The notes under the pieces: generated by a model
What the model was told of the DNA's origin: nothing
What the model saw: only the letters and a program-made list of their open reading frames with translations
Databases searched by the model: none
Origin: Sumerlaeia bacterium
GTDB taxonomy: Bacteria; Sumerlaeota; Sumerlaeia; SLMS01; JAHLLQ01
DNA: 34,300 nucleotides
NCBI GenBank assembly: GCA_040219255.1
Contig: JAVJSW010000026.1
Span: forward strand, 1-34,300
Reading direction: 5' to 3'
Shown here: piece by piece, positions 1 through 34,300 of the stretch
Layout of the letters: each line of letters opens with the position of its first letter
Numbering within the stretch: the first letter of the stretch is position 1
Position numbers and translations under genes: made by a program

Positions 1-138
1 TCGTCGGGACCGGCCTTTGCCTCGGGCTTCCTTCAGACCCCGCCTCGCGGCGACGCCCTTGCCTCCGGCTACTTGTTCCGGTCGTTACGGCCAAGAGAGG
101 ACTCTCACCTCCAAGAAGTCGCGCCATGCGTGGCGCAC
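1..138 (-). mobile_element. 5' end (start of domain I) of a group II intron, probably class IIC; truncated by the window edge
   Basis: Minus strand from 138 reads GTGCGCCACGCATGGCGCG...GGTGAGAGTCC...TAGCCGGAGGCAAGGGCGTC...TCTGAAGGAAGCCCGAGGCAAA. This has the GUGYG 5' boundary and blocks resembling the IIC intron domain I I recall from Oceanobacillus iheyensis. It begins 8 nt after a terminator hairpin, the typical IIC target. Confidence 0.85.
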
Positions 139-172
139 AACAAAAGGCCCCCTTCCACGAGGGCAAGGGGGC
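139..172 (-). terminator. Rho-independent terminator of the suf operon and intron insertion target
   Basis: Perfect 8-bp stem GCCCCCTT (147-154)/AAGGGGGC (165-172), followed on the minus strand by CTTTTGTT; lies just downstream of the last suf gene. Confidence 0.8.
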
Positions 173-209
173 GAATACTTGCATGCAATCGATTTTAGAA
201 CGTTCCGGG

Positions 210-566
210 TCAGAGGAATCCCAGTTCGAGTTTCGCTTCCTCGGACATCAGATCGGGAGACCACGGCGGGTCCCAGACGATTTCGACGTCGGCTTCGTCG
301 ATGCCATCGGTGGAGAGGGTGCGCTGCTCGACTTCGAGGGGAAGCTCCTGCGCCGAGGGGCAGTTCGGCGAGGTCAGGGTCATGGTGACCTTCGCATATT
401 TGCCCGCCACGTCGATGTCGATGTTGTAGATCAGGCCAAGTTCATAGACGTTGACCGGGATTTCCGGGTCGAAGACCTGCTTGATGTTTTCGACGATGGC
501 CTCGCGCAGCTTGGTTCCCGCGGCGATGGGGTCGTCGTCGGTGATGATGGGTTCCTGGTCGGCCAT
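210..566 (-). CDS. sufT: SUF system Fe-S assembly protein, DUF59/SufT-like
   Basis: Motifs VFDPEIPVNVYELGLIY, MTLTSPNCP and VWDPPWSPDLMSEEAKLELG; GAGGAG RBS; last gene of the suf operon. Confidence 0.88.
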   Translation of the reverse strand: MADQEPIITDDDPIAAGTKLREAIVENIKQVFDPEIPVNVYELGLIYNIDIDVAGKYAKVTMTLTSPNCPSAQELPLEVEQRTLSTDGIDEADVEIVWDPPWSPDLMSEEAKLELGFL

Positions 567-603
567 AGGCGGCTTCTCCTCGCGGGCGGGAAAGGGTTGA
601 GAT

Positions 604-1929
604 TTAGTGAGGCAGGCGATCCATCATCAACTCCTCGACCTTTTCGCGGAGCGGGTCGATCTTGATGCGGTCGGTGATGTCGCCCGCGAAAGCCTGGACG
701 AGCATATTCCGCGCCTTGCCGGCGGGGATGCCGCGGCTCTTCAGGTAGAACAGCGAGGCCTCGTCCATCTGGCCGATGGTGGCGCCGTGGGTGCACTTCA
801 CGTCGTCGGCGTAGATTTCCAACTGGGGCTTGGTGTTCACGCGGGCCGTGGGCGAGAGCAGAAGGTTCTGGTTCGTCTGCTTGGCATCGGTCTTCTGGGC
901 TTCCGGGTGGACGTAGATGCGGCCGGTGAAGACGGCGCTGGACTGGTCGTCGAGGATGCCCTTGAAGAGTTCGTGGCTCGGGATGTTGACCTGGCAGTGC
1001 TCGGCCCACATCCAGTTGTCCACGTGCTGCTTGCCGCGCAGCATGTAGAGCCCGTTGATGATGGCCTCGCTGGCTTCGCCTTCCAGCTTGGCGTAGTAAT
1101 CGTTGCGGGTCATGCGGCCGCCGAAGGTGATGGTGTGGCTGCGGAAGACGCTGTTGCGGTCCTGCACGGAGGACATTTCCGTCGTGCCGAGGGCGCTCTC
1201 GTCTTCGAGTTGCAACCGATAGTGATCGACGTAGGCGCGGGGGCCAAGGGCCGCTTCCAACACCACGTTGGTGTAGTTGCCGGCGCCCTCGCCAAGGCTG
1301 CAATGGGACTCGATGACGGTGCCGATGCTGCCTTCCTCGGCCACGAACAGATTGCGCACGTAGGCGGCCTTGGGGGTCGAGCCCTTCGTGTTCAGGAACA
1401 GCAGGTGGACCGGGGTTTCGACCGTTGCGGCCTTGGCCAGGTGAATCAGAACGCCCACGTGCATGTAGGCCGTGTTCAGCGCCACAAAGGGGTCGTTCTG
1501 GTAATCGGCGATCTGGCCCAGGTGGCGGCGCAGGATTTCCGTGTGGGTTTCCGTGGCGTGGCTGAAGGGAACGACCGTCAAGCCCGCGGGCTTGGTCGTC
1601 ATGTTCGACAGGTCGCTGCGGAAACGCCCATCCACGAACACCAGCCGGATGGCGTCGGGAAGCCCGTACATGTAGGGTTCGAGGTCGTCCTTGGTCAGCT
1701 CGGCGCCACCGGGGTCGCCAGCGGTGAAGGTGCCTTCGGCGATGGGCGTCAGGTCCGTGAAGCGGTAGTTTTCGTCGCGCTTCGCGGGAAAGCCCATTTC
1801 TGTGAAGCGCTTGAAGGCGGCGGTGCGCAGCTCGCCGAGCCAGGCCGGTTCGGATTCAGCCTGCGCGGCGGACCAGCCCACGAAATCATGGGTGAAGGAA
1901 TCGTTGAGAATGGCTGCTTTTTCGGCCAT
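604..1929 (-). CDS. sufD: Fe-S cluster assembly protein SufD
   Basis: ENYRFTDL, QKTDAKQTNQNLLLS, KPQLEIYADDVKCTHGATIGQ and FYLKSRGI. Start set at MAEK (1929), which follows an AAGGAG RBS. Confidence 0.95.
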   Translation of the reverse strand: MAEKAAILNDSFTHDFVGWSAAQAESEPAWLGELRTAAFKRFTEMGFPAKRDENYRFTDLTPIAEGTFTAGDPGGAELTKDDLEPYMYGLPDAIRLVFVDGRFRSDLSNMTTKPAGLTVVPFSHATETHTEILRRHLGQIADYQNDPFVALNTAYMHVGVLIHLAKAATVETPVHLLFLNTKGSTPKAAYVRNLFVAEEGSIGTVIESHCSLGEGAGNYTNVVLEAALGPRAYVDHYRLQLEDESALGTTEMSSVQDRNSVFRSHTITFGGRMTRNDYYAKLEGEASEAIINGLYMLRGKQHVDNWMWAEHCQVNIPSHELFKGILDDQSSAVFTGRIYVHPEAQKTDAKQTNQNLLLSPTARVNTKPQLEIYADDVKCTHGATIGQMDEASLFYLKSRGIPAGKARNMLVQAFAGDITDRIKIDPLREKVEELMMDRLPH

Positions 1930-1969
1930 GGTTCGATGGTGCTCCTTGTGCGGGTCGAGGGTCTCTGTC

Positions 1970-2069
1970 GTAGCACGGGCGTCCCGCCCGTGACCGGCCA
2001 ACTCTTCGGATACGGAAGCGTCCTGGACACGCCAAGATCTTCCGGCCATGGGCAAGAGGCCCATGGTAC
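1970..2069. repeat. Inverted pair of REP-like palindromes (REPIN-like doublet)
   Basis: GTAGCACGGGCGTCCCGCCCGTG on + (1970-1992) and GTACCATGGGCCTCTTGCCCATG on - (2069-2047). Same length and layout: GTAG/GTAC foot plus a 7-bp hairpin, with a compensatory stem change. Confidence 0.6.
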
Positions 2070-2076
2070 ACAGAGC

Positions 2077-2853
2077 TTAGCTGGCGGCGCCGGCGTGGCG
2101 GATCGCCTTGGCCCAATCGTAGCCCTCTTCCTCGAGGCGCAGGGCGAGGGTCTTGTCGCCCGACTCGATGATCCGGCCGTTCACCAGAACGTGCACGAAA
2201 TCCGGTTCGATGTAATTCAGAAGCCGCTGATAGTGTGTCACCACGATGAAACTGCGGTCGGGCGAGCGCATCGCGTTCACGCCCTTGGCGACGACCTTGA
2301 GGGCGTCGATGTCGAGGCCCGAATCGGTTTCGTCGAGGACGCAGAGCTTGGGCTCGAGGACGGCCATCTGGAGGATTTCGTTGCGCTTCTTCTCGCCGCC
2401 GGAGAAGCCGACGTTGACCGAGCGCTTGAGCATTTGCTCGTCGATTTCGACCAGCTTGGCCTTCTCGCGGATCAGCTTGAGGAAATCGCCGGCGCTCATC
2501 TCGTCCTTGCCGTTGGCTTCGCGGATCGAGTTGAGGCAGCTGCGCAGGAAGTAGTTGTTCGTAATGCCGGGGATTTCCACCGGGTACTGGAACGCCATGA
2601 AGATGCCCTTGTGGGCGCGCTCGTCGGCACCATCTTCCAGGATGCTTTCGCCTTCCAGAAGGACGTCGCCGTCGGTGATTTCGTAATCTTCGGCGCCCGC
2701 CAGGATGCGGGCAAGGGTGCTCTTGCCCGAGCCGTTCGGACCCATGATGGCGTGCACTTCGCCGGGCCCGACCTTCAGGTCCAGACCGTGCAGAATTTCT
2801 TTGGCATCGCCTTCGTCGTCGATGCGGGCGTGAAGGTTTTTGATCTCAAGCAT
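2077..2853 (-). CDS. sufC: Fe-S cluster assembly ATPase SufC
   Basis: Starts MLEIKNLHA after a GGAG RBS; Walker A GPNGSGKST, FQYPVEIPG, FSGGEKKRNE, LDETDSGLDID, VTHYQRLL. Confidence 0.96.
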   Translation of the reverse strand: MLEIKNLHARIDDEGDAKEILHGLDLKVGPGEVHAIMGPNGSGKSTLARILAGAEDYEITDGDVLLEGESILEDGADERAHKGIFMAFQYPVEIPGITNNYFLRSCLNSIREANGKDEMSAGDFLKLIREKAKLVEIDEQMLKRSVNVGFSGGEKKRNEILQMAVLEPKLCVLDETDSGLDIDALKVVAKGVNAMRSPDRSFIVVTHYQRLLNYIEPDFVHVLVNGRIIESGDKTLALRLEEEGYDWAKAIRHAGAAS

Positions 2854-3645
2854 GGCGTGTGTATTCTCCAAGGTGTCTTTCTTCGTTTGTTTTGTTCGAG
2901 TTGAATCGGGGGAACGCTTCGGTGGCGTTGCGAAAATCTTGTGAGCCGTTTCGATCTGCTGAGCAAAGAACGACCCGTCTTTCCCCAGCGCCTTCAAGTC
3001 TGTCAGCAGCGTCGCGAGTTGTGCTTTCGCTGCCGCATTCTCTGAACTCCTCAGGATTTTGGCTGACAGGGCGAATCCCTCGGAGAGCAGCTTTTCTTCT
3101 CCGGACCCGGCCTGCGCGGCGAACATCGCGGCTTGCTCGAACGCGTCCTGCGTCTTGACCCGAACTTGCGCCACATCGCAGCACAACCGATGCGCCCCCA
3201 GCAGCCACCAGGCCCGCGACAGAATCAGCGGGGCCTTCTTCAAATCTTCCGTCAGCGCCAGATGCTCCTCCGCCGCTTCCAGGCCTCGCCGCTGCTCCAT
3301 CGCCGGAACCCAGATGCCCTCGTCGCCCCAACCCGGCCACGTATTCGCCGCGAGGTTGTAGAGAAGCGTCTTGCGGCTGCCGAGGACCGAGAGGAGCGCC
3401 TTCTCATCGTCCTTCGCGGTTGATGCCAGGAGGCACTTCGTCTCCTCCAACCCCGCCTCAAAGAACCGCACCGCCATCGGCACGTCCTTGCGCTCGCTGT
3501 ACGTCCGGCGGCCCAAGTCATCGAACACGCGGGGCGCGCCGCCTTCCTTTGCCTGAGAAACCACCACGTTGCAGGCCGCATCGAAACCACGAGACCCGAG
3601 GGTCTCCCAGGCGGTGTCTGATAGAGTGGGGGTTTCCTGAGTCAT
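2854..3645 (-). CDS. Hypothetical alpha-helical (TPR-like) protein of about 240 aa; no stop codon, reads in frame into sufC
   Basis: ATG at 3645 overlaps the upstream stop (ATGA). Contains YNLAANTWPGWG and LSRAWWLLGAH and helical composition. The ORF stays open to the sufC stop at 2077. Confidence 0.65.
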
Positions 3646-3989
3646 TGCGGATACGACCTTGAGCCAAGGCTTTCAGACGTCAGCTCTCTTTCCCGAAAGT
3701 ACAAAAACAGGGGCAGCGCGCAGGACAAACCCACCACGCAATTGACCGCCACAAAAACCCAGGGCGAAGGCATCCCGCCCACGCGGCGCGTTTCGGTGAA
3801 AACGAAGGGCCAGAAGGCGAGAATCGAAATCAGCAGATCGGCCACAAACGCCGCCGACAGCCTGTTCCACCACACCAACTCAGCCACTTGCTCCCAAGCC
3901 AACCCGTTCTCCGCCAGCCACCAAAGCCCCACCAGAAGAGGGAAGCAGCCGATGGCGGCGAGGACGAGGTAGAGGCGCCGGAGGGTCAC
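3642..3989 (-). CDS. Small membrane protein, DUF2834-like
   Basis: Three hydrophobic segments, motifs AFVADLLIS and VGLSCALPLFLYFRE; GTG start 12 nt after the sufB stop. Confidence 0.75.
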   Translation of the reverse strand: MTLRRLYLVLAAIGCFPLLVGLWWLAENGLAWEQVAELVWWNRLSAAFVADLLISILAFWPFVFTETRRVGGMPSPWVFVAVNCVVGLSCALPLFLYFRERELTSESLGSRSYPQ

Positions 3990-4001
3990 CGAACCCGGCC
4001 C

Positions 4002-5462
<1,461 letters not shown>

Positions 5463-5559
5463 GAGCGTTTTCCTCGGTTGGGTTTGATGAGTCGGTCAGG
5501 GGGTCGAAGGCGTCTTGGGTCTTGGTTGAGCGGCGCGCGTGCCAGGACAGAGGCGGCGG

Positions 5560-6111
5560 TTACACATTCTGTATCGTGGTCATCCATCGGGGGGCATCGA
5601 GCCCCACGCGGCCGACCGGCAGCGCCGGGGGTGGCATGGCGCGCACGGGCGGCGGCGGTTGCGGCGCGGCGGCTTTCGCCTGTTTCGCGCGCAGAGGCCG
5701 GGCGACTTCCCGCAGGTCGATGCGCCGGAAGACCGCCAGCACCTCGTCGTTGATGCGCTTCCACATCGCGCAGGACGGGCAGGCGTCCTCAAGAAAACAG
5801 GCGCGGCCGCCTTCTTCCGAACACTCCGTCAAAGCCATCGGCCCTTCGAGCACATCGACCACTTCCGCCAGGGAAATCGCTTCCGGCGCGCGGGCCAGCC
5901 GGTAGCCACCGGCCGCGCCGCGGTGCGAGGCCAGAATGCCGCCCTTGGCGAGAGCCTTCAAAATCTTGCTGACGGTCGGCGGCGGCACGCCGCTGCGATC
6001 CGCCAGGTCGCGGGCGCTGAGGCCTTCCGAGGCGTCGCCCCGGGCGAAATCGGCCACCATGTGGGCCAAAAGGACCACGCCGTAATCGGTCAGTTTTGTC
6101 ACGCGCAGCAT
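5560..6111 (-). CDS. Rrf2-family (IscR/SufR-like) regulator of the suf operon
   Basis: Typical start MLRVTKLTDYG; winged HTH with SHRGAAGGYRLAR; Cys cluster TEC-x7-C-x5-C; first gene of the operon. Confidence 0.92.
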   Translation of the reverse strand: MLRVTKLTDYGVVLLAHMVADFARGDASEGLSARDLADRSGVPPPTVSKILKALAKGGILASHRGAAGGYRLARAPEAISLAEVVDVLEGPMALTECSEEGGRACFLEDACPSCAMWKRINDEVLAVFRRIDLREVARPLRAKQAKAAAPQPPPPVRAMPPPALPVGRVGLDAPRWMTTIQNV

Positions 6112-6145
6112 GTGGCAAAAAAGCCCAAGGGCCAGCTCCCGGAGG

Positions 6146-6170
6146 AATTGGGACCAAATTGGTTCCCATT
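6146..6170. promoter_or_regulatory. Candidate Rrf2 operator (imperfect palindrome)
   Basis: AATTGGGACCAAATTGGTTCCCATT, an AT-rich dyad about 35 nt upstream of the Rrf2 start and just downstream of a candidate promoter. Confidence 0.6.
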
Positions 6171-6185
6171 CACGCCGGGATGCGA

Positions 6186-6213
6186 ATACTATGCCATGAA
6201 ACCTGGATGGCAA
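6186..6213 (-). promoter_or_regulatory. Candidate sigma70 promoter for the suf operon
   Basis: Minus strand TTGCCA (6213-6208), 16-nt spacer, TAGTAT (6191-6186). Confidence 0.45.
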
Positions 6214-6466
6214 GCATGAATCTCGGACGATCCGCGAGTCTTGGCGGGGACGCCCTGAAGGCGGGCGCGAGTCCCGGCCCGATGGCGCGGGGCGAGACGA
6301 GGCCTCGAAGAAAAGTCGCATCCCTGGGTCCCGCCGCGCTCCCTTCCGTCTTGACCATCATGGCCGCTTCTTTCATAAATGAGGGTGTAGAGGATAGACC
6401 TCCTTCGGTCTTTTCTTTTGCTCTGCCCGTCCCGATGCCTTTAGGGTCCCCATAGAGGTTTGCCCC

Positions 6467-8131
6467 GTGCCATCAGTCCTGACCCAAGACCTGAGTCTCC
6501 TCCCCGGCATTTCCGACTGTATATCGGACGTGAACGAGCGGATTATGGAGTTCGCCTCGGATGACGCGCCGGTGCTGCTGAGCGGCGAGCCGGGGACGGA
6601 AAAGGCCTTCGTGGCCAAGCTGATCCACCAGCACAGCCAGCGGCGCGACGGGCCGCTGCTGAAACTTTCGGTGTCGTGGAAACTGCCGGCGGATATGGCC
6701 GAGCACGTGCAGCGCTCGCAGGATGGTTCGCTGATCGTGTACCTGCAACGCGATTTCCCGCCCGACATGCAGTACTCGATCCTGGAAATCGCGGGCGATG
6801 GCGTGATGGCGGATCCGATGACGGGCGACTTGCTCCGTGCCGACGCGCGGATCATCCTGATCGCGGGGCATCAGTACGACCGCTTCACGGAGCGCAACTC
6901 GCTCTTGCCGGAGCTTCAGGAGATGCTGAGTCCGCGGCGGCTGGAAATCCCGCCGATCCGCGAGCGCTCGGAGGACATTCCGGCGCTGGTGCGATACGCC
7001 ACGCGGCGCGCCCGGGAAACGGGCCGCACGCAGGCCAAGAGCGCGGATCCGCAAGTGCTGGCTCTCTTCCGCCAATGGCACTGGCCCAAGAATGCGGAGG
7101 ACCTGCTGCTGATCACGGCGGAGGCGGCGCTGAACACGTCGGGCGAACTGATCACCCTGGCGGACCTGCCGGAGCATTTCCTCAATCAGGTTTCGCGCGA
7201 TGTGCTCGACGCCGCCCGCAACGTGCGCGTGACGCGGCAGTCGCAGTACACACCTATGGCGGTGGACTCGCCGACACCGATGCCTCAGATCAAGGAGCGC
7301 ACGCCGCAGGTCTACGAAGTCACGACGGACCGCGAAGATTCGGACGCGCGCGATTCGGACGCCGATTATCTCCATCAGCAACAGTCGCGGGAAGAGGAGG
7401 AGGCGGAGGCGGAGAAGAAACGGGTTGATCGCTTGGTGACGCTGGCCAAGCGCCTGAACGCCCAATCGCAACTGTTGCAGCGCCAGATCGACGGCCCCCT
7501 GGAGGGGCGCATCGGCGCCTTGACGGGATTCCTGACGTTTCAGATGCCGGAGCAGTTGACGGAGGAGGATGAGGCGATCCAGACGCTGGAGACGGAGTTG
7601 GATCGCGGCCTGGACTCGATTCTGGCTCTGCGGCGCCAACTGGCCAAACTCAACCGGCGGGAGGCGGACCACCTCTCCACGGTGCGCGATCTTTACACGC
7701 GGCTTATGTTGGTCGAGCGCGGTATCGGTTCGGCCGTCAAGGACGACGAGTCGCGCGTGGAAGCGCTGGAATTGACGAAGAACCTGCGACTGATCGGCGA
7801 GGCGATCCTGAAGGTGAAGGAGAACTTCCCCGAACTCGGCAAGCAACTCGAGGTAAACTTCACCAGCGCGCTGCCGGAGAAGGAAGCGACGACGCTGCAA
7901 GGTCTGGTGAACAACGGAGGCGATATGCCGACGGAGCAGATCGAGCGGCCAAACGAGCTGCTGGCGAGCGAGTCCACCACGCAGGAGCTGAAAATTCCCG
8001 TCGCCCACGACGAGGAAGAGACGCGCCCACCCTTCGAGTTGAATCCGGGCGACAACCGCCCCGTCAATATCCACGCGGAAGAAACCGGTCCGCTGGATAT
8101 CGAAAGCATCAAGCGCCGAGCCGGCGAATAG
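6467..8131 (+). CDS. Degenerate sigma54-activator (NtrC-like) AAA+ domain protein with long coiled-coil/acidic C-terminus
   Basis: PVLLSGEPGTEK...LIHQHSQR, DARII, IPPIRERSEDIPAL and WHWPKN align with the bacterial enhancer-binding protein AAA+ domain. No receiver domain, no GAFTGA loop, no evident Fis-type HTH. Confidence 0.75.
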   Translation: MPSVLTQDLSLLPGISDCISDVNERIMEFASDDAPVLLSGEPGTEKAFVAKLIHQHSQRRDGPLLKLSVSWKLPADMAEHVQRSQDGSLIVYLQRDFPPDMQYSILEIAGDGVMADPMTGDLLRADARIILIAGHQYDRFTERNSLLPELQEMLSPRRLEIPPIRERSEDIPALVRYATRRARETGRTQAKSADPQVLALFRQWHWPKNAEDLLLITAEAALNTSGELITLADLPEHFLNQVSRDVLDAARNVRVTRQSQYTPMAVDSPTPMPQIKERTPQVYEVTTDREDSDARDSDADYLHQQQSREEEEAEAEKKRVDRLVTLAKRLNAQSQLLQRQIDGPLEGRIGALTGFLTFQMPEQLTEEDEAIQTLETELDRGLDSILALRRQLAKLNRREADHLSTVRDLYTRLMLVERGIGSAVKDDESRVEALELTKNLRLIGEAILKVKENFPELGKQLEVNFTSALPEKEATTLQGLVNNGGDMPTEQIERPNELLASESTTQELKIPVAHDEEETRPPFELNPGDNRPVNIHAEETGPLDIESIKRRAGE

Positions 8132-8172
8132 TCCCGCGACCCAACATTTTCCACGTTCATTTGCCCGCTCTC

Positions 8173-8532
8173 ATGACCCAGCCCGATGACGTGACGTTCG
8201 ACGATTTCCTGAAGCTCGACATCCGGGTGGGGCGCGTCTTGGAAGCCGCTCCGCTGGAGAAGGCCCGCAAGCCCGCCTATCGCCTCGCGATCGATTTCGG
8301 CCCGGAACTCGGTACCCGCCAGTCCAGCGCCCAAATCACCGAAGCCTATGAAGCGCAAGCCCTCGTCGGGCGTCTGGTCATGGCCGTGGTGAATTTTCCG
8401 CCGCGCCGCGTGGCGGGGTTCAAGAGCGAGGTGCTGACGCTGGGGGTTTACAGTTCTGGCGGCGAGGGGCCGGTGGTTTTGATCGGGCCGGACGATCACG
8501 GGGCGGTGCGGCCGGGCGACCGCTTAGGATGA
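8173..8532 (+). CDS. csaA: CsaA-family tRNA-binding/export chaperone
   Basis: FDDFLKLDIRVG, ARKPAYRLAIDFG, SSAQIT, VVNFPPRRVAGFKSEVLTLG. Confidence 0.92.
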   Translation: MTQPDDVTFDDFLKLDIRVGRVLEAAPLEKARKPAYRLAIDFGPELGTRQSSAQITEAYEAQALVGRLVMAVVNFPPRRVAGFKSEVLTLGVYSSGGEGPVVLIGPDDHGAVRPGDRLG

Positions 8533-9585
8533 TTTCAGAGCGTCAACGGTCTCGCGGACGGCGAAGTCGATGTCGTCTCGGCTGACGTCGAGGTGCGTCA
8601 CGGCGCGGATGCGGACGGGGCCGTTGGGCCCGAGGCGCACGCTGTGATCGCTCAGCAGACGGGACAGGAATTCGCCCCGTTCGATCCCCAGACCATCCAC
8701 CCGAAAGAAGACCATGTTGGTTTCCGGTGCTTCGACGGCGAGGCCGGCGATGTCGCTCAGCCCCGCCGCAAGGCGCTCGGCGTTGGCGTGATCTTCGGCG
8801 AGGCGCTCGAAATTGTGATCGAGGGCGTACAGACAGGCGGCCGCCAGGATGCCGCTCTGGCGCATGGCGCCGCCAAGCTGGTGCTTCACGCGCCAGGCCT
8901 CGCGGATCAGATCGGCGCTCGCCGCGAAGACGGAGCCCACAGGGCAGCCCATGCCCTTTGTAAAGTCCACCCAGACGGTGTCGAATCGTTCGCAGTACTC
9001 GCTGGCCGTTACACCGGACTTGACGACGGCGTTCCAAAGGCGGGCGCCATCCATGTGACAGGCGAGCCCGTGCTCTCGGGCCTCGGCGGTGACGGCGCGG
9101 AGGGCATCCAGGCTCCAGACCTTGCCACCGCCGACGTTGGTGGTTTGCTCGACGGAGAGAACCCGCGAGCGCGGATGGTGGTTGATGTGGGGCGGGCGGA
9201 TGGCCTGGCGGACCTGCTGTGCATCGAAGAGCCCATCGGGCCCAGAGAGCAACCGGACCGAGGCTCCGGCCAGGGCGGCGGGGGCGCCGACCTCGTAATT
9301 GACCGCGTGATAGCTGTCGTGGATCAGGATTTCGTCGCCGGGCCGGCAATGGAGGCGATAGGCGATCGAATTGCACATACAGCCGGAGGGCAGAAAAATG
9401 GCGTCTTCTTTGCCGAGTAACTCGCACACCCGCTCGAGCAACCGGTTGGTGGTGGGATCTTCGCGCTTCTGCTCATCGCCGACGACGGCTTCCGCCATGG
9501 CGCGCCGCATTCCGGGCGAGGGGCGGGTGGCCGTGTCGCTGACGAGTTCGACGCGGATTCCGGGGGGAAGAGGGTAAGAAGGCAT
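8524..9585 (-). CDS. ltaE: Low-specificity L-threonine aldolase family protein (PLP)
   Basis: SDTATRPS, VGDE..EDPT, HMDGARLWNA, PLP lysine in FTKGMG, GGAMRQSG, IRAVTHLDV. Start set at 9585, just after the patatin stop. Confidence 0.88.
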   Translation of the reverse strand: MPSYPLPPGIRVELVSDTATRPSPGMRRAMAEAVVGDEQKREDPTTNRLLERVCELLGKEDAIFLPSGCMCNSIAYRLHCRPGDEILIHDSYHAVNYEVGAPAALAGASVRLLSGPDGLFDAQQVRQAIRPPHINHHPRSRVLSVEQTTNVGGGKVWSLDALRAVTAEAREHGLACHMDGARLWNAVVKSGVTASEYCERFDTVWVDFTKGMGCPVGSVFAASADLIREAWRVKHQLGGAMRQSGILAAACLYALDHNFERLAEDHANAERLAAGLSDIAGLAVEAPETNMVFFRVDGLGIERGEFLSRLLSDHSVRLGPNGPVRIRAVTHLDVSRDDIDFAVRETVDALKSS

Positions 9586-9590
9586 GCGGC

Positions 9591-10766
9591 TCAGGAGGTG
9601 GCGACGGCCCTGGCGAGGGAGCTTTCGTCGCGGTTGAGGAAATCCGGGTAGGGGATGGTCAGGGGAGCGTACTTCATGGCGGGCAGTTCGGTGGCGTGGT
9701 GTTTGAGAACGGGCTCGGCCAGGGTGTATCCGTGGTTTTCGAGGACCGCCGATTCGGCGTAGGTCAGGCCGCTGAGGTCCGCGGGAATCTGAGAAATGAT
9801 CTCTTCGGCAAAGCTTTCCGTGTAGCCACGGGGCTTGTGACCGTTCTGGCCGGGCACGCCGGCGGGCACGGCCGAGAGGGGCAGGTAGAGCACGCGGGAG
9901 CCGCTGCCCATGAGGTCCTGATAGCGGCGTTTGAGAAGTTGATTGTAGAGGACTTGCGAGCAGAGATCGACTTCCCGGGTGCGGGAACTCTTGGTGCGGC
10001 GCTGGAAGGGGGAGCCGCCGTGGATGGCTATGATGACTTTGGCTCCAGCGGTGAGGGCCGGTTCGATGGCCAGCGGGTCCGCGAGGCCTCCGTCGGAGAG
10101 GACGGCGCGGTGCTCGGAAACGCCGCCGCTTTCGCTTTCTTCGCAGACGAGTTCGCCGGGTTCGAATGGGATGGTCATGGGACGAAACTGAGTTGGATGG
10201 CAGCACGAAGCCGCCACGGCGCGCGGCATGGCAGTCCGCGATGTGCCGTGGATCACGGCGCCGTCATCGCGGGAATGGGGGAACCAGCCCGAGCCGGCGC
10301 ATCCCATCCTGTCGCGGCGGAATTCCCAGAGACATCCGCGCGACACATCGGTTGCGAGAAAGGTGAAGCGGGGGGCCAGGGGAAGGTCCATGAGGTCCTG
10401 GGGCGCCAGGTGCTGGGCGAGACGATGGGCCAGGCCATCGCAAAGCGTGCGCTGGCGGGGCAGGTCCTTTTGCGCTTCGCGATACAGATTCATGCCGGCG
10501 AGATTGCGCATGGGAACCACGACGCGATCGTCGAATTCTTTGACCGGCAGAGCTTCGGACGGCCATGCGGCGAGATGATGAGCCATCACCGCGGCGATCA
10601 GACTGCCGCCGGAGGAGGCGTTGATCATGTCGATTTTGGCGAGCAGACCCACTTCGTTGAGGCGGCGCAGCACGCCCAAATGAAAAACCGCCGAGCGCAG
10701 GCCCCCTCCCGAAAGACAGAGCGCTAAACTCGGCGGATTCTTCTTCGATTCTGTTCCTTCAACCAT
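9591..10766 (-). CDS. Patatin-like phospholipase
   Basis: Oxyanion loop LCLSGGGLRS..FHLG, nucleophile ASSGGS, AVAASC and catalytic DGG. Confidence 0.88.
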   Translation of the reverse strand: MVEGTESKKNPPSLALCLSGGGLRSAVFHLGVLRRLNEVGLLAKIDMINASSGGSLIAAVMAHHLAAWPSEALPVKEFDDRVVVPMRNLAGMNLYREAQKDLPRQRTLCDGLAHRLAQHLAPQDLMDLPLAPRFTFLATDVSRGCLWEFRRDRMGCAGSGWFPHSRDDGAVIHGTSRTAMPRAVAASCCHPTQFRPMTIPFEPGELVCEESESGGVSEHRAVLSDGGLADPLAIEPALTAGAKVIIAIHGGSPFQRRTKSSRTREVDLCSQVLYNQLLKRRYQDLMGSGSRVLYLPLSAVPAGVPGQNGHKPRGYTESFAEEIISQIPADLSGLTYAESAVLENHGYTLAEPVLKHHATELPAMKYAPLTIPYPDFLNRDESSLARAVATS

Positions 10767-10860
10767 CAGTCCCGTTTTGCGAACCTTTAACCGTCGACTT
10801 CGAAGACAACGGTAGCCGGAGCGGGGGGCCGGGGGCTAGGAGGATTTCACGATTTCCTCA

Positions 10861-13494
10861 TCATGCCATGGCCCAGCGGACGAGTCCCATCTCGTGCTGG
10901 TGAACCAGGGAGGGGTGTTTGGGAACGACGCGGACGGTGTAGCCGTACTCGCCCGAGTCGGTTTCCTTGAGTTGGCCGCGATAGACGTAGCGGCCATGCT
11001 CGTCCTGGCCATCGGCGCTCATTGGTAGGACGCCGTTGTAGCTGTCCTCGCCACCGGAGTTGGCCAGAGAGGCGATGAAGATTTGCACTTCGACGTCCTT
11101 CGGGCTGATCTCGCCGAGGTCCACGTGGGCGGTCACGCTCAGCGTGTCGTGGACGCGAACGGTCTGGAGGGAGGCGCCATTGGTGGATTCGACGGAGGCC
11201 TGGATGCGGATGCTGGGCCAGCGGCTGCGCATCTTCTCCTTCCAGTCGGCGTTGGCCTTGGCGGTAGCGAATCCGGAGGCGGTGATCTTGGCGTTCCGCT
11301 CGGCTCCCTTGAGGTAGAACTTCGTGGCGTAGTCTTGGACCATGCGGTTGGTGGAATAGAGCGGGGCGCAGGTCTTCATGGACTCGCGGATCACCTGGAG
11401 CCACTCGGCCGGGACGCCCTTGGCGTCGCGGTGGTAGAACATCGGGGCGATGACGTGCTCGATGGTGCGGTAGATGGACTCCGCGTCGGCCTCGTCCTGC
11501 AGGTTCGGATCGTCGTAATGGGTGTCTTCGCCGAGGGCGAAGCCGCACTTCGGATTGATGCGGTATGCTTCGCGCCACCAGCCATCGAGGATCGAGCAGT
11601 TGGTGCCGCCGTTGAGCGGAACCTTCATGCCAGAGGTGCCGGAGGCTTCCAGGGGACGGCGGGGGTTGTTGAGCCAGACGTCGACGCCGGTGACCATGCG
11701 GCGGCAAACGTTCATATCGTAGTTTTCGAGGAAGACGATCTTGTTACGGAAGATCGGGTCCTCGGAGGCCTTGACGATTTCCTTGATGAAGGCCTGGCCG
11801 GGTTTGTCCGCCGGGTGGGCCTTGCCGCTGAAGACCATCTGAACGGGACGGTCCGGATTGTTGAGGATGCGGGCCAGACGGTCGCGGTCGCGCAGGAAGA
11901 GAACGGCGCGTTTGTAGGTGGCGAAGCGACGGGCGAAACCGATGGTGAGGGTCTTGGGATCGAGAACCTTTTGCAGTTCCTTGAGCTGGTCAGGGGACTC
12001 GCCGAAGCGGGAGTGCTGCTGGACGAGGCGGCGCTGCACGAAATCGCGCAGGTCGCTGCGAAGCTTGCTGATGACGGCCCAAAGCTCCTCGTCGGGAACG
12101 CGGTCGATCTGCTTCCACAATTCTTCGTCGGTGATGCGCTCGCGCCAGTCCTCGTCGAAGTAGCGGTCGAGCAGTTCCTGCATGTCGATGGACAGCCAGG
12201 TGCGGGTGTGAATGCCGTTGGTGATGTGATCGATGGGAACTTCGTTGGCGGGCACGTCGGGGAAGATGTGCTGCCACATGTCGCGGCTGACGTGGCCGTG
12301 CAGCTCGGAGACGCCGTTGGCCATGCTGGAGAGGCTGAGCGCCAGGACGGTCATGCTGAAGAGCTGGGCGCCGTCGGGCTGGGCGTCGAGGCCAAGGGCG
12401 AGGAATTCGGAGCGGCTGATGCCGAGGTTTTCCCAGAAGGGGCGGAAGTACTTCTCGATGAGCTGGGGCGGGAAGGCGTCGTTGCCGGCGGGAACGGGGG
12501 TGTGGGTGGTGAAGAGGGAGGTGGAACGGACGACTTCGACGGAGTCGCGGAAGTTGAGACCGTCCTCGTGCATCAGCTCGCGGACTCGCTCGAGGGCGAG
12601 GAAGGAGCTGTGGCCTTCGTTCATGTGGAAAATCTGGGGCTGGTGTCCGGCGGCGCGGAGGGCGCGGACGCCACCGATGCCGAGGAGGACTTCCTGCTGG
12701 ATGCGGTGCTCCTGATCGCCGCCGTAGAGGCGCGATGTGAGGCGGCGATCCAGGTCGCTGTTTTCCGGGATGTCGGTGTCGAGCAGGTGCAGCGCGATGC
12801 GGCCGATCTGGACCTTCCAGACTTTGACGACAAGGGTGCGGCCGGGCAGTTCGACGTGGACGCGGATTTCGCGGCCGGCGGCGTCGAGGGCCGGGGTGAT
12901 CGGCAGGTCTTTCCACTTGAGGGGCGGATAGTAGGCCTGTTGCTGGCCCTGATCGTCGATGCCCTGCATGAAGTAGCCTTCGCGGTAGAGAAGACCGGTG
13001 GCGACGAAGGGGAGGCCGATGTCGGAGGCGCTCTTGAGGTGGTCGCCGGCGAGGATGCCGAGGCCACCGGAGTAGATCGGCAGGGACTCGTGAAGGCCGA
13101 ACTCGGCACTGAAGTAGGCGTAGAGGTGCTTGCTGGCGTCGATGCCCTGCTTCTTGGTTTCGCGCTTGAACCAGGTGTTGGCGCCGCTCATGTATTCGCG
13201 GTATTCTTCCATGACGCGGTTGAAGCTATTGAGGATGTCCTGATCCCGGGAAGCTTCCTCGAGGCGCTTCTGGCCGACGTTGTTCATGAAGCGGACGGGA
13301 TTGCCGTCCACTTTGCGCCAGGTTCCGGGGCAAATGTTGCGGAACAGGGCGCGGACCGAGGGATTCCAGGCCCAGAACAGGTTTTTGGAAAGGTCTTCCA
13401 GGCCCTGGAAGGCGTCGGGAAGCTTCGGCAAAACCCGCAATGTCCCCAGGAACTTGGCGGGGCATTTCATGGGGCTTTCAGATTGATCGTACAT
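10861..13494 (-). CDS. glgP: Alpha-glucan (glycogen) phosphorylase
   Basis: AYFSAEFG, YSGGLGILAGDHLK, HMNEGH, FTTHTPVPAG, GFARRFATYKR and PLP motif EASGTSGMK. Start is 13494 (GGAG RBS) or 13470. Confidence 0.96.
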   Translation of the reverse strand: MYDQSESPMKCPAKFLGTLRVLPKLPDAFQGLEDLSKNLFWAWNPSVRALFRNICPGTWRKVDGNPVRFMNNVGQKRLEEASRDQDILNSFNRVMEEYREYMSGANTWFKRETKKQGIDASKHLYAYFSAEFGLHESLPIYSGGLGILAGDHLKSASDIGLPFVATGLLYREGYFMQGIDDQGQQQAYYPPLKWKDLPITPALDAAGREIRVHVELPGRTLVVKVWKVQIGRIALHLLDTDIPENSDLDRRLTSRLYGGDQEHRIQQEVLLGIGGVRALRAAGHQPQIFHMNEGHSSFLALERVRELMHEDGLNFRDSVEVVRSTSLFTTHTPVPAGNDAFPPQLIEKYFRPFWENLGISRSEFLALGLDAQPDGAQLFSMTVLALSLSSMANGVSELHGHVSRDMWQHIFPDVPANEVPIDHITNGIHTRTWLSIDMQELLDRYFDEDWRERITDEELWKQIDRVPDEELWAVISKLRSDLRDFVQRRLVQQHSRFGESPDQLKELQKVLDPKTLTIGFARRFATYKRAVLFLRDRDRLARILNNPDRPVQMVFSGKAHPADKPGQAFIKEIVKASEDPIFRNKIVFLENYDMNVCRRMVTGVDVWLNNPRRPLEASGTSGMKVPLNGGTNCSILDGWWREAYRINPKCGFALGEDTHYDDPNLQDEADAESIYRTIEHVIAPMFYHRDAKGVPAEWLQVIRESMKTCAPLYSTNRMVQDYATKFYLKGAERNAKITASGFATAKANADWKEKMRSRWPSIRIQASVESTNGASLQTVRVHDTLSVTAHVDLGEISPKDVEVQIFIASLANSGGEDSYNGVLPMSADGQDEHGRYVYRGQLKETDSGEYGYTVRVVPKHPSLVHQHEMGLVRWAMA

Positions 13495-13850
13495 ATCGGG
13501 GTGACACTCCATCTCAATAAGGGACTCACCGATCCGGATCGGCGCCGCGAAGAGAATTGGGAGGGCGGCTGTCGATCCGGTACGGCCCCGTGTCATTATG
13601 TCACTTGGCATGGCCACAGGGTCCGCTCGGAAGGGGCCAAACCAAGCCAAGCGCTCCAAAGCGTTGCAAGTCTAAAGCGGACTGATGACCGAACCCGTTG
13701 GCTTTCAAAGCTTCTTTGCAAGTCAAAAACGCCCTAAGCAACCGCTTGATCGTTTTTCCGGGCAACGAATTGCACCCCGCAGGGAACCCTTCATCGGTTG
13801 CCCGGTCCACGCCGCAGGAGAATCCGGAGCCAAGAAGACCGCTTTGTCCC

Positions 13851-14519
13851 TTACCGGCGAATCGCTTCCGCCTTGATGAGCAGGATTTCCTCGCTCCCTT
13901 CGCCCAGCGACACGCTGGTCCATGCGCGTTGCTCCAGCCTCACTGGCCGACTTGCCACTTCGTCGGCCTGACCCTGACCCCAATGGTGAAGACGGGCCTC
14001 GAAGGGCCGCAGTTCGATCGGGTCGACTGGCGTGGCGGCATTGGGCGTCAGATCGACCGTCAGGGTGCTGCCCTTTTGATCCTCTGATTGACCTTCCTGA
14101 ATCTGGATACTGAAGGAGGCCGATTCGCCTTCGAGGACGGTGATCGTGGGGGAGTTGATGATTCGAACGACGCCGCCTTCCTCGAAGACCTTGAAGTGAT
14201 TGAGGTTCATGTTGGCGGCGCGGTTGAGGAGGGCCTCTTTGACGGCGGCCTTGGCGGCGGCGGGAGCGGCGGGCTGGAGGCGGACGACCCGGAGGTCGAA
14301 GAGAAGCTGGGTCGGTACGGCGAATTCGCCGCCGGAGCGGCGGAATGAGGGGACCGTGCCCAACTCGGCCTCGCGCAGGATCTGCTCGGGCGAGGTGGCG
14401 CCCCGCGCCACGGAGACGACGTCGGCCGATGAGATGAGCGGCCCTTTGCCCCCCCCTCCGCAGCCTGCCAGGAAGAGGGCGGTGAGAATGAAGGAAAAGA
14501 TGGCGAGTCGACGAGTCAT
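13851..14519 (-). CDS. Lipoprotein of unknown function with secretin-like sequence segments
   Basis: Signal peptide with lipobox FLAG|C; GAGGA RBS; segments QLLFDLRVVRL, IINSPTITVLEGESASF and EEILLIKAEAI. Confidence 0.7.
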   Translation of the reverse strand: MTRRLAIFSFILTALFLAGCGGGGKGPLISSADVVSVARGATSPEQILREAELGTVPSFRRSGGEFAVPTQLLFDLRVVRLQPAAPAAAKAAVKEALLNRAANMNLNHFKVFEEGGVVRIINSPTITVLEGESASFSIQIQEGQSEDQKGSTLTVDLTPNAATPVDPIELRPFEARLHHWGQGQADEVASRPVRLEQRAWTSVSLGEGSEEILLIKAEAIRR

Positions 14520-14680
14520 GACCGGAGGTCCTCTTGAACGTGGGGGCTATCGGCGTCCGATGGAATAAGGGCTTCGGACCGGACATGCCAGAGCACCGCC
14601 ACGCCGGTTTGCGGGCAATGGCAAATGGGACGTTCTAGCCGGCGGTGTTTGTCAGCCCGCTGTGGGGCTACGCTTCTTCG

Positions 14681-16861
14681 CTAAAACAAGGGCCATGCGC
14701 CGAGGGACGCCTGCGAGGCGTGCCTTGGGTCGCGCAGCAGCACCGGGCCGAAAAGCGTGGCTTTGCCGTTCGAGTCCCATTCTTCGAGGTAATAGGCGCG
14801 CTCGATGTCCGCTGTCTCCACCGGGACCGGGTCTTCGAAGGCGTAGGATGCTCCGCCGCCGCCGGTTCCCTGGGCGGGGATCAGTTCGGTGTCCAGGGCG
14901 TCCGCCTTGCTCCAGCCGTTGGCGCCGCGGGCGCCGCGATAGAGGCGAAAGCCGAGGCTGTCGATTTCCGCGCCGGTTTTCCAGGTAATCAGGGCGTGCG
15001 TGAAGGGCGGCGGCAGGGTGGCTTCGAAGGTTTCGAGTTCGACCCAGAGGGTGACGCCGAAGAGGTCGAGCGCTTCGCCAAGGGCGGTGATGATATGCTG
15101 CGGTTCCTCGCGCACATCAGGGTCTTGTTCGATGTGGAGGAAACGGCCGCTGGCGCCGCCGGCGGGTGTGTCGCAGGCGTCGGCTTCGGCAACGCCGTTG
15201 GTGATGCGACCCTGGATATTGTTGGTCGCGCCGAGTTCATCGGTCGTGTCGCCAAAGATCGCGGTGGTCGTCAGATCGCCGTTCAGGCTGCCATCATCGG
15301 CGAAGAAGTTCTGGGCGGCGACGCGGTCGGCGAAGAGTTGCACGAGGGAGTTGGCTTGGGGCGCCTGGTCGAAACCGCTTGATGCCACCACATCGTCCGT
15401 CAGGTCTGGGTAGTCCTGCGGGTCTCCAGGGCAGCAGAACCCATGGAACTGGACATGCACCATGTCCGGGTTGGTGGCTTGCAGATGGCGGTGGGTGGCG
15501 TGGAAGAAGTTGTCCTCGAAGTGCGCCACATCGCTGATGCGATAGGGTAGCCCGCCGGAAAAGGTGCCATCGCACAGCGTGGTGCTGGTCGAATTGTTCC
15601 TGTGCGTGCCCGCCACCATGGCGACGCGCGGTTCGAGTTGGGGAATGGCAAGGCCGAGTTGGTTGATCGTCAGGCTGTCGAAAATGGGATGGGGGGCTTG
15701 GAGGCACAAGTCCGGCCGCGTGTCGGGGCCGATGCCGAAAAAGAAAACACCCTGGCCCGTGAAGCCGACATCGCCGGGGGTCTCGATTTCGCGTAGGAGC
15801 ATAAAGGTGATGCCGGAGTCTTCATCGAGGAACTCGACCACTTCATAGCCAAGGGGAATGGCGTCGGCGAAGGCGCCTTCGAATTCGCCCGCCAGCATCC
15901 GTGCGACCAGCGCCTGAAAGGCCGTCTGGTCAACATCGGATGGGGGGATGAAATCGGCAGGCGATTGGTCCTCGCCACGGGCGACGCGGCGGTCGGGGTG
16001 GAAGCTCGAATCCAAATCTCCGGTCCAGGAGGGCAAGTCGTCCGTGATGCGGATCGGAAGGAAGCCATCGGCGGTGGGGACGCGGTCGCTGGGGTTGCCG
16101 AGGCGGGCGTCTTCGCGGGGGATGGCTTGCCAGTTGGCGGCGGTGCGGGGCGTGGCGACCTGGAAGACGCCATTGACGGAGAGGCGGCGGAGCGCTCCCC
16201 CGCCGTAGGTGGTGACGCCGGAGAAGCCGGTGAAATCGACGGCGGCGGCCTGGTACTCGGCGGTGTTGGCGATGGCGTCGGTACCGGCCCAGGCCAAGTC
16301 CGTCAGGTCGATACCGTAATCCGCGGTGGGCGCGGTAAAGGCGGCCATATCCTCGCGCGAGTCGGAACTGATCGCGTCCCCGGAATCGTACCACGCCACG
16401 AAATCCAGCGGCACCCCGGCGGCGTCGAGCAGCACGAGTTGTTCGTCGGTGTTGCCGAGGTAGCTGGAGGCGTTGGTGGCCTGGGGCGAATTGATCCGCA
16501 GGCCGTAGTTCGTCTGGATGAAGGTGGCGTTGGCGACGACCGTGGAGTCGACAAACTGAACGACGGCGAATTCGCCGGGCTGGAGTTCCGGCAGGTTGAG
16601 CGCGGGCGGGGCGAAGGTGCCTTCGGAGAGCAGGTCGGACTCGGAGCTGGCGGGATCGAGATCCGACAGGACGAAGCCTGTCAAATCCACCGCCCCGTTT
16701 CCGGCGTTGAAGAGTTCGACGGTGTCGCCGCGGACATCGACGGTGGTGACGCCGGGAAGGACCTCGGTGATGAGAATCTGGGCCAAAGCCCCGGCGGGCG
16801 CCAGGGTACCAGCGATTGCCAGGGCGAATGCGCCCCAGCGGGTTGTAAGTGATTGTGTCAT
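14681..16861 (-). CDS. Exported modular protein: lamin-tail domain, putative metallohydrolase domain and C-terminal Ig/Fn3-like domain
   Basis: Signal peptide ending ALA|Q; lamin-tail motifs ILITEV..DTVELFN..VDLTGFVLSD; His-rich motifs APHP, SDVAH, QFHGF, FLHIEQ; C-terminal VELETFEA..ITWKT..GFRLYR..YYLEEWD domain. Start set at MTQSL (16861). Confidence 0.75.
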   Translation of the reverse strand: MTQSLTTRWGAFALAIAGTLAPAGALAQILITEVLPGVTTVDVRGDTVELFNAGNGAVDLTGFVLSDLDPASSESDLLSEGTFAPPALNLPELQPGEFAVVQFVDSTVVANATFIQTNYGLRINSPQATNASSYLGNTDEQLVLLDAAGVPLDFVAWYDSGDAISSDSREDMAAFTAPTADYGIDLTDLAWAGTDAIANTAEYQAAAVDFTGFSGVTTYGGGALRRLSVNGVFQVATPRTAANWQAIPREDARLGNPSDRVPTADGFLPIRITDDLPSWTGDLDSSFHPDRRVARGEDQSPADFIPPSDVDQTAFQALVARMLAGEFEGAFADAIPLGYEVVEFLDEDSGITFMLLREIETPGDVGFTGQGVFFFGIGPDTRPDLCLQAPHPIFDSLTINQLGLAIPQLEPRVAMVAGTHRNNSTSTTLCDGTFSGGLPYRISDVAHFEDNFFHATHRHLQATNPDMVHVQFHGFCCPGDPQDYPDLTDDVVASSGFDQAPQANSLVQLFADRVAAQNFFADDGSLNGDLTTTAIFGDTTDELGATNNIQGRITNGVAEADACDTPAGGASGRFLHIEQDPDVREEPQHIITALGEALDLFGVTLWVELETFEATLPPPFTHALITWKTGAEIDSLGFRLYRGARGANGWSKADALDTELIPAQGTGGGGASYAFEDPVPVETADIERAYYLEEWDSNGKATLFGPVLLRDPRHASQASLGAWPLF

Positions 16862-17101
16862 TGTAGGAGTCAGCGAATCGAGTATAATATCGGTTGGGAT
16901 CAATGGGCCGTTCACGGTATTGTGAAGGGGCTGGCCAGACTCTACCGGCCTTCGTGATTTCGAAATCGATGGGAAAGATTGGGGCTCGCCGGGTTGGACC
17001 GTCACGCCTTTTTTTCGCGGAATCGACATCCAGACCGGGAATAATCCCCCATCTTCGATCGTAGAATCCCCATCTGACCCTCCCCCGAAAGGAGCGCCTC
17101 C

Positions 17102-17725
17102 ATGGCCCCGACCATCGCCCGCCCCGCCTTCTGGATCGCCGTCATGCTCTCCCTTGTTCTGGTCGGCGGAATGGTGGCCGTCAGTGCCATCGCGTGGAAT
17201 CACGTTCCCGCCACCGTGCCGACGCACTGGAACGCTCAGGGCCAGCCCGATGGCTTTGGCAGCCGGGCGATGGGTCTGCTGATGACGCCTGTGCTCGGGG
17301 CGTTCTTCGCCCTGCTGATGGGGGTGATCGCCCTTTTCGAGCCCAAGAAGGAGTACTTCCGGCCCAACCTGCGCGGATACGCCATGCTCTGGATTTCCAT
17401 GGTGGCGTTCTGCGCCGCGCTCCATGGCTTTCTGGTGGCGACCTATCTGGGCTTCTTCCTGCCGTTCAACGCCGTGCTGTTGACTTTGATCGGGGGGCTC
17501 TACACGGCCATCGGTCTCTCCGCCTGGCACATGCACAGCGACCCGCGAAGCCGGAAGGTCCAGCGCCTGGTATCGATCTGCTTCGCCTGCTTTGGTCCGG
17601 TGTTGATGGCGTTGGCGTGGGTTCTGCCGCCGACGGCCGGGATTGTCGTCATGATTGTTGGTACGATCTTGATTTCGCTCGGGTTGGTCATTTTCGTCGC
17701 GATTAACGAGTCCATCGCGACTTAG
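17102..17725 (+). CDS. DUF1648/SdpI-like membrane protein
   Basis: VPATVPTHWNAQGQPDGFGS after the first TM helix; about six TM segments; AAGGAG RBS. Confidence 0.85.
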   Translation: MAPTIARPAFWIAVMLSLVLVGGMVAVSAIAWNHVPATVPTHWNAQGQPDGFGSRAMGLLMTPVLGAFFALLMGVIALFEPKKEYFRPNLRGYAMLWISMVAFCAALHGFLVATYLGFFLPFNAVLLTLIGGLYTAIGLSAWHMHSDPRSRKVQRLVSICFACFGPVLMALAWVLPPTAGIVVMIVGTILISLGLVIFVAINESIAT

Positions 17726-19059
17726 CTTTCCAGCCGATCGAGCAACGCCCGGTCGCCCGCCGGCAGCGTCGCCCAGGCGATCTGCTGGGACGCGCGTTCG
17801 ACCGGCGGTTGCCACCGGTCGCGCACCCGCAGCCAATCCAGCACCGGCGCCAGCGTCGCCTCGTAAGTGACGCGCTCAAGGTAGGCGCGGCCCTTGCGCT
17901 GGAGCGCCCGGCGCTTCTGCACGGAAAAGCCCACCGCCTCGCGCAGCGCCGCCACGGTCAATTCGCCGTCCGACGGGTCCGCCGCCAGAACCAGGCCCTC
18001 CGCCGCGAGGTCGGCGGCCACCTCGGCGCGGACGCTCGCGACCGTCGGCAACCCCCATCGCGCGAACGCCAACAGCCGATTGCGCGATCCGAGCCGCGAT
18101 TCCGCAATGGGCCGGTCGAGCAGCAGCGCCGCCCGCGCGTGAGCCAGCAGCGCCGCCTCGTCCGCGTCCCCGGGAGCGAGAGCGACCACCCGGTCCGACT
18201 CGCCCAGGGCCTCGTTGAAGGTGCGGCAGACCGGTCCCGCGATGCCGCGCGCGGGGCCGCCTCGGATGACGACCCAGGCCTCGGGTTCGTCCTCGAGCAG
18301 CCGCCGCAGCGCCGCCCCCATTTCCCGCGCGGCGAGCCAAGGCGTCCAACTGCCCCCCACGAACACGAAGGGCGTTTCCGGCGCAAGCCCCCGCTCCGCA
18401 AGGGCCTCCGGGAAATCCGGGTCGGGCTGTTTGGCTTCGGCCCAGGAGGCCGGCACGGCGCACGGCACGCAGTGAATGCGTGCCTCGGGCCCCGGGTCCG
18501 CCGCTCCGCCCCAACGCCCCAGGAGAAGGAGTTGGCCCAGGAGCGCGTCGCGTTGGCGTTCGCTGACGGTGGAGAAGGCGTCGGCGCGCAGAAGGGTTTC
18601 GCGCATCAGCTTCCAGACCTGATCGCGTCGCGGGTGGTTCTCGGAGGCCGGGGAATTGGGCGCCGTTTCCTCGCCGTGGAGTTCCGCCAACGGGTCGCCG
18701 AAGAGGTCGCTCCAGGCTGGGCGCCGGAGCGCCTCGCCCAGCATCGCCGCCGCCGCCGCCGGCATCAACGACCCCACCCCCAGCACCGCGTCCACCCGCC
18801 CCGCCAACGGCCCGAGGCCCTTGGCGAGCCGCCCAGGCGATTCGAACACGTCGGGCGTCGCGCGAAACGCGCGCATGCCGCCGGGCAGGCGAAACGCCTT
18901 TTCGGCCCGCGCCTCGCACAGCCCCACCACCACCTCGAACCCCGCGGCGCGCAGGGGCTCGGCGAATTGCCGCACCCGAATCCCCGGCCCGCTCACCCCC
19001 GCCCCCGGTTCCGTGGGGTAAGGGCCGAGGCCGAGGAGGAGAAGGAGGGGGGCGGGCAT
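17722..19059 (-). CDS. Putative glycosyltransferase (GT-B fold, family 4-like)
   Basis: SGPGIRVRQFA..L...G.EV, WSDLFGDP, ADAFSTVSERQR and SRNRLLAFARWGLPTVAS. Start set at 19059. Confidence 0.65.
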   Translation of the reverse strand: MPAPLLLLLGLGPYPTEPGAGVSGPGIRVRQFAEPLRAAGFEVVVGLCEARAEKAFRLPGGMRAFRATPDVFESPGRLAKGLGPLAGRVDAVLGVGSLMPAAAAAMLGEALRRPAWSDLFGDPLAELHGEETAPNSPASENHPRRDQVWKLMRETLLRADAFSTVSERQRDALLGQLLLLGRWGGAADPGPEARIHCVPCAVPASWAEAKQPDPDFPEALAERGLAPETPFVFVGGSWTPWLAAREMGAALRRLLEDEPEAWVVIRGGPARGIAGPVCRTFNEALGESDRVVALAPGDADEAALLAHARAALLLDRPIAESRLGSRNRLLAFARWGLPTVASVRAEVAADLAAEGLVLAADPSDGELTVAALREAVGFSVQKRRALQRKGRAYLERVTYEATLAPVLDWLRVRDRWQPPVERASQQIAWATLPAGDRALLDRLES

Positions 19060-19207
19060 TTTTACGGTGTCCGGGCGGGGTAAATCAACCGGGACAGTTG
19101 GCGGCGGAGGGGCGTGCGGGGGCAAGGCGGAAGGGTTGAAGGCTGGAGTCGGCCCTTCGCGGCGAATTCGAGGTGTAGGACTTCGATGAGGGATAAACTT
19201 GGGATGT

Positions 19208-21781
19208 CTACTCCAAAGCCCCCCAACCATCGATCCCCGCATCGACGCCTGCTTGCTCGAGGGTCACCGGGGTGCCGGCGACCTGGAGTGTGGCGGTGCG
19301 GGTTGTGGTGAGGGCGTTGGCGGTGACTTCGAATTGAACGGTGGCGTTGCCAAAGGCTGGCTGCGTGGTGACGGGATCGACGCTGGCCCAGGCGGGCAGG
19401 CCGGTGACGTCCCAGGCGCAATCGCCGGTGGTGGCGACGGCGACGGGTCCGGAGGTTCCGCCGCTGGCCAGCAGTGGGCCGAGAGCCGACGCGTCGACGC
19501 CGTACACGCACGGCACGGTGCCGAGGAAGGCTCCCCGATCGCGGGGCGATCCGTCGCTCGCCGCCGTCCCCGGATGGGCGGTTCGCACCGCGGGGGAATA
19601 GCCGCGCAGAGCGAGGCTGGCGGCGGTGACGGGGGGATTGACCTGGAACTCGGGCGAGGCGTTGAGTTCGCCGGGCAGGCGGATATTGGCGTAATCGCTG
19701 GCGCCGTCGCCGTTTCCGACGAAGTCGATGCCGTTTCCGTAAGATAGGTTATAGCCGGTGAAGGGGCTGTCGTAGAGGCCGGGAAAGCCGTCGACGCGGA
19801 TGCCTTCGCCGGTGCAGTAGGCGACGATGTTGTTGCGGAAGACGAGACGGTCGTTCGTCGTGAACTGGGTGTAGTTCGCCAGCCGGATTCCGGCGCCGCA
19901 GTGGGCGATGGTATTGCCTGAAATCGTGATGTTCCCGCCGTGGAATGGCAACTCGACGGCTGTTTGGGTGATGCTGGTGAAGACGCAGTTCGACAGCGTG
20001 TAATTGAAACTGCTCAAGGAGTTGGTCTTACGGATTCCGTACTCGGCGTTCTGGAAAACAAGGTTGGCCAGGGCGTTTTCCTCCAAGTCGGACCCCAGGC
20101 TTTGATCGAGGAAAATCGCGTGGGATCCGCCGCCGCCGTCGAGGATCGTTTCTCCCACACCTTCGCCGGTGATGCTGACGCCGCGTTTGCCGCCGCCGAG
20201 GGCGGAGGCGATGGGCCAACTTCCGCGGCCAATCACGACAGTGCCGAACCCGGCGAGGCGCCGGGCGTCGATGGCCGTTTGGATGTCGCCGTAGGGGTTG
20301 GCGAAACTGCCCAAAGGCGCCGAGCCGTTGCGGGCGCGGTCGTCTTCGCCGGGGGGGCGGCGCACCCATGCGAGGCCGTTGGTGGTTTGTTCCAACCAGA
20401 ACGGATCGAAAGACACGCCGAAGAGGCTGATGGAGGCCTCGGTCAAATTGCCCGCGCCATCGGCCCCGGCGAAGGCGACCACCTCGCGCCCCATGAAGGG
20501 TCCGTAGCGCCCCGGATCGAAGACGCCGGCCACCGTTTGGCCACCGCCGAACAAGGCGTCGTCGAAGGCGTAATCGGCGCGATAGAAGAGGCCGAAGTTG
20601 AGAGGCTCGCCGCCGAGGTCGTCGCCATAACCGATGAGGGTCACTTCAGTCGTCGGGTCGTCCTCTGGTTGGATGTTGAAGTATCCGGCGGGGGGCCAAG
20701 CGATTTCCAGCAGCGGATTCACTTTGTCGGTGATCGTTTCGTCACGGAAGTACGGGCAGTTGGTGGCGAAGCGCGAAAAGTACTCGCCCAACTGGGTTCG
20801 AAAGCAGAAAGGGGCGCTCGTGAGGACAACGTCCGGGCAGGAAGGCATGGCGTAAATCTCGCGCAACGCCTCGCCGATGCGGGGATAGCCGCTGCCCATC
20901 AGGCCGTCCGGCGTGTAGCCATCGTGGCCGAAGCGGAACGCGTGGAGTGCCTCGTGGGCCAGAACGCCGAGGTAAAGGCTCACCAGTTCGCCCCGTTGCA
21001 GGGCGCGGCTGGGCTCGCAGCTTGGGGGCGGGGCGACGTAGGTACCCGTGAAACCACCGAAGGACAGGAAAGTCTCGCTGGAGCAGAGGGAGGACCCCAG
21101 AGCCGCCACGTAATCCGCCGGAGCCGTGCCGGCGGGCTGATCCAGCAGTTCCAGGACTCCGTAAACCATCATGGCGACGCCGCCGTGACCCGCCGTGCCA
21201 AAGCTGGTTCCGCGCCCCATATAGCCGCGGAACGACGGCGAGCCGTCCGGCCCGTCCATCGCGAGCGTATCGGGCAGGATAATGTAGGCGGTGCGGGTGC
21301 TGGCGGCGGTCTGAGCCGCGCTGTTTCCGAAGACGTCGTTTACGACATTGAAAAATGTCGCGACATCGTTCAGTCCAGTGGTGTCGCCCCAGTAGCCCAG
21401 GGTTCCGGATGTGGGTTTGGTCCCTCGGACCGCCAGGACGCGGATTTGTCCGTCCACGCCGCGTTCGAGGTTGAGCGTCTCGCCCGGGGTGGCGGTGCCG
21501 AAGCGTTCCTGCTCGGCCACGTAGAAGTCGTCGATGGCTTCCAGAGCGGTGCGGATCCGGGCGGTGGCGGTGGCGACTTGGTCGTCGAATTCCGTCGGAT
21601 CGGCCGGTTGGCGATCCGTCGGGATGACGTAGAGCACACGCACCAGGGATTCGGGATTGCCGGGCTCGGGCGCGGGAAGGGGAATGCCTTGGGCGAGACT
21701 CCTCCCCGCCGCCATGGCCAAAGCGAACGATAGCGCGATCGTTGGTGTCCGGAAGGGACGGAAAACCAGATCCGTAGGCAT
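19208..21781 (-). CDS. Exported modular zinc metallopeptidase-like protein with Ig-like, parallel beta-helix and BACON-like domains
   Basis: Signal peptide ending SLA|Q; HEALHAFRFGHD with Met-turn GLMGSG; GSFANPYGDIQTAID and ISGNTI/FRNNIV beta-helix repeats; C-terminal CAWDV..PAWAS..GNATVQFEVTAN..RTATLQVAG. Confidence 0.8.
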   Translation of the reverse strand: MPTDLVFRPFRTPTIALSFALAMAAGRSLAQGIPLPAPEPGNPESLVRVLYVIPTDRQPADPTEFDDQVATATARIRTALEAIDDFYVAEQERFGTATPGETLNLERGVDGQIRVLAVRGTKPTSGTLGYWGDTTGLNDVATFFNVVNDVFGNSAAQTAASTRTAYIILPDTLAMDGPDGSPSFRGYMGRGTSFGTAGHGGVAMMVYGVLELLDQPAGTAPADYVAALGSSLCSSETFLSFGGFTGTYVAPPPSCEPSRALQRGELVSLYLGVLAHEALHAFRFGHDGYTPDGLMGSGYPRIGEALREIYAMPSCPDVVLTSAPFCFRTQLGEYFSRFATNCPYFRDETITDKVNPLLEIAWPPAGYFNIQPEDDPTTEVTLIGYGDDLGGEPLNFGLFYRADYAFDDALFGGGQTVAGVFDPGRYGPFMGREVVAFAGADGAGNLTEASISLFGVSFDPFWLEQTTNGLAWVRRPPGEDDRARNGSAPLGSFANPYGDIQTAIDARRLAGFGTVVIGRGSWPIASALGGGKRGVSITGEGVGETILDGGGGSHAIFLDQSLGSDLEENALANLVFQNAEYGIRKTNSLSSFNYTLSNCVFTSITQTAVELPFHGGNITISGNTIAHCGAGIRLANYTQFTTNDRLVFRNNIVAYCTGEGIRVDGFPGLYDSPFTGYNLSYGNGIDFVGNGDGASDYANIRLPGELNASPEFQVNPPVTAASLALRGYSPAVRTAHPGTAASDGSPRDRGAFLGTVPCVYGVDASALGPLLASGGTSGPVAVATTGDCAWDVTGLPAWASVDPVTTQPAFGNATVQFEVTANALTTTRTATLQVAGTPVTLEQAGVDAGIDGWGALE

Positions 21782-21875
21782 GAGGAGGCTCCTGGAATGA
21801 ACGGTCCAGTGATTTTTGAAAAATATCTCCGGGATGCCAACAGAAGGAACTCGCTATGCTACAAGAAACAGGTGG

Positions 21876-22433
21876 TCAGGAGGGCAATCGCTCCGCCAGC
21901 CCCGTCTCCAGGCCGTCGATGCTCGTCAGGTTTTTCTTCTTCCAGTATTCGGGAATGGCGCCGTCCGGCTGATTTTCCCAGTATTTGACGAGGGTTTGGC
22001 GCTCTTCGAAGAATTCCATACGGGGGACGCCGTAGCCGCAGGAGGTCTGGATCGAGTCGATGGGCAGGAGGATGATCTGGCGCGTGCCGAGAAGCTGGGG
22101 AAAGAGAGGCGCCAGCTCGGCCCAGCGCGGGTGGTTCATGCCGATGACCTGGCCCTGGCCATAGAGGCGCAAGATCAGCGGCGGGGGCTGGAAATTGCAC
22201 ATCATGATGGTCAGGCGCCCGTTCTCGCGCAGGTGGGCGGCGGTTTCGTTGCCGCTGCCGGTCAGGTCGAGATAGGCCACGGTGCGATCATCCAGAACGC
22301 GGAAGGTGTCCATGCCCTTGGGCGAAACATTGACGCGGCCGCCCGCGAGCGGCGCCGAGGCGGTGAAAAAGACCGGTTGGGATTCGATGAAGGCGACGAG
22401 TTTCTCGTCGAGGTTTTCGTGCCAGTTCGACAT
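21876..22433 (-). CDS. Pyridoxamine 5'-phosphate oxidase-like FMN-binding protein
   Basis: VNVSPKG, YLDLTGSGNETAAHL.ENGRLTIM, ILRLYG, QTSCGYGVP. Confidence 0.9.
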   Translation of the reverse strand: MSNWHENLDEKLVAFIESQPVFFTASAPLAGGRVNVSPKGMDTFRVLDDRTVAYLDLTGSGNETAAHLRENGRLTIMMCNFQPPPLILRLYGQGQVIGMNHPRWAELAPLFPQLLGTRQIILLPIDSIQTSCGYGVPRMEFFEERQTLVKYWENQPDGAIPEYWKKKNLTSIDGLETGLAERLPS

Positions 22434-22472
22434 GGAAACGGGGACTTTCGGGGTGCGGGTTCAATCGGTGGA

Positions 22473-23369
22473 TCAATGATCGAAAGGGTCGCAGCCTTCG
22501 GCGTAGTCGACGCGTTCCAGGCTCAGTCCCTCTGGCGGCGCGGGGACGACTCCGGCGGGGAGCCGGACTTCGGCAAGGCAGAGGCGCAACTCCTCGGGAG
22601 TCAGCGCGCCGCGCCCGGCCTGCACCAGCCCTCCGACCAAGTACCGCACCATGCGGTGCAGGAAGGACCGGCACGCGACGGTGATGGCGAAGGTCTGGGC
22701 GTCCTGGCCGTGGGGGCCGGGGTCGAACCAGGGCTCGACCTCGACGCGTTCCATGTCCAGAACGGTGCGGTGCGCCTGGCACTGCGTGGAGCGCCATTCC
22801 CGAAAATCGTGCCGCCCGAGGAGTTCGCAGGCGGCGGCCCTCATGCGGTCCAAATCCAGGGACGCTTTCACCCGCCCCATGCGCCCGCGCATCAGGGGCG
22901 GCAGGGGTTGGCCGGCGCTGAGCAGATAACGGTAGGTGCGCCGGCGGGCGTCGCGGCGCGGGTCAAATTCTTCACCGCAGAGGGCCACCCGCCGGACGCG
23001 AACCGTTTCCGGCAAGTGCCAATTCAGCGCATCGCGCAGGTTCGCCCGGGCCAGATGCGCGGGCACCCGCAGGCAAATCACCTGACCCCGCGCGTGAACG
23101 CCTGCGTCGGTGCGGCCGGCGGCGCGAAAGTCGGGCTCTCCAGAGCCCAGCAGCCGCGCCGCGTCCTCCATCACGCCCTGGATCGAAGGGCCCGTGTCCT
23201 GGACCTGCAATCCGACGAAGGGGCCGCCGTCGTACTCGATCAACAGGGCGACGCGGGCGAGGTCCCCGGGCGCGACGGGGGGCGGGAAGGCTTGCGAGGT
23301 GACTTCGCAGTCCGAGCGCGCGGCGCCGCGTTTGATCTTGGGCCGGACCCGCTTTCGTCCTTTTGCCAT
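22473..23369 (-). CDS. truA: tRNA pseudouridine(38-40) synthase
   Basis: IEYDG, AAGRTDAGVHARGQ, GRHDF, SFLHRMVR, APPEGLSL. Start uncertain (23369 chosen). Confidence 0.93.
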   Translation of the reverse strand: MAKGRKRVRPKIKRGAARSDCEVTSQAFPPPVAPGDLARVALLIEYDGGPFVGLQVQDTGPSIQGVMEDAARLLGSGEPDFRAAGRTDAGVHARGQVICLRVPAHLARANLRDALNWHLPETVRVRRVALCGEEFDPRRDARRRTYRYLLSAGQPLPPLMRGRMGRVKASLDLDRMRAAACELLGRHDFREWRSTQCQAHRTVLDMERVEVEPWFDPGPHGQDAQTFAITVACRSFLHRMVRYLVGGLVQAGRGALTPEELRLCLAEVRLPAGVVPAPPEGLSLERVDYAEGCDPFDH

Positions 23370-23477
23370 GGGTGCCTGTCTCCTGCCGTGAAATGATGGG
23401 GGGTTTGAAAGCACACCTCGCCCCGCGGCGCCAGAGCCAAGGGCTGAGGTCTTCTTTTTGACTGATAACCAAAGAGC

Positions 23478-23570
23478 GTCACAGAGGACGGAGGGGTCAC
23501 AGATTCCGTGGCGTTGCTTGTATCTTCAAAAAAATTCAACCATCTCTGTGCCCTCTATGACTCTGTGGTG
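23478..23570. repeat. Imperfect inverted repeat built from CACAGAG units (small extragenic element)
   Basis: GTCACAGAGGACGGAGGGGTCACAGA (23478-23503) and CTCTGTGCCCTCTATGACTCTGTGGTG (23544-23570) flank an AT-rich spacer. Confidence 0.5.
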
Positions 23571-23632
23571 AATATCTTCGGAGCAGAGAACCCCTCGCCG
23601 AAGCCAAAAAATTTCCCCCTGTACTTTTTCCT

Positions 23633-23661
23633 TTGACACGCCTACAAGTGTAGTCCATTGC
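23633..23661 (+). promoter_or_regulatory. Promoter -35 element with overlapping BlaI/MecI/CopY-type operator
   Basis: TTGACA (23633-23638) followed by the palindrome CTACA-AG-TGTAG (23642-23653), matching the TACA-N2-TGTA consensus of this repressor family; 40 nt upstream of blaI. The -10 is weak. Confidence 0.8.
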
Positions 23662-23693
23662 TTACACCATCAATCGCAGGAACGAGGTCCGCC

Positions 23694-24119
23694 ATGCCGC
23701 ACCAATCGCCTGAACCGGAAACGGGTCCGCCGAGTCTTTCGCCCGCCGAGTGGGACGTGATGAAGCCGTTGTGGGAGGCCGGTGCGCTGGCCGCCCGCGA
23801 CATCCACAGCCGCGCCGGCGAAGCCAACGGCTGGGCGGTGAAGACCACGAAGTCGCTGCTGGCGCGGCTGGTGGCCAAGGGCGCCCTCGATTACGAGCAG
23901 GTCGGCAACGCCTACCTGTATCGCGCCTGCTGGAGCCGCGAGGAAGTGACCCGCCACGAGACGGAAGCTTTTCTGGAGCGGGTTTTCGACGCGCCGTCGA
24001 GTGCCGCCCCGGTGGTGGCGCGGTTGTTGGGCGGAGGCCGTCTGGCCCCCGAGCAAATCGAGGAACTGCGGCGTTTGCTGGATGAACGCGAAGCCAAGGA
24101 AGAGGAGGAAAGCGCCTGA
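23694..24119 (+). CDS. BlaI/MecI/CopY-family transcriptional repressor
   Basis: LSPAEWDVMKPLW, WAVKTTKSLLARLVAKGAL, GNAYLY, FLERVFD; GAGG RBS; TGATG coupling to the next gene. Confidence 0.93.
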   Translation: MPHQSPEPETGPPSLSPAEWDVMKPLWEAGALAARDIHSRAGEANGWAVKTTKSLLARLVAKGALDYEQVGNAYLYRACWSREEVTRHETEAFLERVFDAPSSAAPVVARLLGGGRLAPEQIEELRRLLDEREAKEEEESA

Positions 24120-25246
24120 TGCCCGCCCCATTGGAAAGTTTCCTTTCATCCTGGTCCGTGTGGATCCTTGCGGCATCGTGGCAGTTGGCGCTGCTGGGGG
24201 TGGTTGTCTGGGCGTTGTGCCGGATTTTTCCGGCGATGCCGCTGCGGCTGCGGTATGCGCTGTGGCTCGTGGTGTTGATCAAGGCCTTCCTGCCGCCGAC
24301 GCTGGGGGCGCCGTGGGGGTTTGGGTCCTGGGGCGTGGAGCCGGTGCGGGATTTGGCCGCGTCGGTGCTGCATCTGCACATGAACCCGATCGAGGCCTGG
24401 CACGCCGAGGTCCACAACCCGGCGGAGCTGGGCATCGTGCGCCAGGAGCTGCCCGCGTGGTTTTCGTCCTTCAAGCCGGTGGCGCCCTGGGTGGCGCTGG
24501 CGCTGTGCGCCGTGTGGTTGCTTGGTTTGCTGGGTGGTTTGGCTGGGATTCTGGCCGAACAAGGCCGGTTGGCCTGGATGCTGAGCCGCGCCCGGATTGT
24601 GGAAAGCGGCCCGTTGGCCGATGCCCTCGTCCGCCGCGCGAAGGCTGTGGGGGTGCGGGCGCCCAGGCTGCTGCTGTGCCGGGAAACGGACGAGCCATTC
24701 CTCTGCGGGCTGTTCCGTCCCGCCATCGTACTGCCCGCCGGATTGCCGGGCGATTTGTCCGCCGAGGCCCTCGACTCTGTTCTGGATCACGAATTGATCC
24801 ACCTGCGGCGGGGGGATTTGCTGGCCTGCTGGGCCGAGGCACTGCTCGGGTGCCTGTTCTGGTTCCATCCGGTGGCGTGGCTGGTGCAGGCGCGGCTGGA
24901 CGAAGAGCGCGAGTTCGCCGTGGATGAAGCCGCCGCGCGCCTCAGCCGGCCGTCGCGCTATGGCCGGGCGCTGCTGGAAACGGCGCTGGCCTGCGCCCGC
25001 CAACGAACGGGCCAGGGCGTCGCCTGTGGCTTTCTCGGCTGGGCCGGGGCGGCCAACGGACCGGACGATTTGCTGGCGCGCCGTATCCGCCGCGTGACCG
25101 AATTGCCGGAACGAGAACCGCCCGCGTCGATCTTTGGAAGTTACGCCACGGTGGCGGTCTTCGCGCTGGTATTCGTGCCCCTGGGGCCCGTTTCCGAAGC
25201 CACCGCCGCCGCCCCGCCTCCCTCAGTAGCAGTCTCTCAACCATAG
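24119..25246 (+). CDS. BlaR1-like membrane metallopeptidase (M56) lacking a C-terminal penicillin-binding sensor domain
   Basis: LRYALWLVVL, PFLCGLFRPAIVLP, HELIHLRRGD, FWFHPVAW, EREFAVD, YGRALL, LARRI; ends shortly after the last TM helix. Confidence 0.92.
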   Translation: MPAPLESFLSSWSVWILAASWQLALLGVVVWALCRIFPAMPLRLRYALWLVVLIKAFLPPTLGAPWGFGSWGVEPVRDLAASVLHLHMNPIEAWHAEVHNPAELGIVRQELPAWFSSFKPVAPWVALALCAVWLLGLLGGLAGILAEQGRLAWMLSRARIVESGPLADALVRRAKAVGVRAPRLLLCRETDEPFLCGLFRPAIVLPAGLPGDLSAEALDSVLDHELIHLRRGDLLACWAEALLGCLFWFHPVAWLVQARLDEEREFAVDEAAARLSRPSRYGRALLETALACARQRTGQGVACGFLGWAGAANGPDDLLARRIRRVTELPEREPPASIFGSYATVAVFALVFVPLGPVSEATAAAPPPSVAVSQP

Positions 25247-25252
25247 CCTTTT

Positions 25253-25268
25253 CAACAGTCTAGTCCAT
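25253..25268 (+). promoter_or_regulatory. Possible degenerate second copy of the blaI operator/promoter region upstream of gspE
   Basis: CAACAGTCTAGTCCAT versus TACAAGTGTAGTCCAT (23643-23658): 12 of 16 identical. Confidence 0.35.
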
Positions 25269-25331
25269 CTTTGCGAAGCCGCCCCCCGGTTCCGCCCCGC
25301 TTGAACTCCGCCCATCCAAGGACCCCGCGCC

Positions 25332-26534
25332 ATGACTTCCGCCCTGACCTCCTCCTCCGTGCAAAGCCGCCTCGACGCCCTGCCGGTCAATGACGACTGG
25401 GGCGTGGCGGCGGCGGCGCTGCTGCTGGGCGCGGCGCATGGCGATGGCTTCTCCGATCTGCATTTACAGCCCAGCCGCGAGGGTCTTCTGGCCCGTGGGC
25501 GGCGCGATGGCGAGCTGGTGCCTCTGGCCCGGATTCCGGCGGCGCGGAGGGACCTGCTGCTGTCTCGCTTCAAGGTCATGGCGCGGCTGGCCGCGTTTGT
25601 TCGCAATGAACCCCAGGACGGCCGCATCGAATGGAAACCGGAAGGCGCCGCCAGCCCGCTGATTCTGCGGGCGGCGTTCCTGCCGATGCTGCACGGCGAG
25701 AGCCTGGTCGTACGTTTTCCCCGCGAGGAAACGGGGCTTTCCAGCCTCGAGTCCCTCGGCATGACAGCCCCGGTGCGGGCGGCTTTCGAGGAGGCGCTCC
25801 AGACGCGCGAGGGCACGCTGCTGCTGACCGGTCCCGGCGGCAGCGGCAAGACCACCACGCTCTACGCGCTGCTGCGGGCGCTGCACGACCGCCATGGCGA
25901 CCGGCTGAACATGCTGAGCATCGAGGACCCGGTGGAGCGCGATTTGCCCTTCGCCGGCCAGGTGCAAGTCAACGAAGCCCAAGGCATGACGTTCGACAAA
26001 GCGCTGCGGGCGGCGCTGCGCCAAGACCCGAACGTGCTCCTGATCGGCGAAATCCGCGACACGGAAACGGCCCGCATCGCCATCCAGGCGGGCACGAGCG
26101 GCCATCTGGTGCTCTCGACACTGCACGCGGGGCGGGCGGCGCGGGTGTTCACGCGGCTGCTGTCGATGGGCGTCGAACCTTATCAGGCGGCCTCGGCCTT
26201 GATCGGCGCGGGGGCGCAACGCCTGGCGCGGTGCCTCTGTCCGGAATGCCGCGTGCCCGCGCGAGGCGTGGCGGGAATGGAGCGTGGCCCGGGCTGCGAG
26301 GCCTGCGGCGGCACCGGCCACGCGGGGCGGGCGGGGCTGTTCGAACTGGCCCGCGTCACCGAGCCGCTGCGCGAGCTGATCCTGGCCCGCGCCGGAGCCC
26401 ACGCCATCGCCGAAGCCGCCGCCGAACGACAGGCCGGCGATCTCGCCGCGCAAGCCCGCGACCTCGTCGCCGCTGGAACCATCTCTCAGGCCGAGGCGGA
26501 TTTCGTTCTCGGCCCTGGCGATTTCACCCTGTAA
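25332..26534 (+). CDS. gspE: GspE/PilB-family secretion/filament assembly ATPase, short form without N1 domain
   Basis: SDLHLQP, PQDGRI, Walker A GPGGSGKTT, SIEDPVE, LRQDPNVLLIGEIRD, GHLVLSTLH, Zn motif CPEC..CEAC, GRAGLFE. Confidence 0.9.
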   Translation: MTSALTSSSVQSRLDALPVNDDWGVAAAALLLGAAHGDGFSDLHLQPSREGLLARGRRDGELVPLARIPAARRDLLLSRFKVMARLAAFVRNEPQDGRIEWKPEGAASPLILRAAFLPMLHGESLVVRFPREETGLSSLESLGMTAPVRAAFEEALQTREGTLLLTGPGGSGKTTTLYALLRALHDRHGDRLNMLSIEDPVERDLPFAGQVQVNEAQGMTFDKALRAALRQDPNVLLIGEIRDTETARIAIQAGTSGHLVLSTLHAGRAARVFTRLLSMGVEPYQAASALIGAGAQRLARCLCPECRVPARGVAGMERGPGCEACGGTGHAGRAGLFELARVTEPLRELILARAGAHAIAEAAAERQAGDLAAQARDLVAAGTISQAEADFVLGPGDFTL

Positions 26535-26578
26535 CCCCTGACCCCTCGATCCTCAAACGAGAGGAGCTTGAGCGACCC

Positions 26579-28294
26579 ATGTCTCAACCTCGACCCGTCC
26601 GGCCTGGCCGCTCCATTTGGCGCGGCGATCTGGGCCACATTCTGAACCTGCCGGGTTTGCGACCATGGTCTCAACGCTGGCGCACGACGCTGGCCGCGAA
26701 CCTGAGCAGCCGCCGCGAAGGCAAATCCGTTTTCTTCGACGAACTGGCTGAGGCGCTGCGCCAAGGCGCGCCGCTGACGCTGGCGCTTGAAACCAACAGC
26801 CAGAACCTGGGCGAGGCCCGCGACTCGGTGGGCAAGGCCCAACCGAAGGGAGCCAACACGCGCGGCGCCGGTTACGCCGTGCTCCTCGCTCTGGCGCTCA
26901 TCGTCTTTCCCATCGGCCTGCCGATGCTCGCGTTCTTCCTGCTGCTCTCGGCGCGCAACGTGGACGCGGAGCGCGTGGCCCGGCTGCTGGCGATGCGCCT
27001 GCTGCCCCATGTGGAGAAGGGACTCGGCCTCGCCGAGGCGATGGAGCGCACCGGCGACTACTCCTCCGCCGAGCTGGAAACGATACGCGCCGCCGAGCGC
27101 TACAACGCTGTTCCCGATGGGTTGCGGCGGCTGGCGAACCGCGCCGTGGCCGATCAGCGCCTGCTGAGCTTGAACCTGGCGACGCTCTATCCGCTGTTGA
27201 TCCTGCTGATCGTGACCCTCGTCGGCGGCTTCATCATGTGGATGATTCTGCCCAAGTTCGTGGATATCTTCGATCAACTCGGCATCGCGCTGCCGGAAGC
27301 GACACTGCGCCTGATCGTCTTCGCGGAAGCCTTCAATCCGATTCACATTTTCTCCACCTACCTGGCGATTCTGTTTCTGATGTTTTGCGTTCGCGCCGCG
27401 CGCCGGGCTTACGGGGCTCGCCGGGTCATTCCGTGCGCCGTCGCCGTCGTGATCGTGCTGGGCTTGTTCGCCGCTTCTGCCGTCCAACCGCTCTCGCTGC
27501 TGCTTAGCCTCATCGTGCTCGCGGTGGTTTTCCTGCTGGTGCGGGGGTTGATGAACGGGGGGCGCGCGGCTCAGGGGCTTCTCGCGGTCCTGGCGATGCT
27601 CCATCTGCTGCCGGTGGCGGGCCTGCTGGCGGTGTTGGCGGTTTGGATCATCGACCAATTGCTCACGCTGTCGGGCGCTCAGTCGGGCGATTTCGTCCGT
27701 TCGCTCGATGACGGCGCCCAAGCCTTGATCGGCGGGATCTCGGCGGTGGTGACGATTGTGATTTTCACTCCCTGGATGGTCGAGACGTTGGAACGCGGGG
27801 TGATCGGGATCGAGGAAACCATCAATGCCGCCGGCCGGCGGATTCCGGGAATCGCCCGGGCCTTCAGCGCGGAGGCCGAATCACGGTGGCTCGCCGCGCT
27901 GGCTTTGGGACTGCAAAGCGGCGTCCTCACGCCGGCGGCGCTGCGCCAGGCCGGAGCGGTCGCCGGAGGCCCAATGCGAGGCCGCAGCGACGCCGCCGCC
28001 GAACTGGCCGAGAAGGGCCTGCCGCTCGGCCAATCTTGCCTCCAGAGCCACGTCCTGCCCGGCCGCTTCAGCCACCGCATCGCCTTCCTGGAGGGCGGTT
28101 CGAAACTGCACGAGGGCCTGCAAGAAATCGCCGGAGACGCCGCCGCGGAAGCGGAAATCCGCCGCGAACGGCTCTCCCGCATCGGAGCCGTCTGCGGCCT
28201 GGTGGTGGTCGGCATTTTCGCCTGCTTCATCGCCTACGCCCTCTACATGCCGCTCTTCGCTATTCCGACTCTGCTGCTCGACCAACCGGTCTGA
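26579..28294 (+). CDS. GspF/PilC-family platform protein with expanded membrane region (571 aa)
   Basis: FFDELAEALRQGAPL..AL, GLGLAEAM, YPLLIL..ILPKFVDIFDQLGIALPEAT, ALGLQSGV, terminal ALYMPLF; GAGGAG RBS before ATG 26579. Confidence 0.82.
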   Translation: MSQPRPVRPGRSIWRGDLGHILNLPGLRPWSQRWRTTLAANLSSRREGKSVFFDELAEALRQGAPLTLALETNSQNLGEARDSVGKAQPKGANTRGAGYAVLLALALIVFPIGLPMLAFFLLLSARNVDAERVARLLAMRLLPHVEKGLGLAEAMERTGDYSSAELETIRAAERYNAVPDGLRRLANRAVADQRLLSLNLATLYPLLILLIVTLVGGFIMWMILPKFVDIFDQLGIALPEATLRLIVFAEAFNPIHIFSTYLAILFLMFCVRAARRAYGARRVIPCAVAVVIVLGLFAASAVQPLSLLLSLIVLAVVFLLVRGLMNGGRAAQGLLAVLAMLHLLPVAGLLAVLAVWIIDQLLTLSGAQSGDFVRSLDDGAQALIGGISAVVTIVIFTPWMVETLERGVIGIEETINAAGRRIPGIARAFSAEAESRWLAALALGLQSGVLTPAALRQAGAVAGGPMRGRSDAAAELAEKGLPLGQSCLQSHVLPGRFSHRIAFLEGGSKLHEGLQEIAGDAAAEAEIRRERLSRIGAVCGLVVVGIFACFIAYALYMPLFAIPTLLLDQPV

Positions 28295-28335
28295 CGCCGC
28301 CGTCCCCTTCCCAACTCGATTTGGAGTGACCTCAA

Positions 28336-29364
28336 ATGCCTGCACTGACCCTCAATGAACTCGATCGCTTGACGCAAGAACTCGCGAGCCTTTCGCGGTC
28401 CGACATTCCCCTGCCGCAGGGCCTGCGGCACCTCTCGCAGAGCCTCGAATCGGGCCGGCTGCGCACCGTTGCCGCGGAAAGCGCCGACGAGTTGGAACGC
28501 GGCAAGAGCCTCGCCGACGCCCTCGCCGCTTCCTCCATCCAGGTGCCCGCCTCGTATCTGGCGTTGGTGCGTTGCGCGGAAACCACCGGCGACAGCCGCA
28601 GCCTCCTGGAGTTCGCCGCCGAGCACAGCCGCCGCCTGCGGATCCATCACGCGGCGCTGGCCACGGCGCTGCTCTATCCGCTGCTGCTGACCATCGGCGT
28701 GATGTTGCTGCTGACGCTGCTGGCGAACACATTGGTGCTCGAGTTTTTCGACATCTACGCCCAGCTCGGCGCCGAACTGCCCGCCCTGACCCTGCTGATT
28801 CTGAACATTCTCCGCATTTTCCAAGGGCCCGGCGGCATCGCTTTGGCTCTTCTCCTGATCGGTGCTCTGGTCTTTGTCGCCGCCACGCCGCACATGCGCG
28901 ACCGCGCGTTTCAGATGATGAACTGGGTGCCCGGGGCGCGGTCGCTGACCCAGCTTTCCGACGCCGGACTGGTGATGAAGTTCCTGTCCGTGGCGCTCAA
29001 GTATGGCGCGCCTCTGCCAATGGCGCTGGAAGCGGCCGAGCTGGCCGTTGCGGAAGGCCGCACGCGGCGCCATCTGCGCCAGATGAGCGAAGCCGCCGAG
29101 CGTGGCCAGCCCACGGCCCCGCACCTGAGCCCCGGCACGCCCGCCACCGCCGCCTACCTCTACGAGCAGGGTGAGCAGCGGGGCGATCTGGCCGCCGCCT
29201 GCGGAGGTATCGCCGATTACTGCGAAGCGCGCTTCGACCGCCTGAGCCGCCGCACCGCCGCCCTGTTCGAACCCCTGATGGTCCTGGGCATCGGCGTCTT
29301 CATGGCCATCATGCTGATCTCACTTTACTTGCCTTTGTTCTCGATCCCAAAGGTGGTGCGATAA
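28336..29364 (+). CDS. GspF/PilC-family platform protein (compact, 342 aa)
   Basis: LERGKSLADAL, AETTG, LLYP, LGAELPALT, GEQRGDL, FEPLM, SLYLPLFSI. Confidence 0.9.
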   Translation: MPALTLNELDRLTQELASLSRSDIPLPQGLRHLSQSLESGRLRTVAAESADELERGKSLADALAASSIQVPASYLALVRCAETTGDSRSLLEFAAEHSRRLRIHHAALATALLYPLLLTIGVMLLLTLLANTLVLEFFDIYAQLGAELPALTLLILNILRIFQGPGGIALALLLIGALVFVAATPHMRDRAFQMMNWVPGARSLTQLSDAGLVMKFLSVALKYGAPLPMALEAAELAVAEGRTRRHLRQMSEAAERGQPTAPHLSPGTPATAAYLYEQGEQRGDLAAACGGIADYCEARFDRLSRRTAALFEPLMVLGIGVFMAIMLISLYLPLFSIPKVVR

Positions 29365-29759
29365 TGAAGACGACTCCCTCTCGAAACCGCCGCGCCGTGA
29401 CGCTGCTGGAAACCATGATCGCGGTCTTTCTGCTGACCCTCATCGTGGGGTTCACGATGCGGTCGCTGGGGCAATCTTCGGTCCTGCGGGCGCGAGCCGC
29501 CCAACGCGCTGAACTGGCCCTGGTGGCCCAGACGGAACTCGACCGCCTGCGCCGCGAACCGGACGCGCTGACCTCCGGAACGCGCACGCTTCAGGATCCC
29601 GCATGGACCGCGGGAACCACCGTGGCCGCCGCCGCCGAGCCCCAGAGCCCCGGCGTCTGGCGCCTGGAAGTGAGCGCCTCCCGCGCCACCATCGAGGGTC
29701 TCGCCCCCGTGCGCCTCGTCACCCTGATCCCCGCCCCCGAGGAAGGAGGTGCCCCATGA
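29364..29759 (+). CDS. Minor (pseudo)pilin, GspI/PilV-like
   Basis: Class III signal RRA|VTLLETMIAVFLL with Glu at +5; TAATG coupling. Confidence 0.8.
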   Translation: MKTTPSRNRRAVTLLETMIAVFLLTLIVGFTMRSLGQSSVLRARAAQRAELALVAQTELDRLRREPDALTSGTRTLQDPAWTAGTTVAAAAEPQSPGVWRLEVSASRATIEGLAPVRLVTLIPAPEEGGAP

Positions 29760-30301
29760 CCCGCCGAACTCCCCGCCTCCGCCGAGCCTTCACGCTCATA
29801 GAACTTCTAATTGTCGTCGCCATCATCGCGATCATTTCCGGCGCCCTGATGGGCGGCTTGATCCTGCCCCTGAAGGAGCACCCGCGCGCCGACGCCGACG
29901 CCGCGATGCAGCGCGGAGCCGCCCTGTTCGCCGCCGCCGTCACCGCCGACGCGCACGACGCGCTCTCGGCCGAGGTCAGCGCCAACGGTTCCGCGCTCCT
30001 GATCCGCCGCCTGCCCGAGGGCAGCCCCGCCGCCCTCTACTGGACGGACGAGGGCTCGTCCCTTCGCCGGGCGCTGGTGAACGACGCTGCCGCTTCACAG
30101 GACCTCGAAGCCGCCATGGCGGCCACGGAAACGGGCGCGGCGCTCCTGGCGGACGTCTCCGCCTTCCGCGCCACCGTGACCACGCAAACCCTTTCGATCG
30201 AGCTGACCGCCGGCCATGTCTTCTACGAAGTCCCGGTCCGCGCCGTTCGATCCTTTGAACTGACCCTCGGCCCCGCGGGCTGGGCGGGAGGAACCCCATG
30301 A
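29756..30301 (+). CDS. Minor (pseudo)pilin, GspJ/PilW-like
   Basis: MTRRTPRLRRA|FTLIELLIVVAII; GGAGG RBS; ATGA overlap at 29756. Confidence 0.82.
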   Translation: MTRRTPRLRRAFTLIELLIVVAIIAIISGALMGGLILPLKEHPRADADAAMQRGAALFAAAVTADAHDALSAEVSANGSALLIRRLPEGSPAALYWTDEGSSLRRALVNDAAASQDLEAAMAATETGAALLADVSAFRATVTTQTLSIELTAGHVFYEVPVRAVRSFELTLGPAGWAGGTP

Positions 30302-30711
30302 GAACCGATCGCAATCGCCGCCGGGGCGCCCTGATTTATGGCATGGCGGCCATGATTCTCGTTTTTTCGACGCTGTGTGCGCTGGTGCTGCTGCGGTCGC
30401 TGGAGAGCTATCGCGGCGCCGCCGACCTGGAGCAACGCCTGGCCCTGCGCGCCGCCGCCGAAGGCGCCGCCGTCCTGGCCATGAAGAGCGGCGGCTCGCC
30501 GACAAGCGCCACCCTGGAACTTGGCGCCTGCCGCGTCGTCTTCGCCGAATCCGTCGCCGACGCCCCCACCACCGGGACGCTGACATTACCCGTGACCATC
30601 ACGCGCCTCGCCCCCAACGGGGCGGAAATCCGCCGCCAGGAGGTCCGCCTGCACCTTGCGCGCGGTTCCGAGGGCGCCCTGACCTATGCCGGAATGGAGG
30701 TCCAACCATGA
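30298..30711 (+). CDS. Small minor pilin, GspK/PilX-like
   Basis: RRRG|ALIYGMAAMILV without Glu+5 and an ALRAAAEGA helix, as in K/X-type pilins; ATGA overlap. Confidence 0.72.
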   Translation: MRTDRNRRRGALIYGMAAMILVFSTLCALVLLRSLESYRGAADLEQRLALRAAAEGAAVLAMKSGGSPTSATLELGACRVVFAESVADAPTTGTLTLPVTITRLAPNGAEIRRQEVRLHLARGSEGALTYAGMEVQP

Positions 30712-31556
30712 CCCGCAAAGCCTTTACCTTGATCGAGCTTCTCGTGGTGGTGGCCGTCATCGCCATTCTGGCGGCCATCGCCGTTCCCAACTTCCTGGAA
30801 GCCCAGGTCCGAAGCAAAACTGGCCGTACCTATCACGACATGGCCGTGATCGACGCCGGAGCCAAAGCGTACTACGCGGATTTTGGCGTCTATCCGCCAA
30901 ACCAGAGGGACATCTACCGGTTCCTGGTGGCGTATGATACGGCGCGGGCGGATGCGCCCACGACGCCGGCCACGCAGGCAGCGACTGGGGGAAACGATCC
31001 CTTCGGCGGCGGTGGTGCCGACCCGTTTGGGGGCGGGTTTGGAGTCTATAACCACCATTCCGTGGACGATCATTCGCCGCTCAGGCTGAGCACGCCCGAG
31101 GACTCCACGTTGGCTTTTACTATCCACGACTTCGACCCGGCGGCCCGTTCCGGCGACGCAGCGCTTGAGAATTCAGGAATGTTGAGCAGTCACTGGGGAC
31201 ACTATTCCCTGCCGGCCTATCCGCCGCTCATCGCCAGCTCCCTCGATCTTCGGGCCCTGACCACTCCGATTCCCTACATCGGGCGAGCCCTGCCCCAGGA
31301 CACATTCTCCGACACCCGCGGTCTCCCGTTCCGCTACCTCGACCTCAGCGGTCTCTACGCCCGCCATCCCGAGCTCATCCCGTCCGGCGCCGCGCCGCGC
31401 TATCTGCTGCTGTCCTACGGGCCGGACAGCGACCAGGCAAGCGCCTTTGGCGACGTCACCGATCCGGTCCGGGGCGAATTCGTCCAGTACGATCCGACCA
31501 ATGGCACCGTGTCCCAGGGCGATCTCGGGAGTTTGGGCCTGATGCGGGGGCCATGA
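30708..31556 (+). CDS. Major (pseudo)pilin, GspG-like, with C-terminal YDPTNGTVSxGD motif
   Basis: MTRKA|FTLIELLVVVAVIAILAAIAVPNFLEAQVRSK, AYYADFGVYP, LTTPIPYI, LLSYGPD, YDPTNGTVSQGD; GGAGG RBS; ATGA overlap. Confidence 0.88.
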   Translation: MTRKAFTLIELLVVVAVIAILAAIAVPNFLEAQVRSKTGRTYHDMAVIDAGAKAYYADFGVYPPNQRDIYRFLVAYDTARADAPTTPATQAATGGNDPFGGGGADPFGGGFGVYNHHSVDDHSPLRLSTPEDSTLAFTIHDFDPAARSGDAALENSGMLSSHWGHYSLPAYPPLIASSLDLRALTTPIPYIGRALPQDTFSDTRGLPFRYLDLSGLYARHPELIPSGAAPRYLLLSYGPDSDQASAFGDVTDPVRGEFVQYDPTNGTVSQGDLGSLGLMRGP

Positions 31557-31564
31557 GCCGTTGA

Positions 31565-32215
31565 CTACCGGGTGCCCAGGAGCACCGTGGAGGCTGGACA
31601 ATCGACGGTTCCATCGGCGACGTCGACCATCCACTTCGCGACATCGCTGCGGCGGATCGTGGAGAAGAGACCGTACTTTTCGGCTGGTACCGCGTTGCCC
31701 TTTGGCATGCCAGGCAGCAGCGTCACCGGCCGCACCGACAGGTTTGCTATCCCCTCCGCGTTCAGCACCTCCTCCGCGCGGTTCAGGTCGCGGTAAGCGA
31801 TCCCGACCTTTCCCATGCGGATCATGCGCTGGATCGTTGGCGTCGCCATCGCGTGACTGTCGCCCACACCGCCCGCGCTGATCCATACAAGTCGCCGGAC
31901 CGGGGTCCCAGGGATGACGCCGGCCAGGTTCTTCGCCACCGTCTGCACAAGATCGGGCGGAGAGAGGAGCTTTGACCAAGGAGCTGGGTTCGCCCGACGC
32001 TGGCCGAGGCAGGAAATGATGACCTCGTGATCGGCCAAGAACGGCGCCAGGAAGTCTTTTTCGACCACTTCCCCCCGCACCACTTCGACGCCTTCAGGCG
32101 CTTCGTAGGCGGTTTGACTCCGCACCACGGCGGTCACCGTGTGGCCGCGTTCCGCCGCCAACCTGACCACCCAGCGGCCGCAGCCACCGGAAGCTCCCAA
32201 AACCAAGAGTTTCAT
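31565..32215 (-). CDS. NAD(P)H-binding oxidoreductase (atypical SDR, flavin reductase-like)
   Basis: Rossmann motif VLGASGGCG..GHTVTAVVR, SVRP, IRRSDVA; AAGGA RBS. Confidence 0.88.
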   Translation of the reverse strand: MKLLVLGASGGCGRWVVRLAAERGHTVTAVVRSQTAYEAPEGVEVVRGEVVEKDFLAPFLADHEVIISCLGQRRANPAPWSKLLSPPDLVQTVAKNLAGVIPGTPVRRLVWISAGGVGDSHAMATPTIQRMIRMGKVGIAYRDLNRAEEVLNAEGIANLSVRPVTLLPGMPKGNAVPAEKYGLFSTIRRSDVAKWMVDVADGTVDCPASTVLLGTR

Positions 32216-32273
32216 TCTGATCGGTCCTTTCTAGCAGTGAGCCAGGCCAGTTGCCGCTTAGCGTGGAACGTGG

Positions 32274-32324
32274 AAAAGGGCGCAAAGTCCTCGGAATGAC
32301 TGCATCCGATGGACCTCGCGCCCT
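32274..32324 (-). terminator. Long hairpin, probable terminator after serC
   Basis: Nested arms AGGGCGC/GCGCCCT, GTCC/GGAC and TCGGA/TCCGA, followed by a short T run on the minus strand. Confidence 0.55.
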
Positions 32325-32349
32325 CGCATTGTTTCTTTAGGCTCTGGCC

Positions 32350-33447
32350 TTAGCCGTTCTTACGCTCGAATTCCTTCAGGAAATCGACCAACTGCTGCAC
32401 GCCTTCCAGCGGCATCGCGTTGTAGATGCTGGCGCGCAGGCCGCCGACGCTGCGGTGACCCTTCAGGCCCTTGAGGCCCGCCGCGTCCGCTTCCTTGATG
32501 ATCTTCGCTTCCAGCTCTTCGCTGGGCAGGCGGAAGACCACGTTCATCTTCGAGCGGTCCTTGACCCGCACCGGCGGACGATAGAATTCCGTGCTGTCCA
32601 GGCAGCCGTACAGCAGTTCGGCCTTCCGGTCGTTGACCTTGGCCATAGCGGTGAGGCCGCCCTGACCCTTGAGCCACTTGAGCACCAGCGACACCACATA
32701 GATCGCGAAGACCGGCGGCGTGTTGAAACGGCTGTCGTTCGCCGCGTGGGTGCGGTACTGGGCCATTTTCGGCAGATCGGTGGCGCCGGTTTCCATAAAG
32801 GACTTCTTGATGACCGCGATGGTCACACCGGCGGGGCCCAGGTTCTTCTGCGCACCGGCGTAAATCATGCCGTACTTATCCATCGCCAGGGGGCGGCTCA
32901 GAATGTCGGACGAGGCGTCGCAAACCAGCGGACTCGGCGCGTCCGGTTCACTGTGGAACTGGGTGCCGAAAATCGTGTTGTTGCTGGTGAAGTGCGTGTA
33001 AACCGAGTCGGCGGCGTAATCAGCGCTGTCCGGAATGTAGGTATAGTTGTCCTTCTTGCTGCTGCAAGCCACATGCGCCGTGCCGTAGAACTTGGCTTCG
33101 CCGATGGCGCCCGAACTCCAAGTGCCGGTGTCGAGGTAGTTGGCGGTTTTGCCCTGGAGGAAGTTCATCGGGATTTGATAGAACTGCTGGCGGGCGCCGC
33201 CTTGCAGGAACAGCACGGCCCAATCGTCCAGAGAAATGCCGAGCAGATCGGCCAGATCATTCTGCGCGTCGGCGAAGATCGGGTCGATCACCTTGGCGCG
33301 ATGGGAATGCTCACAAACGCCGATGCCGGTGCCTTGGAAGTCGAGCAGGTTGTCGCGCACTTCCTCCAGGACGGACTGAGGCAGGGCCGAGGGTCCGGGG
33401 TTGAAATTCAAGGCACGCTCAGTGCGTGCGGGCGTCTCCGTGGTCAT
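32350..33447 (-). CDS. serC: Phosphoserine aminotransferase
   Basis: NFNPGPSALP, SHR, LFLQGG, NNTIFG, DASS, PLP lysine in YAGAQKNLGPAG, NTPP, GHRSVGGLRASIYNA. Confidence 0.97.
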   Translation of the reverse strand: MTTETPARTERALNFNPGPSALPQSVLEEVRDNLLDFQGTGIGVCEHSHRAKVIDPIFADAQNDLADLLGISLDDWAVLFLQGGARQQFYQIPMNFLQGKTANYLDTGTWSSGAIGEAKFYGTAHVACSSKKDNYTYIPDSADYAADSVYTHFTSNNTIFGTQFHSEPDAPSPLVCDASSDILSRPLAMDKYGMIYAGAQKNLGPAGVTIAVIKKSFMETGATDLPKMAQYRTHAANDSRFNTPPVFAIYVVSLVLKWLKGQGGLTAMAKVNDRKAELLYGCLDSTEFYRPPVRVKDRSKMNVVFRLPSEELEAKIIKEADAAGLKGLKGHRSVGGLRASIYNAMPLEGVQQLVDFLKEFERKNG

Positions 33448-33586
33448 GGGTAAAACCTCTCCTCGGAACGAAGGGGAACGTCGAGATCAAAGCCCCCGGA
33501 ACGCCACGCGCCCAAGGGGCCGCAAGGGTGAGCAGAGGGGCGGCGGGCGGTCAATGGGGAAGAGCGGAGTGTGCGCGGTGTCGTTC

Positions 33587-34054
33587 TCAACCGCCCCATG
33601 CGGCCGGGACTGGCCCAATCTTACGCCACAGCAATCGGAACAGGATCGTGGCGATGTTCCAGCAGGAGGCCAGAATCACGGCTCCGATACCCGGGATAAT
33701 CGCGTAGAACCAGAGAGCAACCATAGTTATAGCGACGGTGCTATTTTCGGCCGCCTTGGGAAAGGTCTGAGCGAAGCCCAAGAACACGAAGTAGAATATC
33801 CGCTGAACCGTGAGCACAAACGCCTGCCCTAAGCCCGCGACAGCCAACGTCTTTGCGGCCAGTCCCAACCAATCCTTCTTCTCGCTTCGGATCAAGACGT
33901 TTACGCCAACGGCCTGCATCAGCGTAGCCACGGCAAACCGAAACAACAGGAGCACCTCCGCCGCTTCCCACGACCGCACATGATACAGCTGGTAGTGCTG
34001 CAAATACATATCGAACAGCAGAGTGGCGGCGAGGATAAATACGAGGGGCTTCAT
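33587..34054 (-). CDS. Hypothetical membrane protein (about four TM helices); frame stays open upstream to the window edge
   Basis: Hydrophobic segments from MKPLVF; visibly lower GC than neighbours; true start uncertain. Confidence 0.55.
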   Translation of the reverse strand: MKPLVFILAATLLFDMYLQHYQLYHVRSWEAAEVLLLFRFAVATLMQAVGVNVLIRSEKKDWLGLAAKTLAVAGLGQAFVLTVQRIFYFVFLGFAQTFPKAAENSTVAITMVALWFYAIIPGIGAVILASCWNIATILFRLLWRKIGPVPAAWGG

Positions 34055-34300
34055 AGCGAGCTGGCTCGGTGAATGAGGGATAGTGCTTAGCGTTTGGTGA
34101 GGGGTCAGAACAACCGCAAGCTGGATCTCGCCTCCGGCCAACGGCCGCCACGACTCCGGCCCCATGCCGTTGCCGATCACGATGTCGTCCACCTCGTGAA
34201 CCAAGGCCTGGCGTGGGTTTTGGCTGATTCTCGGCCGGATCGCGGTGCGCATCCGCGCCGTCGGCGCCAGCGAAACGTCGCGACCCGCGATGCCCGCCAC

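Follow-up and report, generated by a model that had tools for sequence, protein, structure and literature searches.

A candidate inducible, inner-membrane-only type IV filament machine with a membrane-anchored regulator ahead of its ATPase in Sumerlaeota

The window analysed here is a stretch of 34,300 nucleotides from a Sumerlaeia bacterium (GCA_040219255.1, contig JAVJSW010000026.1). Between positions 23633 and 31556, a TTGACA box and palindromic operator precede nine genes on the + strand, in the order blaI, M56, ATPase E, platforms F1 and F2, and pilins I, J, K and G. All nine genes were intact and their catalytic motifs were present. The features are the following.

23633..23638 (+): -35-like hexamer TTGACA, from the sequence; TTGAC/TTGAT stands at the same place 5' of blaI in the related genomes G053, G042 and G036
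23642..23653 (no strand assigned): palindromic candidate BlaI-type operator CTACAAGTGTAG, between the -35 and the expected -10
23694..24119 (+): BlaI/MecI/CopY-family repressor, 141 aa (PF03965, 95.8 bits)
24119..25246 (+): M56 membrane zinc protease, 375 aa, without sensor domain (PF05569, 130 bits)
25247..25331 (+): M56-E gap, 85 bp, without terminator-like site
25332..26534 (+): short PilB/GspE-family extension ATPase E, 400 aa, without N1D (motifs and NCBIfam matches)
26579..28294 (+): platform F1, 571 aa, two T2SSF domains and extra membrane segments (Pfam; own clade)
28336..29364 (+): platform F2, 342 aa, without the first ~60 residues of GspF/PilC (profile and structure matches)
29364..29759 (+): I-like minor pilin, 131 aa (E5-containing class III signal; weak ComGE match)
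29756..30301 (+): J-like minor pilin, 181 aa (N_methyl, TIGR02532)
30298..30711 (+): small K/PilX-like pilin, 137 aa, without E5 (basic leader, G, hydrophobic helix)
30708..31556 (+): G-type pilin, 282 aa, whose Pro/Gly-rich insert varies (expanded Sumerlaeota family)

Five of the eight junctions overlapped (blaI/M56 and F2/I by 1 bp; I/J, J/K and K/G by 4 bp), and the other three had gaps of 85, 44 and 41 bp. The seven structural genes, E to G, form a compact set. A Pfam scan of the nine proteins returned Penicillinase_R, Peptidase_M56, T2SSE, T2SSF twice (two domains each) and N_methyl (J and G). By consensus scan, the gap separating M56 from E contained nothing terminator-like; its length was 33–89 bp in the relatives G042, G041 and G053. 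Searching the locus for homologues of secretins, PilM/N/O/P, GspC/L/M and prepilin peptidase gave none in the cluster; the secretin, alignment proteins and peptidase were all encoded elsewhere in the source genome. The preliminary description had noted the TTGACA and TACA-N2-TGTA boxes heading the cluster, nine co-oriented genes with five overlapping junctions, no clear terminator between M56 and gspE and the missing parts, to be sought elsewhere in the genome; gene calls, Pfam, the consensus scan and the homologue searches agreed on all of these. GC3 of the nine genes was 0.77–0.85 against a genome median of 0.83, and a recent transfer of the cluster was rejected because GC3 matches the genome.

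No full sigma-70 promoter or consensus -10 element was found by consensus scan, implying that the -10 element is non-canonical. The operator is labelled BlaI-type on a TACA-N2-TGTA consensus that we presume to hold for this family. Its flanking positions were kept at 10/10 in G053, 10/10 in G036 and 9/10 in G042; it was present in 4/4 BlaI-head genomes in which the site is visible, and the best score upstream of 17 module heads devoid of BlaI was at most 8. Judged by sequence, the predicted operator, lying at its own promoter, fits the BlaIR-family palindrome. The repressor scored under every NCBIfam BlaI/MecI/CopY cut-off, and the BlaR1/MecR1 model gave 55 bits on M56 against a cut-off of 400. 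The protease shows HELIH at 224 and EREFAVD at 263, and its tail extends 19 residues past the last predicted TM segment. A Penicillinase_R repressor adjoins an M56 protein with HExxH, the pairing that defines the BlaIR family. Beta-lactam sensing was rejected, as this M56 has no sensor domain, and Pfam revealed no beta-lactamase or PBP2a gene in the window cluster. BlaI, M56 and E were adjacent in G053 and G042, M56 and E in G041, whose contig ends within M56, and BlaI and E in G036, which has lost M56 and kept blaI, operator and module. The four module M56 proteins form a single clade (FastTree support 99). No common BlaI regulon emerged: in four relatives, the remaining operator-like sites were located at a different blaI-M56 pair or away from the module genes.

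The ATPase has Walker A, Asp box, Walker B, His box and Cys4 motifs. The N-terminal domain that binds PilM/GspL (N1D) is missing from it and throughout its clade, and its reading frame leaves room for only 9 codons before the ATG. TIGR02533 is matched from model position 115 onwards (320 bits versus a cut-off of 630), leaving the N1D of a T2SS GspE unmatched, and the TIGR02538 match starts at position 189. Scores were also below cut-off for the PilB family (288 bits versus 676) and ComGA (212 versus 300), GspE/PilB models fitting better than ComGA; the TadA-family model gave 50 bits versus 320 for GspE. In a tree obtained, like that of the platforms, by quick searches with SH-aLRT support only and without ComGA, PilT-like sequences and one very long row, a branch with SH-aLRT 98 separated 29/29 short ATPases from the six full-length PilB/GspE of the host; the host PilB on C39 belongs to a different clade. 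The short ATPase occurred in 22/24 module genomes and in 6/51 other genomes of the phylum, that is, six genomes without the module. The Cys4 site was lost in two orthologues, and in G045 one short ATPase has an internal stop and a second one is intact.

F1 and F2 each formed a clade of their own (SH-aLRT 98 and 94, respectively, ComGA being absent from these quick trees too), both apart from canonical platforms. Hydropathy predicted 5–8 TM segments in 15/15 F1 orthologues and 3 in 16/17 F2 orthologues. F2 matched TIGR02120 from position 63 and PilC (3jc8) from residue 78. For ComGB, the module scored 70 versus a cut-off of 240. Single proteins with two platform units, ~780 aa long, made up 31 of the best 150 library matches to F2, which favours an F1/F2 heteromer. 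One such fused double-platform protein had no match, at a strict threshold, among five named genomes of Planctomycetota or 61 of one class. Of 8,000 candidates scored with the F1 profile, one more proved to be a close homologue.

Gene order and signal peptides underlie the naming of the pilins as I, J, K and G, with the predicted fold as a further basis in the case of G. Pilin I scored just under the Pfam N_methyl cut-off and matched ComGE at 29 bits versus 49. Pilin K had no Pfam, NCBIfam or PDB match, its look-alikes in the atlas being unnamed clusters and DUF2509. Pilin G, from a family of 36–37 members in the source genome, scored 39.5 with TIGR01710 (cut-off 88.9) and 31 with ComGC (cut-off 75). 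Since the model of the window's own G was unusable (pLDDT 48), its fold was taken from the shorter G042 orthologue (pLDDT 84.6). EpsG matched best (Z 6.9, rmsd 2.7, 94 aligned), level with a type IVb pilin (Z 6.5) and PulG (6.4), all with Z below 8, and Foldseek with the G model gave no match at E 0.001. The modelled fold suggests that G is GspG-like, on a par with type IVb pilin.

The F1-F2-I-J-K-G core was syntenic in 24/75 genomes of the phylum and 11/18 families. A secretin or alignment gene lay near the module in 2/24 genomes, in either case on the other strand. No co-operonic alignment gene was present in the flanks retrieved for the 24 module genomes, and the 78 flanking proteins scanned included no conserved substrate or cargo gene and no apparent ComEA or ComEC. 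The source genome has 8 secretin matches, a single prepilin peptidase, six full-length ATPases, five canonical platforms and two T2SS loci, each with its own E and F.

A regulator stood directly upstream at 12 of 30 short-ATPase loci: BlaI/M56 at 5 and ECF sigma at 7, the latter in seven other genomes as an ECF sigma/anti-sigma-like pair directly 5' of the same short ATPase. No control ATPase had one (0/95: 0/80 outside ATPase ORFs, among the matches listed, and 0/15 other ATPases of the source genome); likewise, blaI/M56 appeared at 0/80 ATPase loci of named genomes among the matches listed, which were mostly ordinary GspE/PilB. The short ATPase had no visible regulator in front of it in 10 of the 22 module genomes possessing it. 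Because the genomes are related, these counts are not independent: the BlaI head is a single event, and the seven ECF cases amount to about four lineages. The comparison of translated ECF proteins was made without G003. An ECF-type site was common to 4/7 ECF operons and 4/11 heads of ATPase-less modules, with a motif derived from the very sequences scored and occurring 4–12 times per genome, often within genes. Matches to this motif at two G-type pilins were rejected as coding coincidences inside the pilin genes. A second, separate minimal module had an ECF upstream in 4/5 genomes.

By sequence, one set of genes stays together: the short ATPase, two different platforms, three small minor pilins and one GspG-type pilin. 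Ahead of the ATPase stands a membrane-anchored regulator. The preliminary idea of a filament module under regulated proteolysis thus survived as to the stripped-down module and a conserved proteolysis-type head; its BlaI-M56 form was restricted to 5/24 module genomes, all of one order. Collectively, these data suggest that the machine is kept among relatives while its membrane-anchored switch is often swapped, pointing to an inducible kind of type IV filament without a description. A literature search covering the main text of mostly openly readable papers found no account of such a layout.

The reading we prefer, with about as much doubt as confidence, is that of a type IV filament machine, characteristic of Sumerlaeota, that is inducible and confined to the inner membrane, a candidate role drawn from the genes. 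BlaI would bind the palindrome beside the -35 and repress the whole operon. An envelope signal would activate M56, BlaI would be cut and the machine produced. The pilins would be matured by the single prepilin peptidase, and the ATPase, lacking N1D, would dock directly on a heteromeric F1/F2 platform with no PilM/GspL, as in Com pili. I, J and K would initiate the filament. Extension into a short T2SS-like endopilus would fall to G, perhaps joined by some of the ~36 orphan paralogues. Acting like a piston, this endopilus may drive secretion or uptake, most probably via a secretin encoded elsewhere. TonB-dependent receptors are scarce in the phylum (11/75 genomes, one each, the source genome among them), so another outer-membrane route would be needed.

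A possibility was that the locus is an accessory motor and pilin set plugging into a host alignment complex and secretin, hence a split T2SS or T4aP. The C35 (pilMNOPQ) and C44 (pilM-O-Q) loci indeed lack their own E/F, C49 carries an orphan secretin, a gspL-M-C-D cluster lies 1.3 kb beyond the module in G061, and T4aP loci are commonly split, as the accessible part of PMC6668835 states. However, six full-length ATPases and five canonical platforms are available to such loci, N1D is missing across the module ATPase clade, and no alignment gene is co-operonic in the flanks of the 24 genomes; we judged this reading unlikely. The separate E, F1 and F2 lineages and the ATPase without N1D indicate, from sequence comparison, that the module is not merely half of a split T2SS, and the host T2SS loci own their E/F; the preliminary description had said that being such a half would overturn its view. 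Another view was that a self-regulating blaI-M56 pair landed upstream once and that the filament genes are transcribed independently. The single origin of the BlaI head and the 85-bp gap would suit it, as would the metagenomes, wherein 0/79 M56 loci among the matches listed (38 with at least 1.5 kb downstream) lead into the module. Yet the head and module adjoin across three families at 36–40% M56 identity. Moreover, the gap is just 33 bp in G042, E comes directly after blaI and its operator in G036, and an unrelated regulator occupies the same slot in seven genomes, making an independent pair very doubtful. Decay of an ancient system across many lineages might explain the patchy spread (24/75), the orphan ATPases in six genomes, the stop in one G045 ATPase and the two Cys4 losses, but it is hardly credible given nine intact window genes, a gene order constant over 11 families and the intact second ATPase of G045.

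In TonB-dependent cell-surface signalling of the FecIRA type, a membrane-anchored regulator freed by proteolysis is placed before an envelope machine. The module resembles it in having a membrane-anchored, proteolysis-type regulator ahead of an envelope machine, but its locus has no TonB-dependent receptor, few exist in the phylum, and by analogy the link would run via pilins. In such a pilin-based counterpart, the machine would mainly sense for its own regulator: G would supply in trans the periplasmic domain fused in other M56 proteins, and the state of the filament or pilin pool would switch the protease or anti-sigma. As a matter of fact, T2SSG was above the Pfam cut-off in 11/61 long M56 tails (9 genomes, 6 families). 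These pilin heads are mostly of the module's G family, with the LTTPI/LAY motif in 8 of the 10 listed, and five begin 19–44 residues past the last M56 TM segment. Among long M56 proteins, the one closest to the module clade also carries T2SSG, the module's ECF-type site recurs at an M56-T2SSG fusion in G022, and the ECF upstream of the second minimal module points the same way. Nevertheless, M56 tails in the phylum are mixed (HEAT, carboxypeptidase-like, beta-helix, LRR and more are also common), so the pilin heads may be cargo rather than sensor; G036 dispensed with M56 while retaining the rest, and many modules have no such head. We consider a mainly sensing machine rather unlikely. Rather unlikely, too, is the broader proposal that Sumerlaeota use GspG-type pilins for trans-envelope signalling as well as uptake. 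The operon would then be the unfused form, in which a motor of separate lineage (short ATPase, heteromeric double platform) makes a filament whose subunit is also the input of the M56/anti-sigma switching that motor on.

If the preferred reading of an inducible inner-membrane machine is true, a two-membrane bacterium would possess a subtype of type IV filament with core parts only, offering a natural test of whether ATPase plus platform suffice and of why some systems have two platforms. It would provide a candidate motor for dozens of orphan pilins in a phylum largely without TonB-dependent receptors. BlaIR-type proteolysis, whose signals are mostly unknown, would be linked to pilins by operon structure and domain fusion.

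Among known regulators, CenIR of C. difficile (PMC13492132) and PvmSR of P. aeruginosa (10.64898/2026.08.03.742534) likewise combine BlaI with an M56 without beta-lactam-binding domain, a domain present in ~6% of M56 proteins according to the accessible noncanonical BlaIR literature (PMC13492132; 10.64898/2026.08.03.742534). Unlike here, the accessible parts of these two sources name no filament or secretion target for either, and T2SSG is missing from the abbreviations in the legend of the common-architecture figure. As for the machine, ATPase, inner-membrane platform and major pilin are clustered, by which Denise 2019, in its available part, recognises a generic type IV filament. T2SS shares a GspE-like ATPase with Cys4, GspF-like platforms and an I-J-K-type order, and perhaps the GspG-like fold modelled for G, which a type IVb pilin matches equally well. 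In contrast to T2SS, the module lacks N1D and C/L/M/D/H in the locus, has two platforms, only three minor pilins and a K-like protein of 137 aa instead of a large K, and its scores all lie under the TIGR cut-offs; the N1D–PilM contact itself is inferred from T2SS structures (available text of PMC11656802). It differs from T4aP by the absence of PilT and PilMNOP from the locus and by a PilB score below the family cut-off. Tad/T4cP, as described in the accessible parts of PMC11656802 and PMC10191384, also has one ATPase and two different platforms, thought to permit extension and retraction by a single motor. However, the platform domain is single in TadB and in TadC but double in F1 and in F2, the ATPase is PilB/GspE-like rather than TadA-like, the 282-aa pilin is not Flp, and no Rcp/Tad accessory genes are present. 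Com pili, whose ATPase and platform suffice as membrane complex (PMC10191384, accessible part), share with the module a layout as one operon (a putative one here), few small minor pilins, a peptidase encoded elsewhere and no MNOP, secretin or PilT; by predicted gene content, this locus too has ATPase and platform only. Com hosts are monoderm, whereas the module host has an outer membrane (secretins, TonB-dependent receptor); the module moreover has two platforms, and its ComGA, ComGB and ComGC scores lie under cut-off. The motor is Com-like in its parts list and Tad-like in its two platforms, and it would borrow a peptidase and, probably, a secretin.

The preliminary description had placed a TTGACA box and a palindrome ahead of nine co-oriented genes, and sequence, gene calls and domain matches bore out this anatomy. 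The two upstream elements were as follows:

23633 (start), forward strand: TTGACA, a -35-like box read from the sequence
23642-23653, between TTGACA and blaI: 12-bp palindrome, operator-like, read from the sequence

The palindrome is followed by blaI, the M56 peptidase gene, the ATPase E, the platforms F1 and F2, and the pilins I, J, K and G. Five of the eight junctions overlap, as first counted. A consensus scan agreed that the 85 bp between M56 and E contain nothing resembling a terminator, but it called no complete sigma-70 promoter. Elsewhere in the window, an Rrf2 regulator gene accompanies sufB/sufC/sufD-type Fe-S assembly genes (604-6321, reverse strand), an ordinary arrangement.

E has every catalytic motif, and its start coincides, by family-model match, with the end of the N1D domain of GspE/PilB. 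F2 is missing the ~60 residues with which GspF begins, and 3 membrane segments are predicted in it versus 5-8 in F1. Trees separated the module's E, F1 and F2 from host and canonical parts: all 29 short ATPases fell on one side of a branch (SH-aLRT 98) from 37 others including the host's, and F1 and F2 formed two old lineages distinct from canonical platforms, a duplicated F2 in genome G003 being the exception. Among the best 150 F2 matches, 63 were short like F2 and 31 were fusions of two platform units, the latter supporting an F1/F2 heteromer. The predicted fold of the G pilin was closest to EpsG/PulG, with a modest Z. The fusions, P0177, P0184, P0186 and others, are ~780 aa long, their two platform units joined via extra membrane segments.

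The minimal module proved real and conserved, occurring in 24 of 75 Sumerlaeota genomes and 11 of 18 families. At 17 of the 20 top-ranking F2 loci retrieved, the genes follow the order F1-F2-I-J-K-G, the other three being canonical pilC; 20 further regions yielded six more module genomes (two split over contigs, two without a visible G), and an F1 profile search found no module beyond the 24 genomes. E lies within the operon in 12 of these and elsewhere in the genome in 10; it was not found in two, both of them 80-84% complete drafts. A short ATPase is also present in six genomes that lack the module. At loci L297 and L298 (G021, G022), orphan short ATPases sit, by eye, directly behind an efflux membrane-fusion-like gene.

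The BlaI-M56 head, on the other hand, is more narrowly spread than the module. Adjacency of blaI, M56 and E held in the window genome, G053 and G042 but was confined to one order; in G041, M56-E stands at a contig end, and in G036 blaI lies directly ahead of E. The -35 box and operator-like palindrome are kept in all four genomes with visible promoters and were absent from the 17 other module heads examined. The four module M56 proteins form one clade, indicating a single event within that order. A second operator-like palindrome occurs at G000:C46:157738 (L032:4739) in the host genome, shortly before the gene for a UDP-sugar dehydrogenase; this gene heads a polysaccharide cluster, and a subtilisin-like gene diverges from it. 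The palindrome is a possible BlaI target, alone not significant. By eye, a large DNA methyltransferase-like ORF (L001:1450-5007) adjoins the genome's second blaI-M56 pair.

An ECF sigma gene and a 165-275-aa partner stand ahead of the short ATPase in seven further genomes; a membrane segment is predicted in four of five partners tested. Overall, a regulatory head of either kind stood at 12 of 30 short-ATPase loci, two of the 30 having little or no upstream sequence; among controls, it stood before none of 80 ATPase ORFs at outside loci and none of the host's 15 other ATPases. An ECF-type site, GTCA(A/T)C-N16/17-CGTC(T/A)A, defined post hoc and occurring 4-12 times per genome, often intragenically, precedes four of the seven ECF operons; it also stands before four of 11 modules with the ATPase outside the operon. 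Two unrelated regulators in one slot are our best evidence that the machine may be inducible and the M56-E adjacency functional; adjacency without co-transcription appears quite improbable. A class A beta-lactamase-family gene (L034:5913-6968, G059) lies directly downstream of one ECF-headed module, on the same strand; other modules lack it. A second minimal module, ordered G-F-E-I-J(-K), was seen at L199, L200, L202, L203 and L204 (G043, G050, G015, G007, G008), it has a single short platform, its short ATPases form a separate clade, the I pilin frame opens with a multi-TM region and, in four of the five genomes, an ECF sigma lies upstream.

What sequence comparison established is the module's gene content and order, its motifs, the loss of a domain, an ancestry of its own, a conserved operator and a swappable head. 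We give about an even chance to a scheme in which a BlaI/M56-switched, stator-free F1/F2 motor builds a short, cargo-moving G filament. BlaI would repress one transcript of the whole operon, and an envelope signal would lead M56 to cut BlaI. The short ATPase would power the F1/F2 platform without a stator, I-J-K would prime the filament, and G would extend it to a short length; it would then push or pull cargo, probably via a borrowed secretin. Decay of the module seems highly improbable: the nine genes are all intact. Their codon composition fits that of the genome.

Alternatively, the module might plug into host alignment complexes. In the 92% complete host genome, secretin searches gave eight matches, PilM occurs at three loci and the prepilin peptidase is single, so the parts missing from the module are available in trans. 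Yet no complete host system is short of a motor: there are six full-length PilB/GspE ATPases, two T2SS loci each with its own E, F, pilins and L/M/C, and pilMNOPQ and pilB-pilC on other contigs. N1D, moreover, is the part of the ATPase inferred to contact PilM (PMC11656802). We consider this alternative rather unlikely. A search of 33 loci used the secretin, alignment and peptidase proteins of the host as queries; many of the contigs are short and their flanks incomplete. It placed secretins near the module in two of 24 genomes, each time on the other strand; in G072, two tandem secretin genes lie 4 kb away (L046:11921-15355). In the window, a ~222-aa lipoprotein-like ORF (13851-14546, reverse strand) weakly resembles the C44 secretin (E 8e-6) but matches no Pfam family. 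The host also encodes another short ATPase, which groups with the module's and has neither module nor regulator beside it (G000:C60:328321-329541), and 36-37 G-family pilins. Several orphan paralogues among 36 G-type pilin genes are flanked on one side by regulator-like genes and on the other by proteins that look secreted, as judged by eye from N-termini; directly upstream of one G-type pilin is an ECF sigma whose C-terminus is extended by a long stretch (G000:C32:12046-14157, L307).

The filament might also serve chiefly as a sensor of its own regulator, which we regard as unlikely. The module M56 ends 19 residues past its last membrane segment, and PMC13492132 gives BlaR homologues without a sensor as the rule. 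Among 101 phylum M56 matches over the cut-off, the tails of 61 long ones were scanned: 11, from nine genomes and six families, carry GspG-type pilin heads, as does the long protein most closely related to the module M56, and eight of the ten heads printed contain the motif of the module's G. Other tail domains are equally common, so this link is a lead, not proof. One to several such heads per periplasmic tail were seen at L349:767-3973 and ten loci among L353-L412. Receptors of the TonB-dependent kind are present in 11 of 75 genomes, with a single one in each.

Outside the phylum, among the matches listed, blaI or M56 occurred at none of 80 named-genome ATPase loci, and the module lay downstream of none of 79 metagenome M56 loci. 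The layout was not described in the literature covered, a scope outside which most subscription papers fell. The module is a real and conserved variant of type IV filament system, apparently new to the literature, whose proteolysis-type switch is modular; in the BlaI-M56 pairing, a single lineage shows its own version of a broader pattern. By family-model scores it fails orthology tests for Com, Tad, T2SS and T4aP alike. Its likeness to the Com pilus, described in PMC10191384 as requiring an ATPase and platform only, lies in the parts list by gene content; its likeness to the Tad pilus lies in the two platforms, a Tad trait according to PMC11656802 (section 12).
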